NCBI RefSeq assembly: GCF_011386835.1
Contig: NC_088798.1
Location: 7,874,001-7,938,000 of the forward strand
Direction: 5' to 3'
Length of the DNA stretch: 64,000 nucleotides
Origin: Chrysemys picta bellii
Taxonomy: Eukaryota
Position numbers and translations under genes: made by a program. The number at the start of each line of letters is the position of its first letter. The first letter of the stretch is position 1. The notes under the pieces are model-generated. The model made no database searches. It worked only from the letters and a program-made list of their open reading frames with translations, and was not told the DNA's origin. Below, piece by piece: positions 1-64,000 of this stretch.

Positions 1-551
1 ACGCTGCCTCAAAAGATGCACAAAAATATCCTGTAGCAATTGCCTGAGGTGCTACAGGTTACAACAGAGGTATGAATATTGGAGGCGGGAGGGAGGGCAT
101 CCTGGCGGGGCACTGACACAAATGACACAAGTTTCGGACACTGCCACAGAGCCAGACAGACAAGAAGGCACAACTACCACAGAAGCAGAAACCTAGATAG
201 AATAACCTGTTGGGAAACTGATAAACTCATCATTAAATGGCAAGCCCACAATTAATTCCAAGGCGTGGATGGCGAGATCACAAGCTGCTCTCAGGCAGGG
301 GCACTGGAAAGCTAAGCTGGGAGACTAGGACTCTGAATCTCAGGATCCTTCTGGGTTCCCCCCTACTCCAGGGAGGGAATAAACTATGCTGGGTCAGAAC
401 CTGATGCAGGATATGCTCCCCAAAGCACTGGCAGTATCCGGCAGATTTGGGGTGCGGGAGCCAAAGCTCCACCCATTTCCTACCCCCCTGTGCCAGGAAA
501 GGCATGGGAAAGTAGTAGCTCTATGGAGCCTACTTCCCCTCCTATGGTGCG

Positions 552-714
552 GGGAGGGATAGCTCAGTGGTTTGAGCATTGGCCTGCTAAACCCAGGGTT
601 GTGAGTTCAATCCTTGAGGGGGCAAAAATCTGTCTGGGGATTGGTCCTGCTTTAGCAGGGGGTTGGACTAGATGACCTCCTGAGGTCCCTTCCAACCCTG
701 ATATTCTAGGATTC
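552..714 (+). mobile_element. Tortoise PolIII/SINE (tRNA-Lys-like head, CR1 tail)
   Basis: GGGAGGGATAGCTCAGTGG (A box)...GAGTTCAATCC (B box)...GGTCCCTTCCAACCCTGATATTCTA tail. Confidence 0.92.
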
Positions 715-2329
715 AGTTCCTTATTATTAAGTCTATGTACTGTGGTAGCACAAGGTGCTGTCCATCCACACCTAACAGCCCTGTGATGCTGCACTCGCCA
801 GGCCACAATCCGGCCCCAGATGGTTGATTAAAGTAATGGTGACGATCTGTGTAACTGTTACTTTACCAGACTAAGTGCTCACAATTTTAGAGTAACAGGA
901 AAGCTGTTTCACCCTCAAATATACAGGATTTCTTCCCCTGGGGTTTTAAAAATAATGCATTTACAAGCAAAATGATAAGAAAATAGCAAAAAGAAAAATA
1001 AACAACAACAACTGCATAGCTTGTGGGTGTTTATTTCCCCCCCTCCTCTTAGTGGAACAGATTAATTCAAAGATAAGCCTCTGGGTAACATGGGGCTGGA
1101 CTGATTCACTATCATGTGACAGATCAGTTTCATTTGGCCAAGAATCTCCAGAGGGCAGCGTTCTTGGGAGACTCAGACATACACACTCAGAAATATGCAG
1201 TTTACAGACTGTTGCCTGGGTCACCACAAACACATCCCCACTCCCCCCTCAAAGTATAGAGCAGCATGTCCAAGGAGCTGTGAACAAAAATGTATCCCAA
1301 AGGGGAAACAAATAAATAATGGATATATTTGTCTTCCTGGAAATGCTACTGGTATAAGACAACAACCAGAGTGTTCAAATCATTTCTATTGTGTTCTGGT
1401 TTTGAGAGATTTCTGGGGAGATCTGTTTGTCTTGCATGATGTTGACAAAGCCTTCCTGAACGCAGCCGTCATTGGTATTCCAGTGACAAGGGAGTTTTGT
1501 CTAAATGACCGAAAGATGCGTAGAAGGGATGTATCCCTGCGCTGGACAAACACACACACCTGTTCCCACCCCCGATCCCATTTGCAGTGCCAACCGCCCC
1601 AACCAACTCCAAACTTGTCTCCTGGGATTAGCCCCTGCATTGGTCCAAAGCACTTCCCTCAGGGGTGCCCCAGAATGCAGAGTGATTTCAGAGATGAGTG
1701 TTGTGGATCACAAGATTACAGAACAGGGCGTCCAGCATGTGATGGCATTGACAAACTGGAGCAGCTGTCGCTAGCATGTGAGAGAAGGCTTGTTGAATGA
1801 TGCAGATCAAGGAAGGATAGGAGGGATGGATGTGGGGGAGGAGAGAAAGAAAAGAGTTTTATTATCAACATCAGGAAGCAGCTGAGGGACGACAAGCTCA
1901 GATGGAGTGGGTGAATGAAGACTCGAGAAGCAGTGAAGAAAACAGGAATGCAGGAGCTAAAATTCAGCTCACTAATTTAAGTGTGTCACCAGTGTGCCTA
2001 ACCCAGGGGGGAGTCTCGTGAAGTGAGCTCACCCAGGTTTTCAATAAACAGACCAATGTCTAACTCAGGTTGGCCCACCTGGGCCTTACACTCCCACAGT
2101 GTGAATCAAGAAGTCTCTCAGTGACCTAAACACAAAGTGTGGTCAGCAATGGGCCCTGACCAGGCCTGCCTTCTTGGGTTATGGTAGAGGGAACACCCTT
2201 TTTCCCTCCCCAGGCTTCTCCCAGGTACTGCTCTTTGACAGAAGCAACCAGCCCTTTTCATTTGGTCTGCTGGGCCCTGCAGATGACCCTGGAAGGCCCT
2301 TCTAGTCAACCCTGAAGTTCCAAAACTTG

Positions 2330-2950
2330 CTGATAATAACCAGGACATAGGTGATCTGGCTTAGTGGTCAGAGCAGAAGTCATGTCTAGTGGGTGGAGCA
2401 GGCATCCAGGTTGGGGAATGAAGCCAAGGGTCAGCACCAAAGTCAACCTGCAGTTACCAGAGCCAGGGGTGGAGCCAGAGTCAGAACTTGGAATCGAAGC
2501 TGAGGGTTGTAGCTGAGGTCAGATACCAAATGCCAGAGCCAAGGATCAAGCCGGAGTCGAGGTCAGAAGTCAGAGTCGAGCCAGGGCTGGTCACTGAGGA
2601 TTGGAGGTGACGTGTAAGAACTGGAGGAGAGGCAAGGATCAAGCAGAGAGCAGGAGCATGGTGGGAACAGGGGCAAAGGCAGGAGTGAGGAACACAGCAG
2701 GAGCCAGGAACAGGGTTGGGTGTTGGAAGCAGACACAAGCAGGGCCCAATGCAGTCACAACAGGAAACCACCCTGCTGCTCAGACAAATGTGCTGTTCCT
2801 TCTCTTGGCTTAAATAGTGTAGCTGGACCAATCGGTGGAGCCGAGCGATCCTCCAATCACAGCTTCTGTGAGTGGTGCCTTGGCTGGAGCTATAGCCCTA
2901 AGTAGCTTCTCAGCCCACCTGGTTTCAGTAGTCATTGGTTGGAGCCCAGG
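2330..2950 (-). mobile_element. Probable Gypsy-type LTR remnant
   Basis: Repeated GGAGTCAG/GAGCCAG-like units, TTAAATA and paired CCAAT boxes; ends not resolved. Confidence 0.45.
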
Positions 2951-2960
2951 ATGTGGCAGC

Positions 2961-3156
2961 CAGGGCCGGCTCCAGGCACCAGCCGACCAAGCACGTGCTT
3001 GGGGCGGCACCTGAAGGGGGGCGGCGCTCCAGCCGGCCCGGGAGAGCGGGGCCGTGGCCGGGCTCGCCGCCCTCCCCGCGGCGCTCCCCGCCGGGGGGCT
3101 GGGGACGGCAGGAAGCTTTTTTGCCTGGGGCGGCAAAAAAGCCAGAGCCCGCCCTG
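2961..3156. mobile_element. hAT MITE (CAGGGCCGGCTC family)
   Basis: TIR CAGGGCCGGCTC / GAGCCCGCCCTG; perfect TSD GTGGCAGC (2953-2960, 3157-3164). Confidence 0.92.
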
Positions 3157-3536
3157 GTGGCAGCTGTCTAGGCACTCCCAGGCATGGCTTCAAGACCCAA
3201 GACATCATGCTCCGGCCCTTCTTTTCTCAGAGATCCGCTTCCCGGGGAAGAGCACAGCAAGGGAGTGGGATCTCCGGCAGTGAACGGCTAGCATATTGCC
3301 ATCCCTAGCTGCCTAACTTCTGGCATCCAATTTTAAAAATGGTGGCCTCAACCTCTCTGTCCCGCAGTTGCCTCACCTGTATGATGGGGATAAGGACTTT
3401 GAGATAAAAGGCACTGCATTAGTCCAGAGTATTGCTAATCAGGCCCAACGAGCAGGCAGATCAGCTGTAAGACTGACTGGACTGATTCTTAAGTGTTTAT
3501 GTGCTAAATATGAATGTCACACAGAGCTCAGCCTCT

Positions 3537-3785
3537 GAGGAAGACTGTATGGTCTAGTGGCTCGGGCACTGGACCTGGAACACAGGAGAGATGGGTTCTG
3601 TCCTCTGATCTGCTGTGTGACCCTGAGCAAGTCACTTCACTGCTGTCTCCCTTCCCACTCTGTGTCTATCTTTTCTATTTAGATTGTAAAGACTTCTTGG
3701 CAGGGCCAGTCCGTCACTGTATTTGTATGGTGCTGGGCAGAAGGGGGCTCCTAGTTGCTACTGTAAAAAATAATGAGAAATCGGA
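3537..3785 (+). mobile_element. MIR-like CORE-SINE
   Basis: GGTCTAGTGG head, TGTGTGACCCTGAGCAAGTCACTT core, TTAGATTGTAAAG...GGCAGGG tail. Confidence 0.8.
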
Positions 3786-4557
3786 GTAATAATGTAGCCA
3801 TTCTGCTCTGAGGAACAAGGTGAGAGGAGGAGGGGAGAGACGTCAAAGAAATAGAAAGGATTTGGGGTGTCACCTATTCACGGTGTTGCTACCTGAACAC
3901 TGATCTTTGACCAAAACCTTTTTCTCATTTAACAGCCAGAAAAGCAATCCATGGGAGACAATAAAACCATTATAGAGTGGCGCTGGTTGTTACTTTTAAC
4001 TGAAACAGAGACAACAGATGGTCTCCTTTAATACTGTCACAAAGGTCAAAATTAGCCATCCCTAAGGCCAACATGTTCTTGAAATGCTCAAGTGCTTGCA
4101 TGTGGGCCGTTATGACTAAGCCACTCTCCAGAATGAGAAATGTCCAACTAAGAACACCACTCCAAATAGCGCAACAATTCCTATCGATGGATAATGTGTA
4201 ATGTGTTCAGAGACGGTGTCAACAGCTGCTCATAAAACCGGATTCGTCAGCCGTTTCAAAGGAGTCTGTCAGCTCTTTCTATTATAACTTTGGAAGATAA
4301 TATATTTATGCTGTTGTTTAAAAATATCTTTCTAGATGCTTGAAAATATAAAAGCTTTTTCTACCAATTCTGAGCTTATTTCCTCTACCGCAGCCCAAGT
4401 AAATCTGACTTTTACATATTGGTCTCGGAGGAAAACTTCAGAGCTTTTCTTTGCCTGTTTCCTTATTTATGCAGCAGCATCCAGGTGAATGCCGATGCAG
4501 GAAGTGGGATCTGCAACCACAAGCTAGTGCGGTTTTGGTGAGACCTACAGAAACAGT

Positions 4558-5327
4558 TGTAGTAAGAGGAGGCCCTGAGATATAAACCTTGGTATCAGAG
4601 GCCTGGTATGAGGCCTAAGGCCTGAACTAAAGTAGTGGTCAAGACTTTGCTAACATAAAGCAAAGTTAAGCTGTGAGCCAGAAGCAGGCCCTGCTTACAG
4701 AAGCTGGCAAGGAAAGGGCTGATGCTGCAAAAAGAGACATACCTAAAAGGTACTGACACCAGATATCAGAACATACATTATACCGGAACATTCCACAGAT
4801 AACAAGGAACAGGCCGACCCATCCCAATGACAGGGGCAAAAGGGTAAAATGATGGATAGAGTTGTTTTGATCGAACCAACATGTACAAGGTGAGAGGCGG
4901 CACCTTACTACGTAGAGGGGTTGTACCTTGCTACGTAGAGGGATACCTCAATACGTCAGGAGTGATGTGTAACTTGTTTGTACCTGTGTATAAGAATGTA
5001 TCCCTGGGGTGGTGTCTTTGTCCGGCCACGGGGGCAGTGGAAAGTCCCGCCACTGAGCCGGGTCCTTGCCAAGAGGCATCTATTAGTAGTATGCCCGGTA
5101 GACTAAGTAGTCTACGGGGAACTGCAATTGTGTCCGAGGTCGCAATAAACCTGGCCGAGGTGCCTTTGTACCTTACTAGACTCTGTGGTTATTGGGGGTT
5201 CTCGTTGGGTCTGCTGTGTCAGCTATCTGCGCAGAGCTGGGGCAGCACACAGAGGGAACACACGCACGCAGCCGAGTGATATCAACAGGAGAAAGCAGAA
5301 GCACCACACCGGTAGCATCTGACAACA
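4558..5327 (+). mobile_element. Solo LTR (ERV-like), 770 bp
   Basis: TGTAGT...ACAACA termini, 5-bp TSD ACAGT (4553-4557, 5328-5332), TATA-like GTATAAGA near 4990, AATAAA near 5145. Confidence 0.9.
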
Positions 5328-7329
5328 ACAGTCGCTGACTTCATTTTCTCCTGGCAGAGGCTCTTTTTGGAAGTTGTTAAGAATATGGAAGATATTCCCA
5401 CATTTCAAGACAGCCATAGTTGGGTATTAAAATACCTACTGATACCTTTAAAACTGCATTAGTTTCCAAAGAATTTGTAGCACTTTACACATTATTTATT
5501 GTGTAGACTAATTAATCCTTGGCACTCCAATGAGGCATGCATTTTTTTTTTTAATCTCCCACTTAGCAGATAGGGCAGAGAGAAGTTAGGGGACATGCCT
5601 GACGTCACGCAAGTGAGTCCGTAGCAGAGCCAAACAACACTCTCATCCCCTGCTCTAATCTCTAGACCACTCTCCCTCATATGCTGTCATTTAAATAAAA
5701 AGGCCTATTGGCAAGGATAGGTGAAGAAAGCAGCCATGCATGAAATGTGCCCTACAGTATATTAATGGGAGATTGCCAGACAAACCAAACAAGGCCTTTG
5801 GTCGCATCATCTTAGGCTTGTTGTCTCTGCTCGTTTGCATCTCACTGTGTGCTTGCTGCCAGATTCCCAGCTGGAAGGGAAGGATTTGCTTTCCGTAGCC
5901 CACTCTGGACTCAGCTGCAATCACGCAGAGCATTGAAAAAAATCCCATTGAACCGGGATTCATTCTGAACGCGTAAAACCCAGACAAATGACTGCTTTCC
6001 CAAAGTGAATCCCATTTCACAGCAACTAGGTTATTAGTGTGGAACTCCATACGAGTAGCCTGCATTCAAAAGCCCTCTGCATTATTAATGGAATATGAGC
6101 TTTTGACATCAAAGGAGATCCATTATATATGCTAAATGGTGGCAAAAATTGTACCCGCACTTCAAACCTTTTCAGTTCTTTGTCCCTGGTAAATCAATCA
6201 AGGTTGACAGACGCTTTAAGGAGAGTAATCGTTGCAATGATCCTGTCAATGGATAACATAATGGAACATTGTCTCTGTGCTGCGTGAAGACATGGAGCTA
6301 GTCAATTATGGACAACACTTCACACAGCCGCCTGCTTTCACGTGAAGTGCTGCTGTTGAAGTATTAGAATCCCAACAAATGTCTGCAGTGGCATACAATG
6401 TAAAATGAGACCTCCTGAAGCTTTGGAAAATTAATTAGCAACAACACTGGCCTATTCCCACACTTTCAAACATCGGCCTGATAACACTAACGATGCACTT
6501 CCCCCGCCTCTTGGAGCATTCAGTGGATTGTATTTACATACACAATTTTTAATCTCCAACACTTTCCCCCCGCCCCTTCAAACACACAAAACTCTCAAAC
6601 CGAGGCGTCTTTTTATATCTTTTATGCAGCGATCCTAGCAGCACAGTCAATGATATTTCCAACTGTTCGCACAACTCCTACACATGCAGCTGAAAATGCT
6701 ACAGCTTGGAGACTATTTCATTTGGAAAACAGTGGCAACTTCCGGTGGCTCCTTTAAATGCATCCCCTTGGTGTTTTCAAATCCGCAAGCATTCCCATTC
6801 ACATCTAGATACGTGCATATCAATACACATTCTGCTCTATGCAGAGATTAATGCTTTGGATTGAGGACAGGGTATATCCTCCAAACGAAACAGGAGATCA
6901 GTGGGCTGAAAAGCCCGCCTCTGAAGTTGAACAGCAGCGTAGCTATTGTTTGGGGACCTGCCACTGAACTGGTTCATTGTGCTCCCTTGTATGACACATT
7001 GGCTCGCACTGCAAACAAACCCTACGCTGCATTAAGTGACACAGCAACTACATAGGTTGGGGGCGCTGACACTACATAATATATTGCCTGCCAGCAGCAC
7101 CAGAATGAACTGCAGCGGGCTGGGAGCCAACATGCGCTTTCAGCTTCCAGCTACCACCAAACACAAACCTACGAGTCAGAGGGGGAGGCAGCGTTTTTTA
7201 TTTAATTGTTGGCACCTATTTCCTACATCCCTTTTTAAGGGAGAGTTTGGACTAATTTCCCTTGTTAAGAGAAAGTACCTGTCACACACATACGTTAAGT
7301 CTCCAATTTTCTGTCCCTTTTAGGGACTG

Positions 7330-7525
7330 TTACATCACTGTAGCATCTGAGCGCCTTGCAGTGTTTAATGCATTTAGCCACATAACCTCCCTGCGAGGTA
7401 GGGCAGTGCTATTCCCCCATTGTACACGTGGGAAACTGAGGTACAAAGAAACAAAGTGACTTGCCCAAGGTCTCACAGGAAGCCTGTGGCAGAATCAGGG
7501 CTTCAACCCAGGTCTCCCAAGCCCT
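7330..7525 (-). mobile_element. MIR-like CORE-SINE
   Basis: GGGAAACTGAGG...AAGTGACTTGCCCAAGGTCTCACAG antisense core. Confidence 0.8.
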
Positions 7526-7832
7526 ATGTACCCTTCTGCCCCCCAATCTCTCACTTTGGTTAATTGAGATGGCATTATGGAGACAGGGAGGATGCGAGTG
7601 CCACACACCAGCTGTCATGTCATTCACAAGGAACCCCCGCTCATACCACAGAGCTAGAAACATAATGTGTGGAGGGGTGAGGGAGGGAGAAAACAGAGAT
7701 TGAGGAAATACAATTGTGGTCAATGAAAGGAGTCAGACTATGACAAACTAAAACAGATTTCTGCTGAGAACCGAAGCCTCCATCCTCTAGAATCCTTCCC
7801 TCAGTCTAGCTAAAAATGCGACCGATATCTTA

Positions 7833-8349
7833 TAGAGCTGCTCAAAAAATTTCTGACTAAATGATTTTCCATTGAAAAAAGCTGATGCCAAGAAATCAAG
7901 TTTTTTGTATGTGAAAATGTATCAATATGATCAACATTTCCAACAGGAAATTATCAAAGCATTTCATTTTGACTTTATCATTGTTTACTTTTATGAATAT
8001 AATATAATAGTTGAAACTTTTTTATTATAACGTAACATAAAAGTCAAAATTATAAAGCCAGACACTCTGGTTACTTTCTGCAGACCTCAGAAAGCTGTGA
8101 AGCTCAAAACCTTGTTCCCTTCCACCAGAGAAGTTGGTCCAGTAAAAGATATTACCTCACCCACCTTGTCAAAGTTCAAATGAAACATTTAGACTTTATC
8201 AAAATGAACTGTTTCAATGAGGTTGGAACAAAATAGTTTAGAATATTTCATTTTGTGAATAATAATAATTCCAAGATTTTGACTTTTTGTCCAAATTTGG
8301 AAATCTTGGATTTCCGGAGGAACTGAAATTCTGTTTTCAGCCTGCTCCA
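7833..8349. mobile_element. Old hAT-like element (TAGAGCTG ends)
   Basis: TAGAGCTG / CTGCTCCA ends; flanks ATATCTTA vs ACGTCTTA (6/8, differences at a CpG); AT-rich interior. Confidence 0.6.
8082..8172 (+). mobile_element. Degenerate PLE-type 3' fragment nested in a hAT-like element
   Basis: GTTGGTCCAGTAAAAGATATTACCTCACCCACCTTGTC resembles a common turtle PLE-derived end as recalled; preceded by a decayed hammerhead-like string. Confidence 0.5.
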
Positions 8350-11261
8350 ACGTCTTACAACCTTACAAGTAGGATGACTTAGGCTGTTAATATTTTGTAT
8401 GTGGACAACTGTAAGATGTATAACCACAATATACAACTTGGAGAGAAGGGGTTGTGATCTCCACTGGTAATTGACGGAAAAATGGTGACAAACATATTGT
8501 CATTAACATTTGAAAATATTTCATGCTTCACATTAAAAACAAAATTCATAGACTTTCATTAAGCCTCACATTTATCTTTTTTAAAAAAAAAAGGAAAATA
8601 AAAACAAAATAAGAGAAATGTTGCTTACAAACGAGAAATCTTCAGCATTCTGACAGAGTAGCTTAGGGAAAATAGCCTGTCTCTGAAATCTTTCTTCCTC
8701 TTCAAAGATGTTCCCATACATGAAGCCATTCATCATGGTGGAGTGGGCATGGATGTCAATATAGAACTCCAGGCTAATTTTCTATTGAGGAGACAGACAA
8801 ACAAGCAAACATGAGATAGCCCACAAAAACATTTGAAAGGAGAAGCCTGTGTTAACAGTAAGGCTGCCATCCTTAAAACCATATAGTAGTTGTAGGGTAT
8901 GCATAATCAGAGAGCTATACTGGCTATATTGCTTTGATTTATGCAAACCTATCCATGCCTCTTTGGCTCTGCAAAACTGCGGTTGAAATCTTGCAAACAA
9001 ATGTGCTCTTGTGGGATTGTCAGTATATGCTGATCCCCATTGGGGTGGAAATATCCGAGTCTACTAACTCTCTAAACACTAAGGAGGACCCAATGCAGAG
9101 AAAAAGGCAGAGTGACCTCAGTTCTGACCTTTCTTTTCTCTGCTGTTTGTAGCCCCCTGTGCTTCTCTTCTTCATTGTACTCCCTAAATGGCTAGCAAGC
9201 TTCACTCTCCCTACCCAACTTGATTCCCCTGTGTTCCAGGAGTCAGCCTGACCATCTAATGACAATGCAGTCCACTTCCATGCAAGGACCTTAGTTTGAG
9301 GTCAAAGTCTCCAGGCTCCATTGGGAACCCTCAGAAGGGCCTTGCTCAGCCCCTTAGGGAGGGGTTGCTTTGGGTCACTCTCACGTGACACATCCTGATT
9401 TATTTTTCTACTCTTAAATGCTCAGATTTCCAGGCCTCAGGTGTGACATAAAAAGCTAGAACAGAATAGAACTCCATACACAGCCCTCCAACCCTCCTGA
9501 GCCAGAGGAAGAGATCCTGCAATACAGGGACTTGGTTGGTGAGAAGCATGGAGCATTACTAGAAGACTCCCTGCCTATAAAATGGACCATAGTAAAATCT
9601 CACAAGCAGCCAGAGTCTCACATTTAAGACCAAAATGTTTATAATACCCAGTAATTTAGTTACAATCAATACATAGGGCCAAAATAATGACCTTACTCTT
9701 CAAGTGCATCTCTCATTGAAATAAAAGGGCTATCAACAGCCAATCATACAGAACACTGTTATAATATATGTAGATTCCTGATCCCAACACAGCACTGGAG
9801 TTGCCCTATAGACATAGGTTACCCTTAATAGTAAACTGCAGGCAAAAAAATTGCCGTGAATATATGTTGATAACAATATTATAACAAATCCACCCAGCTC
9901 TTCACACTTTTCATGGTGCTGCACAACATGGGGCTACTAGGAACTTCATGGTGACAGCAGGGATAAAATTCAGATCTTCCTGCTCCAAGGGTGCAGACCC
10001 CCTTACTGGAGCTAAGGGGAAAAAATTCTGTTAGCACTATAGGAACTGTAACACTCAGCTAAGTAGTCCTGCCACTATCCAGTACCAGGTGGTGGTACGT
10101 GAATATACCAGCCAGTATAGTACAATGCATAAATATATGCAGTAAATTTAGGCAGCATATAATGTATGCTAAGCTTGATAAGAATACATGCTGCTGCCGA
10201 GAAGTATCTAGGAGGACGCTGCATTACAAGACAGTCCAATGCAATACAAAAGCATTTCACGTGACACTAGTGGCAGCTCTCCTAGATGCTCTCTAATGAG
10301 GGAAGAGCATAATTTGGCATGTGATACTAATATGATTCAGATTTACTTTCCCTTGGCAGTAAACCAATGCACAACCCACAATGACTGTTTAGTTTAATTA
10401 AACAGCCAAGAGAGTAATATTGCATCTTATTAAGCCTCTCCTGTGTTAAGATGCTAGTTAATGCAATATCAATAGGTGACTATACTACATAGATAAAGGA
10501 GAACTTGATTGCATTTGACTCTAATATAATATAGTTAATTGTTTGCTACTGCCAAAACATTATACTGTGCTGTAGAGGACCAGCTTAACAATAAAAGCAC
10601 ACCAGCAATTCAGAGTTATACTATGGAGAGGAAAGATTAGCATATATTGTATGAAATATCAAGCAGAATTTTCCTCTTTAGAAAAAATCAGTTTCAAAGC
10701 ATAAAGAAATTAACAACACTGGAGCACATTACTTTCCATATGATAATTTCCCCATCAGAAAGAAAATCTGATGCAATCGGATACTTCTCAGCATTTCATA
10801 ATAAAATACTGTAGCACATTATAATAGTAGATTTGTAATGATTGAATTGACATCTAAGAGGATTTATGATCTAGATATCTAAGGTATTTCTAAGGCCTCT
10901 TCTACATTTGTATCTAAGTGCCATACAAATTTAAGATACATAAGAATCCATAACCTAAATGATGTTACTTCCCTTCATTTCTCCACCTATGGGTGTGCAT
11001 TAAAGTAAGGTTTAGTTGTAGAGATGGGATTGTGTTGTCATTTACATACATAGTTCTTGGAGGAAGACCCTCAAACATGCCTCATATCTGGATCTAAAGT
11101 CACTCAGTTTGGGTTCTTCTGATAATGATCTTATCTATGGATATAGGATACCCCCGTACATGTATTTGAAAGTCCGACACCCATGGAAGCAAAGGATTTT
11201 TTTTTAGCTGGTCTAGCAGGCTGTAACTAGGAGCAAATAGTTAATATAAGCAACATTTAGG

Positions 11262-11630
11262 CTGACCTCCTGCATAACCCAGGCCATTGAATTTCACACA
11301 GTGCTTCCTGCATCAAGCCTATAACTTCTGGTTGACCTAAAGCATACAGTTAGAAAAACATCCAACCTTGATTTAAAAGACCTCAAGGGACAGGGAATCT
11401 ACCATGACCCTAGGTAAATTGTTTCAGTGGTTAATTACCCTCACTGTTAAAAATTAGCACCTTATTTCCTGTCTGAATGTGTCTAGTGTCAGTTTCAGCC
11501 ATGGGATTTTGTTATGCCTTTGTTTTCTAGTTTAAAAAACCCTTCACATGAGGAAGGATTTCTGATGGTAGTTACTTTTCGACCATGATCAAGTCACCTC
11601 CTTAACCTTCTATCTGAGAAGTTAAATAGA
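11262..11630 (-). mobile_element. Older CR1 3' fragment
   Basis: CCAGTGGTTAATTACCCTCACTGTTAAAAA-like and GATCAAGTCACCTCCTTAACCTTC CR1 motifs. Confidence 0.75.
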
Positions 11631-11984
11631 TTCTGAAGTCTCACACTGTAAGATGTATATCATTTATTCCTGTACTGGACGGGACAAAGAACTGGAGTAT
11701 AAACTGGCAAGTGTCTTGAGATAGGCACCAGAGTCTAGGAGGAAGAGTGCTAATATTGCACAATTTAAAAGAAAGTGTAGTATAGTTGACACAGCGGCCT
11801 AGAAGTCACTCAGTTTCATTGTCACAATAGTAAATTAATCCCTGGCGTATCTCTGACACAGTCAAGGGAGTTACAGCAGAGATGAATTTAGCCTCTGTCT
11901 CTGGGTGCGGTGGAGTTGGTACTCTCCTCTCACCTTTCCTTGATCTAAGTATAACCTGCTCTAAGCACCCATGAATCCTGAACC

Positions 11985-12255
11985 CAGGGCTGGCGCTTCC
12001 ACGAGGTGACCCGAGGTGGTCGCCTAGGATGGCAGGATTTAGGGGGCTGCATTTTGCTGCCCTCGGTGGAAATTCAGCAGCGGGGGCTCCTTCCACTCCG
12101 GGTCTTCAGCGCAAGTTCGGCGGCGGGTCCTTCCCTCGCTCCGGGACCCGCCGTCAAAGTGCCCCAAAGACGCTGAGTGGAAGGACCCCCGCCACCGAAT
12201 GCTCAGAGGAGGAGCGCTGCCTCCTAGGGTGGCAAAAACCCTGGCGCCGTTCCTG
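11985..12255. mobile_element. hAT MITE
   Basis: CAGGGCTGGCGC / GCGCCGTTCCTG ends; perfect TSD CCTGAACC (11977-11984, 12256-12263). Confidence 0.9.
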
Positions 12256-12359
12256 CCTGAACCACTGCCTAATATCACTTGCACCTTAAACAAGATGATT
12301 GAAGGCACTCCATTTTTGTGACTTACACACACGACGCAATAAGAATACCGAACTATTAT

Positions 12360-12525
12360 AAGGCTCTTTTAATCCATAGGTCTACATGTTTTACAAAAGT
12401 GGTAAGTAGCATCATCATGTTACAGAACTGGACCCTGAGGCACAGAGTTGAAATGACTTTCCCAAGTTTACACAGCAGGCCAGTGGTAGAACCAAGAACA
12501 TATCCCAGCTCTCCTGAGGTCCAGT
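12360..12525 (-). mobile_element. MIR-like CORE-SINE
   Basis: CTGAGGCACAGAG...AATGACTTTCCCAAG antisense core. Confidence 0.7.
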
Positions 12526-13232
12526 ATAGTACGCTAGCATAGTATTATTAAAGGGTATTCCTATCTTCTCCCAGTCTCCTGGATAAAATAGAAGTCTTCT
12601 GAGGAACTAGAATTCTCTTGGGATTCTGAAATTCCTTTTTTTAAAATGATCAAGCCTGCTGCATTCATGTCACCACCTTCTAAGCAGAGTCATGTGATTA
12701 ATTAAAAATGTTCAAATAATGCTTTTGAAAAATATAATGAGATTCAGCAGATAAATTATCTGATGGGCAAATCATTTAAAAATATTAATCCAATATCTTG
12801 AAATGTATCATATAAGTTATCTAACGAATAGTATTTAACCAGTTCTTCTTCTGATCATATCTCATCTTTGTCCCTCAAATCCATATCAAATCCATCTCCA
12901 TCCCACACATCCCAGTCCAAATCTGCAGTAGCCCATCCTATTCAGTGACATGTTACACATTGCTATAATAATTGCCATTTACAGGAACTACTCCCAGATC
13001 GTGATGCATGAGCAGAACGATATTTCAGTGTTTCACATCTCTTTTCTTCTGAATCACGTTTATTATTATTTTATCAAAGGGAAACATCTTGCACATTCTC
13101 CATTACAGAGTAGATTCACTCACAGCATTGTTAATATAATACAAATGTTCCCAGTAGAAAGATTCTCTTTGTTCACAGGCACAAAGGAGCTGGCCTGGAC
13201 TTACAGTGGACAATGGCAGCATAGATAATAGA

Positions 13233-13310
13233 TAATACTTAGTCCTGCCATGAGTGCAGGGGACTGGACTAGATGATGTCTCAAGGTCCCTTCCAGTCCT
13301 ATGATTCTAT
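13233..13310 (+). mobile_element. CR1 3' tail
   Basis: GGACTGGACTAGATGA...GGTCCCTTCCAGTCCTATGATTCTAT. Confidence 0.8.
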
Positions 13311-13418
13311 AGTTACTGGGCTGTTATACTCAATCATTTGCTATGTCCCAATCTGTGGAGGGCCAGTTTGGAGTTTTGTTTTCCAACTGAATTAAGTTGT
13401 GTTCCCTAACTATAATGA

Positions 13419-13469
<51 letters not shown>
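13419..13469 (+). repeat. Compound (CT)n(TA)n(CA)n microsatellite
   Basis: Seen directly, abutting the Tc1-type MITE. Confidence 0.95.
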
Positions 13470-13472
13470 CCC

Positions 13473-13664
13473 TACCTCTACCCCGATATAATGCGACCCG
13501 ATATAACATGAATTCTGATATAACGCGGTGCTTGGGGGGGGGAGGAGGAGGGGTGGGCTGCGCACTCTGGCGGATCAAAGCAAGTTCGACATAACGCGGT
13601 TTCACCTATAACGCGGTAAGATTTTTTGGCTCCCAAGGACAGCGTTATATCAAGGTAGAGGTGT
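13473..13664. mobile_element. Tc1/mariner-type MITE, same family as 23660-23846, opposite orientation
   Basis: CCTCTACCCCGATATAA / TTATATCAAGGTAGAGG ends; interior is the reverse complement of the 23660 copy. Confidence 0.88.
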
Positions 13665-13703
13665 GTATATATATCCCAAAGCACTTCAAATATGGGAATT
13701 GTT

Positions 13704-14136
13704 TAGAGATGGGTAGAATTTTTCAGAGGAAACTTTTTTCCTCCAAAAACTGCAGATTCGGGTCAACTGAAACATTTTGTGAATTCACATCAATTTTGCC
13801 AATTTGTTTCAATTAATAAAAAAAAACCTAAAACGGTGAAGCACGTCATTTCAACATTTCCTAAATGAAACCTTTTGATTTTTGTATTCAAACCAACTGT
13901 CTGTTTAGAAATTTGCTTCAATTTTATTTTAAAAACCTTTAAAAGAACTCCAGACCTAAACTAAACATTTTGTTTCAGGTTGACCAAAATGTATAATTCA
14001 ATCCCAAAACTCTTTTCCCCTGCCCCCAACATTTCGGTTCACCAAAAAAATTTCCATTTTGGGGCGCCCTAAAACAACTTGTTTTAAATTGATGAATCAT
14101 CCAGCAAGCTGAAAAATCAGTTATTGCGCAGTTCTA
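13704..14136. mobile_element. Old hAT-like element similar to 7833-8349
   Basis: TAGAGATGG start, CAGTTCTA end, similar AT-rich interior; no TSD seen. Confidence 0.45.
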
Positions 14137-15200
14137 ATGGTTTCTTCCATTCCTGACATAGCAATTTCTCAGGTGTAATGCTGGCAGAAAAACTATACAC
14201 TTTTAAGACCGGAGGTGAAGAATACAGAATCAATCTGAAACTTCAGCTAAAATTTGCTTGGAGATTTAGATGTAATTACTTGAATGGGCATTGGCTAGGA
14301 CTCTGGAGCTAGCACTGACCATCTTGCCAAGAGTGCTAGGAGATCTTTAGTGGCCATGAATGGTCAGGACCTCTGAAAGATGAATAGAACACTGGTCTTT
14401 TGAAGTTATTTTTCGGAGAAAAGATCTCTGTGAGCAATTAAAACCAATCCAAAATGGATTGTACTATCTGTGGGGCATCTGTACAGAACTTGGCTCAATG
14501 GGGCCCAACCTGGTTGTGGTTTTTAGACTGTGTCCAATATAAATGTTTAATAATAATAGGAGAAGAAGGAGAAGGAGAAAAAAATTAAATGTGGCCCAAG
14601 CCCTTACATTTGCCTCAAATGCTATGTAGAAAATAACGAACGGCCAAACTTTTCTGGCTGCCATCAGCTGCCATTTGAGAGAGTTACCAGTTACATTCTG
14701 CTATACGATAGTCAACTCCTCATTTTCTCCTTTACAGGTAGAATGCAAAATGATTCCGATTCCTTATAAAAATCATCTAGCAATTTAATTCCCTCAAGTG
14801 TCTTTTCTTGGTGCTGACAATAAGTGGCAGAGATTTTCTCTCACTTGCTCTTTTTTTTTTTTTTAAGTAAAGCTTTAATTACCTATGAGAAGGGCTGACT
14901 CGGCTTAAAGAGCTAGAGAAAACAAAGAGACTTCTCTCTGCGTCAAACCAGGAATCCTTTGGAAATAGTTGGAATCACTTGGAGGAAATTCATCTCCAAT
15001 AAGAAATTAAGTGTTTCTTTCCTTTAAAAGAATGGGCTTCACCTCTTCTTGCTCCTGACAGCCGGGTAAATGAGTGAGTAAGTTGTTCTTTGCTCTAGAC
15101 TTCATTTGAACCCCTGCTAACATGACCCATGCTGTAGATAGATATCCTGGGTCAGCCTAAAGTTTCTGGCAGATATATATATGAAATAGAAGGAGAGGGG

Positions 15201-15889
15201 TGTCGTAGGAAGACAGCCTAAGACGTAAGCTCTTGTATTAGAGGCCTGATATGAGGCAGGACCCGCTCACAGAATTTGGCAAGAACAGGGCTAATATTGC
15301 AGAAATACACATTTCTAAGAAGTGCTAGTCACAGAGTGTTCATTCAAACGCATCCCAATATCAAATGGTACCAGCACATCCCAATATCAAGGATGGTATA
15401 AAAACATTTCCCAAGAATAACAGGAACACACTGACCCCCTCCTAAAAGATAAGGTCAGGATAACAGTACGTAATAGACATGTATTAATTGAACCAACATG
15501 TACAAGGTGATGGGTGATAGCTAGCCACGTCAGGGGGCAGTAACTACCTATGTCAAAGGTGCAGTAATAACTGGTTTGTATCAGGATATAAAGATGCATC
15601 TCAAAGGGAGTATTTTTGTCTGGCCTAGGGAGAAATGGAAAATCCCGCCGTTCACTGAGCTGGTCCGTTATTACAGGCATACATATATTAGTGATCCGGT
15701 AGAGTTTCCAGGATACTAGTACCATGCTTCATAGACAATAAACCTGGCTGGATGTCTTCATCCCTTAACAGATCTTGTGGTCATCGGGTGGTTCACTCGA
15801 GGTCTGCCATGCCAGCTGTCTGCACAGGGCTCGGGCGACACACAGAGGGAACACACACACACCCAAACATCTATCAACATCTAGCCACA
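15201..15889 (+). mobile_element. Solo LTR related to 4558-5327
   Basis: TGTCGT...GCCACA termini, GGGG on both flanks; shares AGAGGCCTG(G/A)TATGAGGC, GAACCAACATGTACAAGGTGA, AATAAACCTGGC and CACAGAGGGAACACAC blocks with the first LTR. Confidence 0.85.
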
Positions 15890-16590
15890 GGGGGGAGAGG
15901 CAAAAGAAGTCAGGGATAAAGAATAAAAGCATGTGTCCATTGTCAAGGCACCAAACGGTCAAAGTAACAGAGAGGCTGGAATTTGGTGCATGTTGCTATT
16001 AAAAGGACGTTGGGAAAATAGATTCTTGCTTTTTTGCATTTTTATTTCATTAGTTGAATGCCTTTGGAAGGTCAGTAATTAAAGGACCAAAAGAAAAATG
16101 ATATTAGTAGCTCGTGCTGATATGACCAAAGCTAGAGTCTGAACAGCGCAATTATGATTCTTAAGGAAACAGATTTTTTTTTAAATCAATAAAAGCTATA
16201 ATAAAAGGATAAATGTGCAGTGAGCCCAGAACATTGGCCACTAGAGAGGCAAGTGATGCAGGGAAAAGCCAAGCCTGTCCACCAGCTGTCACTTCAATAT
16301 GGATTTTATTAATTCTCTGGTATAGCAATTCATTTAGAAGTAGCGTCAAAGAGCTTCCTTCTCCCACACAGATCACATGCTGGGGAGGGGAAGGAGAGGG
16401 AGGGCAGGGCTGCCTAGAGGATTCAGGGGGCCTGGGGCAAAGCAATTTTGGAGGCCCCTTCCATAAAAAAACGTTGAGATACCTCCTGTCATGCATCATA
16501 CAGGGGTTAAAACCACAGCTTATCATTAGCAATGCACAAAGTAAAAACATATCCCCAGCCAGCTCCGCCACTGGTGTAAATTGTCACAAA

Positions 16591-18134
16591 CAGGGCCGGC
16601 TCTAGGTTTTTTGCCGCCCCAAGAAAAGAAAATTTTGGCTGCCCCCCCATCCCAGCCCTGGGCTCCTCACTGCACTCCCCTGCTGCCCCAGCCCTGGGCT
16701 CTCCCCACCCACTCACACTCCCTGCCGCCCCAGCTCTGGGCTCCCTCATTCCCCCCCACCATTGCCCCCCACACACACCTCCTGCCACCCCAGCCCTGGG
16801 CTCTCTCCCCCACCTGCACCTTCCTTCCGCCGCAGCCCTAGGTCATTGGTAACTCGCTCCCAGGGCGGGTCATTCAGCAGGAATTTTAGATGTGCACAGA
16901 ACAGACAGGATTGGTTCCCATATGGTTACAGAACAGCAGTAAAGTGGAACAATTTTCAGCTTGTGTGATTGGAGGATATCTGGATGCATATTATAAGACT
17001 GTCCTCCATAAATGAGGAAAAGTTGAGATGCCTTTATTATTCTTTTCTTCCACTCTTTCTTTCTATGGGGCATTTGCCAATGCAATATCACCATCTTCCT
17101 TTTAAACAAACAAAGAAAAAGGCAATGGCTGTTGAAAATAACAATTCCAGTCCTAATAACCACTGCGAAGTATTTCTTGCTCAATTTTATCCTACTTTTT
17201 CTACAGCAAGTTACAGTGGATCAGTATATTTGATTTGGGAGAAATGAAGTAACAGCCACCCAGACTGAGCTTGAGCACTCCTGAATTTTGAGGTGTTCAA
17301 ATCTGGAAGGCAGGTGCGGGGGGGAGGGGAGAAGGGAAGGGGGCTGTGGCTCCGCGGGGGAGCATGGCAGCAACAGTATGTCTGGCGCTGCGTGGAGCCA
17401 GACATGCTGGTGTGAGTGGCACGGTAAGGGGGCTGGAGGCTGGATGGGGCGGAGGTTCGGGGGGGGCAGTCAGGTGCAAGGAGAAGGGGGAGTTAGATGG
17501 GTCGGGGTTGTGGCAGCAGTCAGGGGACAGGCAGCAGTTGGATAGGCATGGGAGTCCCGGGGATTTGTCAGGGGACAGGTAGGGGGTGGGGTCCTAGGGT
17601 GGAAGTTGGGGCGGTCTCAGGAGGGGGCAGTTGGGGACAAGGAAAGAGAGGCTTAGATAGGGAGTGGGGTCCTGGGGGGCAGTTGGGGCAGGAGTCCTGG
17701 GAGGAGGTGATCAGGGGACAGGGAGCAGAGCAGGTTGGATGGGTTGGGGTTTCTGTGGGGGGCAGTTGGAGGGGGTGGATGGTGGCAGGGTGGGGCTATC
17801 CTCCCTCCCTATGGAGTGTCCTGTTTTTTGAATGTTAAAATATGGTATCCCTGCCCTTCCCAGTGCAGCTCTCCATTCATAGCAGGCTGCAGCATGAGGT
17901 CTCAGCTACCTCACTCCCTCCCCCTCTTTCCTGTTGGTAGTGACCAAGGGAATTCTGGGAAATGTAGTTCTTTCCCTGCACCAAGGCTGGCTCTATAGGC
18001 AGGGAGCTAACCAAGGAACTACAGCTCCCAGGGCCCCCTGTTGGTTCTCAGCTCCCATGCTGGATCCCTGCTGCCCCTGCAAATGGGCTGCCCCAAGCAC
18101 CTGCTTGCTTTGCTGGTGCCTAGAGCCGCCCCGG
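16591..18134. mobile_element. Non-autonomous hAT element, 1.5 kb (CAGGGCCGGCTC family)
   Basis: CAGGGCCGGCTCTAGG / CCTAGAGCCGCCCCGG ends; perfect TSD GTCACAAA (16583-16590, 18135-18142); C-rich, AT-rich and G-rich internal blocks. Confidence 0.9.
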
Positions 18135-18525
18135 GTCACAAATCCATTTATTTCAAGCAATGGACAGAGCAGTTTCACTGAAATCAATACAATTAAGACA
18201 ATTTACATTAGCTGGGGATCTGGCCCTCCAAGTTTCAGAAGAGTTAGAGAAACTCCCACCAGACCAGGTCCTATGCTAAGCACCTCCTTTAGTCTAGAAA
18301 CCCCACAATACAAAATTCACAAGACCTCCAGAACTTCCAGCTGTCTCTGGACTCCAGAGCGAGAATACAGAATACAGAGAGAATAGTCTATTTTCTGTTA
18401 CACTGATACCAGCAGGAGCCAGAATGTGTAGATGCAACATAGAAATTAAACAACAAAAATAAGAAAGTTAGCCACATATTTTCAAACCTCTAGTGAGATG
18501 TCTGGGATCATGGCCCACTACTAGG

Positions 18526-19491
18526 TAGGGTTACCATTCGTCCGGATTCCCCCGGACATATCCGGCTTTTAGAGTTAAAAATAGCCTCGGGGGGAATCTG
18601 TAAATGTCCGGACTTCCCCCGCATGCAGAGCACGCGCTGCTGACAGGGTAGCCAGCCGGATGGTGCCACTTACATAGGTCTCCAACAGCCAGAAAGAGCC
18701 CCTCCTCTGCTTCCCCCTCCTCTCCCCTGCAGCTGAGATCCCTCCCTCCCTGCATTCGCAGATCACCAGCCGGCCGTTCACACCGGCAGTCTGGAGCTCC
18801 TCCCCCTGCTCTTCCTCCCTGGCACGCTTGTCTGAGCGGCAGGGTAAGGGGGCCAGGAGGTCGGAGAAGGGGCAGGGAGGTTCTGGAGGGTACAGTCAAG
18901 AGACAGGGAGCTGGCAGGGTTGGGAGTTCGGGGGCGCTTTTTGGGGGTGGGGATGTGGATAAGGTTTTGGGCAGTCAGGGTACAGGTAGGGGGTAGGATC
19001 CTAGGGGGACAGTTAGGGTGGGGGGGACTCAGGAGGGGGCAGTCAGGGGACAAGGAGCGGGGGGTTGTTTGGGAGTTCTGGGGGGGGCTGTCAGGGGGTG
19101 GGGAGTGGTTGGATGGGGCGTGGGAATCCCGGGGGTCTGTCTGGGGGTGGGGGTGTGGATAAGGGTTGGGGCAGTCAAGGGACAGGTAGGGGGTAGGGTC
19201 CTAGGGGGAAGTTAGGATGGGGGGAGGGTCTCAGGAGGGAGCAGTCAGGGAACAAGGAGCAGGGAGGCTTAGGTAGGGGGTGGAGTCCTGGGGGGCAGTT
19301 AGGGGCAGGGGTCCCAGGAGGGCGCAGTCAGGGGACAAGGAGCAGGGGGAGGGTTGGAGGTTCTGAGGGGGGCGGGAAGTGGGAGGGAGTGGATGGGGCG
19401 GGGCTAGGGCAGGGCAGGGGCGGGGCTAAGGCAGGACAGGGGCAGGGCTCCTCCCGTCCTCTTTTTTGCTTGCTGAAATATGGTAACCCTA
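18526..19491. mobile_element. Non-autonomous hAT element (TAGGGTTACCAT TIR, Tip100-like)
   Basis: 12-bp TIR TAGGGTTACCAT / ATGGTAACCCTA; perfect TSD CTACTAGG (18518-18525, 19492-19499); internal duplication (about 18945-19060 vs 19143-19262). Confidence 0.92.
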
Positions 19492-19504
19492 CTACTAGGT
19501 GAAG

Positions 19505-19701
19505 TATCAGAGGGGTAGCCGTGTTAGTCTGGATCTGTAAAAAGCAACAAAGAGTCCTGTGGCACCTTATAGACTAACAGACGTATTGGAGCATAAGCTT
19601 TCGTGGGTGAGTACGTCTGACAAAGTGGGTATTCACCCACGAAAGCTTATCCTCCAATACGTCTGTTAGTCTATAAGGTGCCACAGGACTCTGTCGCTTT
19701 T
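19505..19701 (-). mobile_element. Penelope-like element (PLE) 3'/pLTR-derived fold-back insert
   Basis: TATCAGAGGGGTAGCCGTGTTAGTC terminus; about 60-bp near-perfect inverted repeat; direct repeat TACTAGGTGAAG at 19493-19504 and 19702-19713. Confidence 0.8.
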
Positions 19702-19727
19702 TACTAGGTGAAGGTTCAGATTGGTTT

Positions 19728-19905
19728 GGAGGGATAGCTCAGTGGTTTGAGCATTAGCCTGTTAAACCCAGAGTTATGAGCTCAAGCCTTGAGGGGGCCA
19801 TTTAGGGATCTGGGGCAAAAATCTGCCTGGGGATTGGTCCAGCTTTAAGCAGTGGGTTGGACTAGATAACCTGCTGAGGTCCCTTCCAACCCTGATATTC
19901 TATAC
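19728..19905 (+). mobile_element. Tortoise PolIII/SINE, tail interrupted by the hAT transposon
   Basis: Same head and tail as 552-714; the hAT TSD TTCTATAC lies in its ATTCTA tail. Confidence 0.9.
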
Positions 19906-20010
19906 CACATGTGTCAAACTCAAGGCCCGCGGGCCACATCCGGCCCGCCATACAATTATATCCGGCCCGCGAAATCGTTTTATATATCTGTTTTTAATGG
20001 CCCTGTGATA

Positions 20011-20049
20011 TGACGCCCCAATAACACACACTACAAATCCCATGATGCA
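20011..20049 (+). promoter_or_regulatory. Putative transposase promoter cassette (TGACG, CCAAT, ZNF143/THAP11-type motif)
   Basis: TGACG 20011-20015, CCAAT 20018-20022, ACTACAAATCCCATGATGCA 20030-20049 resembling the ACTACAnnTCCCA motif, about 90 bp upstream of ATG 20141. Confidence 0.5.
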
Positions 20050-20189
20050 GTGCAATTGCCGCCAACGGCAAGCCGCGGTTCAAGTTCGCGGTCTGTTGAT
20101 GTATACAACGCTAATCTCAAATCAAAGCTAGACCCCAACAATGGCCAAGAGAAAACCGAGGCTTTCAAAGCCGGTGGGAGAATGAGTAT

Positions 20190-21935
20190 ATGTTTACTGA
20201 AATTGCAGGTAAACCAGTGTGTCTCCTTTGCGGGAGTAATATCGCTGTAATGAAGGAGTATAACCTAAGACGGCACTACGAGACGAAACATGAGAACAAA
20301 TTCAAAAACCTGAGCGCAGGACAGAAGCTACAAAAGGTAGAGGAGTTGAAGAAGAATTTGACATCCCAGCAGACGTTTTTCACCAAAGCAAAATCACAAA
20401 GTGAAGCTGCTGTGAAAGCAAGTTTCATTGTGGCCGAAGAGATCGCCAAATCAGGACGGCCGTTTACCGAGGGGGAATTCGTAAAGAATTGTATGATGAA
20501 AGTGTGCGACGTCCTTTGTCCAGATAAAACGCGAGCGTTTGCAAATGTAAGCCTCAGCAGAAACACTGTTGCTAATCGGGTCTGTGAGATGGCGACTGAT
20601 TTGAAAACACAGTTGATTGAAAGAGCAAAAGATTTTGTTGCATACTCCCTTGCCGTGGATGAAACTACTGACGCGACTGACACTGCACAGCTGGCGATAT
20701 TTATCCGTGGTGTGGATTCCAATTTGTGCGTAACAGAGGAAATACTGGACATTAAATCGATGCACGGGACAACGAAAGGAGAAGACATCTTTGGAAATGT
20801 ATTTCAAAGTGTAACCGACATGAAACTGCCGTGGGAAAAACTCGTTGGACTTACAACAGATGGCGCACCTGCTATGTGTGGTGAAAAAAATGGACTGGTG
20901 GGAAGGATGCGCTCAAAGATGCGGGAGGAGAACTGTGCCGGTGAGTTGACAGTGTATCACTGCATCATACACCAGGAATCGCTGAGTGCTAAAGTCCTAA
21001 AAATGGATCATGTGATGAACACTGTAACACAAACCGTCAACTTTATCAGAGCCCACGGTTTAAATCACCGCCAATTCCAGTCTTTTCTGCGGGAAATAGA
21101 TAGCGAATTTGGCGATATGCCATATCATACGGAGGTCCGGTGGCTAAGTCGGGGAAAAGTTCTCAAAAGACACTTTGAGCTGCGAGAGGAAATCTGCCAG
21201 TTCATGGACAGTAAGGGGAAAGACTGCACAGTTCTGCGGGATGAAAAGTGGAAATGTGAGTTGGCGTTCCTGGCTGACATAACGTCGCATCTTAGCGCTT
21301 TAAACCTTCAACTCCAGGGACGGGAGCACATAATAACCGATATGCATGATGCAGTGAAGGCATTTCAAGTGAAGCTGCGCTTATGGGAGACACAAATGCA
21401 CCAATGCAACTTGTCTCACTTTCCCTGTTGCCAAGTAATACGGAACCAAGAAAGTGCCACAGTTTTCCCAAATGCCACCTTTGCTGAAAAACTCAGCGCG
21501 CTGCGCACTGAGTTCGCACGGCGCTTCAGTGACTTTGAGGCACAGAAAAGTAACTTCGAGCTGCTTCGCAACCCATTTGCAGTCGATGTGGAAACCGCAC
21601 CTGTAGAAATGCAGATGGAGCTGATAGAACTGCAATGTAACGGGACACTGAAGGCAAAGTACGACACTGCGGGGCCAGCACAGTTCACTCGCTTCATTCC
21701 TGAAGCGATGCCGCAGCTCCGCCAACATGCGGCTCGAATCCTGTCCATGTTTGGCAGCACATATCTGTGCGAGCAGCTGTTCTCTGTGATGAAAATTAAC
21801 AAAACGTCACACAGGAGTCGCCTCACTGATGAACACCTGCAATCGATCCTGAGAATCTTCACAACACAGAACCTAACCCCAAACATAAACGAACTTGTTG
21901 CAAAGAAAAGACTCCAAGTATCAGGCTCTGACTAA
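20190..21935 (+). CDS. hAT transposase, 581 aa from internal ATG (BED-type Zn finger, DDE core, C-terminal dimerisation region)
   Basis: CLLC...NLRRHYETKH finger; AVDETTD (D), TTDGAPAM (D), HCIIH (CxxH), VRWLS (RW), STYLCEQLFS (E); no internal stop. The likely natural ATG at 20141 (MAKRK) is out of frame. Confidence 0.93.
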   Translation: MFTEIAGKPVCLLCGSNIAVMKEYNLRRHYETKHENKFKNLSAGQKLQKVEELKKNLTSQQTFFTKAKSQSEAAVKASFIVAEEIAKSGRPFTEGEFVKNCMMKVCDVLCPDKTRAFANVSLSRNTVANRVCEMATDLKTQLIERAKDFVAYSLAVDETTDATDTAQLAIFIRGVDSNLCVTEEILDIKSMHGTTKGEDIFGNVFQSVTDMKLPWEKLVGLTTDGAPAMCGEKNGLVGRMRSKMREENCAGELTVYHCIIHQESLSAKVLKMDHVMNTVTQTVNFIRAHGLNHRQFQSFLREIDSEFGDMPYHTEVRWLSRGKVLKRHFELREEICQFMDSKGKDCTVLRDEKWKCELAFLADITSHLSALNLQLQGREHIITDMHDAVKAFQVKLRLWETQMHQCNLSHFPCCQVIRNQESATVFPNATFAEKLSALRTEFARRFSDFEAQKSNFELLRNPFAVDVETAPVEMQMELIELQCNGTLKAKYDTAGPAQFTRFIPEAMPQLRQHAARILSMFGSTYLCEQLFSVMKINKTSHRSRLTDEHLQSILRIFTTQNLTPNINELVAKKRLQVSGSD

Positions 21936-22911
21936 ATAGGACAAGAAAATGGAATGTTATGATTTGTTATGATTATACTTTTGCTTTAAATTCAATTTTT
22001 TATTTATATTTTCAGATTTTTTAATATTCCAGCATGTACAGATTTTGAATGTATTGTATTGACAGGATATTTTTTTATGAAGAGCAAAATATTTTAAGTT
22101 GAAATGTATTTATTTTGGAATGATATCCTGTATTTTGGTTCATATTAATGGTTAAAAAACATAAATATTTAGTCTGTTAAATAAATGGTTATACTGTTCG
22201 GCCCGCGAGTTTTGAGTTTTGGCCCCCTGTGCAATTGAGTTTGACACCCCTGTTCTATACTAATTACTCCACCCATCTCTTCACCTCCCAGTGTGTGCCA
22301 TACAAATGACAGGGTTGACAAAACTCATTTAAAAAAAAAAAGTATGGCTGATTACCACAAGGAATATTTTTCATTGCATATAGCTATGCCTTTGGAGGTA
22401 CAGAAGGTCTAGAGCCGGGGCTTTGTAAGCCATATCTAAGGCCCTTCATTTTCAGTTTTTAAGGATCTTTACTGAAAAATTCTCAGGTTTTACAAAACCT
22501 ATTATTCGATTTTTATTGATTTTCATTCGAATTTTGCACCATTCAAGTACTAATTATGTTAAGAAAATCCAATGCCTTACATTGAGTAGGTTTGCTTATG
22601 TTAATAAACAATTAGTCTAGGTGTATACCTGAGTCTATTTGTTAAAGAAAGGCAATTTAGTGAAAGATACACACACACACACACACACACGTGTATGTAC
22701 TATTAACGTACAGTTCATGAAATAAACCACAACATTAAACTGCTTTCACTTTCAATACTCTTTACTTTTCTCTAGTTGTTGCTTTTTTCTGTCATCCCGT
22801 CACCCAATATTAACCCTGATATTTGTCCAGAAAACTGGGAAGTTAATTTTTTGCACTGATTTTCACTTATTTTAAGGGGCAATTTTAAACAAAATAAACA
22901 CTGAAAATGAA

Positions 22912-23096
22912 AAAAGCAACAGAGGGTCCCGTGGCCCCTTTAAGACTAAGAGAAGTATTGGAGTATAAGCAAGTCTGAGGAAGTGGGCATTCACCCACCA
23001 AAGCTTATGCTCTAATACATCTGTTAGTCTTAAAGGTGCCACAGGACCCTCTGTTGCTTTTTACAGGTTCAGACTAACATGGCTACCCCTCTGATA
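22912..23096 (+). mobile_element. PLE-derived fold-back insert, same subfamily as 19505-19701
   Basis: Ends GACTAACATGGCTACCCCTCTGATA; inverted 5' arm from AAAAGCAAC; flanked by (A)CTGAAAATGAA at 22900-22911 and 23096-23107. Confidence 0.8.
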
Positions 23097-23659
23097 CTGA
23101 AAATGAAGGGCCTTATTACAGACAGATCCTCCCATTTCACTCACATGGACAACCTCCTCCCATTTGCAACCACATGCACCACTTCTTCCATCTTCTCCTA
23201 TTCATCATCTATCAAGTCACCTTCCCCCCGTCACAATCATGCAACATCCCACTGGCAACTACAGCAATTGTTCATTTTTGACTGTTTATTGGTGGCTCAT
23301 GTTTCTGCCCCTTCCTCTGGAAACAAGGGGAGAAACGCAGCCAAGATGCCCACACTAGGAGCCACTGGTACAAAGGAGGAGAGGGCATCTCGGCTGGTTC
23401 CTGCTCTTTGATACCAAGTGCCTTGATAAGCCTCTGGGGTCATCTTTTCAATGAGGAGTCTGGACAACCATAGAAGAAGCTCTCACTATCGAAGTGGTGA
23501 TGACACCAGATGTGACCTGCCAGCTCTTCATGAAACAAATGCAAGAGCTCTTCAGAACACATGGACCACAGCCTGACAACCATCATCTTTTGTGGATGGG
23601 ATACCCCACCAACTTCACTGGTTGCCATGTAAAAGTCAAGACTTGCCCTGCTCTAAGTA

Positions 23660-23846
23660 CACCTCTACCCCGATATAACACTGTCCTCAGGAGCCAAAAA
23701 ATCTTACTGCGTTATAGGTGAAATTGCATTATATTGAACTTGCTTTGATCCGCCGGAGCATGCAGCCCCCACCCCCAGAGCGCTGCTTTACCATGTTATA
23801 TCCGAATTCGCGTTATATCGGGTTGCATTATATCGGGGTAGAGGTG
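23660..23846. mobile_element. Tc1/mariner-type MITE
   Basis: Perfect 19-bp TIR CACCTCTACCCCGATATAA / TTATATCGGGGTAGAGGTG flanked by TA on both sides. Confidence 0.9.
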
Positions 23847-24033
23847 TATAAGGATATACTGCAATGTATCAAGTATCCCTGCTTGGTGAGTGTTGGCACT
23901 GAATGTTGTCAACTATTATATGGCTGATATTGACACGAATCTAATATAGCTATTAACTCTTCCAAAAGACTGGGGAAAGAGCCCACTGTATCACATACTC
24001 TTTTAGTTCCATGGGTTCAGTAAATAAGATGAC

Positions 24034-24578
24034 TATAGTGCTCATAAAAGTTGCTAGACTGACAGCTCTAAAGACTGCAGGCTTCTGTTTATCCACAGAA
24101 TAGGAACACAATGCCCTAGTGTGCGTGTATCCTGCTCTGAAGTGACCATCGGTAGGACTGAGAGAGCAGGTGAGGGCTGGTTTAATGGTTCAAGCACAGG
24201 ACTTGGAGTTTGCAATTCTGAAGTTCTAATCCTGACTTTTTCACCTTTTGCCTGTTATTCTCACCAGTACAGCATTAATAATAATACTCTCCTCCTGAGG
24301 CCTGGCTTGGAAAGCACTTGGAAGACATGAAGCACTTTAGTGGATTCACGTTAAGTATTAATTCATCTGCCAGGCCAATTCACTCTTTGACCCTCCTGCA
24401 GAGGCTTCCAGTTAGTGTCAGCTATGACACTTTGTGCGATTTGGGCAGCTGGCCACCAGCAACTGGACTGAAACCAGCCACTCACACAGGACACAGATGA
24501 GTCATCAGATGGTAGTAACATTTGGTCACGACAGGCCTGAACTGGATTTGAAAGGGTGACCTAGAGGTGAAAGACTCC
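24034..24578 (-). mobile_element. LF-SINE, apparently interrupted by a MIR-like piece (about 24172-24350)
   Basis: TAGTGCTCATAAAAG...CTGTTTATCCACAGAATAGG and CAGATGGTA...GGATTTGAA...CTAGAGGTGAAAG match the recalled LF-SINE consensus in antisense. Confidence 0.75.
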
Positions 24579-24863
24579 CTCAAGAAACCTTTTGTATTCA
24601 AATGCATATTAAATTAGACATGGGCTGAGGAGACCAAGTTAAGACCCAGATCAGGTTTAGACAAGACTTTGAGGTCAAATGCACACACAATTTTTGTGCA
24701 ACTTTACCCTAGGGCTAAATGGGAACCAGGAAATGAGCTCCTTCTGATTTTGGGTCTGACCCAAAACCAAAACTATAAAGGTAGGTTTGAACAAGGGCAT
24801 TTTAATCATATCTCACACATAAATTCAGAAGGATTTGGATTCAGAGAACTGGTTTTCACCTAC

Positions 24864-25730
24864 ATCATAGAAACGTAGGACTGGGAGAGACTTTGATAGG
24901 TCATCTAGTACAGTCCCCTGCACTGAAGCAGGACTAAGTATTATGTAGACCCTCCCTGACAGGCATTTGTCAAACCCGCTTTTAAAAACCTCCAATAACA
25001 GAGATCCCCCAACCTCCCTAGGTAATTTGTTCCACTGTTTAACTACCCTTACACTTGGAAGTTTTTGCTAATGTCTAACCTAAATCTCCCTTGCTGCAAT
25101 TTAAGCCCATTATTTCTTGTCCTGTCCTCAATGGATAAGGAGAACAATTTATCACCCTCCTCTTTATAACAACCTTTTATGAACTTGAAAACTGTTATCA
25201 TGTCCCCACTCAGTCTTCTTTTCTCCAGACTAAACAAACACAATTTTTTCAATCTTCCTTATAGGTCATGTTTTCTAGTCCTTTAATCATTTTTGTTGCT
25301 CTCCTCCAACTTTCTCTTTCCCAGACCTGTGTTGCTCAGAACTGGATGCAATATTCCAGTTGAGGCCTCAATGGTGCTGAATGGAAAAATTACTTCTTGT
25401 TTACAGCACGCCTGCTAATACATCCCAGAATGTTGTTTGCCTTTTTTGGGGGGCGGAGGGGGGGGGGCAACAGTATTACATTATTGACTCATATTTTGTT
25501 TGTGATCCACTATGTCCCCCAGATCCTTTTCTGCAGTACTCCTTCCTAGGCAATCATTTCCCATTTTGTATGTGTGAAACTTGATTATTAAGACCATTTG
25601 GAACTCTAATCCTGTCCTCCAAAGTTCTTGCAACCCCTTCCCAGCTTGGTATCATCTTCAAACTTTATACATGTGCTCTCTGTGCCATTATCCACCTCAT
25701 CGGTGAAGATATTGAACAGAACCAGGCCAA
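24864..25730 (-). mobile_element. CR1 LINE 3' fragment
   Basis: ORF 25049-25252 [26 protein letters not shown]...GRFRLDI (CR1 ORF2 C-terminus); TTCTATGAT tail. Confidence 0.92.
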
Positions 25731-26339
25731 ATACTACAGGTTTATATTAGAAGGCTATGTGATTGTGTGATTAGAGTAAAAACAAAGGGCAAAGAAAGGT
25801 CCCAAGCTGTTATCTCACTGTGGGCTTTTGATAGACCCACTGGATTCCACCCATCTCTAGACCCACGCCCAAATCCCTGGCTACTCAGTTTGCACAGAGT
25901 GCATCCCCTGCACGGACTCTTTAAATCTCACTCTCTCACCCTGCTGTTACCTAGCAGCTCTGTGTTCTTGGGGAACCAAGGCACAGTATCCAGCCTGTCT
26001 GACTCATGAAAGACCTTCCCCCCCCCCACCCCACCCCAGCCTCTGCTTGAACCAAAACCGATCAGAAGAAAAACTTACAAAAAGCAATGGAAAGGCTGTG
26101 GGAGACACACAGAAACCCCTGGGATAAGGATGACAGGGTTAAGGAAACTCCCCTAGCCTCATTTGCATCGAAGATGGGACAAAGAGGCATCTCCATTAGC
26201 AAACAGAATGGAGAACAGAGATTCCAAAGCAAGAACTGCATGGAACTCTGGGACCAGAAAAGTAGGGAAGCACTGGATGATGGGGGATCTCTGCTCCAGA
26301 TGTTAATGAACCCACGCCTGCACACACCCAGCTCAGTAG

Positions 26340-26446
26340 TTGGCTGGGATGGTTTAGTTGGGGATTGGTCCTGCTTTGAGCCAGAGGGTTGGACTAGATG
26401 AACTCCTGAGGTCCCTTCCAACCCTGATATTCTATGATTCTATGAT
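26340..26446 (+). mobile_element. CR1/SINE shared 3' tail
   Basis: GGGGATTGGTCCTGCTTTGAGC...GGTCCCTTCCAACCCTGATATTCTATGATTCTATGA. Confidence 0.85.
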
Positions 26447-29400
26447 CAGACCAATTCTAGTAATAAATCCTTTATTGGTATCCAAAATAGTGAAGCACCC
26501 TAATTGCATTGTGAGCTCCCTGGAAGGAACACCGCCCACAGCCAGGAATGATCAGCTCCTATGGTCTAGCCTGAACAAAACAACTTTGGTATACTCCCTT
26601 GAGCCATCAGTTTACACATAAACAAATCTAGTGTTCTCCCTTGAACCATTGTTGTTTCTCTACAAAAACCCCTACCCACGCTCAAGGAAGTGTTCTGATG
26701 CCTGGATCCAAAATCTGCATCTTTTCCATTGGGACTTCATCTTCTCCTGACTGATCGTGCTGGGGGCTCTGCCTGTCTCCAGCACTCCGGACCCTCAGCT
26801 ACCACCACCACTTGAGACCCCCGATGGATTCAAGCTCTCTCTCTCGGTATAGCCTTCTGACCCTGACTTGTGTGACCACTTATAGTTTTCTAAACCGGAC
26901 TTTTATAATCAAATTTAAGTTAGATTTAATATTATCACTGTTTTGTTTGTTTGGCTCCCCTTGTATGCTTATTAGGCAATAAATAACTTTCATGGTTAAA
27001 CTGGTTGCTTCTCTCTCTCTCTCTCTCTTCCCCCCCCCCCCCCCCTCGTGGGTGTTTTTTGGCTTCCCCATTTGCTCTGCAGCAACGCTCCCCGTACCTA
27101 AGCTAAAGATCCCTGCAGCGCCCAAAAAGCCAGTGGGGTTTGCTCATCAAGTGGGTTATTACCAGAACAATTGTAATGTGAAAGTGCGGATAGAGATGTG
27201 CGGAACCTGGGACATATGAGGGTGACAGCTTGGAAATGCTGCTCGACCCAGCCTACTGAGTCCAGGGACATATAAGGGGTCAGCTTGGGAGTGCCGATTA
27301 ACCCGGTCCTCTCAGATGCGCTCTGTTAATGTGTGTGTGTGTTCATCTGATTCTGGGGCTGGAAGAACCAAGCCCTGGGGAACCTAGGTCCTGCAGGATA
27401 GCTCCATTGGGAGGGAACTTGCAGCAGGGAGAAGTAGAGCTCCATATGAGAACACAAGTAGTAAATTGACAGAAGTACAGACCCCCCCCCCCCCGAAGAA
27501 TAATCCTAATAAATGAGCGCACCCCAAAGTAATGGGCAAAGCTGGTAACACTGCACAGAAGAACTTCACTGGTTCTGCTGCAAGAAGGCTGTCCATGAGA
27601 AGGGATGGGAATTTGGCCAAAAAAACAGGAGGTTCAGTGAAACAAATAGATGCCCTCTCCCAGCTAAGACTTCTTAGTAAGTAAGACCTAGAAATAACCA
27701 CTGTTCCTTGTGATAAGAAGTAGAAGGATGGATCTGAGCAGGAAAAACTGTCTATGACCACATTCCCTATTGCCAATGTGTCTTAGTGCAATGTAAGAAC
27801 TTAAGTGTTAAATCCAGAATGCATCTGCCATGGTGCAGGTTTCCTTGCTTGGTTCCTGATGGCACGTTAGGCTGCTGAGGGGACCAGTGAGAAATGTTTC
27901 AGTTCTGAAAATAGAGGTTCCTGCCTGTGGGCATTTGCCCACTTGCATATTTCTGACCTGTCCTTTGTGAAACACAAAATGAAGCATTTGCCACATCGAA
28001 GGACCCTACAAACACACAGGAACACACAAGACCAACAAGGACAGACGCAAATACAGGTACCTTCTCCTCCAATGAGAACTCCCTCTCAAACTCCCCTGTT
28101 AGCCGCCCTGTTTGCTGCCTCCGGTGCCGCTGCTCGCAATTTGTTTATAGTACCCATCAAAGTGACAACAATTTAGGGCAAGAAGTGAAGGATATTGTAT
28201 CCTGATGAAATTTGGGGGGGCTTAAAATGTAATCACTCACACTGGAATTTGACCAGTGGCTTTTTGCAAGAAGGAATCTTTAAATATTTAATGACCACAA
28301 AAGTCTTTCAGATCTTGACTGAAAGCATTTAGGGTATAAGAAGAGGGAAAAAGAGAATTCCTACCTGAGATATAAAGGGAATAGTACGCGTTAGAGTGTA
28401 TAGTAATGTGTTTCGAACAGAAACACTATAATCCAGACAACCCTTGGACATGCTAATTGCAACACCTGTCTGTGCAAGTCTGTTTCCTAGACAGGATGTG
28501 GCAAAGGCAGCAAGATGGAAAGAAAGCCATACATACTGCTTGTTTTCATGTGCGTCTCTGAGCACCGACTACTGCTAATCATAACAGACTTTATGGTCTG
28601 ATCCTAGAGCTGCAGTTTGACTGCTGCAATATTGAGTTCTTAGCAATTGTGATACTAATATTTTGTGCTTTATGAGCATGAATTAAGGAAGCCTCCCGAC
28701 GCCACTGATGTGGGCATTCTGTCGCTTTACAGAGAAGTCCATTGTGTCCCAAAGATTAAATTGCCTATAGTCACACAGCAGTCAGGAATGGTACCAAGGA
28801 GTCCTCAGTTGCAGTCCCCTACTCTAGCAGGTAGACAGCACTCCAATTAAGTGATCTTTCAGAGCCAAATCAGAATCAAACTGTGAAATAACCAGTTTTC
28901 CTAACATTATTTTACTCTCTGGATTAGGACCCCTGTGATTCTTGGAAATTACGTCTAAAATAAACGAGGGCTCTTCCTTGCTGTTAGAATCAAACTAAAG
29001 AAAGGCATGTTACTACGATTGCTGGTGTCCAAAATATCAGTCAATATCCATGTCACTGCATGAAGGATAAGTAAAAAGGAGATATATTAACCTGGATTCA
29101 AACGGACAAAGCCCTGCTTATCAGAATCAGCACATCTGTCAAGTTAGGTGGAAAACACAGAGCGAGGGGGAGTTAGCATACAAATGTCATGTGGCAGGTT
29201 TTGTTGGTTAGTGGGAGTTTGCAGTACATGGATGCTAATCATATGTTCCAGAACTGAATGGCACAGACAGAAAAGTACACTTGCTCTCATTCCTAATCTT
29301 CTCAATGTAGTCTTACAGCAAGCAGAAATCACCGATTGAGCAATGTCAAATTCATGGTCATTTCCCATTTGGTTTCCTCTTCTCCCTCCCTTGTCAACTT

Positions 29401-29890
29401 CACTCTACGCACAACTGGATGAGAGCAGGCAACAGAGCACCTCCAGGTGAGAGATAAGAGGAACGATTTATGTGGCAAGGGCTGACAAACAGTAGCCTCA
29501 AGGCACTGGAAGTAGCTTTGAAACAAGCTAGATAACTGGACACTTTTTTCCTTGAGCAGAGCATGATAACTAATACAGCCAGGGGTACACCTGATGCACC
29601 CTTCCAACTCTGATTGACACTAGCACCCAGGCATGGACGGAAGAATAAGGTTTCTTGGATTTTAGTGACACAGAATCCAGTTGGCAGCACAGGTCTCTTT
29701 CACTGCGGCTCAGGCCTTCCTCCCTATGCTTTACATTTCGCAATATTTATCATCTGCATAGTGTTGTAAACGTGCACGGTACAGTCGAAGACGGATTTGT
29801 CTCAAGCCCACTCTGGTTGGATCCCCCTTAGGGGTGAAAGAATAGATCCACATGCCCTCCGCAGGCCACTCAGAACTAGTCCTTCTTGGG

Positions 29891-31033
29891 TGTAACTGAG
29901 AATCCTTTTACACCACTTCCTATAGGATTTCAGGCCTGGACTACACTATAGAGTTAGGTCGATCTAAGGCTGCTTACGTTGACCTGTGTCAGTGTTCACA
30001 CTCCAGCCTTGATCCTGCCGATGTAAGTGCCCTACTACCCTGACATCATAACTCTATCTCCACGAGAGGCATAGGGCATATGTTGGTGTCGTTGGGGCGA
30101 TGCAGTGTCTGTGTAGACACTACAGGATACTTACATCCACTGCTGGCTTCATCCTTGTCAATTTCATGGGTCCAGCATGGAGTCATGAAATTGACAAGAA
30201 AGCCACTCACCGCTCAGGCTGTCACCCTGGGGCCGGCTCCCCGCTCTCAGCCGGCCTGCTGCCCAGGCTCCCCACCAAGAGCCCAGGTGCTGCCCGGGCT
30301 CCTGGCTCCCCATTGGGAGCCCGGCAGCCGCCCAGGCTCTGGGCATGGACCTCCCTGCTGGGAGCCCAAGCGGCTGCCCTGTTAATGGTGGGGAGCGAGA
30401 GCCTGGAGGCAGCCGTGCTCCCAGCAAGGAGCAGGGATCCAAGAGCCGGGGGGGAGGGACGGGCAGCTGGACTCCCGTCGGGGAGCTGTACAAAGCTGAG
30501 AGCCTGGGTTCTCAGCTCCCCACACTCCCCCTCAAGTCAATGGAAGCGCTCCTGGTGAGGTCGCACACCACCAACAGAAGGAGGGCAGTGTGGACATGAA
30601 CTACCGCAGTAATTACTGTGGTGGCTGTAAGTCGACCTAACAGAGGACTTGAGTTTGTAGTGTAGACATGCCATCTGGCAGCTTGCTGATGCTTACGTAC
30701 CTAGGACCCAGGCTCCACCCCCTGCAGTCCTATTGGTGGAGTCCCAGCATAACTGATTGGCCAGCTGGCCCTACTTAAGCTAGCAGCAGGTACAGGAAGC
30801 TGTCTGAACAACTGGACTCCACTCTGTTCTGGACGGGGTGCTTTGTGCTTCCTGCTCCCACGGCTTGACTTCCTGGCACCCTGACAAGGCCTGTTTCCTG
30901 ATTGGTGGTTCTGACCTCCAGTTTGTCTCCTGACTCTGACCTCCTGGTATCCTGACCCTGCTGACTCCTGTCTTGTGACCGCAGCCTCTGGCTCTGACTA
31001 CTAGGTCTGGCCACCCATGACCTGACTGTGACA
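29891..31033 (+). mobile_element. Probable Gypsy-type LTR interrupted by a Harbinger-type MITE
   Basis: TGTAAC start, GTGACA end, ATTGG boxes and CTGACTC-type repeats like 2330-2950; no TSD found and the 5' end is uncertain. Confidence 0.45.
29933..30672. mobile_element. Harbinger-type MITE
   Basis: GGCCTGGACTACACTA / TAGTGTAGACATGCC ends with GTCGA subterminal motifs; GC-rich interior. Confidence 0.75.
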
Positions 31034-32611
31034 CACTTTGCCAGTTGGCATTGAGGGGCTCATAGGGTCACAGAGTTTATTGTATCTCTCTGCAGAAAAA
31101 ATAAAGCAAAGTAAACAGAGAGAGAGAGCGCGCACAACTGCCTACGCACGGAGTACAAAGAACCATTTACAACTGGGTTTTGCCCTACTCTTGAATGAAT
31201 GTGCTACATTGCCACCCAGTGGGTGAAGGAGCATATTGAAGCTCCTACTTCCCTCAATCGTATGCATGCTATGGACAATTGGTGGCCTCTGCTGCCCTAA
31301 TTTCTGTCTTGGCTTTGATGCACTGTTTTCATGCTGTCCCAAGGACACTAAAAACAGTAACAACGACTGCACACCCACCCACCCACAGAGTTGGCGGTTT
31401 GCAGTCACGAGCTATAGAAAGACAGCCAGATCACGTTGTGGCCCAAGTTGAAAGATGAACATGCAAGCCACCATCTTGGCCGTCACCAGGCAATAAACCA
31501 GGCACCGCCGGAGCTGAAAGCATAAAGTCTCTACAGCTTGAGCCAAAGAGCCAGGCTCTCACATTGAGAGCTGTAAGAGAACCAGGCTGTGCTCTGTGGA
31601 TTGGGCACAGACAGGGGTACTTCACACTCACTGAGCAGTAGGTTGCACAAGCGTAAACTGAAATCCACAGGATGGAGATGGAACACCTTGAGGCACGTGG
31701 TTCTTGGACGGCAAGTGGGATTTCAGCTTGAGAGTCCTGTGTCTTTTCAGGAATGGGGCTGACTGGGAAGTCAATAGTCCATCCATTTAAAGTGATATCC
31801 AAATGCCCCCCTTGCCACATTAGTTCTCCACCACCCTCGAAAGCGCAACACATGACAAGTTTAGCTGAGCATGGCTTGGCCCAACACTCTTTACAGCCCT
31901 ACAGCACTGTTCTGAGCAATGGCTTGAGTAGGCACCCGATAGTCATACAAGTCATCCCCCCCCCCCCGCCAAGCTCCCATCCCCACAGCTGCCTATGGGG
32001 GAAAGTCTTCAGGTTGTCTATTAATTCTCAGTGCAAGTGTTTCTGTAGATTGAATTCAGAAATCAGTCAAGCCATTCATGATTTTATGGCTTGTTGAAAG
32101 CCCAGCTTCCGTATAAAATAAGACTGAGCAAATATAAGTAAAGATCCCGTTTGTCTTTCAGGAAAGCACAGTACATGGATAAAAAGGACACAGAACTATG
32201 TTCTCTTCTCCCATCCCAACCAGAGGAAAAATGCGGCCTTTATCCTTGTGGCCGAGTGTTCAATTCAATCAAACCCCTAGAACTGTGTGAATCCTCCTGT
32301 TTCCACTTAGCACAGTGCTATGATATCTTTGCTATGCTCCTGTAGCTATGACTCGTTGGGACATCACAGGCATTGCTGGTGGTTTGCAGAAGCCCTGTTG
32401 TCAATGTGTAGCCAAAGCAGTATTGAATCTGACCAGGAAACTGCACACACAGTGTCTCACAGGTAAACTAGGCAGGCTACCTGAGAATGTGCAACCTTCA
32501 GTGAAAGACCATATGTGTAATATAGAAATTAATATTAAAGGGAACCAAAACACAGGAGTCAGGCAAAGATGTTTCATACATATCATTATGACTGGCATCA
32601 CCAGGTGACGC

Positions 32612-33020
32612 TGTTACCCATAGCCTTATAAGTTCTTTTTCAGTGGGTGCAGGCAAGTTATGACTTTTGGGAAGACATGCAGCGTTGTTAGTTTTGGGTT
32701 ACGTAAGGTTTTGTGTAGAGGCAGTTTCGGGAGAGGGGGAATTGTGAGAGTAGCAGGAGAATTTGCTTTCTGCCTTAGACTCAAATTCAAGTAAATTCTT
32801 GAGGCATCCTGGGAACTGGGCGTTGGTGCTGGACTGAGACTGCTAGAAGAAGGAATCGTCCTGCATGCTGTTTGACCATCTCTTTTCAGAACTGGTTTTC
32901 ATGTGTAAATAAAGCAAGTTACATTTAGAATATACCCAGACTCCATGTCATTGATTTCTCCTCAAATAAGAAGATCACCTGCCAGGCTGTGGACATCGGC
33001 TGCAATTTGGCAGGGTAACA
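32612..33020 (+). mobile_element. Gypsy-type LTR followed by PBS-like sequence
   Basis: TGTTACCC...GGGTAACA 8-bp inverted termini, AATAAA near 32908, then TGGCGTCAGAATGAGAC (33022-33038) resembling the TGGTGTCAGAAGTGGGAT-type PBS. Confidence 0.75.
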
Positions 33021-34340
33021 CTGGCGTCAGAATGAGACACCAATGTCAAAGAAGGAGCAACGAACAGAAACACAGACCTGTAGCTGTATTCCAAAAGGAA
33101 GGTGGCAGAGGTCGATCTGGGATGGTAACTGTTAACAGTATTGTGCATTGACATTATCCTCCCTGTGGCCCTATCATGGAAGAATCCACTAATCGTTAAA
33201 TCGAGAACACTCAGATATCAAGAAAACAAACTTCCCCCTGTGAAATCAGAAATGCCAAAAAGAAGATCAGAATAAGAGCTCTCAAGAACTGGGTGAACTA
33301 CAGATCAGAACATGTTTGCCAACTGCTTGCCAGACTCAGGAAGACACAAAAGAGCCAGGAATCAGGTGAAAAAAAATACATCCTGGTTTTTTTTCAGCTG
33401 GATTGGAAGTGAACTGAAATGCAGTCTGTGACTCAGAAACCAAGTGAAAAATGGCTTCTTGGGAGATTAGCTGACTCTCCTGACCACATGGCATCGCCTC
33501 CGCCAATCAGGGGCACAAGAGAAGTCCCATGTGAACTCCATCATGTGACTTATTCTACATTACCTATTCTAATAAAAGGCACCATCACAAAACACAAAGT
33601 GAAAACACACCACAGACAGCACCATGAGGAAAGTTTTCTGAAATCCAGAAAGAGCGGGGGGGGGGGGGGGGAAATGGAGAGGGGAAGTTTGCATAAAGCT
33701 CTGACAGCTCGTTCCACTGAACCAGCACTTGGTTCTAGCACATAGTTCAAACTCAAACATCCTCCAGCCATTTCCCCCGAACCTCAGTATTTTCAAAGTT
33801 TGAAAACACCCAAGACTATGCAGTAATAAAGTATGTTGGTTTCTTAACTGCTTCTCTTTGGCTTTGAATTTATCTGAACTGAGGGGGTTTCTGATGATCT
33901 CTGATGTTTGGAACCTGATCTTGTCATCATTACCTTCTCAGACAATCTTCATTCGCCTGGATGTTGGTATATTGTAGGAGGCAGGAAGCCTAGACATTTT
34001 TATAGCAACTACCTGCCAACAGATTTCAAATTTTTATCCTTTCAAAATCCCACATCTGTCTGTGTCTCCAGGCACTGGTTCAAAAAGTTCTGCATTAGTT
34101 ATTTTTATTATCAACTTAAAAATCTTTCCATTTATTTATTTCTTAAAAAGCTATCTACAAACCTCAGCTCATTTTGTCCTCAGGCAGATATTCGAAGCTG
34201 TCTGCAAGCTTCTTCTCTTAAAAAAATAAATAAGTTAAAGTCTTTATTATACACAATGTGACAAAATCTGACCAGCTACGCTTACCCTGCTCAGATACAT
34301 GCTACACATATTTCAGCTGAAATGTCTGTGGCAGAAATAG

Positions 34341-34408
<68 letters not shown>
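34341..34408 (+). repeat. (GATA)17 microsatellite
   Basis: Pure GATA run seen directly. Confidence 0.98.
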
Positions 34409-34409
<1 letters not shown>

Positions 34410-35312
34410 GAGTGCTTCAAGGAAATGGTATTTCTAAAGCAAAGATCATTGTAAAATCAGCACAAGATGTGATGTATATATTTTATCAGCAATTGCAACA
34501 TACTAAGCTTACTAGTTTCTGTTATAGCTAAACCAAGGCCAATGTCAGGATTGCAAAACCCCAAGACTTATAAAGAAATGAGATAATGGAAACCAAAACG
34601 AACAATTGAGATTCATTTCCCAACCAAGTCTATTCTCATTGTGTACAATCCTATGCCCCACAGCGTCATCCCTGAAAGTAGCCCCATGATCTGAAGAGAG
34701 CAGAACACTTACAGCAATATACCCCTGGGTGAGGATGGTCAACTCTGCACTACTTGTTTGCCCGTTGGAAAGCTCTGCTGCTTTTTTGGCTGGATATCTC
34801 CTTACCAGAGATCACCCCCTCAGATCACCTCCAAGAACTGTCCCTTCCCCTGAACCTGTGATCTCAGGCAGCCTGGCCCACGTTAAGATTGGTTTACTTC
34901 TGGTTCAGTATGGTTAAAGATGAGTACCAAAAATGTCACATAATTCTCTCGGACCATACATTTGACATTTTATGGCAGGAGGTCAGACTGTGGTTCCTTC
35001 GGGCCCTAAAACCTATCAGTCTATTTTAGATTGACACAAAGTCTCCGAAATGCAAGAACCCAAGCTCATGTATATGTGACTGTGATTGGTTCTATTGCTT
35101 GGTTAGTGACTGGCATGTTAAACCAAACAACACATCTTAGGCTGACACAAGATGCAGATAGCATATTTTCTCTATACAAACCAATGTCGGCATATTTCCT
35201 CCTAACGATCTCCTCTATTTGTTCTCTCAATAAAATTCATTTTAAAGGAAAAAGAAGAACATACACGACATGAGGAGAGCAACGATCACGATGTGGAAAG
35301 TATATCAATATC

Positions 35313-35362
<50 letters not shown>
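35313..35362 (+). repeat. (AAAG)n microsatellite
   Basis: Seen directly. Confidence 0.98.
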
Positions 35363-35364
<2 letters not shown>

Positions 35365-36528
35365 TGTATTCTTCCAAATCCATAGGTAGTTGTGTTTGGG
35401 GATTTGTTTGTTGTTGTTGGTTTGGTTGGTTTTTGCTTGTTTTTCTTTTAAAACACACAGATATTTTACTTAGATGTGAAAAGTCAAAATTTAGATTTAA
35501 ATGGAGGTATCTACGCATTTCCCCTCCAATATCTTAAATGCAGAACACAAAAGATTAAAACTCACAATTTTCCTAAATCAAAGGACAACAGGTGAAGTTT
35601 GCATTCTGTCAACCTACTTTGTTCTATGGAAAGCAACTGAACATTCAGTAAGGCACTGTATGTGGTAGGCACACATTAAACTGGGGTGGATTAAACTGGA
35701 GTAGGGGTTATTAAAGAAGAGAATCCACATTGAAATCCACATTGAAACCACTCTTGCCTGATGTAAATCCGACCTGGCCCTTTCTCTAGCATTCCAGAAG
35801 GTTTGCTTTGAAGAAGCAGCTAAACATCACAGCAGTCCACATATCTTTCTAGATAACAACTGGTAAATAAAGGCCAATTTTTGATCTCATTTAAGTGTGT
35901 TTCATTCTCCCCCTTTCTGAACCTCACAGCTCGTGTCATCATTTACTGTTGTGCGAGGTAGGTGTGTAACCCAATTCAAATGACAGTTCTATTCCAACTT
36001 TGCTCAGAGGTAAATGACAACCCAAGAGGCTGGTACCAGAAAGGCTTTATGATGTTCCTCTCATGCCACGGTGCAGGTAGTTTTGGAAGGAGCGTTAGTT
36101 ATGGCTAGAAGTCAAGTCAGGGAAACACTGATTATAGGCACAGGAAAAAAATAATTTAAATTCTCAGACAGTAATTAGTGTCTGATAAAAAATATCCCAA
36201 CTGATTGTATTAGAACACATTTATTAACGTTTAACAGCTATGTGAGGAAGATAGATTTTACAACTGTGAAGGAAATGTCTACCTGTATTATACTGCTGCC
36301 TATTACCATAGTGTCTGGGTGCCTTCTACATAAAATCTGTAGCGATAGCAAAGTCCTTAGCATACTTCCTGGTGTGTCTGGCTCTTCGTTTCAAAAGCCC
36401 TGCTTTGGGTCGGGTATATTTTAATTAATAAAATGTACATTTACTTATTTATTTACTTTAGCTGATTCATATCATGGTTGGGATTGGGTCATTTTGGATA
36501 GACAAAGAGATGTTCAGTGTGGTGAGTG

Positions 36529-36675
36529 GTTTCAGAGTGGTAGCCGTGTTAGTCTGTATCAGCAAAAAGAACGAGGAGTACTTGTGGCACCTTAGAGACT
36601 AACAAATTTATTTGGGCATAAGCTTTCGTGGGCTAAAACCCACTTCATCAGATGCATGGAGTGGAAAATACATGA
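36529..36675 (-). mobile_element. PLE 3'/pLTR-derived insert (second subfamily)
   Basis: GTTTCAGAGTGGTAGCCGTGTTAGTCTG terminus; 13-bp direct repeat AGTGTGGTGAGTG at 36516-36528 and 36676-36688. Confidence 0.82.
36616..36655 (-). ncRNA. Minimal type I hammerhead ribozyme motif (PLE type)
   Basis: Minus strand reads GCAU-CUGAUGA-A-GUGGG uuuuag CCCAC-GAA-AGCU-U-AUGC: helix I GCAU/AUGC, helix II GUGGG/CCCAC, palindromic AGCU helix III. Confidence 0.75.
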
Positions 36676-36730
36676 AGTGTGGTGAGTGTCATTCTCATGA
36701 TGAAAATAAATAAATGGAGATATCCTATCT

Positions 36731-36898
36731 CCTAGAACTGGATGGGACCTTGAAAGGTCATTGAGTCCAGCCCCCTGCCTTCAATAGCAGGACCAAGTAC
36801 TGATTTTGCCCCAGATCCCTAAGCGGCCCCCTCAAGGATTGAACTCACAACCCTGGGTTTAGCAGGCCAATGCTCAAACCACTGAGCTATCCCTCCCC
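36731..36898 (-). mobile_element. Tortoise PolIII/SINE
   Basis: Reverse complement of the same head (ACCACTGAGCTATCCCTCCCC) and a CR1-like tail. Confidence 0.9.
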
Positions 36899-37637
36899 CT
36901 TGATCAAGCTATCCCTCCCCCTCAATCAAGTCTCACTAAATGATCTTAAGAATTAAGGAGTAGTTCACTGCACAATAACTGTTGTATTACATCTGAATTT
37001 GTTCATTTCAGATTATTTTAACAATGTAGCCCTCCAAAGCTCTAGGTGCCGGTATAAAATTTGATGCACAAAACTCACACATTGGAATCAATGGCTAAAA
37101 GTATAAAAACCTCCCAAATGAAGTCCCCTTCCAGTAGTTCTACCCTGCTAAGCTAAACCTTTAAGAACATATGTAACTACATGCACTTCGGTAGGATTAC
37201 TCTTGTTTTAAATTTATGCATGTGCATAAGTGCTTTGCTGGATTTAGACTTCAACCCTCTTTCCCAGAATGACAAAGAGGGCCTCATCCAAACTCCATTG
37301 TTATGGGAGTCTTTCAACTGACTTAATGGGGCTTTTTACGATATACCACCTTTCTGAGATATTTAAGCTCCAGCAAGATGTAGTTTGACCTTGGGTTAAC
37401 CTTGAAACACACAAGCCAAAGGGGATGATTATGTAACTGACAACAGCCAATGCAAAAGAAGAGCAAACATGCAGTGTGCAACAGGGACCAGAGAGACGCA
37501 GCCTTCATCTGACCTACTAAACATGAAATACGTTTCACCCTGAACGTGTTAACTCTGTCAGTGCAGCCAGACAAACTAGCCCTGCGCTGGCACTGCACTG
37601 CCCCGGTGTGGCTGGACCTACGGGAAAGGTCACTAGA

Positions 37638-37733
37638 TAGGGTGACCAGACAGCAAGCGTGAAAAATCAGGTCGGGGGTAATAGACACCTATATAAGACA
37701 GAGCCCCAAATATCGGGACATCTCTTCACCCTA
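37638..37733. mobile_element. Short TAGGGTGACCA-type hAT MITE
   Basis: TAGGGTGACCAGA / TCTTCACCCTA; flanks TCACTAGA vs TCACCAGG (6/8). Confidence 0.7.
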
Positions 37734-50913: not shown

Positions 50914-51940
50914 CGTGTCTACCTGGCTGGGTGTGATGTCTGACTCTTATTTCAGTTGCATGCGCCACAGCTCACAATTGCCTGTTTCTCCAACATGAAG
51001 CCATTGCAGTCAGAAGTTGATAATCACACTCCCACGGAAGTCAACTGGAGTTTTGCAATTGACGCTAATGGAAGTTGGTTCAGGCCTAAATTCTCCAATA
51101 GTACTGAACAATGCAGACATTTTTTGCAAGAAGTGTTCCATTTTTGTCAAAAAGTTTCTGGTTTTTGTAAAATGAACACAATCTTTCACTTATTTTTGAC
51201 AAAGCCTGCAAAAATGGTACCAAACAAAATCTAGTTTTCTTTCATATTTTTCATGGAAAAGTAAAGCAAATTATTCAACCAGCTCTGGAAAGGATACAAG
51301 TATCACAGGAACAGAATCCTCTGCTGGTGCAAACTGACCTAGCCCCAGTGTGATCCACAGTCACGTGCCTAGTACACAATATTTCACATGTCGTCAAATG
51401 GTATTTCCTTGGTACCACTATATTGGACATGAGAAACTGCTTGAAATGCCCCTGCCATTCTAAATGTGCAGCAGAAGTCTGAGGCTGCAGGCTCTGTACT
51501 CCGTTGTGCCTTTGTGGGAAGAACAATAGAATCTATTGTCTGTGGACTGATAATTAGTAATGGAAACGTTTCAAAAATATGTCACTCCAAGGCTCCTTGT
51601 GAAAAGTTCCCTTTTCTGGTCCATGAATGACTTAAGAAAATCTCTGATCGGATAGTGGGATTCTTCAAATCCTAATGTTAAAGAAAATGACTGGCAAAAT
51701 AGAAGGGAATGTTTCTTAGTAAGAAAATGTGTGGATGGGGCTGGAACCACACTTGACTGGCGGCGGGGGTGGACTAGATGATCTAACAGATCATTCCCAG
51801 CTCTAGTGTTTCTGAGACTATGGTAATGAGAAACACACTTACCTGCCGTTCACAAACACACCCTATAGTTTTGTTGCTGTGACTGTGGCTCTGCTGGGAC
51901 CTGGTGCAAGGTGCTGTGCACCCTCAATTGCCATTGACTT

Positions 51941-52262
51941 AAGAACATGAGAACGGCCAGACTGGGTCAGACCAAAGGTCCATCTAGCCCAGTGTCCTGT
52001 CTTCCGACAGTGGCCAGTGCCAGGTGCCCCAGAGGGAGTGAACCTAACAGGTAATCATCAAGTGATCCATCCCCTATCGCCCATTCCCAGCTTCTGGCAA
52101 ACCGAAGCTAGGGACACCATCCCTGCCCATCCTGGCTAATAGCCATTGATGGACCTATCCTCCATGAATTTATCTAGTTCTTTTTTGAATCCTGTTATAG
52201 TCTTGGCCTTCACAACATCCTCTGGCAAGGAGTTCCACAAGTTGACTGTGCATTGTGTGAAA
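51941..52262 (-). mobile_element. CR1 LINE 3' fragment
   Basis: Closely similar to the 3' end of 48395-48920 (GGGTCAGACCAAAG, AATAGCCATT, GGAGTTCCACA). Confidence 0.9.
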
Positions 52263-53321
52263 GGGAGTTGAGGCTCTCAACACTTTGTGGAAGGTGGTTA
52301 GTAACTCAAAGCATTGGGTCCTATAGATGCAGTCCAAACCATAAGCAAGCATTTGATCAAACACAGGCAACATATTTTATTTAAGGATTAGTCAGAGAGC
52401 AAGTATTCACTCCTACTTTTGGTGACGTGAGATGTGAAGCATCTATAGTTATTGCACTTGACTTTCCTAATAAATATATTCTGTGGGAAAAAAATCCAGC
52501 TATTCAAGCTTTGTGTAAGTGATGCTGGATCATCCTTCCTCTCTATCCACTACAAATGCTTATAGACAATAAAAAGGTTCAGGAAAAGTGGAACATAGAG
52601 ATGGTGGAGGGTACAATAAGGAGAGACCACACGGGTCACCTTCACAACACACCATATAATCGGAGAATCCCCTTGGTTAGTTCTGGCCTCAGTGTACTTT
52701 GGATCGGGCCCCTACTCTCCTACAAAGCAGCAGGATTATCCTTTTGTTGACATTTTACTCTCGGGCCTGATAAAAGCCATGTTTTACACCTACCGCACCC
52801 TGGCAAATAAATAAATAAATACATACATCAGAAAAAGAACAACATTTTCTTCCCTGTTTGAACGTCATTCCCATCAGTGAATTGAGTGCTTTAATTTATG
52901 ACCCAAATTTTAGGCTGCATGCATGGCAAACATTATTTGGAGAGCTCCATTTGGATACATGTTTACTCTTGTTGTATGGCTTCATGATTTTTACTCATTT
53001 CCATAGCTCTTCTAAAAACATCACCTTGTTCCTCAAACACCATTCAAGAAAAAGGCTACTCCCTATTTAATATCTGAAAAAGGAACAGAATGACAGAGAG
53101 ACTTGTATTTCGTTCTAACGCCAAATTATAAATTCAACGACGCAGGATACTGTGTAACTAGCAACCTTGCCAGCTTTACTTCGGATGGACTCAGGGACCC
53201 AATAAGTCATGAGCATCACGGCAATTAAAATTACAAATGTCTCTCCCGTCTCATGTAGTTTGGGACTGCGAATCAAGTTCATCAAAGTGCACATCTGGGA
53301 CTCCTTACCTCATGGTTTAAG

Positions 53322-53672
53322 TCGGGGTCCTCAACCTTTTCCATACTCTGATCCCATGTTACAACAGAAAAAAAATGTTGGGCTACCCTTCCCGTAGTTT
53401 CAGGAGCCTCCCCCCCATTTAGTCATAAAAAGAGGAAGGTGGTTCCTGTGGATAGCTGCACACAGGAAGCCATTTGCAGCAGACAACAACTTTATTGAAC
53501 CTAAGCACTTATGAACAATAGGATGCTGTTATTTTTGTACACCACCAGATGGTGATCTTAATATACACTAACTACACATACATATATACAGCCACTGCTT
53601 TCGAAATATAATTCTCGTAACGGTTGTGACCCTCCCTCAGATCTGTTTGTGACCCTCAGATTGAGAGCCTAT
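53322..53672. mobile_element. Degenerate hAT MITE
   Basis: GGGGTCCTCAACC / GATTGAGAGCC ends; (AT)GGTTTAAG on both flanks. Confidence 0.7.
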
Positions 53673-53835
53673 GGTTTAAGAAGATCCTTTGGAAAGCTAG
53701 AGTAAATTCCAAAACCAAAAAGGCTAATAAGTAACAACAACCCAGTCACCTAGTAATACTTACCTCTTCTCAGGCTTCATCCTGCAAGGTGCTGAACATT
53801 GGGGACTGAAATACGAAACAATTGAACTGTTAGAG

Positions 53836-53970
53836 CAGGGATTCTCAACCTTTTTCATACAAGGATGATGCTGGAGCATCCCTCTCATTGAGCTGGGACT
53901 TTCTTCCCATTTCCCAATATGAGAAGGGCAGGATGACCTGTGTTCATGACACCCCTGGTTGAGAATCAGG
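53836..53970. mobile_element. Degenerate MER5-like hAT MITE
   Basis: CAGGGATTCTCAACC / GGTTGAGAATCAGG ends; TTAGA on both flanks. Confidence 0.6.
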
Positions 53971-56187
53971 CTTTAGAAAGTTGTGTTCTCCTGAGCTACC
54001 TAGCCCAGTTTTGCAGACCTACTACAAGAAAAGCAAATCATCTGAGTAAGCTTGTGATGAACATCCAAACATTTAGATGCTTATCCCACCTGAACCTCTA
54101 ACCCTTCTAAGGTTTACTCCTCATTTCCAACAATGGACCAGATTCACAGGTTCTCTGAACTGTTTTGTGCCACTGCATTGATGTTTAACTGACTTATGGC
54201 TGCTCCGTGTTGCTGGAGTACCGTCAATCAGCTAGAACATATTGGTAAATTTGGCCCACTAGCTCACATATTTGCTATTATATATTACTGAAATGGATGT
54301 GCTCAGATGTGAAAATATTGTCCATGTCATTTATTTGGTAAAGAATCTATAGGAAAATTATGGGGAGTTATAGGCAATTTACGGGAAAATTGCAGTGAGT
54401 AGTTATAATGAAACTCGGGGGGGGGGGGGGGGGGGGGAAGCTTTCCACAATAACAAGAAAATACCACCTCTGAGCTTTAAAATCTTTCTGGATCAAAACT
54501 TGTTTCAACTAAGCAAACCTGAAAGAGTGAATGAAAATCACTGGTAAGAAAGTTATTAACTGGGTGTATTTATTGACCAGTGGTTTGTCAGTTAGAATGT
54601 AAAACATTATCAAGGGAAAACCTGAGCATTTGCTTGTTTTTCTCTAAATAACCTTAAAACCCATGTCCAGAGCTGATAAAACTTTGCCAAAAGAGGAAAA
54701 AACATATTTGTTGCATTTGTACTTTTTGTCATTCATCCCTATCAATAACTTCTAGTGCTTGGAACTTATGCGCAGTATTTAATAAGAGTCAGTGTGACTG
54801 TGGAAGGTATCTTGGTAAGATGATGTGTGTCAAAAAGTGATCACGTTACAGTATGATGGATTAATATGAAGAAACAGCTTGAAGGCAAGGTATTCATCCT
54901 TTCTTCATGACAACACTAATACATTTGTTTCAGTCCTGAAATTAATTTTCTAATAGTAAGAAAGGTCAGAATGAACATGGGGAATATGAGCCTTTTTGTC
55001 ATCTTTAACAAATTAGCCAAAACAGGCCTGTCAGATCAAAAGGGATAACACTTTGAGTAATAAATATTAGTACTGATTAACTGGTCAAAGTTAATTCTTT
55101 TCAGGAACTGATATATCCAGAAGATACGGTTCCACTGATTTTATTTTTACTTCATTTTATTTCTCCCTATCCTATTTGCTGTTCGGCTTTTTCAGAATTG
55201 GACCCACTAAGCGTTTTCTCCATCTATTAGATGGAATGTGACTGAACATACTGTATCTCTAAGACAATGTTCAGATGAAAAATCTATTTTGACTGTTAGA
55301 CAACGTCTCCAGAAAAAAAGAGAAAAAAACCCGACAGTAGTTTATATTACACAGTTAGGTTTAGGCCCCAATTCAGGAAAGGATGATGAGGGATGCTTTC
55401 CTGAATTGGAGCTCTGGAACACAAGCAATGGCCATGTCATTAAATGGAGGAATGGAAATGATTTGCAATGCACACCATAAATTACATGGACGTCCATTCT
55501 TCTGTAGATTGGTGGAATCACGTCTGGGTTTCCTCCAAAAGGCTGAGGAGCTACTCTGCAGGAGGGTACAATAGCATTGTTGTGAATTAACATCCAGTTT
55601 CAAAATTTGTCCTTTAAACCACGATAGAACAAAATCATTATCATCGCTGGATTAAAATAGGTTTGACTGGAAATAATAGTTTGTAAGTGACTCTGCGTCT
55701 CTGAGCTGACCTGCACTTCTGGGCACTCTTGGCATTTTCTACCTCTGGGTGTCTGAAGCCTGACAATTTGGGTTATAGGAACCAAAAAAGTGAATCCAGC
55801 CAAGGGATTATAATCCATTGTGACCTTTGTCATTCATCACAGGGTATAGCGGATGTTACATGGTCCTCTCTTTTGTAGTCCCTCAAAGTCTTTCTAAAAG
55901 AAAAACAAAATTATCCCCCTCCTTATCTGGAAAAGATTAAGTGCCGTGCAAAAGCGGGAACCATACAACTTAGAACATGGATTTTTTTCTTCTTACTTCC
56001 ACGAAGACTTAAAACGCCTATGTGAGCGAGTCCCAAACTTGTTGAGGAAAGGCTGGAAAGTCTTATGAGCAAAGCAGCTTCATAAAGCTATCACAGTATT
56101 ATATGACTTTAAATACAGCTTTCAGGGGCAGCAGACAGCTAAGAGGACTGGAAACCTACAAGTGAAAAATCTCTGTAGTCTATCATA

Positions 56188-56430
56188 GGTTCAAAGCCAG
56201 CCCAGATCTGTAGTGACTGGAAGTTGTCATAATATATAGCTGGGTCTCTGTATGAAATGAGTTGTGGTTTTAATATGAAGGACAAGTATCTACATCACTA
56301 AAACACCATCCTCTTCTCCCGTGCGTTGGAAGTCTCATCTGAAAAGGCCAAAGGAATTATGAAATCCCCTTTTAATGTTATAGATGAACCCTTTGGGTCA
56401 AAAGAGGCATATTGGCAGGGCAGGGAATCT
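56188..56430 (+). mobile_element. LF-SINE fragment
   Basis: GGTTCAAAGCCAGCCCAGATCTGTAGTGAC, TGAAATGAGTTG, TCTACATCAC, GAGGCATATTGGCAGGGCAG blocks in LF-SINE order. Confidence 0.7.
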
Positions 56431-59323
56431 TTGAAGTGCCTTGCCTACTCAGTACATCAAAAGATGATTTCAACCCTCTTTCACCAGCACCAAGTTCTTT
56501 GTAAAATATAAGCAATTGCAATAAAACTTTATAGTTTGCAAAAGTATAATCCATTTAAATAGCCGCTTTCAACCCCAAAAAGATTGCTAAGTATTTGAAC
56601 TTCTCAGCAACCTTTAAAAGGAGCTCACGTGACAGTGGCTGATGCTTAATGCTATGGGAAAAGTTAAGAAAACTCCCATAATGCTCTCAGACAGCTGTGT
56701 AATGCAGCAGGCACGGTGGTGGTGAGGACTGACCTCTGAAACTTGCTGCTGTCACTTGGTGCCATGAAAACGGATTATCCTGGTCTCAGTCTGCACAATT
56801 ACAAGCATTTTTACTAGCTAAATACATTTGTCAGCTAAATGCTGCTTTTCAGTACATTCTGACTTAGCTATTGCCAGGTGCAGTGCTGTCACTTTAAATA
56901 TGAGGCCTTAACATGGTGGCTTACCCTTTCTGTGGCTCAATTTCCCCCGCTGAAACCCGGGGATAACCACACTTACCCATCTCACAGTGGCCTGAGAGGA
57001 TTAATTCATTAGGATCTCTAAAGCTGTTGAGATCCTTGGATGTAATATGTTATAGCAAGGCACAACGCTGGGTTTTATTAGGTCATCTTTATTATACTCG
57101 AAGGCCAGTACCACTAGTATATTCTCAAGTGATTCTTTATGGCCGTGGTTCTAAACCTGTGGAGTGAGTCTAGATCCCCGGGAAAGGGCTCCTGGTATGG
57201 AAAAGGTTGAAAACCACTGGCTAGTCTAGTTTTAAATAATTTAAGAGACGAGGATTCTATTTTTTGCTTGGCAGAATATTCCAGTCTAATAGATCTCACT
57301 GCTAGGGAAGTTTTCCAATTCAATTCTTCCCATTAACTCCTAATTATAAACCCTTGGCCGACCCTAAATAATCCCTCTCTCTTTGGTGCTTATGCAAGTC
57401 AAAAAGCTAGGAGCGAGCACAAAGTTAGGTGACAGGGAGGGGGAGAAATATGTTGGATTCTGATAATCGCTCTTCTTAGACTAAAGGGTTTCCAATTTAT
57501 TACAGTTGGAAGGATTTCTGCAGTACAGAGCAGGCGATATCAGTCCATACGCATTAACACCACGAGATTGGTCTCTCTATTATGATATCGGCATTCTTCC
57601 AAAACAGACAGCAGCGTGACTAATCTCAAAGCTCCAAAAAGAAAACATCTCTTCTCTGTTTGGCCTCGGAAATCTTCTAAATATTTAAAAATTCTTTTCC
57701 CCCTCTTAACTAAACATGAGGGTGGGGGGGATTTAAAGTAAAAGAGCTCATTTAAGAATACAACAAAAAGAGAAAACCTCTGGTGGTAAATTCCTTAGAA
57801 CTTAGTGAATTTATTCCAAACCCACAGTACAAGAGTGAGTAAAATAAAGGTTAGACCCCGTGCTGGGAATTCCCTTGACCTTTCATTGGTATTACATAGA
57901 ACGTGCCATTTATCACACAAGACAGAGAGCAATCCTTAACTCCTTCTCTCTTCCCAACAGCACCAGGCTCAACAATCATTCAGATTTAAAATGCAACTGA
58001 TGTTTACTTGGCTTTCTTCCTTATAGATTTGCCTCTGGTTGTTTCAGGCTCATCACTTAACTGCCCAGTGAATATCAGACATACTGACGGATGTAGTACG
58101 CCAGGAGTGAGGAATGAGCATTATGGATGCGAAGATGTGAATGAACAGATGGAAGCTACGAACACTCAAGGTCTCTTCAGATATGGCCTGTTTTCCTACC
58201 GACACCTAGTTCGTTTGAATGAAATTCATAAACAGTTCCCAAGTGAATCTAGAAGGAGATCAAGTGGGGTACTCTATTATTAAGAAGGGGGATTCTTTTG
58301 TTGCCCTTTAGACACCCCATATTATTACCCCTATACTGTCTTCTGCGGAAATTAAATAATTTATAATAAAAAGCTTTTCGGCTGCAAAGAAACCCTTCCA
58401 AGCGTGAACCCAGTGCAGTGTTTTTGAGGCTAAAGATGGAGGGAAAAATTCTAGGCCTTACGCTATATCACCACTCACCATCCAAAATGTCATAACTCTG
58501 AAACCTAACAATGCCAATAATTAATGCTTCCCTTTCAGTATTAAAGAAGCTCATTGCGGTAAAAGGTGGTGCTTTCCTTGCTCTCCATGATGCTCAGTGC
58601 CCGGGTCGGCCCTCAAATTGAATCCTTTGTTCCTGGCCTATGGGAGAAGTAGGTGGGGAGAAGCAAGTCGCAGGGTACAGTCAGGTAGGAAAATTGCTCT
58701 GGAGTTTAGCCCTCCCCAACTTGCTCTTAGCCATCCCCCATACTGCCTTTGTGCTAGCTTCTCCCACACTCACTGCGGTCCAGGAATGGAGCCATGAGAC
58801 ATGCACTTGGAGTGGCTGGGAGAGGAAGACCCAGCACTCCCTGTTAAATTCCATTCCCACTAGGTCTGGCTGTGAGGAGAAGAGCATCTGTTCCTACTAC
58901 CCACCCCCTGACTGCCCACCCTTGCATAAAAAAAAAAAAAAAGCCTGGGCAACAGAGAGAAGATGAACTACTGGGGACTGATTACTCTTGCCCCTGGGGG
59001 TGGGGCCAGGGAAAAGGATCTCCTGCTGTAAACCTCCCCCACCCAGGCTTACTGCCTAGGATAGCTGCAGGGTATTTCTCTTTGGGGCATGCCCTGATAG
59101 AATAGGGTGGGGGTGGGGATGAAGAGCAGGAAGAGGGAACTGTGAATTTCTGGTGTGTGGGGAACTTGGCCTACCTTCCTGGCACCCAAAACACTCAAGT
59201 CAGCTCTGCCCAGCCTGCAAGGATCTCAAAGCCAATCTACAGATACATAAATAGTGAATGCCACAACTGCCTGTGACCCCATAACAACGTACCATAACCT
59301 CATGAAGCTCAGCATCTTCTCTG

Positions 59324-59984
59324 CAGGGCCAGCTCCAGGCACCAGACCAGAAAGCCCGTGCCTGGGGCGGCACATTGTAAGGGGCAGCATTCCGGCCAAA
59401 CTTGGGGCGGCACATTCCGGCCGCTCTGCTGTGGTTCATTTTTTATTTATTTTTTTGCTTTGGCAGCACTCCCCGGACCCCTGGCCGGCTCCCTGCTCCA
59501 CTCCCAGCCCAGCCCTGCAGGGGCACGGACCCCGGCCTGGGGGCAGGAACTAGCGATTCCCGCCGCTCACCGTGCCGCCGGGCTCCCCAGGACGTGCCGC
59601 TCCCATGCCGCCTGCACTGACCTCCACTCCCACGCCACTCTGAGCCCGACCCGGTCGAGCCGCCTTTAAAGGAGCGGCTGAGCCAGCACCTCCTGCAGCC
59701 CCCAGGGGCTTTGCCTGCCCGGCCGGGAGAGGCACCCAAAGGCCGGAGGGGGGAGCCCCTCTCGCCCGGCTGCGAGTAGGCTGCAGCGCCTGGCTGCCCA
59801 GGGGCGGAGGGAGCGGGCAGGCGCTGTCCTTCACCCCCCTGCGAGCCACCTTGGCCTCCCTCCACGCGCTCCCTGCAGCTGCTGTTTTTTTTGTTTGGTT
59901 GGTTTTTTTTGCTTCAGCAGTCTGGCTACCCCCCCCCCCCGTTTTTTTTTGCTTGGGGCGGCAAAAAAGCTAGAGCTGGCCCTG
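59324..59984. mobile_element. hAT MITE (CAGGGCCGGCTC family)
   Basis: CAGGGCCAGCTC / GAGCTGGCCCTG perfect 12-bp TIR; perfect TSD CTTCTCTG (59316-59323, 59985-59992). Confidence 0.92.
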
Positions 59985-60329
59985 CTTCTCTGTATATAGC
60001 ATGCACATCATCAATGGTAAGGAACTAATTTTCGGGCTGCTTTTTTTCTCTTTTTTAGCAACAAACACACAAACCTTTATCTAAAAGAGCACTCAAACGG
60101 GGCAGTTGCCAGGCCATTTACAATAAGGGGGGAAGGGGGCAATTCTATTTACTAAAGGCTAAACAGCTTAATATATGATATAAGCGGCTGTGTCATGAAT
60201 TAGTGATTAAAGTAGAGTCACTTTCATCACAATTCAGCTATCTTAACCATGGAAAGTAATGGACTAATTAGGCATCTGCTCATTCAATTTCCGTGGCGGA
60301 GGCCAGTTCCTGACACGCGGAGCCAGCTG

Positions 60330-60570
60330 GAAGTGCATGTGAGTAGTTTTGGGGAGGAGAATGGCACGGAACAGCTAGGATGGAGGGGACTGGGAGCAGA
60401 TGACGTCAAGCAGGTAAAGAGAGGCAGCAATGAAGTTGAGGTACATTACATAGAGGAGACTATAGAGTCAGGAAGAGAGATTCAGGAAGAGACAGAAGAG
60501 GGTGCAAGGTCTGTTGGAGGGAACAAATAGAAGCTGTCTGGAGGGCTGGTGGTTTGGGAACAGGGGAGAG
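60330..60570 (-). mobile_element. Possible L2 fragment
   Basis: Purine-rich GGAGGAGA/GAGGAGAC pattern typical of antisense L2. Confidence 0.4.
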
Positions 60571-61282
60571 AGGCTGAGGATATTTAGGACCAGATTTTCC
60601 AAAGGTCAGGTGTACATCAACACTGTGCTTAAGAAAACAAAGTGAGCATCTGTTACCACCTAACCAGATCATCGACAAGGTCTGAACTCAGGACCTTCAT
60701 CACCACAGTACAGACCTCCCTCGCATGCACTAAAACACTGCTTTGATTAGTTGGGAGCAGTGGTAAGTTGTCATCTTCTTCATGGACCAGCCAATTGAGG
60801 GGAGTAATGAGAGTAGGTTGGTGTGGTAACTTCATGCACAGATGCATGCATAGTATTGTGCCGGACCATTTTTCAAAATCCGGCTCATCCTTTTTTATTC
60901 TCCTTTGGTTCCTTAGGTGCAATTTAACACAGAAATCAGCACTACATCTTGTTTCCATGCAGTAGCAATGAGCTTCTGCACTTGGCTGCATTTAGTTTCA
61001 TCAGCCTGGGCAGTTACACTTGGTGAATGAGCTTGAATGATAGCCAGATTTACAAGGAGTCTTTTAAGGTTGATTGAAATAACCCTAGTACTGAGAGGAT
61101 TATGTCCCAGTAGGGAGGCTGCAGATGCATCTTTATTCAGAATAAATGCCATTTCTTCCTAAGCACTCTTATCTATCCCTTGCACAGAACTCTAAGTTTC
61201 TTTCAAGAGTGGTGAAGTGGTTGCTGCCAGTCAATTGGACACCTGAAAGGCCCCTTGGCACAATGCAGCACCTACAGCAGAC

Positions 61283-63447
61283 AAGAAGGTTACTCACATT
61301 GTGCAGTCACTGAGATTCTTCGAGATGGTTGTCCCTGTGAGTGCACCACTTTAGGTGTCTTGATGCCCTGCGCGTGTAATCGGAGATTTCTGGGAGCTGT
61401 GCCTGGTTGGGCCGCACACATGCCGTAGCTGTCTCGTGCCACTCCTAGCGGTTACTTAGCGATGCGCAGCCAGCCATCTCCCTGTTCCTTCTCTGCCTCA
61501 GAGAATCGGCCTGAAACTCCAAAGTAGAAAGGAGGAGAAAGAATAGTGGAGCACCTGCAGGGACAACCATCTCAAAGAACATCCTTTTGCTGGCCCATAA
61601 TATTTTTTGTCAGACTTCTTACACAAGGGAGGTGCATGAGCTGGAGTCTGCCAGATGATTTTCCCAGGCTCCCTGATAGCATCATTAATTGGCAGGGCTA
61701 TCTTTGCTGCTGGGGAGGCCTAGAGTATGTCCATGAGCTTATGTTGGGCTTCTGGTAGCTGTGCCAGTGAAATGTCTAGGGATTCCGCCACCCTTTTGAA
61801 GAGGCCCTGAGAGCATTTGAAATCATCCCCCGTAATAGTGGGTGGTGGCATTATGGTTTTGGCTGGCAACAAAGATGAGAGGTGAGTAGGCAGCATCATG
61901 TTCGGCTGTGTCCTCAGGTTTGTCAGGGTCTTCCTCTTGTGTTTCTGAGGGTGCCGGGAGAGTTGGTGAAGGGGACTGGAGTGTTCTGGATGTAGGCAGG
62001 CTAAGGGGCCTGCAGTTTTGGGCCCTATACATTGCCCATGAATCCCAGTATGACCAGTTAGGTGGGAATGGTCTGTGGGGCAGTGCCCGGGGTGACCATA
62101 CCATCCTCATATCAGCAGGAGGTTGGTGATGAGATGGTCCTGGCTTGGGTGAGGAGTATACATTACTGCATCATCCTCTTCTTCCTCATCACTGGAGACA
62201 GGGGGGCTGATCTTCAGGGAATAGTCAGATGGCTTGATGCCGATCTGGATGAGGTGCCCTTGGTGCCCAGTAAAGGAGATTCAGGCATTGAGGCCACTAT
62301 CAGGTCCACGTGCCTCATGAACTACTGTGGTACTGTGAGGCTCGGTGCTGGAGACGGCATGGTGGATGGCCCAGGAGCATGAGTTGAAGCTGCCGATGCC
62401 GAGGATTTAGAGCTGTGCAGCATCGGTACAGTAGGTGGCACCATTGTACCACTCGGTGCTGAGATCTTCTACAGCTCCATGGGTGCTGAGTTGGAAGGTT
62501 TCACTTTAGTGTGTGAACCTCCATTACAGCTTGCCTGTGTAGGGTCTTTAGCCCTTCCGGAAGTCTTGGTGCCAGATGTTCCTGGTGCCTCGCAGTCTGG
62601 CGCGCTTGGTGCCATCTGTCCCGGGGCAGATTTTTCAGTTGGAGATCACGTTCTTTTAGGGGATTCTCGGTGCAAGGATGTCTGTGGCCGCTTTTTTGTA
62701 GGCTTTCTAGGAGTAGGCTTCTTGGCAGCTGTTGTTGGAGCAGAGCCCTTGTCAGAGGCTGCCGCTGGTGATTGTTGGCCGGGGGTAACCTGGACTCGGG
62801 GTTGGAGGCTGGTCTGAGGGATTTCTTCATCATGAGGAGCTTCAGTTGGAGATCCCTGGCTTTTCTAGTCCTGGCTACCAACTTTCTGCAGAGTAGGCAC
62901 TTTTGAGTAATGTGTGTCTCACCGAGGCAGTGGACACACTGAACGTGGCCATCAGAGACTGGTATGGAGAGTCTGCAAGTCAGGCAGTGTTTAAAACCAG
63001 GTGAGCTGGGCATGCCTGTGAGAGTCGGTCTCCTAGAGAAAAACAGGGTAAACCCTGTCTGAGGCTAGGGCCGGATGCCTGCTGGAGAGACAGGGGTGGA
63101 TAGGGAAGGTAGAAGGAAAACACATTTTTTGGATGAAATTAAAGAAATTAGAGTAGGGCAAGGGGATAGGGAAACTAATTACAACTAAAGTAACACTACT
63201 ACTATGAATTATCTACTATAAATTTGTTCTGAAGAAAGGGTGCTGCTGATTGCGCCAACTCAAGCCAAAGAAGTAACTGAGAGACAATTGGCTGCGCACC
63301 ACTATGTAACCGCTCAGAGTGGCGCGAGATGGCCACGGCATGTGCGTGGCCCAACCAGACACTGCTATCACTAATCTCGGATTACAAGCGCAAGGCATCA
63401 AGATATCTAAAGTGGAACAACCACAAGGGACACTCCTCAAGGAAGAA
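61283..63447 (-). mobile_element. Internally deleted DIRS1-like tyrosine-recombinase retrotransposon
   Basis: Diverged inverted terminal repeats (about 61316-61500 vs 63265-63447), right extension 61283-61315 (GTGAGTAACC on minus), partial ICR 61546-61580, degenerate ORF1 between; RT/RNaseH/YR not seen. Confidence 0.88.
61585..63013 (-). pseudogene. DIRS ORF1 (gag-like) remnant with stops/frameshifts
   Basis: N-terminus MPSSPGFKHCLTCRLSIPVSDGHVQCVHCLGETHITQKCLLC (Cys-rich finger typical of vertebrate DIRS ORF1); downstream pieces read PPNWSYWDSW and DDFKCSQGLFKRVAESLDI...KIALPINDAI...IWQTP...KKYYGPAKG, ending at the deletion junction near 61585. Confidence 0.8.
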
Positions 63448-64000
63448 TGTGTAGCTCGTTATCCTTTGTGATGCACCATTTGGATATCAAAGATGGTGAG
63501 AAGTGGTTTTCAGTCTCACGACTCCTTGATTTGTTTTGGCATTGTCAAGAGAGCAACTCCTTGCTCCTCTACAGCCAGTTAGACTTCCATTCAGCTTCAA
63601 TGCTCCCCTTTCTGCAGCACTCCACTTTGGCAAACTGGAATTTGTGGCAACTTGCAGGAAATTAAGAATGGGAGGCTCAACTGAATTAAATAAGAACATG
63701 AACAGTATAGTCGGTTCAGTAACCCAGGATTATTTATTTTGATATTAAATTCCTTCCATTGATCCATTTCATTGCATTTGCTGTTCCAAGGCTCCAATAT
63801 GAGCATCACTTTGTAAACTAATGCCACACCTGCCCTGCATTTCCCCCTGCACATTAAAGCTGTTCTGATTCACACTAGTAGGTTACTCAAACTGACTGTA
63901 AAACGCCTACAACTACAACAGTCCAAGGACATTCATTCATTCTGTATATGCCTTTCTGTCTGCATTGGTCTGACTGACAATCCATTATTTTGTACTACCA

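Follow-up and report, generated by a model that had tools for sequence, protein, structure and literature searches.

Few DNA transposons have been active recently in amniotes, and turtle genomes evolve slowly and harbour old repeats. The locus under study, a hAT element of 2347 bp with both ends present in the genome of the painted turtle Chrysemys picta bellii, had been described in an initial annotation as young and structurally complete, with an intact catalytic core, and raises the questions of how it reached this lineage, how long ago it was inserted and whether it can still move by its own means. The window, i.e., the whole stretch of DNA analysed, comprises 64,000 nucleotides, of which the element occupies positions 19906-22252 (Table 1). 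We hold with high confidence that it represents one recent insertion of the transposon hAT-6_XT, which reached the deirochelyine turtles by horizontal transfer, and that this particular copy is effectively non-autonomous.

Table 1. Features of the hAT element and its insertion site; positions refer to the window, residues to the ORF of the window copy unless stated otherwise.
Feature	Position	Strand	Remarks
Older, CpG-depleted CR1-tailed repeat (SINE or CR1 3' end)	19735-19905	+	hAT element inserted in its tail
Left target-site duplication TTCTATAC	19898-19905		Identical to 22253-22260; central TA fits nnnTAnnn
5' terminal inverted repeat CACATGTGTCAAACTCAA	19906-19923	+	Terminus common to L001, L003, L005 and published representatives
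5' subterminal and untranslated region	19906-20141	+	Motifs GGCCCGCG / CGGCCCGC at element positions 19, 36 and 58
Ancestral start codon, now opening a 14-codon dead-end frame	20142-20186	+	Alignment with L001, L003 and L005; translation
581-codon ORF (residues 22-602 of the hAT-6_XT transposase)	20190-21935	+	CCHH finger core, D157/D224/E528, CxxH, RW
Catalytic residue D157	20658-20660		
Catalytic residue D224	20859-20861		
CxxH motif (C258xxH261)	20961-20972		
RW motif (R317-W318)	21138-21143		
Catalytic residue E528	21771-21773		
AT-rich 3' untranslated region	21936-22234	+	AATAAA at 22180-22185; CGGCCCGCG motif at 22199-22207
3' terminal inverted repeat, reverse complement CAGGGGTGTCAAACTCAA	22235-22252	-	Matches start of published hAT-6_XT sequences
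Right target-site duplication TTCTATAC	22253-22260		Perfect 8-bp match to left copy

Both ends and the perfect 8-bp target-site duplication (TSD), as first reported for this locus, were recovered. The two terminal inverted repeats (TIRs) have CA and 13 identical bases in common (15/18 positions), and the CAT/GGG asymmetry between the ends is a feature of the family and not of decay, since it is seen in all copies. The repeat that received the insertion recurs in the window with GGTCCCTTCCAACCCT and then GATATTCTAT.. at 684, 13285, 26410, 40468 and 49785, and its tail is broken by the element directly after ...GATATTCTATAC. Perfect 8-bp TSDs also flank three other turtle copies, and a central TA (positions 4-5) is present in all five TSDs compared (TTCTATAC, AGTTAGAG, GCATACAG, AGCTAGCA and GTCTAAAC). 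The target-site consensus of the Buster family of hATs is nnnTAnnn in the classification of Arensburger (PMC3499496); going by the target site alone, the duplications are thus of Buster type, which fits the broad Charlie grouping made at the outset. ARAGORN and Rfam gave no match in or around the element, and Pfam was without a match for ten further long ORFs in the window.

The published sequences hAT-6_XT_MTT and hAT-6_XT_TSE start with CAGGGGTGTCAAAC..CAATTGCACAGGGGGCC..CGCGGGCCGAACAGTATAACCATT and end with GGCCCGCGGGCCTTGAGTTTGACACATGTG, in agreement with both ends of the window element on visual comparison with the supplementary sequences (MTT and TSE, machine-read) of PMC11008031, and by these termini the element is a member of hAT-6_XT, which accounts for it in place of the OC1 resemblance suggested at the outset. 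Horizontal transfer of hAT-6_XT was reported by Hassan, Galbraith & Adelson (2024; Mob DNA 15:7, PMC11008031), the recipients being turtles (emydids and others), fishes and a frog; its arrival in turtles by this route is already in print. Their presence/absence analysis revealed independent insertions in each species, and full-length copies, defined in that screen by >80% homology with TSDs and TIRs, were not recovered from Emys, Terrapene, Mauremys, Gopherus, sea turtles, birds and others (PMC11008031). The cluster retrieved here comprises sequences of C. picta bellii and Trachemys scripta; their next relatives are from Scophthalmus, Syngnathus and Scleropages, all named as hAT-6_XT hosts in the same study (PMC11008031).

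The 581 codons without a stop encode all DDE, CxxH, RW and BED motifs attributed to the element beforehand, and these lie on invariant or nearly invariant columns of an alignment of 35 sequences, on which conservation was scored (D178, D245, E549, C279/H282, R338-W339 and the CCHH finger of the relatives). The zinc finger of the window ORF consists of C11, C14, H29 and H34, of which the two cysteines and the first histidine do not vary and the second histidine hardly does. In Pfam, the SPIN-DOC zinc finger (PF18658) was matched with 29.3 bits against a cut-off of 27.3 bits, the N-terminal part of the domain being absent in the window copy; the hAT dimerisation domain (PF05699; E 6.5e-4) reached 19.9 bits, below the gathering score of 21.4 bits, and a weaker match was obtained to DUF4371. 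An AlphaFold model of the intact relative P0001 (mean pLDDT 83) was compared by Foldseek, and each of the ten best matches was a Hermes transposase (probability 1.00, E 1e-9 to 3e-8), covering 520-600 aligned columns including the C-terminal dimerisation region. This likeness was found through fold comparison only, as neither phmmer with P0001 nor the 35-sequence profile gave a meaningful match among PDB sequences; residue-level equivalence to the catalytic residues of Hermes has been reported for hAT-6_XT (PMC11008031). The element thus combines the features of the hAT superfamily, namely an 8-bp TSD, short TIRs, a Hermes-like DDE fold with CxxH and RW, and an N-terminal BED-type zinc finger.

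The claim of a structurally complete element with an intact core held for the ends, the TSD and the catalytic residues, but not for the N-terminus. Compared with the copies L001 (C. picta bellii), L003 and L005 (both T. scripta), the window copy carries a 14-bp deletion between two GAAAA repeats at about 20152-20156, which puts the ancestral start codon out of frame and therefore leaves the coding region incomplete, residues 1-21 of the 602-residue protein being gone. Among the lost residues are the basic MAKRK stretch, helix 15-21 and the nearly family-wide motif FQxRWExEY, and only positions 18-61 of the zinc-finger profile are matched, instead of 1-61; the beta-beta-alpha core of the finger, residues 23-59 of the AlphaFold model (strands 23-32, helix 44-59), is kept. 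Over residues 22-602 every difference between the ORF and the other copies is private to one of the latter, and the two window-private substitutions within it (20582 and 21107) both occupy third codon positions, the phase having been counted by hand. As read from the sequence, a full-length transposase is probably not made by the window copy. For autonomy, translation would have to begin at Met22 (20190), through either leaky scanning or reinitiation, and yield an active transposase of 581 residues, which we consider unlikely, even though the ORF agrees with its relatives from residue 22 to residue 602, its catalytic residues are complete and the finger core is retained: the frame opened by the upstream ATG at 20142 ends only 3 nt ahead of Met22 and would disfavour efficient initiation, the MAKRK stretch and the helix with FQxRWExEY are lost, and the zinc-finger profile match is truncated. 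Judged by the model, it is possible that a truncated protein with the kept finger core would have some activity. Since the deletion removes the first 21 residues, the window copy most likely needs intact 602-residue copies elsewhere; 602-codon ORFs are intact in L001 and L005, and the copy is best seen as still mobilisable but effectively non-autonomous.

The youth of the insertion is apparent from its CpG content as well as from its relatives. CpG observed/expected is 0.88 in the whole element (1.18 in the 5' segment 19906-20141), compared with flanking values of 0.24 and 0.23 and a value of 0.31 for the window, and the contrast noticed earlier, five CpGs in 20461-20520 versus none in 22321-22380, was reproduced. 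High CpG in the element might in principle come from absent methylation instead of youth, but the argument for youth is independent of CpG, because divergence between copies is very low. L001, L003 and L005 are full length and 98.6-99.5% identical to the window copy, lie in unrelated flanks with TSDs of their own (AGTTAGAG, GCATACAG and AGCTAGCA), and private substitutions amount to only 3-5 per turtle copy (0.13-0.21%). Under an assumed neutral rate for turtles, the insertion probably took place within the last few million years.

A further copy, L002, was found in the characiform teleost Hoplias malabaricus, with 98.3% DNA identity over 1958 bp and dS 0.017-0.023. In the protein tree (a quick IQ-TREE analysis with SH-aLRT support only), the turtles and Hoplias formed a clade with 100% support within a teleost clade, which is discordant with the host tree. 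With near-identical, non-orthologous copies in two emydid genera, this bears out the recent horizontal invasion of the turtle lineage proposed at the outset, and the same conclusion has been printed for hAT-6_XT (PMC11008031). A check of IMG/VR viral contigs for a viral vector yielded nothing related to the transposase. When metagenomes were scanned with the 5' end, one contig of 1.2 kb (L006) was returned; it is uninformative, its subterminal part being of a diverged, fish-like type.

Near-identity of turtle and fish copies is also the pattern expected of contamination, yet an assembly artefact or cross-species contamination is scarcely credible here: both in the window and in three independent assemblies the copies are embedded gap-free in CpG-depleted flanks typical of the host, each with its own TSD, the window copy splits a turtle CR1-tailed repeat, and the Hoplias copy, which adjoins a fish NLR gene without assembly gaps, is 5'-truncated and has undergone CpG decay of its own (10/22 private changes). 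Hardly more probable is vertical inheritance since turtles and fishes last shared an ancestor, or a domesticated GTF2IRD2-like gene under purifying selection, named beforehand as what would overturn horizontal transfer. The NCBI protein name 'GTF2IRD2A-like' speaks for this reading, as does the slow evolution of turtle genomes (PMC4054807). However, TIRs and perfect TSDs occur at five different, non-orthologous sites, the distribution is patchy, and non-coding sequence is as conserved as coding sequence (3/317 mismatches to the Hoplias copy in the 3' UTR). A dS of 0.02 between turtle and teleost would exclude vertical descent since their split, and with dN/dS of 0.5-0.8 between them the copies were unconstrained after insertion. 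A domesticated GTF2IRD2-like gene was consequently rejected, given intact TIRs and TSD, differing loci and this dN/dS; the window element is a transposon, not a host gene.

Within horizontal transfer, one invasion of the common ancestor of Chrysemys and Trachemys, or hybrid introgression, followed by lasting activity could replace separate recent transfers. It would agree with the slow evolution of turtles and with the copies themselves, of which that of Chrysemys shows zero fixed differences from the shared sequence, while a single one sets the two Trachemys copies apart. We nevertheless regard it as quite improbable, though less so than inheritance or contamination, as the four turtle insertions all occupy non-orthologous sites, copies of different genera are as similar as copies within a genome (0.38%), and published screening recovered independent insertions for each species but no full-length copy from Emys and Terrapene (PMC11008031).

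Recent horizontal transfer is envisaged as follows. As a Buster/Charlie-type hAT cut-and-paste DNA transposon, hAT-6_XT most probably entered the deirochelyine pond turtles (Chrysemys, Trachemys and Malaclemys) through an aquatic network dominated by ray-finned fishes. By analogy with the hAT family, its DDE transposase, with an RNase H-like core, would hold the terminal and subterminal repeats by the N-terminal zinc finger, cut the element out and reinsert it at nnnTAnnn sites with an 8-bp duplication. In the window copy, a microhomology deletion of 14 bp just past the start codon has shifted the frame, which most likely leaves mobilisation to intact copies acting in trans.

With divergence below 0.5%, an intact transposase, nearly identical copies in fishes and turtle hosts whose genomes change slowly, the family illustrates horizontal transfer cleanly and may offer a natural tool for gene transfer, a case made in print before. 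What is added here is modest: another dated copy and the correction of its broken start, full-length copies with intact reading frame in the newer C. p. bellii assembly, the typing of the target duplications as Buster (nnnTAnnn), and the extra fish host Hoplias, which may narrow the search for donor or vector. It is a tentative and rather doubtful extension that hAT-6_XT transposes today in painted turtles and sliders, that the window copy is polymorphic and trans-mobilisable, and that a Neotropical characiform or a shared parasite stands nearer to the donor. If true, hAT-6_XT would be among very few live DNA transposons of an amniote, and the Hoplias copy would place such a characiform or parasite nearer the donor than the darter from North America that was suggested in 2024.

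Among known systems, GTF2IRD2 is a domesticated Charlie-type transposase fused to TFII-I repeats; its homologous transposase-derived domain is the origin of the automatic protein name, whereas the window element has TIRs, TSDs and multiple non-orthologous copies and is without TFII-I repeats. Hermes belongs to the Ac family, and the Ac target consensus is nTnnnnAn. SPIN underwent repeated horizontal transfer among tetrapods, a history to which that of hAT-6_XT bears likeness. Hermes of Musca domestica (PDB 2BW3, 4D1Q, 8SJD), to which the predicted fold is structurally most similar, likewise has an RNase H-like DDE core with inserted helical domain, an N-terminal BED-type finger and 8-bp TSDs, but sequence identity amounts to only 12-14%. 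With Buster-family hATs (TcBuster, SPIN; 'hAT-Charlie' of RepeatMasker) the element has in common the 8-bp nnnTAnnn TSD in 5/5 copies, which is also seen in the flanks printed for hAT-6_XT (PMC11008031), and the ZBED5/FAM200/GTF2IRD2-like RNase H domain families precomputed on homologues. Closest is hAT-6_XT itself (RepBase; _MTT, _TSE, _CPB), which agrees with the window element in the terminal and subterminal sequences of either end, a length of ~2.35 kb, a transposase of ~600 residues with DDE and RW, the hosts Trachemys, Chrysemys and Malaclemys, <1% divergence among turtle copies and the conclusion of horizontal transfer. It differs in that the 14-bp N-terminal deletion is private to the window copy; moreover, no full-length copy was reported from an older C. 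p. bellii assembly (PMC11008031), whereas L001 in GCA_011386835.2 is full length with its 602-codon ORF intact, and Hoplias malabaricus lies outside the host list of that study.

The insertion at 19906-22252 of the window belongs to hAT-6_XT, a family reported to be common to several hosts at high similarity (Hassan, Galbraith & Adelson, Mob DNA 2024;15:7, PMC11008031), since the sequences printed there for the representatives hAT-6_XT_MTT and hAT-6_XT_TSE match the window element in the terminal strings at both ends, in opposite orientation and with machine-reading noise. Published hosts comprise the turtles Malaclemys, Trachemys scripta elegans, Chrysemys picta bellii, Dermatemys, Sternotherus and Mesoclemmys, the fishes Etheostoma, Thalassophryne, Scophthalmus, Syngnathus and Scleropages, and the frog Xenopus tropicalis; no full-length element was found in birds, softshells, sea turtles, the turtles Emys, Terrapene, Mauremys and Gopherus, and further taxa (PMC11008031). 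Divergence in turtles was below 1%, independent insertions per species were deduced via presence/absence tests, the DDD/E and RW residues were found conserved by alignment to Hermes, and an aquatic parasite was proposed as possible vector (PMC11008031). The CAT/GGG asymmetry between the two ends was seen in all recovered copies and in the published sequences and is therefore a family feature and not decay.

Features of the window element, its closest copies and a repeat of the window (positions are window positions)
Feature	Position	Sequence	Identity to window element	Remarks
Window element	19906-22252			2347 bp
Target-site duplication (TSD)	19898-19905 and 22253-22260	TTCTATAC		perfect 8-bp direct repeat
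5' terminal inverted repeat		CACATGTGTCAAACTCAA		
3' terminal inverted repeat		CAGGGGTGTCAAACTCAA		given as reverse complement
Original ATG	20142			now heads a 14-codon frame, stop at 20184-20186
A-run after start codon	20151-20156			
Open reading frame (ORF)	20190-21935			581 codons
L001, C. picta bellii copy		TSD AGTTAGAG	99.1%, full length	longest ORF 602 codons
L003, Trachemys scripta copy		TSD GCATACAG	99.0%, full length	longest ORF 581 codons
L005, T. scripta copy		TSD AGCTAGCA	98.6%, full length	longest ORF 602 codons
L002, Hoplias malabaricus copy		GTCTAAAC, 3' end only	98.3% over 1958 bp	5'-truncated; longest ORF 432 codons
Repeat ending GGTCCCTTCCAACCCT, then (ATTCTATG)n-like tail	684, 13285, 19878, 26410, 40468, 49785			six copies

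Relatives were found by a word-based protein search, and the DNA of the closest was fetched. The best protein match stemmed from C. picta bellii (99% identity; its 90% cluster includes two T. scripta proteins) and the next from the characiform fish H. malabaricus (94%), followed by clusters at 79-83% identity, each extending across very different fishes (Larimichthys, Scatophagus, Syngnathus, Scleropages, Polypterus, Serrasalmus, Scophthalmus, Leuresthes), and below these by snakes, a ray, a bryozoan, frogs and a bat. The flanks of the turtle copies showed no kinship to one another or to those of the window element; each turtle copy carried three to five private substitutions, and the two Trachemys copies were set apart from the remaining ones by one site only. 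The Hoplias copy lies in gap-free fish DNA, adjoins an NLR gene and has the same terminus as the window element. CpG transitions account for 10 of its 22 private substitutions, which fits decay within the fish from a sequence almost the same as the one that the turtle copies share. An internally deleted derivative, 96.7% identical to the window element, was observed in a Logan contig (L004:1-1203, SRR33529794), with element position ~290-320 joined to 1165 and a fish-like insertion close to the 3' end. In a metagenome contig (MDSO01014597.1), which is probably eukaryotic host DNA in an environmental sample, L006:1074-1163 holds the 5' terminus (CATATGTGTCAAACTCAAGGCCCGCGGGCC...) of a hAT-6_XT-like relative.

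Between turtle and fish copies synonymous divergence was 0.017-0.023, with only 3 differences in the 317-bp 3' UTR, and dN/dS between copies of about 0.5-0.8 indicated neutral decay after insertion. In a quick maximum-likelihood protein tree, turtles and Hoplias formed a clade with 100% support nested among teleost sequences, so that this tree is discordant with that of the hosts. The recent horizontal invasion postulated in the initial annotation is thus supported by near-identical, non-orthologous turtle copies together with a near-identical fish copy, and is the conclusion already published for hAT-6_XT (PMC11008031). With an assumed turtle neutral rate, the insertion would be a few million years old at most. 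Other closely paired sequences in the same tree likewise come from hosts of different classes or phyla, namely Sebastes and the stingray Hemitrygon, Eleutherodactylus and the bat Phyllostomus, Pseudophryne and Pleurodeles, and Erpetoichthys and Nerophis, with the bryozoan Watersipora inside a fish clade. These pairings suggest that transfers of this protein family were far more numerous than those published.

The element had been taken as structurally complete, which held for its ends, TSD, 581 codons and motifs, but not for the N-terminus, which is broken because 14 bp that lay between two GAAAA repeats are missing: after the start codon three other copies read ATGGCCAAGAG-AAAAATTGATTCTGAAAACCGAGG, the window copy ATGGCCAAGAGAAAACCGAGG. 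Its long ORF restarts at Met22 and lacks MAKRKIDSENRGFQSRWENEY, residues that span a basic stretch and a short helix ahead of the zinc finger in the model of P0001 (an intact 602-residue relative whose numbering runs 21 above that of the window ORF), and the match to the zinc-finger profile covers positions 18-61 instead of 1-61. The window copy would therefore yield little or no functional protein, and its cut-and-paste mobilisation would depend on full-length transposase supplied in trans; intact 602-codon ORFs are present in L001 and L005. Besides the deletion it has three private substitutions, one in the 5' UTR and two at third codon positions. As L003 has one extra A in the same A-run, frame-breaking changes occurred there in two of the four turtle copies, and this run may be a mutational weak point by which copies are inactivated.

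For the transposase, Pfam searches returned a SPIN-DOC-type zinc finger above the cut-off and weaker matches to DUF4371 and the hAT dimerisation domain. Among 35 relatives aligned at 49-83% identity, the zinc-finger residues C32, C35, H50 and H55, the acidic residues D178, D245 and E549, and C279, H282, R338 and W339 (P0001 numbering) were invariant or nearly so, and every one is retained in the window ORF. In the AlphaFold model of P0001 (mean pLDDT 83), D178 and D245 lie on a strand-strand-strand-helix-strand core and E549 in a C-terminal helix. Sequence searches of the PDB with the transposase found nothing; in structural comparison each of the ten top PDB matches of the model was a Hermes hAT transposase, with E values from 1e-9 to 3e-8, a probability of 1.00 and 520-600 aligned columns. 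Three snake proteins of 704-985 residues (P0041, P0043 and P0044 from Ahaetulla, Laticauda and Thamnophis) carry, next to a transposase part 65-67% identical to that of the window, a KRAB domain (PF01352) and in two cases C2H2 zinc-finger arrays as well; they are candidate host-transposase fusion genes.

CpG observed/expected was 0.88 in the element, 0.24 and 0.23 in its flanks, 0.31 in the entire window and at most 0.53 in every other 2-kb bin; a recount gave exactly the five CpG in the element and none in the flank that had been noted initially. An older CR1-tailed repeat, found decayed elsewhere in the window, carries the insertion in its tail. All six copies of this repeat are CpG-poor, one being the hAT target, and tails of this kind typically occur at the 3' ends of CR1 elements or in SINEs mobilised by CR1. 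A Pfam search of the other long ORFs of the window gave no match.

The published record of hAT-6_XT is extended by a full-length C. p. bellii copy, by Hoplias, by Buster-type TSDs and by the N-terminal break in the window copy. The older C. p. bellii assembly contained no full-length element, for which assembly incompleteness was offered as one explanation (PMC11008031), whereas L001 in GCA_011386835.2 is full-length with terminal inverted repeats, TSD and intact ORF. Hoplias is not mentioned in PMC11008031 or its supplements; its 3' region appears tentatively nearer to the turtle form than that of the printed Etheostoma representative does, as compared by eye with a machine-read print containing errors. 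TA occupies positions 4-5 in all five TSDs and likewise in the flanks printed in PMC11008031, matching the target consensus nnnTAnnn of the Buster family (PMC3499496). SPIN is classed under both Buster and hAT-Charlie, and these target sites hence support the broad Charlie/SPIN grouping originally proposed for the window element.
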